From positions 1-36,753 of the IMG/VR virus record IMGVR_UViG_3300040985_000275: DNA of 36,753 nucleotides, one strand, 5' to 3'. This stretch comes from a virus. Taxonomy: Duplodnaviria; Caudoviricetes. The notes beneath the pieces were generated by a model, which saw nothing but the letters and a program-made list of their open reading frames with translations, ran no database searches and was not told the DNA's origin. Made by a program: the position numbers and the translations under genes. Position 1 is the stretch's first letter; every line of letters begins with the position of its first letter. Positions 1 to 36,753 of this stretch are shown here, one piece after another.

Positions 1-1100
1 CAGGTATACACCCCACTCCAATTTCCAATTTGTGATGATGGTGTTTCTTGTATACTAACATAGTCAATAGTTATTGAAGATGTACTTCCTAAGATATTGT
101 CAGATATTACATCTATATTAAAAACTTCATTACCTCCTACAGAATCAAATGTAAATACTTGTTCTGTAGTTATATCCTGTCTAAGGTTTCCACTATAGGT
201 TGGCATAGAAGTGCTTTGCCCACCATAAATAGAGCCGACCTGACCTCCATACATAGCAGCACTAGCTCCTCCCAAAGGTTTGTAATAAGTTCCTTGATAA
301 GTTCCGGGATTTATACCCATAGCTATATAACTAGTTCCATTAACATCTGCACCTGCAAGTTTTATTTTCAAGGTATAATTAACCCCTGCTGTAAGCCCGG
401 TAATTCTTTGCCATACACCCGTATAACTAATGTTACCTCCTGCTCCACAAGTGTCAGACACCCCACCCCCTAATTTCATATAATTATAAGCGGCATATGT
501 GTTAGTAAGAGCAGGTGCAACTCCTGAAGTAGGGTTAAAAATTCCAAAGCCTGCATTATAGCAAACAGTATTCATACCATACCAAGCTTGGTTATTACCT
601 ACAGGAGCTAAAGCTCCTAAATAATTCATAGCATACTGACTTGCTCCGGGATAATAGTTAGCCATAGGATATCCCGTACTATTCATCCATCCGTTATTAT
701 TAGCCGCATTATGATTTCCTGTAAAATCAAAATCCTTTACATATTCAACCCCTGCATTAGTAGAGGGAAGAGTTCCGGGAAACTTAAGTTTACCCCCTGC
801 AGTAAATGGCAATGCAGTATCTCTATAAATAATGCCGCAAAAACCTGCATACGGAGGCAGACTAGATTCATAAGACCAAGGCTTAAGGTTGTTAGATATA
901 GGAACACCATTAGCTCCACTTATATTATATTTTGCAGGATTAGAAAACCCACACCCTGCCTCTCCTATATTTGAACTATAAAGATTAGAGTTAAAAGCTC
1001 CATTACCAACATTATTCTCGTCATAAAGAGCTGTTGATGGTATATATGTGTCATCATACTCTTTATCTATAATATCTATAGTTATATTTTTTTTAGCCAT
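1..1100 (-). CDS. N-terminal part of a large tail protein (~1315 aa) that continues across the circular junction into 36753..33826
   Basis: ATG at 1100 (MAKKNITIDIIDKEYDDTY...) lies just after the stop of 1102..2967. The frame appears to run open off the edge and is in phase with ORF 33826..36684 when 80 is mapped to 36753. Confidence 0.85.
   Translation of the reverse strand, partial: MAKKNITIDIIDKEYDDTYIPSTALYDENNVGNGAFNSNLYSSNIGEAGCGFSNPAKYNISGANGVPISNNLKPWSYESSLPPYAGFCGIIYRDTALPFTAGGKLKFPGTLPSTNAGVEYVKDFDFTGNHNAANNNGWMNSTGYPMANYYPGASQYAMNYLGALAPVGNNQAWYGMNTVCYNAGFGIFNPTSGVAPALTNTYAAYNYMKLGGGVSDTCGAGGNISYTGVWQRITGLTAGVNYTLKIKLAGADVNGTSYIAMGINPGTYQGTYYKPLGGASAAMYGGQVGSIYGGQSTSMPTYSGNLRQDITTEQVFTFDSVGGNEVFNIDVISDNILGSTSSITIDYVSIQETPSSQIGNWSGVYT
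4..80. repeat. 77-bp terminal direct repeat, left copy (assembly circularity overlap)
   Basis: 4-80 is identical to 36677-36753; bases 1-3 (cag) do not match 36674-36676 (ata). Confidence 0.95.
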
Positions 1101-1101
1101 A

Positions 1102-2967
1102 TTAGTTGCTTTGAGTATTGATAGGGTTAGAGTCTACAAAGTCTATTTGTATAGCAGCCAATCCTGTTGATTCGTCTAAAACAGTAGTAGAACTATTTGT
1201 TATTAATATTGGAACATAACTTACATTTCCGGGTCTAGCACGCTTGGTATCTTCAATATCTGACATATGGTCTTGACGACTATTTTCTTTTACCACCCAA
1301 ACATTAGGAGAAGTTAATAATGATTTTAACCACTTAGCTTCTGCAGAGTTTACAGGGTCAGTAAATACTGAATATGTATTATTTGCATTTACATTTAAAA
1401 CCTCTCTTTTGTGAGGGTACATATCTGCTAAAACCCTACTACTTATAGGGCTTCCAAGAGTGTCATAATCCCACAAAAACCTAGAGTATGGAGTTTGCTT
1501 TGTAATTGTATCTTGCTCTACATCTACAGATGAAGATATATTTCTTTCAGCCGTATAAGAATCAATACCTCCTTTTCTGTTTAGCCACATAAATTTTACC
1601 CCACCTTTAAATCCATCAATATCTGACCAACTAGTATTATCTATGTTTGAGTCTAACTCATAATAACGATACTCACTATTTCTAAAGCTTCCTGACGAAG
1701 TTTTTGTAAATACTGAAACTCTATAATAAGGATTAGTAGCATTAATAGGATTACTAATATAACTACCTCCGTCCCAAACTCTTGACACCGTTCCATTATT
1801 ATGTTGATTAATATACCCTACACTAACATTCTGAGCAAAGGTTCTAAATTGATTTTTACCAAACTTAAAATTAGCTGTATTACTACCTGACCTTAAGGGT
1901 CTTTGTCCTGAAGCAAAATCAACTAAATATACTGTACTTGCACCTGAAAAGTCCTTATTTGCAGAATAATCAACTCTTAATGCAAAATCAGTACAATCAT
2001 CTGTGCTGCCTGTATATGGAGTGTATTTTTGCCACCATTGCAAATAATCAGAGCTGTCGGTGGCTCTAACTTTTTTAAAATATATTTTATCAGGGTCTGC
2101 AGTTGCTCCCCCTATTCTTGCTTGACCATTAGGGCAGTCAGACATAAAGTGTCTTCCACTAGTAGTAACATTAGTTACCTCCATATTTTCCCCACCACCT
2201 CCTAAAGATTCTCTTTCTTCTACTTGAGGCGCACCATTATAAATCCAAAAAGAAGAGGTATTCCTAGACGAGGGACTCGTAGACATTTCTAAACTCCCAT
2301 CAGCAGCGTATAATTCAAATCTAGCAGTTACACTTATTCTTCTGCAAGTGCCATTTCCTTCAAAGTTAAAGGTCATCTCATTCAGTTGAGTGCTAACAAC
2401 AGTATTCATTTGCCATTGTCCATTCATTCCTCCAAAAACACCTTGAGAACCATTCATTCCCGCTTGTTGTTTACCCGTAGTGCCATCATCACTACCACCC
2501 CAACTTCCTATTCCGGGAGGAATTAAACTATAAGATAATAAATTGTTCAATATAGGTTCTAAATTTACTGTAAATCTATGACCTGTCAAAGGGGTTTCAT
2601 CTGTTTTAAATCCCTGCCATTTAACAGGAACATCTTTTGATTTTTTAATGGTACATATTTTATTCCACTCATCACCTATAACGGTTGAACTATTGTAATT
2701 ACAAGGCTGCTCATACACATCAAACAGAACATTTACTAAGTCTCCTGACACCCTCTCATTAGAGCTACCTGTTCCTTCGTGGTCTTGAAGTAGTCCTGTA
2801 TCTTTCCATAACACCTGAACATTCATATCTTGATTTGCAGACCATAATAATTGACCTACTTGTCCTCCAAAAACATCATACATTAGACCTCCTGAATTTA
2901 AAGCTTGCGTAGAGTAACTCCTAGGAGCTAAACTAAAGTATATAGAAGTATTGTTTAAAGTTGGCAT
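1102..2967 (-). CDS. Putative minor tail/tail-tip structural protein
   Basis: 621 aa; C-terminal WLNRKGGIDSY...WLKSLLTSPNVW segment typical of Bacteroidota phage tail proteins; lies in the tail cluster. Confidence 0.65.
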   Translation of the reverse strand: MPTLNNTSIYFSLAPRSYSTQALNSGGLMYDVFGGQVGQLLWSANQDMNVQVLWKDTGLLQDHEGTGSSNERVSGDLVNVLFDVYEQPCNYNSSTVIGDEWNKICTIKKSKDVPVKWQGFKTDETPLTGHRFTVNLEPILNNLLSYSLIPPGIGSWGGSDDGTTGKQQAGMNGSQGVFGGMNGQWQMNTVVSTQLNEMTFNFEGNGTCRRISVTARFELYAADGSLEMSTSPSSRNTSSFWIYNGAPQVEERESLGGGGENMEVTNVTTSGRHFMSDCPNGQARIGGATADPDKIYFKKVRATDSSDYLQWWQKYTPYTGSTDDCTDFALRVDYSANKDFSGASTVYLVDFASGQRPLRSGSNTANFKFGKNQFRTFAQNVSVGYINQHNNGTVSRVWDGGSYISNPINATNPYYRVSVFTKTSSGSFRNSEYRYYELDSNIDNTSWSDIDGFKGGVKFMWLNRKGGIDSYTAERNISSSVDVEQDTITKQTPYSRFLWDYDTLGSPISSRVLADMYPHKREVLNVNANNTYSVFTDPVNSAEAKWLKSLLTSPNVWVVKENSRQDHMSDIEDTKRARPGNVSYVPILITNSSTTVLDESTGLAAIQIDFVDSNPINTQSN

Positions 2968-2969
2968 AA

Positions 2970-4898
2970 TTAGTATATTTTGTATTTACTGTTTAAATAG
3001 TTTCTTACATATTCTTGTTCTAATAATGTTAAAACCCTATTGTATATTATTATTTCTTGTATATTTCCATCTAATTCTCCTAAATGCGTTCCATTACCTA
3101 TTTTAAAAGAAGCTTGATTATATGTTTGAGCTGTATTATAATTAGCCATAACTCCTTCCATACTTGCGGTATTATTGTATTGAAGTTTCAATGTAGCTGT
3201 TGATGAGTCTATAGACATTGTAGATATGTGGTATTTTGAAGTATCTCCATCCCATATATTTCTAGCATTCCACTCTCCAGAACTTTGAGTATCGTCAGAT
3301 ACTTGACAATAAAGAACCTCTGAAGAGCTACCTAGATTTAATCTAACATTATTGTACTCATAAGAGAAATAAGTAGATGATTCTGAATTAGGAGAGTATG
3401 CTCTAATGTTGTCGGCAGTCATACCTATCATAGTTGCGTCATTAGGGCTAGAACTAGCTAAAGATAAATCAGGAATAGTAGGGAAGGTAGCTCCATCTCC
3501 CATTCTCCACCAACCAATACTTTGATTGACCGTAGCACTTGATGTAGCAGTAATGTCAGCAGGATTTCCTGAGTTATACACTATTGTAATATCTGCTTGG
3601 GTTAATTTAGTATCCCATATAGCACATTCATCTAAATCTCCATAATATGAGTTTCCGTATCCATTACCTAAATCAAGATTAGATGTTGTAATTTGCATTC
3701 CATTGTATGTTCCTTGCATTTGTTGTGTATCTTGACTTTCTACTCCATCAATATATATTTTTAATCCTGCAGCAGTTCCACTGCCATCATATGTTCCTGC
3801 ATAATGATGCCAACTTCCTTTTTGTGCAGCAGCAAAATTAGTAACTCTAGCCAAAAGACTTCCTCCTGTTGCATTGTCATACACTCTAAAATAAATATAT
3901 CCGCTACTATATTCTGACAACAACGAATACTCTTGTTGCCCTACCTCATTTTTTTCCACCCAACCCCTCCAAGGTTGAGTAGGGTCTATATTTGCCCAAC
4001 AAGAAATACTAAACGGTTGGTCTCCCCCTGCTCCATCTGTAAAGGAGAATAATTGACCTCCTGCCCCACCTGCAGGATTTCCGCAAGTAACAACATCTCC
4101 ACCTGTTTCAAAATGAGTAGAATATTTATTAGTGAAAGCAGGCGTAACAGGTTTTGACTGAGCAACTGCAAAAGCTGTGAAGTCAGTAGTTATAGGGCTG
4201 TTAGAATCAGAAGCCATCTCATCATTTGTTCCATCAAAATTTATTCTAGTTTTATCTGCAGCTCCATCATAATTATATCTTAATGGCTGTTTTGATACAG
4301 TAGATTGAGAAATGTTATTATTATTTCCTGATTGGTCTTTCCAAGCGCTTACTCTTTTAGTTGGAGTATCGTATTCAATACCACTATCTGCCTTTAACCA
4401 TACTGCAAGATTAGGAATTTGATTAGGATAGTAATTCATAGGAACATTTCCTAATAAACATCTAGTAACCGACCTTAATGTAAAAAACATTTTAATCTGA
4501 ACTAGCCTATCATTAGCTACTTCTTTAACTCTTTCAAAATCAAGCGTTTCTTCTAAAAAGTAAATACCTACATTTGCTCCTCCCGGATTATTGTAGTGTA
4601 TCATTAAATTGTCAATCCACTCTAAAGCCAAATCCTGAAGATTATCCCATTTCTGCTCTAATGTTACTGCTTGTTGAGACGCTGTTTTGTATGTATCAAA
4701 AAAGCTTATTTCAAAATCATAAGATTCCCAACCCCCATATATCTCAGGCATTTCTGAGTTAGGAGGGTTAATCATCATATAAGGATATTGAGTATTATGT
4801 TTTTCATTAACCTCAAAGTTATATGCAAAGTCCTTATCTCCATAAGTCCATTTGCTTTTCATTGCAGCTACTATATCAGTTAATCTATTTATTGCCAT
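2970..4898 (-). CDS. Tail-associated protein: ~150-aa N-terminal domain (tail terminator-like) fused to LamG/ConA-like lectin domains
   Basis: LamG-type motifs LAVWLKAD, FSISCW, WHHYAGTYDG, LKIYIDG, GDLDECAIW, GNIQEIIIYNRVL. Confidence 0.7.
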   Translation of the reverse strand: MAINRLTDIVAAMKSKWTYGDKDFAYNFEVNEKHNTQYPYMMINPPNSEMPEIYGGWESYDFEISFFDTYKTASQQAVTLEQKWDNLQDLALEWIDNLMIHYNNPGGANVGIYFLEETLDFERVKEVANDRLVQIKMFFTLRSVTRCLLGNVPMNYYPNQIPNLAVWLKADSGIEYDTPTKRVSAWKDQSGNNNNISQSTVSKQPLRYNYDGAADKTRINFDGTNDEMASDSNSPITTDFTAFAVAQSKPVTPAFTNKYSTHFETGGDVVTCGNPAGGAGGQLFSFTDGAGGDQPFSISCWANIDPTQPWRGWVEKNEVGQQEYSLLSEYSSGYIYFRVYDNATGGSLLARVTNFAAAQKGSWHHYAGTYDGSGTAAGLKIYIDGVESQDTQQMQGTYNGMQITTSNLDLGNGYGNSYYGDLDECAIWDTKLTQADITIVYNSGNPADITATSSATVNQSIGWWRMGDGATFPTIPDLSLASSSPNDATMIGMTADNIRAYSPNSESSTYFSYEYNNVRLNLGSSSEVLYCQVSDDTQSSGEWNARNIWDGDTSKYHISTMSIDSSTATLKLQYNNTASMEGVMANYNTAQTYNQASFKIGNGTHLGELDGNIQEIIIYNRVLTLLEQEYVRNYLNSKYKIY

Positions 4899-4904
4899 TT
4901 TATT

Positions 4905-5213
4905 TTATTTTTCTGAGTGTATAGCCTCTTGCACCGCACCTTCATAATCTGCTTTTGCATTTTGCCAACTTAAATAAGTTAATATCTTATATAAGTTTGT
5001 ATTTTTAACACTATCTATTTCATTCATTCCTTTTATTGTAAAAACCTTTTCTTTTGCTAAAGCAAACAAGCTATTAAGCCACCCAAAAGGCTTTATATAT
5101 TTTTTGTAGTAGCCTTCTGAAGCTACCTTTCCTTTTATACTTCCGCCACCTCTTCTTTCTCCTCCGAATACATTGCTAAAGCGCTTGCTAATTTCTGACT
5201 TTGATTGGTCAAA
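4905..5213 (-). CDS. -1 frameshift extension of the tail assembly chaperone (fusion product ~313 aa)
   Basis: Slippery GCT TTT TTT TTG at 5221-5210. The -1 frame is open for 102 codons (FDQSKSEISKRF...FGWLNSLFALAK...LYKILTYLSW...HSEK*) and fills the gap to the next ATG at 4898. Confidence 0.75.
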   Translation of the reverse strand, partial: FDQSKSEISKRFSNVFGGERRGGGSIKGKVASEGYYKKYIKPFGWLNSLFALAKEKVFTIKGMNEIDSVKNTNLYKILTYLSWQNAKADYEGAVQEAIHSEK

Positions 5214-5845
5214 AAAAAAGCGAACTCTAATACTGTGTCCATTTTAAGCCTTCTAAAAGATTGTGTTCTTTCTTTTATTTTTTCTTCATCATATTCTTCT
5301 CCAAGTTTCCTGCAAAGAATAGCCATTTGTTGAGGTAAAACATCATAATTACCATTTGTTAATTGCTCTATATTCATTTCTAACTGAGTTGCCTCTATAT
5401 AATCTCCAAAAGTATTGTCTAATAGATTGTCCATTGGAAAATAATAAGTATCTTCTTCAAATTCAAAAGAATTTACTCCTTTTGATACATATTCATCTCT
5501 AAAAACATCCATTGCATTTAAAACCTTAGTAGCTTCCTCCATATCTACTGATTTAATATCCTCATCACTAACCTGAGCTACATACTGAAATATCTCTCTA
5601 TTCATATTGATTATATCTCTTTTTTCTAAAAAATCTAGATTAGCCTCTTTCATACTTTTAGTATAATCAGCTAAAGAGTTTTTTTCTTCATTTTCAACAA
5701 CTGTTTCAGAGAATTCTTGCTTCTTTTTGTACTTATTTATTATTCTAAATATACCGCACCAATAATTAAGAGTCATATCCTCCCAATCAGTAGGTATGTT
5801 TATCGTCTTAGTAGAATTTCCGTCAATTACATCAATTATAAGCAT
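5135..5845 (-). CDS. Putative tail assembly chaperone (short form)
   Basis: 236 aa; starts IPTDWEDMTL and ends with FAFF encoded over a 9-T run. Confidence 0.6.
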   Translation of the reverse strand: MLIIDVIDGNSTKTINIPTDWEDMTLNYWCGIFRIINKYKKKQEFSETVVENEEKNSLADYTKSMKEANLDFLEKRDIINMNREIFQYVAQVSDEDIKSVDMEEATKVLNAMDVFRDEYVSKGVNSFEFEEDTYYFPMDNLLDNTFGDYIEATQLEMNIEQLTNGNYDVLPQQMAILCRKLGEEYDEEKIKERTQSFRRLKMDTVLEFAFFLTNQSQKLASALAMYSEEKEEVAEV

Positions 5846-5849
5846 ATTT

Positions 5850-6260
5850 TTATTTTTTTATTAAATTTGTTAGCATTACCTCTAATTCTCCTAAAGCTTC
5901 TAACTCATCAAGCATTTTATTTGTCTCTGATGTTATAGATACTGTTGTTGCAAATAATTTATCAATCGCATTATCAACATCTTCTCCATTTTCATCACTT
6001 CTTATTCCAATTAAAAATCCTGTTGAAGCATACATCATTAGATTAGGAATCATATAGCACCATTCGTTAATTTCTGTAGGATTGTTAGTATATTCTTTAA
6101 ATTTGTTAGAATATCTAACAACATTTGACAAAAGGTCGTTTATTTCTGAAAATTTGCCAACATTAGCATTTTCAGTTGCTTCAAACATAATCTCTTGAAT
6201 ATCTTTGATATAGGCCTCTAAAAAACCTGCGTGCTTCTTATTTATTGCGTCTATTTTCAT
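5850..6260 (-). CDS. Hypothetical protein
   Basis: 136-aa ORF, ATG start, first gene after the promoter at 6278-6326. Confidence 0.75.
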   Translation of the reverse strand: MKIDAINKKHAGFLEAYIKDIQEIMFEATENANVGKFSEINDLLSNVVRYSNKFKEYTNNPTEINEWCYMIPNLMMYASTGFLIGIRSDENGEDVDNAIDKLFATTVSITSETNKMLDELEALGELEVMLTNLIKK

Positions 6261-6277
6261 TTATACTTATTATTTCG

Positions 6278-6326
6278 CAATAATATAAAAAAAAATCCGT
6301 ATAACTGCGAAGTTTTTAAAAGTAAC
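6278..6326 (-). promoter_or_regulatory. Putative late promoter (TATTATTG plus upstream TTCG box)
   Basis: -7-like element at 6278-6285; AAACTTCGCA box at the same 30-nt offset as at 8944, 9163 and 28773. Confidence 0.5.
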
Positions 6327-7771
6327 TACTCAAAATATAATACGCTAGCTTTATTCCACATATTTTTGTTGATTGCCATAACTAAGCAGTCCACCATATC
6401 GTCGTGTTTTGCAGCAGGAAAACGGACTAATTGATTTAAAAATTCTTCGTTCCATTTCCCTTTTAGCAAACTTACTCTACCACTCTCTAAAGAAGCGCTT
6501 ATATCTGATACTCTTGCTACCTTATCTTTAGATGGTGGCTTATCTTCTCTTACATTAAGCCCTGTTTCTTTTTTTAAGGTTTGAACTATAGATTTTCCTG
6601 AAGCTTTTGGCTCTACATATATCCTACTACTATTTGTGTAGCCGTTCTTAACAACCCATTGTGGAATAAACTTAATTAATTCAGGAAATTCCTTCCTTAC
6701 ATTAACACAATCTATAATTTGCCACATATTATCTCTAAATGTATAAGCTAGAAGTGCTGAAGGGTCATTTTTTTCATTTGCAGTATAAGCAGGGTCTATA
6801 ACAAAATTAACTACTGTTTTTTCGTCCATAAACTTAACTTTGTCAATTTTAAACCAATCTGCCTTTATCATTCCTGAATTTATAGGTGTTGGTGTCTGCA
6901 TTAGTTGTCCTGCATACCCATAACTACCTAATGCTTGCTTATAGTCGTCTAATATGCTTTTACTAAACCTATCTGTCCAAAATAACCCGTCTTTATCATA
7001 ATTACTCTCTAATGCTGTTGGTTTAACATCATTTGAAAGCTCTGCAGGTATGCAAATGTGTTTATATTTCATTCTTGACTCATTACCTATCAAAAATCCA
7101 CTTAAATCGTTCTCGTGTATTCTTTGCATAATAACTATCCTAACTCCTGTTAAGGGATTGTTAAGTCTTGAGTAAAATGTTGTTCTATACCATTCGTTAG
7201 CATTTTCTCTTTCTATTTCTGATGCTGCGTGCTGAGGAGATACAGGGTCATCTACAATTAAAAAATCACCTCCTTGACCTGTAACAGTTCCACCTACAGA
7301 AGTTGCTCTCCTTACTCCCATAAAGTTATTTTCGTATCTAGCTTTTAAGTTTTGGTCTTTTTTAATATGAAACACATCTCCCCATCTATTCTTAAACCAA
7401 TCAGAAGTTATAATATCCCTACTTCTTGTTGCGTGTTCTATAGAAAGGTCAGCAGAGTATGATGCGGTTATAAATCTAAGTTTAGGATTTCTTATCCAAG
7501 TCCAAACAGGAAACATAACTGTAACTAAAATTGACTTTGTACTACGAAATGGGATATTAATAACTATATCCTTTGTTTTTGGCTTGCCTTCGTTTATTCT
7601 TTCGGCTTCTGCTTGTAGGATATCACAAAGATACTTATGATGCCAATTAGTAGACAGAGGAATAGAAGGCTCAATAATATGCCAAGCCCTTTTAAAAAAC
7701 TCATAGAATGATAGTTCGCATAATTTTTTCTCTAAGGCTTGTTGGATAGGGTCGTTATTCTCCTTTCTCAA
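6326..7771 (-). CDS. terL: Terminase large subunit
   Basis: Walker A-like NIPFRSTKS, Walker B LIVDDP, MQRIHENDL, YAGQLMQTP, nuclease IDPA and KHDDMVD motifs. Confidence 0.95.
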   Translation of the reverse strand: MRKENNDPIQQALEKKLCELSFYEFFKRAWHIIEPSIPLSTNWHHKYLCDILQAEAERINEGKPKTKDIVINIPFRSTKSILVTVMFPVWTWIRNPKLRFITASYSADLSIEHATRSRDIITSDWFKNRWGDVFHIKKDQNLKARYENNFMGVRRATSVGGTVTGQGGDFLIVDDPVSPQHAASEIERENANEWYRTTFYSRLNNPLTGVRIVIMQRIHENDLSGFLIGNESRMKYKHICIPAELSNDVKPTALESNYDKDGLFWTDRFSKSILDDYKQALGSYGYAGQLMQTPTPINSGMIKADWFKIDKVKFMDEKTVVNFVIDPAYTANEKNDPSALLAYTFRDNMWQIIDCVNVRKEFPELIKFIPQWVVKNGYTNSSRIYVEPKASGKSIVQTLKKETGLNVREDKPPSKDKVARVSDISASLESGRVSLLKGKWNEEFLNQLVRFPAAKHDDMVDCLVMAINKNMWNKASVLYFE

Positions 7772-8153
7772 TTTCTTTTAGTTTAGCTTTAATATCTTCA
7801 ATAGTAACATCTTCATTCAAATCAATTTTTATATTTTTTGATGTGTTATCTGTTATTTCGTTTGATGATAATTTTGGAACTGTATAATTCATCAATTTTG
7901 TTATTGCACTAATATAAGCTTCAGGACTTTCGTGAAAAAGAACATCTAATGCCTGTTTGATTTTAAATGAATGACCTTCCAAAGCCCAAGCCAAAGCAGA
8001 CCTACTCATTTTTGTAATTTTGTTAGGTTCTCCTTTTTTTCTTCCATTAGGATTACTAACAGGTTGAGATTTTTTTTCTATAATTTTTGCAGGGTCAATA
8101 TTTTTTTCCATTACTTTTTTTCTAAGTAGCTTTCTTTTATTTTTTTCCTCCAT
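7755..8153 (-). CDS. Terminase small subunit (putative)
   Basis: Immediately upstream of terL; NPNGRKKGEPNKIT motif and ...PKL C-terminal segment. Confidence 0.7.
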   Translation of the reverse strand: MEEKNKRKLLRKKVMEKNIDPAKIIEKKSQPVSNPNGRKKGEPNKITKMSRSALAWALEGHSFKIKQALDVLFHESPEAYISAITKLMNYTVPKLSSNEITDNTSKNIKIDLNEDVTIEDIKAKLKEIEKGE

Positions 8154-8158
8154 ATTTA

Positions 8159-8545
8159 TTAAAGTTGTTGTATTGTATTTGCTAATTTTTCAATATACTC
8201 ATCTAGCTCATCATCTAACATTGACATTATAATATCATCATTTGTTTTATCTACAATAATTTCTTTTTCTCCATCTTCATTGTTAAATGTATAAAGAATA
8301 GTCATTTCTTCTCCTCCTTTCTTTTCTATTTTAACCTTTAATTCTCCTTCCATATGTAATGTTTCCATCATCTCCTCAGTGAAGTTGAATTGGTAATCAT
8401 ATTCTTCATCTGCAGAATATTTTTTATTTTCTTTTTCCATATAATAATCTTTATTCGCTTCTTCGCATTCTAATTTAGTAGTGTACTCACACTTACCGCT
8501 TTCTCCAAAACGCCATAATTTATTTTCACACTCTAAACAAGGCAT
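8159..8545 (-). CDS. Hypothetical protein with Cys-rich N-terminus
   Basis: MPCLECENKLWRFGESGKCEY...; tightly packed in the operon. Confidence 0.75.
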   Translation of the reverse strand: MPCLECENKLWRFGESGKCEYTTKLECEEANKDYYMEKENKKYSADEEYDYQFNFTEEMMETLHMEGELKVKIEKKGGEEMTILYTFNNEDGEKEIIVDKTNDDIIMSMLDDELDEYIEKLANTIQQL

Positions 8546-8546
8546 A

Positions 8547-8906
8547 TTATGATTGTTTACAGTCTTTATACAAAATTACAGTAATACCTACAGCTGCATT
8601 AGTAGAAACTGAAGTAAAGTCTCCCATTATTGTCTGACCACTAAGATACCTAGCGGCTATAAGTTTAGTGCAATCAGACGCTGATATATTTTTTGCTACA
8701 AGGGTTTGAAATATTAAAGCAGGTCTATTTGAAATATCTCCACTAAATAGTATATCCATTCTCCAAACATTATCTCCGTCTCCTGCAGTCCAAGTTTCGC
8801 CTCCAGATAATACTTCTATTGTTCCACATTTGCAATTTTGTTCGTATAGTAAGTCTGCACCATATATTGTTGCTGCATTATTTGTTATATTAGTTGGTTC
8901 TGACAT
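8547..8906 (-). CDS. Hypothetical protein (possibly virion component)
   Basis: 119 aa, beta-rich composition, first gene after the late-type promoter at 8944-8990. Confidence 0.7.
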   Translation of the reverse strand: MSEPTNITNNAATIYGADLLYEQNCKCGTIEVLSGGETWTAGDGDNVWRMDILFSGDISNRPALIFQTLVAKNISASDCTKLIAARYLSGQTIMGDFTSVSTNAAVGITVILYKDCKQS

Positions 8907-8943
8907 TTTATATATATTTTTTAAATTATTTTTTTCTAATGCA

Positions 8944-8990
8944 CAAATAAACGAAAATATTTTATATATCCTACGAAATTTATGGAAATC
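8944..8990 (-). promoter_or_regulatory. Putative late promoter for the terminase operon
   Basis: TTTCCATAAATTTCG box 30 nt upstream of TTTATTTG. Confidence 0.5.
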
Positions 8991-9000
8991 AGTTTTTAAC

Positions 9001-9074
9001 TATAACTATTACTATATCTATATCTATTACTATAAGGGTATAGTAAACCCTTAACCAACCCTTCATTAAGAGTT
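9001..9074. repeat. Iteron/origin-like element A
   Basis: ACTATT/CTATAT-rich tract followed by four heptamers AAGGGTA, AACCCTT, AACCCTT, AAGAGTT at 11-12-nt period; homologous to 20211-20310. Confidence 0.6.
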
Positions 9075-9118
9075 AATTATAAAATTGAATTCTTTTCCAT
9101 TTCCAAAATATATTTAGA

Positions 9119-9163
9119 TTTCCTAAAACTTCTTTGAAATATCAAATAAATACCGTACCTTTG
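9119..9163 (+). promoter_or_regulatory. Putative plus-strand late-type promoter
   Basis: TTCCTAAAACTTC, identical to the box upstream of the head operon, followed by canonical TACCTTTG at the same offset. Confidence 0.6.
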
Positions 9164-9222
9164 AAATCTAATAGGATATACTATTGCTCATATCGCAATT
9201 AGCATATCTAATACCAAAATAT

Positions 9223-9291
9223 ATGTTTAAATTCACTATAGGAAGATTAACAATACAACTATTACCTCCCAAAATAACCTTTAAATTATAA
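9223..9291 (+). CDS. 22-aa cationic peptide MFKFTIGRLTIQLLPPKITFKL
   Basis: First ATG downstream of the promoter at 9119-9163; A-rich leader; TAA stop. Confidence 0.5.
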   Translation: MFKFTIGRLTIQLLPPKITFKL

Positions 9292-9361
9292 AATTGGATT
9301 TGAATTTTGAATGTGTGTGTGTATATGGTTAAAACACCGGGGCTTTGAAATTGACGGAATT

Positions 9362-9416
9362 GCCCCTCCCCTCGCTTAAAATCGCTAAAAATCAGCCCCT
9401 CCCCTGCTGAAAATCA
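9362..9416. repeat. Direct repeats GCCCCTCCCCT(C)GCTnAAAATC x2
   Basis: Copies start at 9362 and 9395. Confidence 0.8.
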
Positions 9417-9702
9417 GGGCTTTAAAGTGCCAAAATGTCAGTAAATAATGACAAAATAAATATAAAAAAAGGCTCTTTTTGTGGGTTTATGTGTGGAAAT
9501 GTGCGCTTTTTGTGTAAAAATTGGCTCTTTGTCAGAGTTTAGCCCGTAAACATACAGGCAAAGCAATCAAATAACCGCCAAAACATTAATAAACTTATAT
9601 ATCTTATTAATTAATTTAAGCACCTCTAAAGGCTTTAAATGTGGTAAGTAATACAAACATACTACAAAGCACCTGAAACGCCCTTAAAACGCTTATAAGC
9701 AT

Positions 9703-9731
9703 AAAAAAAGCCCAACTTAATGGGCTTCTTC
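9703..9731 (-). terminator. Intrinsic terminator (possibly bidirectional)
   Basis: AAGCCCA-ttaagt-TGGGCTT followed by a T-tract on the minus strand; TTCTTCT on the plus strand. Confidence 0.8.
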
Positions 9732-9808
9732 TAATTGCAACAATATAGGATTAAACTTATTCAGATAAATAGCGTCATTATATTGTCATCAATGTCTCTT
9801 TTGTTCAT
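9731..9808 (-). CDS. Small ORF MNKRDIDDNIMTLFI*ISLILYCCN with internal TGA
   Basis: ATG preceded by an AACTAACTAAAAC leader; TGA at 9761-9763; TAG abuts the terminator. Confidence 0.35.
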
Positions 9809-9824
9809 AGGCTCTTGGTTTTAG

Positions 9825-10973
9825 TTAGTAATTACTTATATTATCTCGTCTCATTATGTCTCCTGTGCTACTATGCTCAACCGCTTCATCTCTTAGTATG
9901 GCGTCATCTTCATAGTCAGAGTAAATCGCACACTCTTGACAATATGTATATCCGTTATCCTCGCAATAAAGCTCATCTCCTTCCTCTATTCTATCGCTAC
10001 ACTCATCACAAGTGCAACCCTTATCGTTTCCGTTGCTTCCATCAGTTTGATTTAGTGCAATGTCGCAATCGTCATAGTCTCTCTGATATTCGTTGTCATC
10101 TATTCCTTGGAAAGTATCCGCATACGGGAAATAATCAAACCCTAGTGCTTCTTTACCCTCTATTAATACAGAAGCAAAGTTATCACTAGGAGCGCTTAAA
10201 CTATCTGCTAGGCGTGTATTTTTGCTAGTATCTAGCAAGTGCCTAAAGTGGCTTATTGAGTAGCAATTAATAAAAGGTTCTAAAATGTCTTCACATAGTG
10301 CCGTGTACAATTGCGCCTGATAAACCGCCTTTGTATCATCATTACAACACAAAGAATTAGCAATGTATATCCTATCTAAATAAAAAGTATTTTTGACTTT
10401 AGGGTTGCCGTTGTGCTTATCCGCCCAAAGTAAAGCCCTAGCGTAAATATTGCCGTCCTCGTCTTCTAGCGTTGCAATTCTTAAACCTTTAGTATATTTG
10501 TATACATCAAACCAATTTTTCGGTCTCTCTTGCATACAGGAAACGCCACGCCCTACAAACATACGCCTGCCGTTGTCGTTCACTTGGTCGGTATTCATAT
10601 TGTAAATAGTAGGTATCTCATCAGCCTGATATATGTTGTACTTTAACGGAACGCCCTTTATTATATCCTTTGCAAAACTATCTGCAATAACTCTAAAAAG
10701 GCTTTCGTTGTAGCTTATATTTTTAGCTAGTAGGCTCTCTATAAATTTAAGCGGTTTTACTCCTTGAAAGTATTTACTCCTATGCTCGTCATTTTTATGG
10801 TCTATGACTATTCCTGTATTCTCTAGTATCCCAACTATTTTGCGGTTATCAATGGTGCTGATATTTAGCGGGTTGCCTTTTTGCCTTGCATAGTATAAAG
10901 GCGGGTTTTTCTTCTCTAGTGAGAAGCCTAGCGTCTCTAGGGTTTTCTTGTAGTTGTTGATTAGTTGTTTCAT
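9825..10973 (-). CDS. Conserved-type phage early protein of unknown function with C-terminal Cys motifs
   Basis: 382 aa; SCM, ARALLW, YLDRIY, FPYADTF motifs; CxxC pairs at the C-terminus. Confidence 0.8.
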   Translation of the reverse strand: MKQLINNYKKTLETLGFSLEKKNPPLYYARQKGNPLNISTIDNRKIVGILENTGIVIDHKNDEHRSKYFQGVKPLKFIESLLAKNISYNESLFRVIADSFAKDIIKGVPLKYNIYQADEIPTIYNMNTDQVNDNGRRMFVGRGVSCMQERPKNWFDVYKYTKGLRIATLEDEDGNIYARALLWADKHNGNPKVKNTFYLDRIYIANSLCCNDDTKAVYQAQLYTALCEDILEPFINCYSISHFRHLLDTSKNTRLADSLSAPSDNFASVLIEGKEALGFDYFPYADTFQGIDDNEYQRDYDDCDIALNQTDGSNGNDKGCTCDECSDRIEEGDELYCEDNGYTYCQECAIYSDYEDDAILRDEAVEHSSTGDIMRRDNISNY

Positions 10974-11042
10974 AGTTTGTTATTTTTTAAAATTAATATG
11001 CGACAAATATAAACACACAAAGCAAATAATTTATACAAAGCA

Positions 11043-11074
11043 CAAAAATAATTAAGACAATTTGGCATATCAAA
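11043..11074 (-). promoter_or_regulatory. Bacteroidota sigma70-type promoter
   Basis: TTTG-N20-TATTTTTG; a second TATATTTG at 11004-11011. Confidence 0.55.
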
Positions 11075-11084
11075 AAAACACCCC

Positions 11085-11297
11085 CCCCTACCCTAGCATC
11101 AAATCTAGCAAAAAAAAAATCTGAAAAACCAATATTCTGAAGGGGGTATATAGGAGGTCGCTAGCAGTTTCATAGCAGTTTCATCAGGAACTTTAAAAGG
11201 AACTCCCCTACCCTAGCGCCAACTCTAGTAAAAAAAATAAAAAAAATTTTTTTAAAAAATAAAACGCGTAGGCAGTTTCAACGATATGGCAGTTTCA
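11085..11297. repeat. Two ~120-bp composite units: CCCCTACCCTAGC..CAAnTCTAG-A-tract followed by a GCAGTTTCA pair
   Basis: CCCCTACCCTAGC at 11085 and 11205; GCAGTTTCA at 11164, 11175, 11272, 11289. Confidence 0.8.
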
Positions 11298-11302
11298 CGC
11301 AC

Positions 11303-11331
11303 AAAAAAAGGCTACCATTTCTGATAACCTT
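11303..11331 (-). terminator. Intrinsic terminator
   Basis: AAGGTTATC-agaaat-GGTAGCCTT plus T-tract, downstream of 11356..11631. Confidence 0.65.
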
Positions 11332-11355
11332 ATAAAGCAAAAGCTTTTTCCCTAA

Positions 11356-11631
11356 CTAACTAACATTGTATTTTTTTCCTTGAAATCTTAACTCTAAGAG
11401 CCTATCAAAAGGAATTGTTCTATACCCTTCTTTATGTGTGTCAAACACAAATAACATATTGTAATCTTCAGGGTTAAATGCTCTCTCTCCTCCTTTAAGA
11501 TGTTTTTTAACACCCAATCTAGCGGTCATATCTCTATGTGAGCCGTCTTTTTTTGTAAATGATACGCTGAATATCTTTCCGTCCGTATCGTGTATAATCT
11601 GCTTCGCAGTTTCAGTAGTAATTTTAGTCAT
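11356..11631 (-). CDS. WYL-like SH3 beta-barrel protein
   Basis: FSVSFTKKDGSHRDM...VFDTHKEGYRTIPFDRL pattern. Confidence 0.7.
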   Translation of the reverse strand: MTKITTETAKQIIHDTDGKIFSVSFTKKDGSHRDMTARLGVKKHLKGGERAFNPEDYNMLFVFDTHKEGYRTIPFDRLLELRFQGKKYNVS

Positions 11632-11647
11632 AGTAATTTAGTTTAGT

Positions 11648-11941
11648 TTAGCTATTAAGATTAGCTGAATTATTTGAAATATAGTTGTTGTAATACCCCT
11701 CCTCTCCTTCGTTATAATGCAACTCTAACTCAGAAATAATGAATTTAAAGTCTTTAGAGCCTGTAAATGTTTTAGATTTTTGACAGGGTTCACTATATGT
11801 TACGCTGAATTTATCGCTTTCAGGATGAAATTTCAACACATATACCTCTCCTGTGTTCTCATTTACAAAGTCTAACTTAGGGAAATCATTTCTAATGGAT
11901 TTTTCTAGTTTTTCAAGATTTGTTACTTTTAGCTTAGTCAT
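11648..11941 (-). CDS. Hypothetical early protein
   Basis: 97 aa; first gene after promoter 11980-12011. Confidence 0.75.
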   Translation of the reverse strand: MTKLKVTNLEKLEKSIRNDFPKLDFVNENTGEVYVLKFHPESDKFSVTYSEPCQKSKTFTGSKDFKFIISELELHYNEGEEGYYNNYISNNSANLNS

Positions 11942-11979
11942 AGTTAGTTTAGTTTAGTTAATACTTAGTTAATTCTATG

Positions 11980-12011
11980 CAAAGATACAACAAATAATTG
12001 AACTGACCAAA
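11980..12011 (-). promoter_or_regulatory. Early promoter (Bacteroidota consensus)
   Basis: TTTG-N20-TATCTTTG; near-identical to 17033-17064 and 20146-20176. Confidence 0.85.
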
Positions 12012-12015
12012 TAAT

Positions 12016-12216
12016 TTAGTCCTTATTGTAAGTTTTTTTACTAAGTATTTGATTTATTAGTGGCTGACTAACCTGATATTTGACAGCTAACTGATTTTGA
12101 GTAAAAACACCTGTCTTGTACTCTTCTCTTATCATTTCAGCTTCTTCAAAAGTGAACTTTCTCTTAGAGTATCCACCTCCTCGCCTGTCTTTTCTATCAT
12201 ATATGCTTACGCTCAT
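12016..12216 (-). CDS. Small HTH DNA-binding protein
   Basis: TQNQLAVKYQVSQPLINQIL. Confidence 0.75.
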   Translation of the reverse strand: MSVSIYDRKDRRGGGYSKRKFTFEEAEMIREEYKTGVFTQNQLAVKYQVSQPLINQILSKKTYNKD

Positions 12217-12566
12217 AATCTATTCTCTAAATAATCATCAATAACTTGTTGGCACTCGTCAAAACCTTTTACTACCTTAGCATAATATCCAACCTCATTT
12301 AGATACGCAACCCATTCTTTCTGCTCCTTAGTAGGATAGCATTTTTTGTTTGCTTTTATCTCTAAAAACAATCCTGCGTACTTGTGAGTAGGGTAGCATA
12401 CTTGAAGGTCGGGAAAACCCTTTACATATCCTGTCGCCTTAGCCTTTACCGCCTGCCTGAAGGTCGTTCTTATGCCCCCTAAACTTGCGCAATATCTTGC
12501 TTTTGGATACTTTAGCTTCAGATACTCTACCACGCTTTTTTGAAGGTTTTCTTCTTGATTTTTCAT
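12213..12566 (-). CDS. VRR-NUC family nuclease (putative Holliday junction resolvase)
   Basis: EENLQ, GFPDL, LFLEIK, EQKEW motifs. Confidence 0.85.
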   Translation of the reverse strand: MKNQEENLQKSVVEYLKLKYPKARYCASLGGIRTTFRQAVKAKATGYVKGFPDLQVCYPTHKYAGLFLEIKANKKCYPTKEQKEWVAYLNEVGYYAKVVKGFDECQQVIDDYLENRL

Positions 12567-12726
12567 CTTTTAAATCTCGTCTAATTTCCATCATTTTATT
12601 GTAAACCTTTATATCTAACTCAGTCAATTCTAAATTGCAGTCATCAATGCAATCTTGCATATCTTTCAGCCTTATGTTAAGATATATGCAGTACAATGCA
12701 GTTCCAACAAATAATATAATTTCCAT
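12439..12726 (-). CDS. Hypothetical protein with N-terminal TM segment and coiled coil
   Basis: MEIILFVGTALYCIYL; fills the gap; C-terminus overlaps VRR-NUC by 128 nt. Confidence 0.6.
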   Translation of the reverse strand: MEIILFVGTALYCIYLNIRLKDMQDCIDDCNLELTELDIKVYNKMMEIRRDLKDEKSRRKPSKKRGRVSEAKVSKSKILRKFRGHKNDLQAGGKG

Positions 12727-12734
12727 AATAATTT

Positions 12735-12977
12735 TTATTTATAACTTGTTTCTCCATATTGACCTTCAATATGTATTTTATTAAACTTTATATCTATATC
12801 AGATATATTTCTTTTAATCTTCCTAGCTATCTTTTTTAATATAGAACTATCTTTTTTTATCTCTTCTTCTATATTTGTTAATGCAAATGTATCAATACTA
12901 TTTGAAATATAGCTACGAACACTACCTTTTTTCTTAAAACCAAAATCTATAATAACTCTATAAATCGGCTTTCCCAT
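12735..12977 (-). CDS. Hypothetical protein
   Basis: 80-aa ORF packed in the operon. Confidence 0.7.
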   Translation of the reverse strand: MGKPIYRVIIDFGFKKKGSVRSYISNSIDTFALTNIEEEIKKDSSILKKIARKIKRNISDIDIKFNKIHIEGQYGETSYK

Positions 12978-13092
12978 TGCTCTTATCGTATTCCATCATA
13001 TTCTTTTCTATCTTATTATCATCACTTGCTCCGCTTAGGAATATGTAGCAACCAATAAAAAACAATACAATACTCATTACTAAATCAATCAT
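12958..13092 (-). CDS. Small membrane protein (44 aa), not in the ORF track
   Basis: MIDLVMSIVLFFIGCYIFLSG...; ATGA overlap with the upstream stop. Confidence 0.6.
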   Translation of the reverse strand: MIDLVMSIVLFFIGCYIFLSGASDDNKIEKNMMEYDKSNGKADL

Positions 13093-13313
13093 TTTTTTTC
13101 TATTTTTTCTAATTCAAACTCTAAATGTGCTATTGCTTTTTTAATGCAATTAACAGGCGTTGCGTGTTTTTTTTCACAACGGAGCAAATATGTAGTGGCA
13201 GTCCCTATGTTATAGGATAAATCAAACCCCTCAACAACTTTCCTTGCTTCGTAACCATTGCTACCTATGTAATAGTGTGGTATCCTGCTATCCTTTTCTT
13301 TTTTCTCTATCAT
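13089..13313 (-). CDS. DUF3310-like protein (T7 gp1.7-like nucleotide kinase family)
   Basis: PHYY...YNIGTATTYLLRCEKK...IKKAIAHLEFE. Confidence 0.75.
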   Translation of the reverse strand: MIEKKEKDSRIPHYYIGSNGYEARKVVEGFDLSYNIGTATTYLLRCEKKHATPVNCIKKAIAHLEFELEKIEKK

Positions 13314-13512
13314 CTTCCAATACTTTAATTAACTCATCTCTATTGTGTAGTTTCCTAGCCTTATAACCATACATCTTTGCGCTTGTCTTACTGTACTCAG
13401 AAGGCTCATAAACTAGCTTGACCTCCCTAACAGTTTCATCTTTATTGAGTTTAACAATCCACCTACAACTTTCGCAAATTGTCGCTCTTTTTATGTGTGA
13501 TAAATAAGTCAT
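13288..13512 (-). CDS. Hypothetical protein
   Basis: 74-aa ORF packed in the operon. Confidence 0.65.
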   Translation of the reverse strand: MTYLSHIKRATICESCRWIVKLNKDETVREVKLVYEPSEYSKTSAKMYGYKARKLHNRDELIKVLEDDREKRKG

Positions 13513-13514
13513 AA

Positions 13515-13730
13515 CTAATTGGCTAACGCTCCTGTTCTTGTTTTACTATCTATTAAAGAGTTTACCCTAACTTCTTCAAAGTATAAATCTCTAAACTTAT
13601 CTAATTCTTCTTTAGTTTCTTTCAGTTCCCTGCTTCCAATGTAAATCATTGACAGGCTTCCTAAAATAATTCCTGCGAGCAAAGATATGAAAATAATAAT
13701 CATAGGCTCAAATAAACTTGTGTATTCCAT
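13515..13730 (-). CDS. Small membrane protein
   Basis: Hydrophobic MIIIFISLLAGIILGSLSMIYIG. Confidence 0.7.
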   Translation of the reverse strand: MEYTSLFEPMIIIFISLLAGIILGSLSMIYIGSRELKETKEELDKFRDLYFEEVRVNSLIDSKTRTGALAN

Positions 13731-13736
13731 AATTTT

Positions 13737-13952
13737 TTAAATTTGTTTTGTTAATAAATCTAACCTAACTTCTCTCTCATCAATAGTCAAGTTATCCCAA
13801 TCTTCAGGTTTTATAATTCCTTCAGTTGCAAATATTATTCTCTCTTTATATGCCACCTTCTCTTGTTGAGTTTGTTGTGTCATCTCGCCCATAGCAAGAA
13901 ACATCTTCATAAAATGTAATTTATCCATATTTATTGTTTTAATTCTCTCCAT
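13737..13952 (-). CDS. Hypothetical protein
   Basis: 71-aa ORF; true start may be the internal Met (MDKLHF). Confidence 0.65.
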   Translation of the reverse strand: MERIKTINMDKLHFMKMFLAMGEMTQQTQQEKVAYKERIIFATEGIIKPEDWDNLTIDEREVRLDLLTKQI

Positions 13953-14050
13953 TCAGATAGAGTTGGTTCTTTAGCTCTGTTTAAAAAAGTAAACTTATGT
14001 AATTCATAGGTATACCATTTAGCAAATTGAATAATCTCTTTATCTTTCAT
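13931..14050 (-). CDS. Small hypothetical protein (39 aa), not in the ORF track
   Basis: MKDKEIIQFAKWYTYELHKF...; starts 2 nt after the upstream stop. Confidence 0.5.
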   Translation of the reverse strand: MKDKEIIQFAKWYTYELHKFTFLNRAKEPTLSEWRELKQ

Positions 14051-14052
14051 AT

Positions 14053-14448
14053 CTATTGTTTTAATTGTTTTAAAGTTCCTATTGACTTCATTCCTGTACC
14101 TGCTCTGCTTCTATAATTTAACCTCTTATCAACCTGATTAGGCTCTTTGCTTTCGTTGTCCCAAATAAGTTGCCTGTGAGCTTTTACCCACCTGTAATAT
14201 GTTTTAACATTAAGCGCAAACAAATCTGTATTTCTTACCCCTTCCCTAAAAGCATTTTCTATATCTACAAATGTAAGAGTTCCAAAGTCTCTTTGAAGGT
14301 CATCAGCTAGTGAGCGAGACAGTATAACTATCTCTTGCTCGCTTTTAGCCTGCCCTAACTCTACAAAGGTTTTGCTTATCAAATCAACACATTTTAGCGT
14401 TAATTCCTGCATATCTTCTAGCTTTATATGTAATAGTTTTGCGTCCAT
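14053..14448 (-). CDS. Hypothetical protein (possible replication accessory/helicase loader-like)
   Basis: 131 aa, helical, LTFVDIENAFREGVR; located downstream of the initiator. Confidence 0.6.
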   Translation of the reverse strand: MDAKLLHIKLEDMQELTLKCVDLISKTFVELGQAKSEQEIVILSRSLADDLQRDFGTLTFVDIENAFREGVRNTDLFALNVKTYYRWVKAHRQLIWDNESKEPNQVDKRLNYRSRAGTGMKSIGTLKQLKQ

Positions 14449-14450
14449 AA

Positions 14451-14717
14451 TTATAGTATTTGATTTTTATCTATAACCAATACATCTCCCATTATAATAT
14501 CACAACTTCCATACTCATAAAGCTTTGTTGCTCTCCTGTTGTGGTCTAGGTTAAAAATCTTACCCTCCTCATTTATTACCATAAGCCTCTTGTCATTAGT
14601 TTTTACTATTTGTATATTCCCTCCAACATATTTTTGCAATTCTTCTAATGTAAAATTGCTGTCATTTTTAGGGGTTACACTTTTTTTCCTTCCATTTGCT
14701 TTAATTAGTTCTGCCAT
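14451..14717 (-). CDS. DUF3846-like protein
   Basis: FTLEELQKYVGGNIQIV...INEEGK...N..AT...IMGDVLV. Confidence 0.75.
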   Translation of the reverse strand: MAELIKANGRKKSVTPKNDSNFTLEELQKYVGGNIQIVKTNDKRLMVINEEGKIFNLDHNRRATKLYEYGSCDIIMGDVLVIDKNQIL

Positions 14718-14735
14718 TTTTTTTATTTTATTAGT

Positions 14736-14957
14736 TTATATAAATATTGTTAGTCCTGAATTTTCTAAGTCTGTAATGAATTGTAATAATTCATCCTCGC
14801 TATCTTCTGCTCTGAATACACGACTTTCTTCTTCCACTCCTGTATCTAGGTCTATACCCATAATTGTTATTGTGCCAAATCTCTTAAAGTTGAACAATAA
14901 TTCTGATTTTTGATGCTCTGTCATATTGCTTGTTTTTAATTGTTTATATTCTATCAA
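14736..14957 (-). CDS. Hypothetical protein (likely start at the internal MTEHQK)
   Basis: ORF track; packing with neighbours. Confidence 0.6.
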   Translation of the reverse strand: MIEYKQLKTSNMTEHQKSELLFNFKRFGTITIMGIDLDTGVEEESRVFRAEDSEDELLQFITDLENSGLTIFI

Positions 14958-15123
14958 AGTAATTTTTCTTTACATCTAGTAAAATCAAATTATATACTCT
15001 TTCTCTTTCTATTTCACTTAAATCGTTTTCAAAATATATATCAATATAGTCTAAAATAGTTTCGTAAAATGTATCTGAAAATTTATCAGATATTTTACTG
15101 ATTTTTTGTTGCTCTTCATTCAT
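14944..15123 (-). CDS. Small hypothetical protein (59 aa), not in the ORF track
   Basis: MNEEQQKISKISDKFSDTFYE...; starts 3 nt after the initiator stop. Confidence 0.6.
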   Translation of the reverse strand: MNEEQQKISKISDKFSDTFYETILDYIDIYFENDLSEIERERVYNLILLDVKKNYFDRI

Positions 15124-15126
15124 TGC

Positions 15127-15783
15127 TTAAGTTGTTTTGTTAATAATATCTCTTGCTTTTTGCCAAGAGGTTAGTTGTGTTTGTGTTTTGCTCTGCTTCT
15201 TGTCATCAAAAGAATTGCTCTCCCAAGTTCTTACACTTGCTCTCCAATCCTTCATAGGATTTTTACCTACCTTCCACCCATTACTCTCGTAAAAATTAAA
15301 GAACTTTTGTATATCTACCTTATTTTGCCTTTCTATACAATAATGCTCTAATTCATCTAAGGTTGGTTTCTTAAATCTTTTGCTATTTTTAGCCTGTTTA
15401 ACCTCTTCTATAATTTCAATAGGGTTATCTTCTAATTCAAGTAATTTGTATTGCTCTACCAACCTTAAAATGCTTTTGTGAGGGTTTGAGTTACTGTTAA
15501 GCTCTGCTATATGGCTTACGCCCTGTTGAAACTTAACAAATTCTTTTATAAACCATTTGCTTCCATCATCAAAACTTATAACATTATTTCCAAACAGTTT
15601 CAATGCTTCTTTCTCGTTTAGTTTAGCTCCTATTCTTATTGAAGCAACCTCAACCTCAACCTGCCATACTCCTGCATTATCACAATCATCTAACATATAT
15701 AACCATAATAACTTATATGCAGGCGGTAGACTTCTAACAAATCCTTTTTTCCATTTCTCTGTATCTGTAAATCTCTTTGCCAT
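15127..15783 (-). CDS. Phage replication initiator/replisome organiser
   Basis: N-terminal MAKRFTDTEKW...KLLWLYMLDDCDNAG; C-terminal FKKPTLDE...FYESNGWKVGKNPMKDWRASVRTWE. Confidence 0.75.
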   Translation of the reverse strand: MAKRFTDTEKWKKGFVRSLPPAYKLLWLYMLDDCDNAGVWQVEVEVASIRIGAKLNEKEALKLFGNNVISFDDGSKWFIKEFVKFQQGVSHIAELNSNSNPHKSILRLVEQYKLLELEDNPIEIIEEVKQAKNSKRFKKPTLDELEHYCIERQNKVDIQKFFNFYESNGWKVGKNPMKDWRASVRTWESNSFDDKKQSKTQTQLTSWQKARDIINKTT

Positions 15784-15785
15784 AT

Positions 15786-16931
15786 CTATTTATTTTTTTT
15801 TGACCAATGGTCAGTTAAGTATCTATTGACTATGCTTTTATGCTCCATTGAGCCATCATAGTTATCTGAAATATCCTCATAATCTATCTCGGTTTGATTA
15901 GGGTCTACCTCAGCGTACTCATTTTCTTCCATTCCTACATATATATCGCTAATGCAGTCAGGACAATAAGCATACTCATCTCCTATATCACTTTCTAATA
16001 ATTCAGAACAACCACAATAATAACACTCAAACTCTCCTGTTTCCTCGTTTATCTTTACTTCTTTATTGGCAGTTCCGTAGTCTCCGTACCAATAATTTCT
16101 ACTAGCGCCACTCCAATCTCCCCACTTGCTTCCTCCTGAATAGTTAAAGTCATAATTACCATAGCTAGATGTGTATTGGTATTCATACTTATTACAACCC
16201 AACTCATCTATAAGTCTGTCTACCATAGTTAAGCAGTTGTTAGCGTCATCAAAGATAACTACCTCTTCATCTGAATGAGGTGCGTAATAACCACAACTCA
16301 TATTTGCAACACATACACCTATACCATTCTCTGCTAATTGACCTACATCAGTAATACCACCTGAACTTTCTTTGTATCCGTGATGTGTAATTATTGAATT
16401 TACCTTTTTGCTAAATGCTTTACTGAAAAGCTTTCCTGATATAGAGTTTACGAAATCAGAATTGCCCTTCCTGTCTGCTTGAAAACAATAACCTACATCT
16501 TTAAACCAATCCATATCAGCCTGTCTACTGCCAACGCAACCCATTTCTTCTGAATGAAAGAATGCACACTTAATAACACTTCTAGTAAGTAGCATATATA
16601 GTGCTATTCAAACCCCTACCTTGTCGTCTCCACCTACTCCAACTTGAGTGCCTGTTTCTTTGTTAAAGGCAAATATACAACCTTCGTCATCAAACACTCT
16701 AAAGTCATTATGTATATCGTGTACTGTGTCTGTATGAGATACAATGCAAGGGTATATATCACTATCTCCTTTTGTAATGTATATATTATTCTCTTTAATC
16801 TCTACCTTTGCTTCAGGCACATTTGCAAGGCAAAAGTCTTTAATGTAGGAAATCATAGCATATTCATTCCCGCTTGTTGTTTGAATAGACAATGTGTCTA
16901 TCAGTAAATCTTTTCTTAAGTTTTTCTCCAT
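15786..16931 (-). pseudogene. M20/M28-like zinc peptidase (381 codons) interrupted by one in-frame TGA; read-through or nonsense allele
   Basis: ORFs 16608..16931 and 15786..16595 are in the same frame: SHTDTVH, GGDDKVGV*IALYML, SEEMGCVGS, QADRKG, GYYAPHS. Confidence 0.75.
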
Positions 16932-16965
16932 AATCGTTTAATGTTTAGTTAGTTTTAGTTTAGGT

Positions 16966-17028
16966 TGAATTAAGGGGGAGGAGTTTCAAGCATTTGCCAA
17001 TGGTCTGTTATCTCCAACCCTTAAATTC
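16966..17028 (-). other. Structured 5' leader (long hairpin)
   Basis: GAAUUUAAGGG..GGAG pairs with CUCC..CCCUUAAUUC; lies right after the promoter. Confidence 0.55.
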
Positions 17029-17032
17029 TATG

Positions 17033-17064
17033 CAAAGATACGACAATTATTTGAATTGACCAAA
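17033..17064 (-). promoter_or_regulatory. Early promoter (Bacteroidota consensus)
   Basis: TTTG-N20-TATCTTTG. Confidence 0.85.
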
Positions 17065-17090
17065 TTATTTGTATCTTTTTTTAAAATAAT

Positions 17091-17351
17091 TTAGAATGGT
17101 AAATCATCATCACTAGATGAATTAGTCTTTACTTCTTCTATATCCTTTTTTGGTGGCTCATAAGTGTTCTCATAAGCATAATGAGTAGCTCCCTTCTCAG
17201 AAGGCTCTCTCCTTTCTGCTATTGTAATGCTTACCCAACCTCTTTTAGACATCTTTTGTAAGTCTTCCATTTTGAAATTTGCGTTAAACAAATCTCCATA
17301 CTGAGTAGTTACCTTTTTAATACTACTTGCTACATAATTTTTCTCTGCCAT
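17091..17351 (-). CDS. Putative single-stranded DNA-binding protein
   Basis: 86 aa; acidic C-terminal tip DDDLPF. Confidence 0.6.
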   Translation of the reverse strand: MAEKNYVASSIKKVTTQYGDLFNANFKMEDLQKMSKRGWVSITIAERREPSEKGATHYAYENTYEPPKKDIEEVKTNSSSDDDLPF

Positions 17352-17778
17352 TTTTTTTGATTTTTGATTTATAATTGTTTTTCTTTTCTATTAATTCGCT
17401 TAACCTTTCAGCCAAGCCGTCCATTTTTCTTTCTATACTTAGTATTTCGTGAACATAGTAATTGTCATCTTCAATAAGAATATGCTCTATATCTTCATAA
17501 TTTTTTTTGTAAGACTTTAATATCTTTACAAAGATGTCGTGCTGTTGAACATTGTGAAGAATTGTTGCGTGATTTTTATTAAGAATTGTTCCAATCTTTG
17601 AGTAAGTAAGGTTAAATATGTTTCTTAATACACCACAATATATCCTTCTAGCGTCTATTATATCGCTTTTTCTACTCTTTGTAAGGATGATACCCCAATC
17701 TAATCCATACCTTGAGCATATCTCAGATTTGATTTTTTCGTCTCTTTCTTTTGTGAACTCTAATTTATATCTACTCAT
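17323..17778 (-). CDS. DnaA C-terminal (domain IV)-like HTH protein
   Basis: KSRKSDIIDARRI...LTYSKIGTILNKNHATILHN. Confidence 0.8.
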   Translation of the reverse strand: MSRYKLEFTKERDEKIKSEICSRYGLDWGIILTKSRKSDIIDARRIYCGVLRNIFNLTYSKIGTILNKNHATILHNVQQHDIFVKILKSYKKNYEDIEHILIEDDNYYVHEILSIERKMDGLAERLSELIEKKNNYKSKIKKNGREKLCSK

Positions 17779-18103
17779 TGCTTAGTTCTTTATTCCTATA
17801 CTTAGAAGGAATAGCATCTACTAGATTAAATCCCTCCTCTCCTTTTATAATTAACTCTCCTTCAGGAAGGTCAATTTCAATTATATCTATAATATCTCTA
17901 ACATCTATATTTAGAAAGTTTGCAATTCTTCTCATATGATAGTATCTTAACATATGCGGGTTCTCTATATACTTATCAATAGTAGTTCCCTTTACATTAC
18001 ATATTCTTCCAAATCTTCTTTTAGATATTCCTCTTATTCTTAGCGTTGCTTCTAATTCATTCCTTGAATTCCTAATCTTATCGTAATTATTTACTTTTGT
18101 CAT
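17771..18103 (-). CDS. XRE-like HTH protein
   Basis: LRIRGISKRRFGRICNVKGTTIDKYIENP...IANFLNID. Confidence 0.65.
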   Translation of the reverse strand: MTKVNNYDKIRNSRNELEATLRIRGISKRRFGRICNVKGTTIDKYIENPHMLRYYHMRRIANFLNIDVRDIIDIIEIDLPEGELIIKGEEGFNLVDAIPSKYRNKELSNE

Positions 18104-18104
18104 A

Positions 18105-18311
18105 TTAATATATTTTAGGTTGTTTAACGATATTTCTTATTAAATTTCTATCCACTAAAAACTTATTAGATTTATTGTTATAGAATTTTTTTACATCTTT
18201 TTTTGATAGAAAATTAGTAATATCGTCTTCAACTAATTCTCCAATAAATATCAGTCCATTAGAAACAATATATGTAAATGGTTTACTCTGATGTTTGTGT
18301 ATCTCTATCAT
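18105..18311 (-). CDS. Hypothetical protein
   Basis: ORF 18105..18371; start moved to MIEIHK to minimise overlap. Confidence 0.55.
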   Translation of the reverse strand: MIEIHKHQSKPFTYIVSNGLIFIGELVEDDITNFLSKKDVKKFYNNKSNKFLVDRNLIRNIVKQPKIY

Positions 18312-18558
18312 CAAACACTCCTGCTTTTCGCATTTGTTCGTATTGGTCTCTTGGGTCTCTTTTGATTTCATTTTCTTTTATTTTTTTAAGTATTTCATCA
18401 GCTTCCTCATCAGTAAGCTCGCTTAAAGAACTTAGTATCTCTGACTGCTCTGATGTTGGTATTGATGTGTAATGTAAGAGGTTCTCAATGTAATTTAATT
18501 TCCACACTTCTGCTTCTAATGGTTTCCCATCAAGAACCTCGTCCATCCAATCTTCCAT
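18283..18558 (-). CDS. Hypothetical protein
   Basis: 91 aa; TAATG overlap with the upstream gene. Confidence 0.7.
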   Translation of the reverse strand: MEDWMDEVLDGKPLEAEVWKLNYIENLLHYTSIPTSEQSEILSSLSELTDEEADEILKKIKENEIKRDPRDQYEQMRKAGVFDDRDTQTSE

Positions 18559-19130
18559 TAGTCTACAATTTCATCTTGTCCAAACACTCCTTGCTCATAA
18601 AAGCCTGTCAGTTTCAATACAACTCTTGACATAGCTCTTTTTTCTGCCATAGCAACAGGGAACTTTTTACCACCTCCCATTAAATTACTGTCAGAAGCTT
18701 CTCCAAAACTCATAACTACCTTAGCATTCTTTCCATCAAGACTTCCTGTTGCTTTTAAAACAACCCACTCCTGTGTCATTATAACAGGCTCATAGGCGAT
18801 TGCTATATTTTGTTTTGATACAATCTTATCTATACCTGTTCTAGTTATAATAACGAAACCTCTCTTGTCTTTATAGACATCTTCTTTGACTAGTCCGTTC
18901 TCTAAAAATAACCTCTTTAGAGTTTCTTCTTTTGTTTCTTTTACTAAAGGCTTTACCTCAGTTTTTCTTAATTTTTCCTGCATTGTTTTTTTTGACATTT
19001 TATTATTTAATTGATTAATACTCTCTTTTGGTTGAGCATTCTCATACTCATATTCCATTAACTCTTGATTTATATAGCCTGATTGTTGGTCATACATATC
19101 TCTGATAAATTCTTCTTTCATTACTCCCAT
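18558..19130 (-). CDS. Putative single-strand annealing protein (Rad52/Sak/Erf-like)
   Basis: IITRTGIDKI, SFGEA, PVAMAEKRAMSRVVLKLTG motifs; close to SSB. Confidence 0.6.
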   Translation of the reverse strand: MGVMKEEFIRDMYDQQSGYINQELMEYEYENAQPKESINQLNNKMSKKTMQEKLRKTEVKPLVKETKEETLKRLFLENGLVKEDVYKDKRGFVIITRTGIDKIVSKQNIAIAYEPVIMTQEWVVLKATGSLDGKNAKVVMSFGEASDSNLMGGGKKFPVAMAEKRAMSRVVLKLTGFYEQGVFGQDEIVD

Positions 19131-19510
19131 TACTTTTTGCTTTTATAATCATCAGTTATTTCTTTTATAAAGCCAAGTAGCCTATGGTCAAATCTATCAT
19201 TGTTATTTTTATGAGAACTCTCAAATATATTTTTGTCTGATTTCTCAATCTCTGCCAATAACTTTTCAGCAGGCGATATGTTGTTAATTTTATACTCAAC
19301 TATATTAGCCATTCTAGGACTTCCGTCATTAGATGTATATCTTGTTGGTACGGACAATGGTATGCTTTCTATATCGTGTCCTTGCTTTCTAAGGCTATGT
19401 ATTATAGCTGAAAGCCTATAAGCTCCATACTGATTAATAGCTTCTTTTTGAGTTAATCTTCTACCTTCTTTTAAGTGTTGTAGAATATCACTAGTTTGTG
19501 TTTTTGCCAT
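19130..19510 (-). CDS. Winged-HTH protein
   Basis: TQTSDILQHLKEGRRLTQKEAINQYGAYRLSAIIHSLRKQGHDI. Confidence 0.8.
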   Translation of the reverse strand: MAKTQTSDILQHLKEGRRLTQKEAINQYGAYRLSAIIHSLRKQGHDIESIPLSVPTRYTSNDGSPRMANIVEYKINNISPAEKLLAEIEKSDKNIFESSHKNNNDRFDHRLLGFIKEITDDYKSKK

Positions 19511-19533
19511 TTTAAAATAGTTTTAGTTAATAA

Positions 19534-19809
19534 TTATACTCCTTCGGTGTTATCTGCTACTGAACATTCTTGTGAGCAGTATCTTATATCGTCCTCTAAC
19601 TCGTCCCCACAAAAACCACAAAAATATTTTTCTCCGTCAGGCTCTTCAAAGTAATCTTCACACTCATCACATATATATCCTTCAGGCTCTGCGTGGTCTT
19701 TACACTCATAACACAATCCGCTCTCTGATATTTGAGCGCCACAACAATAACTTAAGGTGTCTAATTCATACCCTGCATTACAACAGGGACTTGTTAATTT
19801 ATCATTCAT
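19534..19809 (-). CDS. Cys-rich, putative zinc-binding protein
   Basis: SPCCNA, SYCCGA and several CxxC motifs. Confidence 0.75.
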   Translation of the reverse strand: MNDKLTSPCCNAGYELDTLSYCCGAQISESGLCYECKDHAEPEGYICDECEDYFEEPDGEKYFCGFCGDELEDDIRYCSQECSVADNTEGV

Positions 19810-19811
19810 AT

Positions 19812-20099
19812 CTATATAGTTTTTAGGTTATCATAGCCACTAACTCTTGGTAAAAAGCAGTCATCTTTTCTCATTAAACCTCCTATATCGTGTGAAATAG
19901 TAGCTCTTATATCTAGCTTATCTAAGTTATTTTTCTTAGCCCATTTAATATAACCAATAAAACAATCTAGCCATTTTCTATTATCTTTATCTAAGATTGT
20001 CATAGCCATATCAGTTCTGTAATTATCACTTCTCCAAAATTCAGGAAGGTAATCATCAAATGCTTGTGTAATTGTATCAATTTTCTTGTGTAGTTCCAT
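19812..20099 (-). CDS. Hypothetical early protein
   Basis: 95 aa; first gene after promoter 20146-20176. Confidence 0.75.
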   Translation of the reverse strand: MELHKKIDTITQAFDDYLPEFWRSDNYRTDMAMTILDKDNRKWLDCFIGYIKWAKKNNLDKLDIRATISHDIGGLMRKDDCFLPRVSGYDNLKTI

Positions 20100-20145
20100 A
20101 GTTAGTTAGTCGTTTAGTTAAACATTAGTTAGTTGAAATTCTCTG

Positions 20146-20176
20146 CAAAGATACAACAATTTTTTAAACCACCAAA
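20146..20176 (-). promoter_or_regulatory. Early promoter (Bacteroidota consensus)
   Basis: TTTG-N19-TATCTTTG. Confidence 0.85.
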
Positions 20177-20210
20177 ATTATTTACACTTTTTTTTAAATT
20201 AAGTTGTATT

Positions 20211-20310
20211 ACTATTACTAAAACTATTACTAAAACTATTACTAAAACTATTACTATTACTATTACTATAAGGGTTTAGGCAACCCTTGATGAACTGTTG
20301 GTTAAGGGTT
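20211..20310. repeat. Iteron/origin-like element B
   Basis: (ACTATTACTAAA)x3 and (ACTATT)x3, then heptamers AAGGGTT, AACCCTT, AACTGTT, AAGGGTT. Confidence 0.65.
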
Positions 20311-20312
20311 TA

Positions 20313-21398
20313 TTAAAAGTAATGTGTTAATCTAGCAACTTGACCACTTTCTTTATCGTGTATAAAACCTTCGCAAGCTTTTGGAACTCCGCAAAATCCT
20401 TTTCTTGCGTGCCAACTATCAGAAGCAGAAGGACTTCTCATATATTCAACAGTTACTCCAATAAAATCTTTAGCGTCTAGCCATTTATGTTTTACCTTGT
20501 GATGTATATGATGTAAATACCAATATCTAAATTTAGTTTCACTCCACATTTTAGGTTTTTCTTGCGCCATTAACAAAGGAAGTTTATCCATTTTAGCCCC
20601 GTCTCCGTGTTCTAATCCTATAAGATTATTTCCATACTTATAATATTTTCTATTAGCTACGCTTACATCAAAAGAAATATCATCAGCTTTTCTAAACCAA
20701 GATTTAAGAGTGTGTGCTAAATGAAATCCACTCTGATAATCGTGATTACTCATACTATGTAACACATCAACAGGAGCAATTTCCCTAAGCATTTCTATAC
20801 ATTTAACATAAAGCATTAAAGCTATTTCATAATGCTCCCACCATTTACCATCAGTATCCTGATGAGTTCCTTTAGTAGTAGTATTATAAACATTATCTAT
20901 ATGAAGCACATCATTCCCTATACAGAATAAAATACGCTCTACTTCAAAACCCTCTGCTTTATTTATTAAACCTTGAACTCCTTCTAATACTCTACCAACA
21001 GCAGTTTCACTATCATAATTTTCTCCTGTCTCTAACTCATTTGCATACTTTCCAATATGAATATCAGCAGGATTTATAACTAAAAGATGATTACCTTTTT
21101 TTCTTTTTATTGCTTTATAGTCAGGGGAGTATCCTTCTATAAACTTATTTACATTGTCAAATATTTGGCTCTCATCTAAACCGCAATCCTCTTTTGTTAC
21201 TATTGAAAATCTAAAATCTCCACTAGCTGATTGCCAATGTTTAACTGAAACGACATCTTTTTTATCTATACCTCTCTCTACTAAGTGAGTATCTAATGCT
21301 GAATTATCATTTATATTGTCTACTGATTTTGCTCTGTATTTGTAGATAAGGTTTTCTTCCTCAGTTGATAATCTTAATCGTCTACCGTATTCTTTCAT
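20313..21398 (-). CDS. Calcineurin-like metallophosphoesterase
   Basis: ADIHIG, GND, SNHD, EHGD, HHIHH motifs. Confidence 0.85.
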   Translation of the reverse strand: MKEYGRRLRLSTEEENLIYKYRAKSVDNINDNSALDTHLVERGIDKKDVVSVKHWQSASGDFRFSIVTKEDCGLDESQIFDNVNKFIEGYSPDYKAIKRKKGNHLLVINPADIHIGKYANELETGENYDSETAVGRVLEGVQGLINKAEGFEVERILFCIGNDVLHIDNVYNTTTKGTHQDTDGKWWEHYEIALMLYVKCIEMLREIAPVDVLHSMSNHDYQSGFHLAHTLKSWFRKADDISFDVSVANRKYYKYGNNLIGLEHGDGAKMDKLPLLMAQEKPKMWSETKFRYWYLHHIHHKVKHKWLDAKDFIGVTVEYMRSPSASDSWHARKGFCGVPKACEGFIHDKESGQVARLTHYF

Positions 21399-21421
21399 AT
21401 AAATTGTTTATGTAAAATGCT

Positions 21422-21492
21422 AGCAGTTTCAACGGCTTACACACATATACACAGCAGTTTCAATGACTTATGCGCACATACAGCAGTTTCAA
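21422..21492. repeat. Three AGCAGTTTCAA repeats at 31/29-nt period
   Basis: Copies at 21422, 21453, 21482 with related spacers. Confidence 0.85.
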
Positions 21493-21541
21493 CAGCATTT
21501 TTAGTTGGCGCAATATATAAAAATTTTTTAATTATAATGCG

Positions 21542-21570
21542 AAAAAGAGGGAAACTACCCCCTCTCTTTC
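21542..21570 (-). terminator. Intrinsic terminator of the sRNA and lysis operon
   Basis: AGAGGG...CCCTCT followed by a T-tract. Confidence 0.75.
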
Positions 21571-21622
21571 TTTAACTAAACTATGTTACGACTATGAATG
21601 TAGGCGAGCGCCTACTTTTACA
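21542..21622 (-). ncRNA. Putative ~80-nt trans-acting antisense sRNA
   Basis: Own promoter, 5' hairpin GUAGGC-GCUC-GCCUAC, unpaired seed CAUAGUCGUAACAUAGUUUAGUUAAA, intrinsic terminator; no ORF. Confidence 0.65.
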
Positions 21623-21627
21623 CGGTG

Positions 21628-21657
21628 CAAATATAGTGTTTATTTTTTAAATAGCAA
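21628..21657 (-). promoter_or_regulatory. Bacteroidota sigma70-type promoter of the sRNA
   Basis: TTG-N19-TATATTTG. Confidence 0.7.
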
Positions 21658-21659
21658 TA

Positions 21660-21860
21660 CTATTTAGTGGATTTTGCTATATCAGCAATACCTTGACCTA
21701 AAATCAGTACGAGGATTGCGTGATAAAGTTCTGTTGCTGTAGCAGGTTCTACGCCTAATAATGTAGCTAACGCAGGAACTACTACAGAGCTAATTGCATA
21801 CCAAAACTTTTTTGACTTTAACATTTGACCAATAAGGTACTTCTCTAAAAACTTTTTCAT
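21660..21860 (-). CDS. Holin-like small membrane protein
   Basis: KSKKFWYAI...ILGQGIADI; two TM segments; adjacent to the lysin. Confidence 0.65.
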   Translation of the reverse strand: MKKFLEKYLIGQMLKSKKFWYAISSVVVPALATLLGVEPATATELYHAILVLILGQGIADIAKSTK

Positions 21861-21861
21861 T

Positions 21862-22371
21862 TTATCTATTTTTAATTATTAAACTTATGTTTGAACTTAA
21901 TTGATTACTTAATATATAATCCATTAAATAACTATGAGCGATTTTACTTTCTAAAATTTTATCAGGAACTTGCGCTCTATGAGTACCTGTTAATATACAC
22001 CCTCTACTATCGGATGGGTAATTTCCTCTATGAAATAAGATGTAACTTCTATCCTTAACATCTTCTACTAGTAAATGAACATAATCTCTACTAGCACTTT
22101 CTCTTGCTAATCTTATCCTACAAGAATACTCTCCCGAAGGCACGCAAGATACACTTTTTTTATTGTCTTGCCAAGGTAATTCTAAAGTATGTGCAATAAA
22201 TTCTGAATTGCAATATAATTTCCCTAAAACAGACTTATCTGTAAATGTATCTCTGATTAATAACAGACTAGCTCTATCTTCCTTGTCCTCTATACTTTTT
22301 CTTATAGCCATTTTGACTTTTTGAAGCATTTTTAGAATGAATTCCTTTGCGTTTTTTACGAGTATTTCCAC
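21862..22371 (-). CDS. Putative endolysin (DUF5675, L,D-transpeptidase-like); start uncertain (22371 or an internal Met such as 22311)
   Basis: TLELPW, SCVPSGEY, RSYILFHRGN, DSRGCILTG motifs. Confidence 0.75.
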   Translation of the reverse strand: MEILVKNAKEFILKMLQKVKMAIRKSIEDKEDRASLLLIRDTFTDKSVLGKLYCNSEFIAHTLELPWQDNKKSVSCVPSGEYSCRIRLARESASRDYVHLLVEDVKDRSYILFHRGNYPSDSRGCILTGTHRAQVPDKILESKIAHSYLMDYILSNQLSSNISLIIKNR

Positions 22372-22396
22372 TAAATGTAGATATTATTTTTGCCAC
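22274..22396 (-). CDS. 40-aa basic peptide ending KKYRGQGR, not in the ORF track
   Basis: GTG start overlapping the upstream TAG; MAKIISTFSGNTRKKRKGIHSKNASKSQNGYKKKYRGQGR. Confidence 0.65.
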   Translation of the reverse strand: MAKIISTFSGNTRKKRKGIHSKNASKSQNGYKKKYRGQGR

Positions 22397-22887
22397 TATG
22401 AAGCAGGTTTAAATACTGTTACAATTTCAATATTACAAGAAGCTGTATCTGCAGCAGCTCTAATTTTACTTATAGTGCTATATGTCAAGTAACCTGTAGC
22501 AGGAGCAGCAGATGTAGAGACTGCCACATTAACATCTTGAAACATAAAAGACTGACCTGCACCAAGTTTAATGTTTAAAAAATTATTTGTAGCTGCTAAT
22601 TCAAACTGAACAATGCAATAGTTTGTATTGTCTAGGTTAGTAAGCCTAACATACTCAAACTCTGTTGTAATTCCTTGACCCTGCTCATTTGCAGTATCCC
22701 AATAAAACAATTCAGTCCAACTTGCAGCTGCCTCGGGTGTTGAAGCTATTACATTTACTATTCTATGGTCAGCCTCAGTACAACTTGTAACTGCGTGAGT
22801 AGTATTTGAGCCAAAATCTCTAGTATTTAAAGATAAATTATCTGTTAAAGATGATGTAAAGTCTGAAGGTGTTATTGTTGTTGCCAT
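22396..22887 (-). CDS. Putative virion structural protein
   Basis: 163 aa, Thr/Ser/Ala-rich, YVRLTNLD motif. Confidence 0.65.
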   Translation of the reverse strand: MATTITPSDFTSSLTDNLSLNTRDFGSNTTHAVTSCTEADHRIVNVIASTPEAAASWTELFYWDTANEQGQGITTEFEYVRLTNLDNTNYCIVQFELAATNNFLNIKLGAGQSFMFQDVNVAVSTSAAPATGYLTYSTISKIRAAADTASCNIEIVTVFKPAS

Positions 22888-22888
22888 A

Positions 22889-23062
22889 TTATTTTGTTTT
22901 TTTAAGTTTTATAAATTTATAAATTGTAAATGCAATAGCTAGTGTTGTAGATATTAAAAGAAGAATTTCATTGCACTCTCCTAAACTCAATCCTATCACG
23001 CTTCCATTTGCAATTAAAACTTCTGTTGTGTCTTTCATACTATTATTTATTGTATTTTTCAT
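22889..23062 (-). CDS. Holin-like small membrane protein (57 aa), not in the ORF track
   Basis: MKNTINNSMKDTTEVLIANGSVIGLSL...ILLLISTTLAIAFTIYKFIKLKKTK. Confidence 0.65.
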   Translation of the reverse strand: MKNTINNSMKDTTEVLIANGSVIGLSLGECNEILLLISTTLAIAFTIYKFIKLKKTK

Positions 23063-23072
23063 TATTTTTTAT

Positions 23073-23708
23073 TTAAGAAATATATCCTATTTCAATGGTT
23101 GCACAAACAGAAACTTCTCCTAACTCTCCTTCTTCTGAACCTTTAAGCATAATAAAAACTCTATCCCCTGCAGTTATTGCTGTGTTGGCAAAATCTAAAG
23201 GAATATTGTAAGGATAAGAATTAACTAAGTTAGTATTACCAAGACCCGCTACTATTTTTTCAGAAAGAACCACAGGGTATGCTAATTGAGCTGTAGTGCT
23301 AGGCGTATGCTTTACTATCGCTACAGTAAAATTACCCGTTCCTGGAGCTGTAACCTGAAGTATTCCTCCGTTTACAACTGCATCTCCTGCAGCCACAAAT
23401 GAAGCTACTTTAAAAAAAGTATTTTGAGCTATACTAGGGGTTGATGTTATTGTTGCGCTACCATAATCTTTATTAATCTGATATGGGGCTTTATTATTGT
23501 TGTGATAATTGGATGGAAACTGATAATTAGTTGTTAAATCGCAATACCCTTCCATTATAGCAGTATCAACCTTTAAAAAAGAATTTGGCTTCCAAGCTAA
23601 AAGGCCACCATCATCTTTAGAACATACTGAATTGTTGTTAGCCAAAGAAAGTCCTTTAGGGTTGTGAAGATTTGCTTCACTTAAAAATGCGTGTTCGTTG
23701 CTTGCCAT
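23073..23708 (-). CDS. Putative virion structural protein
   Basis: 211 aa, beta-rich; in the head/neck cluster. Confidence 0.65.
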   Translation of the reverse strand: MASNEHAFLSEANLHNPKGLSLANNNSVCSKDDGGLLAWKPNSFLKVDTAIMEGYCDLTTNYQFPSNYHNNNKAPYQINKDYGSATITSTPSIAQNTFFKVASFVAAGDAVVNGGILQVTAPGTGNFTVAIVKHTPSTTAQLAYPVVLSEKIVAGLGNTNLVNSYPYNIPLDFANTAITAGDRVFIMLKGSEEGELGEVSVCATIEIGYIS

Positions 23709-23725
23709 TTAATTTATCTTTAATT

Positions 23726-24328
23726 TTAATTACAATTACAATTAGAGTCTCCATTACAATAAGTATTACCGACAATAAAATTACCATAATAATCTCTATC
23801 ATATATACTATCATACATTACTATTCCGTGATTCTTAAACACCTCGTTACCCATACAAGATTTATTATCCTCATAAGTAGGAAAAAGACCCGCTTGGTCG
23901 CTACCTCTTAAGTAGTCCATCATATCAGTTAAAAATAACTTTCCTTTTCTATATGTACTTTGCCTGTAAACATTAAGCTCATCAGAACTAACAGCACTTG
24001 CAAACTCATCTAAATTAGTAACAACACCTGCAGAGCTACTATTGTTTTGTATTTCCAATATAACCTCAAATCTAGACATCCAACATAAAGCAGGTATCAA
24101 GTAATAAGTCATAAATTCTTGATTAGCTACAGTTAATGTCCCTAAGTCATTTTGTGCTTTTAATTCTCCATAGAATTTAATACCTAACAATGTCTTTATG
24201 TGAGCCAATTCAGCCATAACAATCGTGTCATCTGATATTAAATAAGGGTCAGTATTAGCATTTGTAAATGACTGAGATATTACCTCTCCTGCTGTAGCTA
24301 ATGGTTTGTATTGTCTTAAATTTGCCAT
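23726..24328 (-). CDS. Putative head-tail adaptor
   Basis: Downstream of the portal; HIKTLLGIKFYGEL...YLIPAL...FPTY pattern. Confidence 0.6.
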   Translation of the reverse strand: MANLRQYKPLATAGEVISQSFTNANTDPYLISDDTIVMAELAHIKTLLGIKFYGELKAQNDLGTLTVANQEFMTYYLIPALCWMSRFEVILEIQNNSSSAGVVTNLDEFASAVSSDELNVYRQSTYRKGKLFLTDMMDYLRGSDQAGLFPTYEDNKSCMGNEVFKNHGIVMYDSIYDRDYYGNFIVGNTYCNGDSNCNCN

Positions 24329-24329
24329 A

Positions 24330-25763
24330 TTAATTTTCTATTATAGTGTTATCCTCATCATTTTCACTTTCATAATAATCTTCATCTTCTGCTACTTCTT
24401 GCTTTTCAGACTCATCATAATCAGTAATTATTACCTCTCTATCAGACACAAACATATCTCCGTCCTCTAACATTGGCAAGTCCTCATCTAACATTCTTCT
24501 CTGCTCATTAATTGTTAGAACCTGCTTAACATCTATTTCATTCGCATAAGACACAGGCGGCTCATAATGTATTTTCAAATCTCTAGGGTCAAATCCCATT
24601 TCATTATATAAGATTCTTCTTATTCCATTTAACAATAATTCAGAAGTATCTTTAACAACAGTAGTCATTGCTAAATCATAAGCAATTCTAATTTCACTAC
24701 CTGTATTATTCATTTTACCCGAACTAACAATACCACTTAAAGAAGGTTGCCATCTATGAGCAGTAATTATATTTTGGTCGGTAACTCTTTGTAAGTCTAA
24801 CCAACTTCCGTCTTGGTCATCTTTTATTATAGAAACATTTGCAGGAGAAGTGTCTCCATTTTTAACGATAAACATAATCTTTCCATTGTTACCATCTCCA
24901 ACAAATTTCTTTTGTGCTTCACGCACTAATTTTTTTGCTTCTTCTTCTCCCATATCTCCACTAATCTCAACGATTGCAGAAGGTTGAAAGCCATTTTTAA
25001 ACTTAGTATGATTCCATTTACCTATTTCATAATCAACTGCAATATGCTCTAGTGCAGCAACATAATCAGGAAGTCCATAAAAGTTAAATGTAGGTTCGTA
25101 GTCCTTAAAATGAACTACAAATTTATTGTGAGCTACTCTAGGGTATATAGGTAGTCGTGATATTTTTTCATCATTAGCCCAATATCTTTTCCAATCAGAG
25201 TTTATATAAACCTCTTTGTTTGTTTTGGACATTCTAACCGTAGTTGCGTCTAAGTGATATAGATTTATACCCCCATCATACACTACGCACTCTAAATATG
25301 CATTACCAAATGTGTAATAATCATCAGCTAGCTTTTTAAATACATCTCTTAAAGATTCGTGGTCTGCGTTTACATCTTCAATGAACTTTCTTAAAGGCTC
25401 ATTATCACAAACAAATTTAGCTCCACTAGTAAATATAGTCTTTTGAGCTAAAACAGAACGATTAGTTGATGATTTTCTTTTTAATTCAGCAAGATACTGA
25501 GGGAATAAATTGTCATCTCCAAAAGGAATCCATTTAGTCCTTATATTTGTAAGATTTTTAGGCTCTGAAACACCTTGAGGAACTGCTAAATTAAATACCC
25601 CAAACTCATAAACATTGTCTTTAGTCTTAGCCTTAGTCTTTGCTGATAGTTTTGCTTGGCTTTTTGGTTTTTGCTTTTTCACTTGATTTTTCTGTTTTAT
25701 TAATAAATGCTTCTGCACCATTGAATTCTTCATAAGCTCTAGCCAAATCTTTTTGACTAGCAT
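24330..25763 (-). CDS. Portal protein (true start possibly GTG at 25682)
   Basis: WIPFGDDNLFPQYL, DYYTFGNAYLE, YGLPDY, NGFQPS, IITAHR, LTINEQR motifs. Confidence 0.85.
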   Translation of the reverse strand: MLVKKIWLELMKNSMVQKHLLIKQKNQVKKQKPKSQAKLSAKTKAKTKDNVYEFGVFNLAVPQGVSEPKNLTNIRTKWIPFGDDNLFPQYLAELKRKSSTNRSVLAQKTIFTSGAKFVCDNEPLRKFIEDVNADHESLRDVFKKLADDYYTFGNAYLECVVYDGGINLYHLDATTVRMSKTNKEVYINSDWKRYWANDEKISRLPIYPRVAHNKFVVHFKDYEPTFNFYGLPDYVAALEHIAVDYEIGKWNHTKFKNGFQPSAIVEISGDMGEEEAKKLVREAQKKFVGDGNNGKIMFIVKNGDTSPANVSIIKDDQDGSWLDLQRVTDQNIITAHRWQPSLSGIVSSGKMNNTGSEIRIAYDLAMTTVVKDTSELLLNGIRRILYNEMGFDPRDLKIHYEPPVSYANEIDVKQVLTINEQRRMLDEDLPMLEDGDMFVSDREVIITDYDESEKQEVAEDEDYYESENDEDNTIIEN

Positions 25764-25860
25764 TATCCCACCCTATACTAAGAGTAGAACCATTTCCATC
25801 AGTAAAGTTTGTAGCAATACCTTCTCCCAACCATTTTTTCTTAACTTCGTATTTTGCCAT
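25633..25860 (-). CDS. Hypothetical protein (start at MAKYEVK)
   Basis: ORF 25633..25920; the internal ATG is the more plausible start. Confidence 0.55.
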   Translation of the reverse strand: MAKYEVKKKWLGEGIATNFTDGNGSTLSIGWDNASQKDLARAYEEFNGAEAFINKTEKSSEKAKTKKPSKTISKD

Positions 25861-25935
25861 ACTTAAATATAATTTAATTTTTTGTAAATCTACAAAATTT
25901 TTTCTATTGCAGTCGCACATATAAAAAAAGATATA

Positions 25936-25964
25936 AGTAAGAGGTTTTTAAACCTCTCACTTTA
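25936..25964 (-). terminator. Hairpin/terminator after the major tail gene
   Basis: AGAGGTTT/AAACCTCT inverted repeat with a downstream T-rich tract. Confidence 0.6.
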
Positions 25965-25992
25965 TCAAATTATTAATCTCAGCAGTTTCAGA

Positions 25993-26568
25993 CTATGCTA
26001 AACTCGCTTGAGTATTTCCTGCTGCATAAGTAATTGCTCCTGCATATACTCTAGGAGTTTCAAAAGAACTCGCTACTAAAGTAACTGTAGCTCCATTTCC
26101 ATCAACGAAATCAGCTCCACTTGTAGACTCAACTGTCATATGAGCATAAGTTTTATTATACTTCCAATACTCAGAGCCTGCTCCTGTTCCCGGATAAGTT
26201 TCACTAATACCACAAGTTAAACTAACTCCACTTCTAAACTCTCCAACCGCTACTATACATTTGTTTTTCATATTTTCCAATATTGCTGACATTGCTGTAG
26301 TAATATTTGGAATGTACCATTGAACAGTAGTTTCAAATTTAGTAACACCGTTTTCTTTAGAAGAAGTTGTCGCCCAAGTTGCTGTGTTAGGTTTTAATTG
26401 AAACATTGCCCAAGTACCGTATGTAAGGTTTGTATACTCGTGAGTTGTAGCAGATGAAGCAGGAGTAACTGCAGTTAAGTTTTCAATATCTGTTACAAAA
26501 ATATTGTTTAACCCCCCTACTTCTACTAATGCTGCACAATCTAATGCTATACCTGTATCTATTGCCAT
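25993..26568 (-). CDS. Major tail tube protein (putative)
   Basis: 191 aa after the capsid gene; C...VGGLNNIF, ENGVTKFE, SGADFVDGNGATVTL patterns. Confidence 0.65.
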   Translation of the reverse strand: MAIDTGIALDCAALVEVGGLNNIFVTDIENLTAVTPASSATTHEYTNLTYGTWAMFQLKPNTATWATTSSKENGVTKFETTVQWYIPNITTAMSAILENMKNKCIVAVGEFRSGVSLTCGISETYPGTGAGSEYWKYNKTYAHMTVESTSGADFVDGNGATVTLVASSFETPRVYAGAITYAAGNTQASLA

Positions 26569-26591
26569 TTTATTTTATTTTTTTAAGGTTA

Positions 26592-26621
26592 AAGTTGTAG
26601 GGGTTTTTACGCCCCTACTTC
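26592..26621 (-). terminator. Hairpin/terminator after the capsid gene
   Basis: GTAGGGG/CCCCTAC inverted repeat. Confidence 0.6.
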
Positions 26622-26631
26622 TATTAATTGA

Positions 26632-27741
26632 TTATACTAGCATTCCTCCATTTACTAAAGAGTTCCAACCGTATTGGAAGCCCATAGTAAAGTAAGCTCT
26701 AATTTTCATATCTTCTGCTGACTCATCATAGAACATTTTAAAGTTGTTCTCAGGAGCAGTAACATCAGAACCTATAAATAAGTTAGATTTTGCTGCGTAA
26801 ATACACCCTTGAGTTGCTTGAATAGCTGCTCCTGCTGCTGTAAATAATGCAGGTGGTGCTGCTGCTAATGCAGTTAAAGAAGTATCCCATTCGTACATTG
26901 GAACTACCTCAACACCTCTGAATCTTAATTTAGGGTAATTTACACCTGACTGAGCTTCTGAGTGTCCATAATCAACCGCACCTACTGCCGGAGAAACTGC
27001 TGTTAAAGCTCCGTAGTATGCATTGTAGATATTTGGAGTAACGAACATTTTCTTTTCTCCTGCAGGAGTTTGTTGTAATTCTGCGTCTGCACCATCAAAT
27101 ACGCTTCTTAATAACATTTCTGCATCAGTAGGAGAAATTGTAGCACCTACTGCAATTAAATTAGCTGCTGCTGTAGCTGTAGCTGTAAATTCTCTTAATT
27201 GAGTAGCTCCACCGATTGCAGTACCTACAGATAATAATTTCCATAGACCATCTCCCATTGAACCATAAGAACAGTTCGCTGCTGCTACATTTAAGGTTGA
27301 ATCTCCTGCCCACATATTTCTAATTGTATCGTGTGCGATACCTTGCTGAGTTCTTTTTCCAATAATCTCTGCTAATTGAGTTCCATTTAAGTCAGGCATA
27401 TTGATACCTGCTGAATAAGACTCTCTAATAACTTCAGCTTTAAACTCTTCCCAACATTGAGTTTGTTTTACTGAAACATTTTGTACTTCTAAAACTTTTT
27501 GAGTAATATCAAAATCGTTTAAGTTTGCTCCTGTACAAGTGTTAGCACCACATCCTGTATTTACTGCTGTAATATCAGTTAGTTTGTTTGCCATTAAAAT
27601 ATTTTGCTTGTACTTAACATTAGGATAAACTGTATAGTTTCTCATAACATCATCTGAACGGAACATAGGCTCTAAAAGTATGTTAGATGCGTAAGTACCT
27701 ACATATAGTCCTCCTAAGCCGTTTGTTGCTAAATCTGCCAT
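26632..27741 (-). CDS. Major capsid protein
   Basis: 369 aa directly after the protease; PNVKYK, WAGD patterns; followed by a hairpin. Confidence 0.8.
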   Translation of the reverse strand: MADLATNGLGGLYVGTYASNILLEPMFRSDDVMRNYTVYPNVKYKQNILMANKLTDITAVNTGCGANTCTGANLNDFDITQKVLEVQNVSVKQTQCWEEFKAEVIRESYSAGINMPDLNGTQLAEIIGKRTQQGIAHDTIRNMWAGDSTLNVAAANCSYGSMGDGLWKLLSVGTAIGGATQLREFTATATAAANLIAVGATISPTDAEMLLRSVFDGADAELQQTPAGEKKMFVTPNIYNAYYGALTAVSPAVGAVDYGHSEAQSGVNYPKLRFRGVEVVPMYEWDTSLTALAAAPPALFTAAGAAIQATQGCIYAAKSNLFIGSDVTAPENNFKMFYDESAEDMKIRAYFTMGFQYGWNSLVNGGMLV

Positions 27742-27766
27742 TTTCTTTTTCTTTTTTTATTATTAA

Positions 27767-28768
27767 TTATTTTATCCTTGAAGCTAAATTATCAAAGAAA
27801 TTACTATTTGCGTCCTCTACTTTGTTTTCTACTACGGCAGGGTCTGAGTCTGTAGAGGTATCAGTTCCTGTCGCTTCCGACTTGCTTAATAAAGCATTTA
27901 CTCTATTTATTTCTGTAGAAAGAGTTTCTTTTTCTCCTTCTAATTCAATAATAGAATTGTTAAGTGTTAAAATAGTACCTTCTAAATCCGAAAATTTGTT
28001 CATCACATCTTCGTTATCAGTAAGTTTTACTTCAACCTCAACAGACTCAACAGTTTCACGAGTTTCATTACCATCAGTTTTCACTTTAGCAATAATCTCA
28101 TCAACCTTTGAGTTAAACCAAGTTTTTAATTCTTCTGTCATTTTGATTTTCTTTTTTTCTGTTAAACTTAAAATTGTATCCACCTTTTTGTTTGTGATGT
28201 TCTTAAATCTAGAGACATCATATTTTGCAGCTACTTTAATTGGTTCTGAGATGGAATTTACAAAACCTAGTGCTACTGCTTCTTTTGCTGTAAGCCAAGT
28301 CTCCTCATTCATCATTTCTATAACTTTGTCATAAGGAATGTTGGTTTTCTTTACATAAACTTCAGCAATTTCATTTGTGATTTTATCAAGAACATCAGCT
28401 TGTTTTCTCATATCTCTAGCATCTCCTTGAGTTCCTCCCCAAGCATTGTGTATCATAAGTAATGAATTTTCACTCATAATAACCTCGTCTGCCGCTAATG
28501 CTATAACAGAAGCAATACTAGCTGCTATACCCTCAATATAAACTGTTGTTTTTGCTTTTCTTCTTTGAATAATAGAATAAATAGCCATACCTTCAAAAAC
28601 CTCTCCTCCTAAACTATTAATATGGATATTTAATTCTTTGTTATCGTACTCTTTAATCTCATCAATAAAGCTTTGAGCTGTTATTCCGAAAGTACCTATA
28701 TCGTTAAATAAATAAACATCTGAAGTTTCAGATGCATTATTCTTAATTTTATACCATTCTTTTTGCAT
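27767..28768 (-). CDS. ClpP-like prohead protease with C-terminal scaffold region
   Basis: HINSLGGEV, GIAASIAS, LMIHN, ETWLTAKEAVALGFV; coiled-coil C-terminus. Confidence 0.9.
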   Translation of the reverse strand: MQKEWYKIKNNASETSDVYLFNDIGTFGITAQSFIDEIKEYDNKELNIHINSLGGEVFEGMAIYSIIQRRKAKTTVYIEGIAASIASVIALAADEVIMSENSLLMIHNAWGGTQGDARDMRKQADVLDKITNEIAEVYVKKTNIPYDKVIEMMNEETWLTAKEAVALGFVNSISEPIKVAAKYDVSRFKNITNKKVDTILSLTEKKKIKMTEELKTWFNSKVDEIIAKVKTDGNETRETVESVEVEVKLTDNEDVMNKFSDLEGTILTLNNSIIELEGEKETLSTEINRVNALLSKSEATGTDTSTDSDPAVVENKVEDANSNFFDNLASRIK

Positions 28769-28772
28769 TTAA

Positions 28773-28820
28773 CAAAAATACAAATAGTATTAAAACCATT
28801 TACGAAGTTTTAGGAATAAG
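28773..28820 (-). promoter_or_regulatory. Putative late promoter of the head operon
   Basis: TTCCTAAAACTTCG box plus TATTTTTG; the ATG follows within 5 nt. Confidence 0.55.
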
Positions 28821-28823
28821 TTT

Positions 28824-29147
28824 TTAATAACTAATGTTATAGGTAGGCATATGTTTATTTCTATCCTTGTAAACTATAGTCTGAGCCTGCCTCTCAGTTA
28901 TTTCATATTTTATAGATATATCCATAAAAGTATGAGTGCGATTACCTTCATTGCTTACTAATAATTTGTCAAAATCATTAATAATCATATAATTTCTTAC
29001 TTTTTTTGGAGGTATCAATCCTTTTTCAAGTAAATGTAGTATTGTGTCTTTAATTGTAGCGTCTTCAGGTATTCTTAATGTAATCTCCCTCTCCATTAAA
29101 TCTAAATACTCATATACTATTTCTATATCATTCTGTCTTTGTGCCAT
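28824..29147 (-). CDS. Putative Mor/C-like transcription activator
   Basis: 107 aa; RNYMIINDF...ISIKYEITERQAQTIV C-terminal HTH-like pattern. Confidence 0.5.
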   Translation of the reverse strand: MAQRQNDIEIVYEYLDLMEREITLRIPEDATIKDTILHLLEKGLIPPKKVRNYMIINDFDKLLVSNEGNRTHTFMDISIKYEITERQAQTIVYKDRNKHMPTYNISY

Positions 29148-29425
29148 TATTTATTCCATTCAGTATTAATTTGCTTCCAAAATCTTAATACAGCTTGACG
29201 ACATCCACCGCACTTCATACTTTGTTTATGCTGAGGTATGTATTTAGCCCAAAAATGAAAAAGAACTCGCATTAAACCGCTATTATAAGGCTCTTTGTCT
29301 GTTATTTTTTCTATCAAATAAATGTTACTCTGTATCTCTTCTTTATCTTCTTTAGATACCTTAGCCACTATAGACTCCACTAATTTCATATCTGTATTTT
29401 TTTCTAAAGTCCTTGTTCTTCCCAT
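29147..29425 (-). CDS. Hypothetical protein with CxxC
   Basis: 92 aa, CGGC. Confidence 0.65.
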   Translation of the reverse strand: MGRTRTLEKNTDMKLVESIVAKVSKEDKEEIQSNIYLIEKITDKEPYNSGLMRVLFHFWAKYIPQHKQSMKCGGCRQAVLRFWKQINTEWNK

Positions 29426-29613
29426 TTATTTATTGGGCATTTACCAAACCACTCTTTAGTAAGACCTGCTTTAGCTTCTAAAAAGCAAGAACACTTACCA
29501 CATCTTGAGCCTCTTGTTATGATTGGTTTTTTTAGCATTAAAAAATTTCTGTAAAACTCGCATTTTTTACAAACACTTATACGAGCCTCCTTTATGTATT
29601 TATCAACAAACAT
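29404..29613 (-). CDS. Small Cys-rich protein (DUF6171-like)
   Basis: RISVCKKC...RCGKCSC...K...CPINKW. Confidence 0.7.
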   Translation of the reverse strand: MFVDKYIKEARISVCKKCEFYRNFLMLKKPIITRGSRCGKCSCFLEAKAGLTKEWFGKCPINKWEEQGL

Positions 29614-29666
29614 TTGTTAGTATTTTATTGGTTAGCAAATATATAAAATATATTTTAATTTTATAA

Positions 29667-32600
29667 TTAAAAGCTTGCATTGTTCTCTATCGCTCTAACT
29701 TTTCTTTGTGATGTTGTAATATCTGATTCTACTACAACAACCCTACCTCCTCCTCCTTGTGAAGAATTAAATCCTGCTGAATTAAATCTTGCTGAACTAA
29801 AAGAGCTTTTATTTAAAAGACCTCCATCAGCAAACTTAACACCTCCTCCTGCAGCATTCATTGCAGATAATTGACTTCCAAACATTGCCGTACTTCTTTT
29901 ATTAATAACAGCCTCTCCTCCTTCTAATTCAACAACCCTTCCTCCTACTGCAAACTTTTCTCCTCCCTGAGCGTGAGACTTACCAACTACCATTCCTCCA
30001 TCAGCAAATTTTTCTACAATTCCTCCTTTAGCAAATTGCTGAGACTCAATAACTGCTAACTGAGCTACTGTAGCAGCAATAATCATAGGAATAACAAATG
30101 GAGCTAATGTACCTGTTTGTGCAAGCACTTTAGTAATAGCTAAAGCACCATTTATTACAGCCTGCGCTTTTGCTGCGTTTTTCTCCTTTCTAGCAAATTC
30201 TTTATTTAACCTTTCCTCTTCTTCTTTAAGCTTAGTATCTGCTATAAGTTTTTTTCCGTCATAATCAGCTTTAGATATAGATTTATCCTCTAATTGCTTA
30301 TCAAGATACCACATTTCATTATCATAGGTATTTTGCAAGGAATTTAAGGAAGCTTCTTTTTGTCTTGCAAGATTATTAGACATAATAGCAAAGGTAGCAT
30401 TGGCTATTTCTTGAGCAAGCTCAACTTTAAACTGTTTAAGCTCCATATCACTTTCGTGGTCATTGACTTTAATATCCTCATCAACTTTTTCCATCTGTTT
30501 CCTAATCTTCTTCCACTCTTTGCTATAATCTTTATATAGAAGTAATTTTTTCTCCAACATTCTTTTTTCTGCTAGCAACTCCTTTCTTTCTAATTCTAAT
30601 GTAAAATGCTCTTTATCCCTACCTTCCTGAGCTAATCTTCTTTTGGTCATAACAAGACCCTCGTCTAATCTATTTTCTTTTCTTTTTAATTCAGCCCTAT
30701 CTCTTTTTTCTCTAGCCTTAAGTAGTTTAAGTAGGTACTTATCTTTTTGGTCTTCAATATTTTTAAATAATTCAAATTCAGCTTCAGCTAACTCAACCTG
30801 TTTATTGAGAATTGCCATATCTCTTCTTTCTTCATTAGCTATAAACTCAGCAGAAGTCTTGTCGCTTATCGCCACTTTATATGCAGCTAATTCTTTAGTA
30901 AAATTCCTAACAGCTACAGGGTCTACACACTCCCCTGTTATAGAGTCTCTATGCTGCCCTTCAGGACAAGGTTTAGGTTTATTTTTATCAAGTAAATCTT
31001 TTATTTTCCCCCCTGCCTCTATCACTCTATCCTTCCAATAAGCCTCATCTTTACTTTCTGCAGCAATTTCAGCTTGTAGTTTAAGAATCTCATCTGATAT
31101 TAATTTAAAGTCTGCCCAAGCGTCCATATCTTTAATAAACTCTTTAGGTATAGCCCATAAGTTGTTTAGCACTCCTGTACCAAATACAAGCCCTAATTCT
31201 AGTTTTTGCATAAATCCGTCTATCTCCCCATCATCTTCAAAGGTTTTAACTTTTAAGTCAGAAATAAAATCCCACAATGCAGCGGCATCATCCATAGCTA
31301 CATTTGCACCTTCACTAAAAAGGTCTTCATATGATTTTAATTTTCCTAATGGGCTTTTTGCTATCTCTTTCTGTAAATTAAATAAATCATAAGCTCTTTT
31401 TTCTTGGTCTTTATAAAATTGACCTAACCCTTCTTCTGCTACTTGCAGTTGAATTCTTTCTGCAAATTGCTCATTAAGTAATTTTTCAGCTTCATATAAA
31501 GCTTTCGTGTCATTAATATCAGTAAGTTGATAGCCTAAGTATTCAGAGTATTTTCTGTTGATTTCTTTTAGGGCTTTTTCTTTAGTTTGGTCTAAAACTG
31601 TAGATTTTTTTAAAACAGTAAAAAGATTTTGAAATTCTTTAACTTGGTCATTCATTCTATCAGATATTTTTTTATCTGTAGCTCCTGTAAGCATTTCAAT
31701 CCACTCTCTAGTTCCTTTAGTTACTTTGTTTACCCAAGGAGCAATCTTTTCTGAAAGAACCAAAAACAACCCCTCTAACGCTGAGGTAAATCTTTTGAAC
31801 GCTCCCTTAGTAGAATCCTCCATAATAGCACTCATCTCTCTACCTGCTCCTTCTGCATTATTTAAAGCTCCTACATATTGGTCAATAGTATCTACATTTT
31901 CAATCATTGCTTGCATAGCAATAACCTGCCTTTTATCTACAAGTGTTTGCATCTCTAATTGTCCAATTTGAGCAGTTTTTAGCTTCTTTAAAGCCTTAAC
32001 CATATCTTTCGTGCTATTGACTGTAAATCCTATTCTTTTAGCAAGACTAGATGTAGGGTTAGCCATTTTTAAGAATATATTTCTTAAAGATGTACCTGCA
32101 ATAGAGGCTTCAATACCTGTATCAGCTAAAGACCCCATAACAGCAGCAGTCCCTTCAATATCTACTCCAATACTAGCAGCAATAGCAGAAACTTTAGTCA
32201 TAGATGTTTGCCACTTTTCAATATCTAATGCAGAGCTTGTAAATGAAACAGCCATAACATCAACAACTCTAGTTGCTTCAGACGCATCTAATCCAAAACC
32301 TCTAACTGCAGAACCTGCAACCATTGCACTCCTAGCTAAATCACTTCCTGTAGCCATTGCTAAATCTAGTGTAGCCGCCTGTAGATTTAAAATTTGTTCT
32401 GCTGTAAATCCTAACTTAGAAAAGTTTACTTGTAATTCAGCAACTTCTTTAGCGGTAAAGAATGTAGTTCTACCAAGCTCTTTAGCACTTTGCTCAAGCT
32501 TCATAAACTCCTCATTTGTAGCTCCTGATATTGCTCTTACCTTAGCCATAGAGAATTCAAACTCAGTAAAGGTTTTAAATGCAGAAACAAAAACTCTACT

Positions 32601-32918
32601 TAAAGCCCTTACAGTAGCAACAACAGCAGTAATACCTGCAGCCATCTTCAGCATACCTTTAGAGAATCCCGCTCCCCCTTTTTGAGTTTTTCTTTGCTCC
32701 TTATCTAGTTTTGTTAATTCATTTCTATGCTTTCTTACCTTTTGAGTAGCTTTAGTAATTGCTCTTTCTTTATCAATCCACTCTTTCTCTCCTTTTTTAT
32801 TTACAGAAGTAATTTTCTCTTGTTCTTTTTTGAGTTTTTTTAATTCAGCTTTAAGCTTTAAAAGGTCATTTACACCTTTAATCTTTACATTAATTATTTT
32901 TGTTTCTTGTGAAGCCAT
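29667..32918 (-). CDS. Tail tape measure protein (TP901-type)
   Basis: 1083 aa; FEFSMAKVRAISGA, AGTSLRNIF core; long coiled coils; FAxGG repeats. Confidence 0.92.
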   Translation of the reverse strand: MASQETKIINVKIKGVNDLLKLKAELKKLKKEQEKITSVNKKGEKEWIDKERAITKATQKVRKHRNELTKLDKEQRKTQKGGAGFSKGMLKMAAGITAVVATVRALSRVFVSAFKTFTEFEFSMAKVRAISGATNEEFMKLEQSAKELGRTTFFTAKEVAELQVNFSKLGFTAEQILNLQAATLDLAMATGSDLARSAMVAGSAVRGFGLDASEATRVVDVMAVSFTSSALDIEKWQTSMTKVSAIAASIGVDIEGTAAVMGSLADTGIEASIAGTSLRNIFLKMANPTSSLAKRIGFTVNSTKDMVKALKKLKTAQIGQLEMQTLVDKRQVIAMQAMIENVDTIDQYVGALNNAEGAGREMSAIMEDSTKGAFKRFTSALEGLFLVLSEKIAPWVNKVTKGTREWIEMLTGATDKKISDRMNDQVKEFQNLFTVLKKSTVLDQTKEKALKEINRKYSEYLGYQLTDINDTKALYEAEKLLNEQFAERIQLQVAEEGLGQFYKDQEKRAYDLFNLQKEIAKSPLGKLKSYEDLFSEGANVAMDDAAALWDFISDLKVKTFEDDGEIDGFMQKLELGLVFGTGVLNNLWAIPKEFIKDMDAWADFKLISDEILKLQAEIAAESKDEAYWKDRVIEAGGKIKDLLDKNKPKPCPEGQHRDSITGECVDPVAVRNFTKELAAYKVAISDKTSAEFIANEERRDMAILNKQVELAEAEFELFKNIEDQKDKYLLKLLKAREKRDRAELKRKENRLDEGLVMTKRRLAQEGRDKEHFTLELERKELLAEKRMLEKKLLLYKDYSKEWKKIRKQMEKVDEDIKVNDHESDMELKQFKVELAQEIANATFAIMSNNLARQKEASLNSLQNTYDNEMWYLDKQLEDKSISKADYDGKKLIADTKLKEEEERLNKEFARKEKNAAKAQAVINGALAITKVLAQTGTLAPFVIPMIIAATVAQLAVIESQQFAKGGIVEKFADGGMVVGKSHAQGGEKFAVGGRVVELEGGEAVINKRSTAMFGSQLSAMNAAGGGVKFADGGLLNKSSFSSARFNSAGFNSSQGGGGRVVVVESDITTSQRKVRAIENNASF

Positions 32919-32922
32919 ATTA

Positions 32923-33432
32923 TTATATTGTTGCTGTTATTGTAATTGTTTTATCTATCTCTGACTCTCCTAATATTGCATCTACCTGCAATCCTGTTGC
33001 TGCCGCTATTCTTTTAAACATTCCTGACCTCTCAGCAGTTTCAAGAGCATTTCCTATAAATCCTTTAGGGCTTACTGTTCCCTTGTCTCTAATTGATTTT
33101 CTAACTCTATTTGCTATAACTAATGCGCTTTCATTATCAAAAGGAAGCATTTTACCTAGCTTTTGTTTGTTTTTAACCCAAGCTATAAGCTTAAACAAAC
33201 CTACCTTTGTACCCGGTTTAAGACCCTCATCTACTGCTACAGCATAGCCTGCATTATTGGTAATATTTAAAACAAGAGAACCTCCAACCACATCAAATTC
33301 TACATCAAAAGAATTGTATAATTTTCCTGAAGCAATATGCTCTTGAACAATAAGCTCTTGCTGTAAGATACTTTTTAATTGCTCTCCCTCACTAAACAAG
33401 ACTTGCGCTATTTTTTCATATCCGCTACTCAT
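32923..33432 (-). CDS. Putative tail completion protein (HK97 gp10-like)
   Basis: ASGKLYNS, YAVAVDEG, IRDKGT..KGFI motifs. Confidence 0.6.
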   Translation of the reverse strand: MSSGYEKIAQVLFSEGEQLKSILQQELIVQEHIASGKLYNSFDVEFDVVGGSLVLNITNNAGYAVAVDEGLKPGTKVGLFKLIAWVKNKQKLGKMLPFDNESALVIANRVRKSIRDKGTVSPKGFIGNALETAERSGMFKRIAAATGLQVDAILGESEIDKTITITATI

Positions 33433-33824
33433 TATAAAGTTTTACTTCCGTCAGGATTAGTATTTCTACTAGGACGACCATTTATTCTTGTGTTTCTAGG
33501 TATGGGTAAGTTTTTTACTCCTTGATTGCTTACATAGCTTCCTGTGCTTACATCTCCTTCATTTGAATTTCTTACCATTTCTACAAGATTTCCAAACTCA
33601 TCTTTTATTAATACATTTAAAAATACACTCTTAGATTCTCCTAAACTTTCTGTCATAAAAACTTTTCCTTGTTTTTCCCTGACTATACCTGTATTGGTTA
33701 TATGAATATCATTAGAAGTTATAGGATTATTATTATTTCTACCATTATTAGAATTTAAAGGAGCATTGTTATATGAATGCGACCTTTTAGGAATTGTTAT
33801 TACTGCCTGTTCGTTAGTTGCCAT
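33432..33824 (-). CDS. Hypothetical protein
   Basis: 130 aa, packed between tail genes. Confidence 0.7.
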   Translation of the reverse strand: MATNEQAVITIPKRSHSYNNAPLNSNNGRNNNNPITSNDIHITNTGIVREKQGKVFMTESLGESKSVFLNVLIKDEFGNLVEMVRNSNEGDVSTGSYVSNQGVKNLPIPRNTRINGRPSRNTNPDGSKTL

Positions 33825-33825
33825 A

Positions 33826-36753
33826 TTAGTAATCTATTTTATCTCCATTAACATATATAGGGTAAAATCCTACATCTATCCATTGTATAAGCTGAACCTT
33901 AGTTGTTTGATTTTTAGCAGGATTATATCCGTCTATTTTATTAATTCTCCACCAAGTCTCATCTAGGTAAACTAACTTTCTCATATCTAAAGATAGAATA
34001 TCTAACATTTTTAAATTTATATATACAGTTCTTATTCTAGGAGCTTCTTTTAACTGCTCTATCATATTTTTGTAATACACAGTATATAGTCCCGGAACTG
34101 TATTTACATTAAATTGTCCTGGAGCCGTAAAACTTTCATCATTAAAAGATAGTGAAGGTCTCATAGTCATATTATGAACTCTTTCTTCCCAATCTACAAA
34201 TGTAGCCCTAGGATAAACTGTTTGGTTTTGAAACGGACTTCCATTACTGAACACTCTTGACCAATATGTTTGAGTCCCACCTGCATTAGCAACCAAATTA
34301 TTTGGTATAGTTGTATAGCTTACAGGATTTTCCCAACAATAGTAAAATATTCTAGGAGTATATCCATCAATTAATTGTGATGGTCGGTATTGATTATTTC
34401 CTAATCCTATTCCATTATAACAATCTTCTGACCAAGCGCTAGGTATTAATATAGGAGCTTTAGAAGCTGTGCTGTCGTCGTGAGCGTCATTATCCCAAAC
34501 CTGAGTAGATGAAGCAAATAAAGGGTTTATCATTTCTAGCGTACCTGATTCAAAATCATCTCCTAATGTTTCATTGTAATCATAAAGCCTAGTTGTTTCT
34601 CCATATATATTGCTTTTATAATTCAAATTTTCCATATATTTATCCCCACCATCTTTTTTATATCCTATTCTAAGCTCGCTTTTAAGCCCTATATCATAGT
34701 CATCTTGAATATCTTGAGAGAAATCTACTTTTGTAGTCCAATCCAAGCCTTCTCCTTTTGACTTATAAAAATCATTAAAAGGCTCAATATATACTGTTTT
34801 TGAAGATACATCTGTTGTAAAATACAAATTAAATAAATGAGAAATACTTTTTATGAAATCTACCTGACTAGTTCCACAAGGCAATATATTGTTTTTAACA
34901 ACATCTCCACCTATATTAGGTGTTGAATCATTATATGTTATAGTCATTCTTGGCTGTCTATTACCTATATTAGCACTAGTAGCGTCAAAACCAAAAGAAG
35001 TTGTTACACTTGGCTCACAAGAGCCAATTCCTGAGTGAGAGCCAATATGCCTTCCTTGAAGCTCAATAGTGTCGCCAACCTGTAGCGAAACACTAAATGA
35101 AGGAACTGTAAGATATTGTTTAGCGGCGTCCCAACAAGATGCATATACAGGAAAGTTAATATCTAACGGGTCGTAAGTAGACTGTCCCCAACCTGAAGAT
35201 GTTGTGTTGCCATAAATAGGAGTTCCACCTGCTGTTACCTTAACTCTTGATGCCCAAGTCCATTGGTCGTCAGGAACGACAGAAGTATACTCCCATATAC
35301 AATCTCCACTTACATATCCACCGCAATAGTCATCACTAGTATTATATATTTCAAATCCCATTTCAGCAGTAACATCATAATTACCTGCTCTTTGGCAAGT
35401 CCATACTCCATTATTATTATTATAAGATTGAGAAGGGTCATCTACATTATGATTTAATATACAAGTAAACCAACCATTATTAGCTCCTGCACTTGTAATA
35501 CTATTTAGTGGCGCGTGATTGTTTGTATATTGGTAATCTCCTGTTTGTCTTTGCTGAGTGCAAGTGAAATGAACTCTGTCGTCTTTAGCGTCATTTTTTA
35601 AAAAAGGAAAGGTAGTTATAAGTCTTTTAAAGTTATCAGTTTCAATAAAAGTAGAATCAACTTTATACCCTATATTTTTAAATATTTTTTGAATTACATT
35701 GTAAACATAAAAGGCGGCTTGAAAGTCAGGCGGAGAGTTGATATCAAAAGTGTTTATATAATTTTGCAGCCCACCAACATTAAAATCTCTCCAAGATATT
35801 AAAGGGTACTGAATGTCTGTACTAGATTGATTTTGAGTCCAAGTGCTTTCTATACTTGCGTAGTCATAAGGAAAAGAATCGGCTTCATCAAAAGTTTCAC
35901 AAAGACCCTTATCTTTTAATAAAGACATCCAACTGAAATTACCTCCATATACAGTACAGCTATATGACTTTGCTTTTCCTGCGTGTGTTGATTTTTTTAC
36001 TTGAATACTTCCTTCAAAGAATGGGATACCATCTACACTTATTCTGCAGTCTTTTATACCATATGTTTTTTTATCTTTTTGGTCTACATTGGCCTTCCAT
36101 ATATTATTTAAAACTTTATTGTTGTTTGCAGTTGCAGGCAAGTCAAAACTTTTAGAGTAATCTCCAAATCTATTTTCTAAATTTTTTCCATCTGATATTG
36201 TGTATGATATATCTAAAGGAAAATCTTCACTTTCTGAGACCTCTAAAGTACCAACAACACTTTTGTCATAATTAATTGTCTGAGAAGTAACGGGAGTAGT
36301 ATAACTTGTATATCTTACATCTAGACTGTCCATTATAATAGTATTACCACTTGTATTTATAACTTGCATTTCAAACAGTCTGTCATCAGCATTAAAAGCT
36401 CCTGTAGAGGCTCCTAGTTGTGTAAGCTGACTCCAAGTATTCATTCCTGTACTTAAAGGGTGTGTAGGAGATAAAAGAGGATTGTTACTAGCAATTATTA
36501 CAGGTTGAAATAAATTGTTTAAACCTACCGCTCCTGTTAGATTTCCACCCTGCATAGCACTTTGACCAATCATTATAGCATCTCCATTTATAGAAGTATC
36601 TATTGTATCTATATTCACTCTTACCTGTGCTACCCCTGCAGGATTTCCTGTATTAGCATCATTAATATCAACCATAGTATACACCCCACTCCAATTTCCA
36701 ATTTGTGATGATGGTGTTTCTTGTATACTAACATAGTCAATAGTTATTGAAGA
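33826..36753 (-). CDS. C-terminal part of the large tail protein that starts at 1100
   Basis: YSKSFDLPATANNNK, DFIKSISHLFNLY, LDWTTKVD, WRINKIDGYNP...TKVQLI patterns typical of Bacteroidota phage tail proteins. Confidence 0.85.
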   Translation of the reverse strand, partial: SSITIDYVSIQETPSSQIGNWSGVYTMVDINDANTGNPAGVAQVRVNIDTIDTSINGDAIMIGQSAMQGGNLTGAVGLNNLFQPVIIASNNPLLSPTHPLSTGMNTWSQLTQLGASTGAFNADDRLFEMQVINTSGNTIIMDSLDVRYTSYTTPVTSQTINYDKSVVGTLEVSESEDFPLDISYTISDGKNLENRFGDYSKSFDLPATANNNKVLNNIWKANVDQKDKKTYGIKDCRISVDGIPFFEGSIQVKKSTHAGKAKSYSCTVYGGNFSWMSLLKDKGLCETFDEADSFPYDYASIESTWTQNQSSTDIQYPLISWRDFNVGGLQNYINTFDINSPPDFQAAFYVYNVIQKIFKNIGYKVDSTFIETDNFKRLITTFPFLKNDAKDDRVHFTCTQQRQTGDYQYTNNHAPLNSITSAGANNGWFTCILNHNVDDPSQSYNNNNGVWTCQRAGNYDVTAEMGFEIYNTSDDYCGGYVSGDCIWEYTSVVPDDQWTWASRVKVTAGGTPIYGNTTSSGWGQSTYDPLDINFPVYASCWDAAKQYLTVPSFSVSLQVGDTIELQGRHIGSHSGIGSCEPSVTTSFGFDATSANIGNRQPRMTITYNDSTPNIGGDVVKNNILPCGTSQVDFIKSISHLFNLYFTTDVSSKTVYIEPFNDFYKSKGEGLDWTTKVDFSQDIQDDYDIGLKSELRIGYKKDGGDKYMENLNYKSNIYGETTRLYDYNETLGDDFESGTLEMINPLFASSTQVWDNDAHDDSTASKAPILIPSAWSEDCYNGIGLGNNQYRPSQLIDGYTPRIFYYCWENPVSYTTIPNNLVANAGGTQTYWSRVFSNGSPFQNQTVYPRATFVDWEERVHNMTMRPSLSFNDESFTAPGQFNVNTVPGLYTVYYKNMIEQLKEAPRIRTVYINLKMLDILSLDMRKLVYLDETWWRINKIDGYNPAKNQTTKVQLIQWIDVGFYPIYVNGDKIDY
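36677..36753. repeat. 77-bp terminal direct repeat, right copy
   Basis: Identical to 4-80. Confidence 0.95.

Follow-up and report, generated by a model that had tools for sequence, protein, structure and literature searches.

A short unit on the minus strand of the phage genome analyzed here (hereafter, the window; 36,753 nt) combines a promoter, a 5' hairpin, a seed region and an intrinsic terminator, and appears to specify a small RNA complementary to the start codons of several early genes. The proposal of a trans-acting antisense RNA directed at these starts, made in a first-pass annotation of the sequence, is well supported by the ranking of the predicted targets, the conservation of the unit in related phages and the covariation of seeds and leaders. 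The anatomy, the complementarity, the conservation and the matched change of seeds and leaders are established at the level of sequence comparison, and antisense regulation of the early genes, be it for lytic shut-off or in a carrier state, is in our judgment likely.

The phage and the small-RNA unit

The window is a complete tailed phage genome (36.7 kb, 77-nt end repeat, completeness 100), in which nearly all genes are located on the minus strand and the terminase, portal, protease and tape measure proteins were assigned by PHROGs. The host is probably a marine member of Flavobacteriales, as suggested by the TAnnTTTG promoters, the relatives of the terminase (the nearest cultured ones include those of Croceibacter and Cellulophaga phages, at 38-44%) and a relative of the phosphoesterase, at 72%, encoded on a Flavobacteriales MAG contig. 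The sole other genome match of the phosphoesterase came from a Woesearchaeota bin, which we take as misbinning. No cultured relative of the capsid-like protein was found, and a blastn search of the region against cultured phages produced 15 weak records, none of them useful.

The RNA unit is located between the gene for a 66-aa hydrophobic protein and the phosphoesterase gene:

21862-22329, minus strand: DUF5675 gene, upstream context of the unit
21660-21860, minus strand: gene for a 66-aa hydrophobic protein with no family match, read as holin-like; upstream context
21628..21657, minus strand: Bacteroidota primary-sigma promoter (TTG at 21657-21655, 19 nt, -7 box TATATTTG at 21635-21628)
21542..~21623, minus strand: predicted small RNA of ~80 nt, no ORF
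21600..21615, minus strand: 5' hairpin, 6 bp
21569..21598, minus strand: seed region (anti-AUG part, 21596-21591; anti-AACUA-repeat part, 21581-21571)
21542..21568, minus strand: intrinsic terminator hairpin with U-tract
20313-21398, minus strand: phosphoesterase/exonuclease gene, downstream context; internal control with no predicted pairing

All the elements named in the first-pass annotation, namely, a minus-strand TTG-N19-box promoter, a 5' hairpin, a seed and a terminator with no ORF, are present in the sequence. The promoter was identified by the Bacteroidota consensus described in PMC6847099, and the 5' end of the RNA was derived from the 4-5 nt spacing behind the -7 box, with an uncertainty of a few bases; a generic sigma-70 scan yielded 83 sites compared to the 79.7 expected. 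The unit folds with a z score of -5.06, and none of 200 shuffled sequences was as stable. The seed, described previously as single-stranded, is indeed exposed, but it can close into a weak 4-bp stem, at an opening cost of about 2 kcal/mol. The terminator, which is supported by its fold and by pair changes in relatives, is likely common to the RNA and the upstream late (lysis) operon. A search of Rfam produced no match to the unit at E values up to 1. Of eight sequencing runs considered for expression, with RNA shares of 0.09 and 0.05 at best, four were compared with the window; the two labeled as RNA consist of contigs that do not span the unit, and so bear on its expression in neither direction. 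Judged by its anatomy, the promoter-to-terminator unit is real.

Predicted targets at the early gene starts

Targets were predicted with a pairing model of our own, which approximates IntaRNA and counts the energy needed to open both partners. The four best of the 54 gene starts in the window all belong to early genes (16931, 11631, 11941 and 20099), with scores from -15.5 to -13.3 kcal/mol; the next start, at -8.6, is separated from these by a gap of 4.7, and the median is -3.4. A comparison of this kind, against all starts and shuffled controls, had been proposed in the first-pass annotation. The strong and weak predicted targets are as follows:

16927..16951, minus strand: start of the peptidase gene (16931), which comes first after early promoter P2 (box 17040-17033); best predicted target, -15.5 kcal/mol, rank 1 of 54
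11625..11648, minus strand: start of the WYL_2-fold gene (11631; Pfam PF10902), the second gene of the P3 unit; -14.6 kcal/mol
11935..11954, minus strand: start of the first gene (11941) behind early promoter P3 (box 11987-11980); -13.4 kcal/mol
20095..20124, minus strand: start of the first gene (20099) behind early promoter P1 (box 20153-20146); -13.3 kcal/mol
10962..10982, minus strand: start of a 382-aa gene (box 11011-11004); weak, -8.5 kcal/mol
19506..19530, minus strand: start of the HTH_39 gene (PF14090); weak, -8.3 kcal/mol

All four strong duplexes are predicted to cover the AUG. With the seed alone (29 nt), the top three of 53 starts are those at 16931, 11941 and 20099, in agreement with the earlier claim that the seed matches the AUG of the first genes behind early promoters; the strings then given for positions 20097, 16929 and 11939 agree exactly with the sequence. 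The seed scores were matched by 0 of 500 target shuffles for 16931, 3 of 500 for 11941, 5 of 500 for 20099 and 1 of 500 for 11631, and 16931 is the best site among 4894 windows on both strands, the unit itself aside. Among the matches originally listed as weaker, those at 10973 and 19510 are indeed weak, but the one at 11631 is strong (rank 2 of 54) and the one at 9808 is at chance level (63 of 500 shuffles as good), this start opening a frame of only 15 codons. The start of the 382-aa gene is a stronger predicted target in relatives than in the window, and that of the HTH_39 gene is often targeted there (z below -3 in 18 of 34 orthologs).

The P2 operon continues into the gene for a likely replication protein (15783-15127), which we read as an initiator, the sole support being a neighboring PF09524 cluster. 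The target stretches are unstructured around the start site, so that pairing would occlude the start rather than open it, which argues against activation. The 11-mer TTTAACTAAAC alone is not enriched in the window (4 found, 3.3 expected), and an exact search of viral contigs with the 16-mer seed produced 41 matches, none in a related context by inspection; the signal resides in position and the combined seeds, not in the 11-mer alone.

Several other features were noticed at these loci. The P2 leader opens with a hairpin (16958-17028, minus strand) that is located upstream of the open target site, varies in length and sequence and is kept in most relatives; it is possibly a 5' stabilizer. The peptidase gene is interrupted by an in-frame TGA (16608-16610), where 23 of 26 distinct variants have TGG (Trp); the same TGA recurs in relatives L129 and L057/L058. 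Genome-wide recoding of TGA was rejected, given that there is one recurring site only and no other such site; the split may be tolerated, or the stop may be read through at this particular site. A second antisense-like run, of GUUAGUUAG repeats (11347-11362 and 11308-11331, minus strand), is found at the stop of the WYL_2 gene, directly ahead of a terminator; it was absent from those loci of relatives that were checked.

Conservation and matched change of seeds and leaders

A relative of the phosphoesterase is encoded in 355 viral stretches, of which 80 were fetched; a lysin query yielded 38 loci. The promoter-seed-terminator unit was found at the same place in 82 of the 88 loci that contain the phosphoesterase gene (44 distinct units, including that of the window), and the six exceptions come from a larger group of two-strand phages. 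In metagenomes, 46 distinct units were identified by a pattern that omits the promoter; a TAHHTTT(G/A) box nevertheless lies 14-17 nt upstream in 38 of these, compared to a background of 2.5%, and the terminator is present in 45. In four complete relatives searched with the model, each genome had a single unit.

The RNAs fall into several seed types, of which types B and D have a GUGUUU loop, and types A and C do not. Among 33 RNAs of the common type (type B and close), both partners vary in 14 of the 23 base pairs; in the terminator, this holds for 7 of 13 pairs, with 98.8% of the cells paired, and the 5' helices are 75-80% paired, the common-type structure having been drawn by eye, with RNAalifold recovering the terminator only and not the 5' stem. 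The five type-A RNAs keep the 5' hairpin, with four different stem sequences and the same fold, along with a nearly invariant seed core. The window's RNA escapes detection by the model derived from type-B RNAs, so the homology between the RNA types rests on position, anatomy and shared UAGUU repeats; the window contains no GTGTTTTC-type copy. A reading in which the opposite strand encodes a small peptide, the seed being the early-type start region of that gene, draws on the resemblance of the plus strand to an early leader with ATG codons; however, 16 of 64 distinct units contain no ATG, the frames range from 1 to 54 codons with no conservation, and no plus-strand -7 box is present near the unit, which makes this reading extremely unlikely.

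Side observations in other phages include G167 (L254-L255), which has a genome of 28.5 kb and encodes a related lysin. It has neither a match to the RNA model nor AACUA-repeat leaders, the one instance in which both are missing together. In the distant two-strand group (L115 1985-2100; L120 ~1974-2080; L121 1150-1290; G158-G162), a promoter is followed by a UUCAUAAU anti-start stretch and a long-loop terminator; these UUCAUAAU units resemble the Bacteroidota RNA FopS in layout, and their targets show no clear enrichment.

Target prediction in the relatives, with z scores calculated against a background of 40 of the 631 late-side starts, gave a z below -3 for 94 of the 687 early-side starts versus 10 of the 631 late-side starts. 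Among the early starts, the sites concentrate at the first genes behind promoters (36 of 78, versus 58 of 609 other early starts), this class having been defined without reference to the RNA. The phosphoesterase, also promoter-first, reached this threshold in none of 13 orthologs, and in the family of the gene at 19809, a site was found in 11 of 26 cases when the gene is first and in none of 5 when it is not. The pairing site follows the promoter rather than the gene. For 45 of the 78 promoter-first starts, no more than 3 of 60 shuffled RNAs scored as well. The peptidase leader ranked first in 6 and among the top three in all 8 complete relatives that carry the gene; in relative L130, where the peptidase gene is absent among the starts, 1 of 55 starts scored -10 or better. 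When accessibility was left out, 12 of 30 promoter-first starts fell in the top tenth, these duplex energies being noisy because the GC-rich 5' stem pairs spuriously.

As a control, we used a sample that lies outside the true host, namely, 276 host-like starts taken from five genomes that belong to its likely order. These bear on the reading whereby host mRNAs are the main targets, silenced in the manner of FopS by way of a generic anti-start seed, with the phage matches being secondary. The type-B RNA reached -13 kcal/mol on 2 of the 276 starts; the window's RNA, which has no type-B loop, did so on none of them versus 4 of its own 54, although the sample is small and the true host is outside it, and the seeds track the phage leaders. 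We consider host silencing very unlikely as the main role.

The leaders differ together with the RNAs. AAACAC is found in the leaders for 28 of the 41 RNAs with the GUGUUU loop and for none of the 9 without it, and conversely, leaders ending in AACUAACU- or AAAUAACU-AUG accompany 7 of the 9 RNAs without the loop and none of the 41 with it. When leaders selected by orthology were paired with own and foreign RNAs, the own RNA was favored for the peptidase-operon leaders (-17.5 vs -11.2 kcal/mol; 0 of 200,000 permutations as extreme), the HTH_39 leaders (-11.2 vs -9.0, p 0.006), the 380-aa gene leaders of 6 genomes (-11.2 vs -6.7, p 0.0016) and the P1 gene leaders (-12.3 vs -10.8, p 0.023), and across ten seed types, the p values were 0.020, 0.002 and 0.001 by three measures, although the own type ranks first for only 2, 3 and 5 of the 10 leader types; because the genomes are related and types A and C are confined to one clade, independent switches are few and the permutation p values are too favorable. 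For the peptidase leader, the own RNA is the best in 4 of 9 genomes and the second best in the other 5, and private seed/leader matches exist in single lineages, for example, L053, L113 and L134. The covariation anticipated in the first-pass annotation is thus apparent as joint change of seeds and leaders between types, but not as fine covariation within type B (32 RNAs; p 0.83, 0.63, 0.10).

A tree built from 55 phosphoesterases places types A and C in one supported clade, where they are mixed with B, so the A/C versus B split may represent one to three events. Near-identical phosphoesterases accompany different RNA types (L042 has type A and L043 has type C), and the unit appears to have been exchanged between phages by recombination.

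These results can be set against a simpler reading, whereby the hairpin does nothing but terminate the late operon. The AACUA repeats would then serve to enhance translation or to bind a protein as an operator motif, and their inverted copy would be a DNA site or a relic, with no RNA pairing involved. A late operon requires a terminator anyway, A-rich leaders favor initiation in Flavobacterium (PMC6847099), and no RNA signature emerged when 20 seed/site pairs were examined for G:U wobbles (of 42 mismatches, 6 keep a wobble and 10 are mirror changes). Against this reading stand a dedicated promoter box at a fixed distance, a 5' stem that is kept despite full sequence replacement and two seeds that switch partners along with the leaders, and the AACUA-repeat motif occurs in just 1 of the 276 host-like leaders. 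Overall, we regard this reading as quite improbable.

Comparison with known RNAs and the proposed function

The RNA works, by prediction, like the Bacteroidota RNAs FopS and GibS and the phage RNAs C4 and CI but is a member of none of these families. The first-pass annotation cited CI of phage P4 and C4 of phage P1 as precedents; these are similar in their working, but the closest mechanistic precedent, by analogy, is FopS/GibS (RF04319; PMC11697453, PMC7366714), RNAs described as 65-80 nt long, with a 3' terminator and a long A/U-rich start-region seed. FopS further resembles the phage RNA in its Bacteroidota primary-sigma promoter and in pairing at the starts of the first genes of polycistrons, the latter being, for the phage RNA, a prediction. 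The common type among the relatives also has a GUGUUUUCAU-like stretch that is found in the FopS consensus and may reflect convergence on the common Bacteroidota start context. Unlike FopS, which is represented by multicopy paralogs, the phage RNA is single-copy, phage-encoded and aimed at the phage's own early genes, and it has a 5' hairpin, whereas FopS is described as consisting of a 5' stretch that is single-stranded and, after it, the terminator only (PMC11697453). FopS binds RbpB and represses translation in vitro; the phage RNA is known from sequence alone. The FopS model (RF04319) produced no match on the window's unit and nothing over the cut-off in 10 phage records; one type-B unit scored 28 bits, compared to the 56-bit gathering cut-off.

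The C4 RNA of P1/P7 (RF01695) is likewise a phage-encoded, trans-acting antisense RNA that restrains phage genes. C4 has two separate seeds, and type-specific seed/target pairs covary between phages; the two seeds of the RNAs described here also covary with their targets between phages, in few independent lineages. C4 controls one operon (icd-ant) in the protein-repressor circuit of a temperate phage (PMC8198154) and is encoded in the operon of its antirepressor; in contrast, the phage RNA addresses three or four operons, by prediction, from its own promoter and with its own terminator, and its unit lies between the lysis genes and the phosphoesterase. The Rfam C4 model gave no match at E values up to 1 in the window and up to 10 on the unit, and antirepressor and integrase families were not detected among the 52 proteins scanned. 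With P4 CI, the candidate would share repression by RNA alone, a replication-gene operon as target and two target sites (PMC4825925). However, CI is processed from the leader it controls, with the targets flanking it, and causes premature transcription termination and immunity, whereas the phage RNA gene is located 1.5-10 kb from its targets and the predicted pairing covers start codons. Lambda OOP and aQ, P22 sar and BTP1 STnc6030 (PMC12197685) likewise pair with their targets to adjust phage development or keep out superinfecting phages, but each overlaps a single target, unlike the trans-encoded RNA with several imperfect targets considered here. In the largely open-access literature searched, we found no description of such an RNA in Flavobacteria phages; supplementary catalogs of viral structured RNAs could list the motif.

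From the features described above, we infer transcription of the RNA, pairing in the cell, repression, its timing and a role in the life cycle. The probable scenario is that a trans-acting antisense RNA blocks early translation, resulting in delayed shut-off in a lytic phage, with superinfection exclusion as a by-product. The host RNA polymerase would make the ~80-nt RNA from its own promoter, late transcripts that end at the common terminator might supply more of it, and the RNA, protected at both ends, would accumulate with time and genome copy number. It would then pair with the unstructured early leaders, which present an AACUA-repeat "address" and the AUG. In most relatives, this would involve two seeds, with the apical loop pairing to AAAACAC and a single-stranded segment to the AACUA repeats; in this phage, one extended seed would reach the AUG. 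Initiation in Flavobacterium is described as dependent on low structure and upstream adenines (PMC6847099), and ribosome loading would fall because Bacteroidota initiation requires an open A-rich stretch ahead of the AUG. GibS and FopS are reported to repress Bacteroides mRNAs by start-region pairing (PMC7366714, PMC11697453), and FopS, to act on polycistrons at their first genes, the genes farther downstream being affected as well (PMC11697453). A block of the first gene by the phage RNA may similarly silence whole operons by polarity, including the likely replication-protein operon. The outcome would be a delayed shut-off of the early genes, and later-arriving phages of the same seed type would be excluded. 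Such lytic feedback is favored by the host-type promoter, the terminator common with the late operon and the fact that no integrase, resolvase or ParA was found.

With the same pairing, the RNA could instead act as a repressor that confers immunity while the phage persists in a non-integrated form, as a carrier state or like a plasmid, the seed types being immunity groups, an alternative also raised in the first-pass annotation. The strongest target heads the likely replication-protein operon, the seed types are swapped between near-identical phages (L042 and L043), cross-type pairing is about 6 kcal/mol weaker, the host-type promoter could fire without phage proteins, and P4 CI provides a precedent (PMC4825925). 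The observation that the phage has no recognizable integrase holds, with a tyrosine integrase found in none of 10 complete genomes, but no feature in support of a carrier state was found: resolvase and ParA-type ATPase were each detected in none of 5 genomes, and no unit was found in 151 sampled genomes of the host order, a weak test given the type-B model used. Furthermore, all 66 metagenome matches are on contigs of at most 38.1 kb, and the unit lies at the end of the late operon, with no lysogeny module beside it. Such a carrier-state role thus seems unlikely. A bolder and rather doubtful extension is that an RNA-only master switch replaces the protein repressor throughout a widespread marine phage family, reading a bar-code in every early leader and imposing a dormant non-integrated state or a dose-dependent (multiplicity-sensing) arrest, with immunity groups swapped by recombination.

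Early shut-off in Bacteroidota phages that lack a repressor or an RNA polymerase of their own is poorly known, and so is mutual exclusion of co-infecting Bacteroidota phages. If the antisense model is correct, a simple answer would be one RNA that reaches the entire early regulon by way of a motif repeated in its leaders. Seed/leader variants occurring in nature are ready-made compensatory pairs, which can be assayed with reporters in a laboratory Flavobacterium and do not require the phage, and matched pairs could act as orthogonal translational repressors in Bacteroidota, which ignore Shine-Dalgarno sequences.

Two further features of the genome were noticed. Between the early region and the small genes that precede the terminase, a stretch of ~900 bases without a long ORF (8907-9808) contains several hairpins and G-rich runs and is possibly a packaging or origin region. 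The TTGAAACTGCT motif has 15 matches (at most 1 mismatch), all on the minus strand, compared to 1.4 expected, including those at 21422-21492 and 11163-11296 of the window; three-copy TTGAAACTGCT clusters, often with the copies 17-18 nt apart, occupy the matching place in most complete relatives and are possibly sites for a DNA-binding protein.
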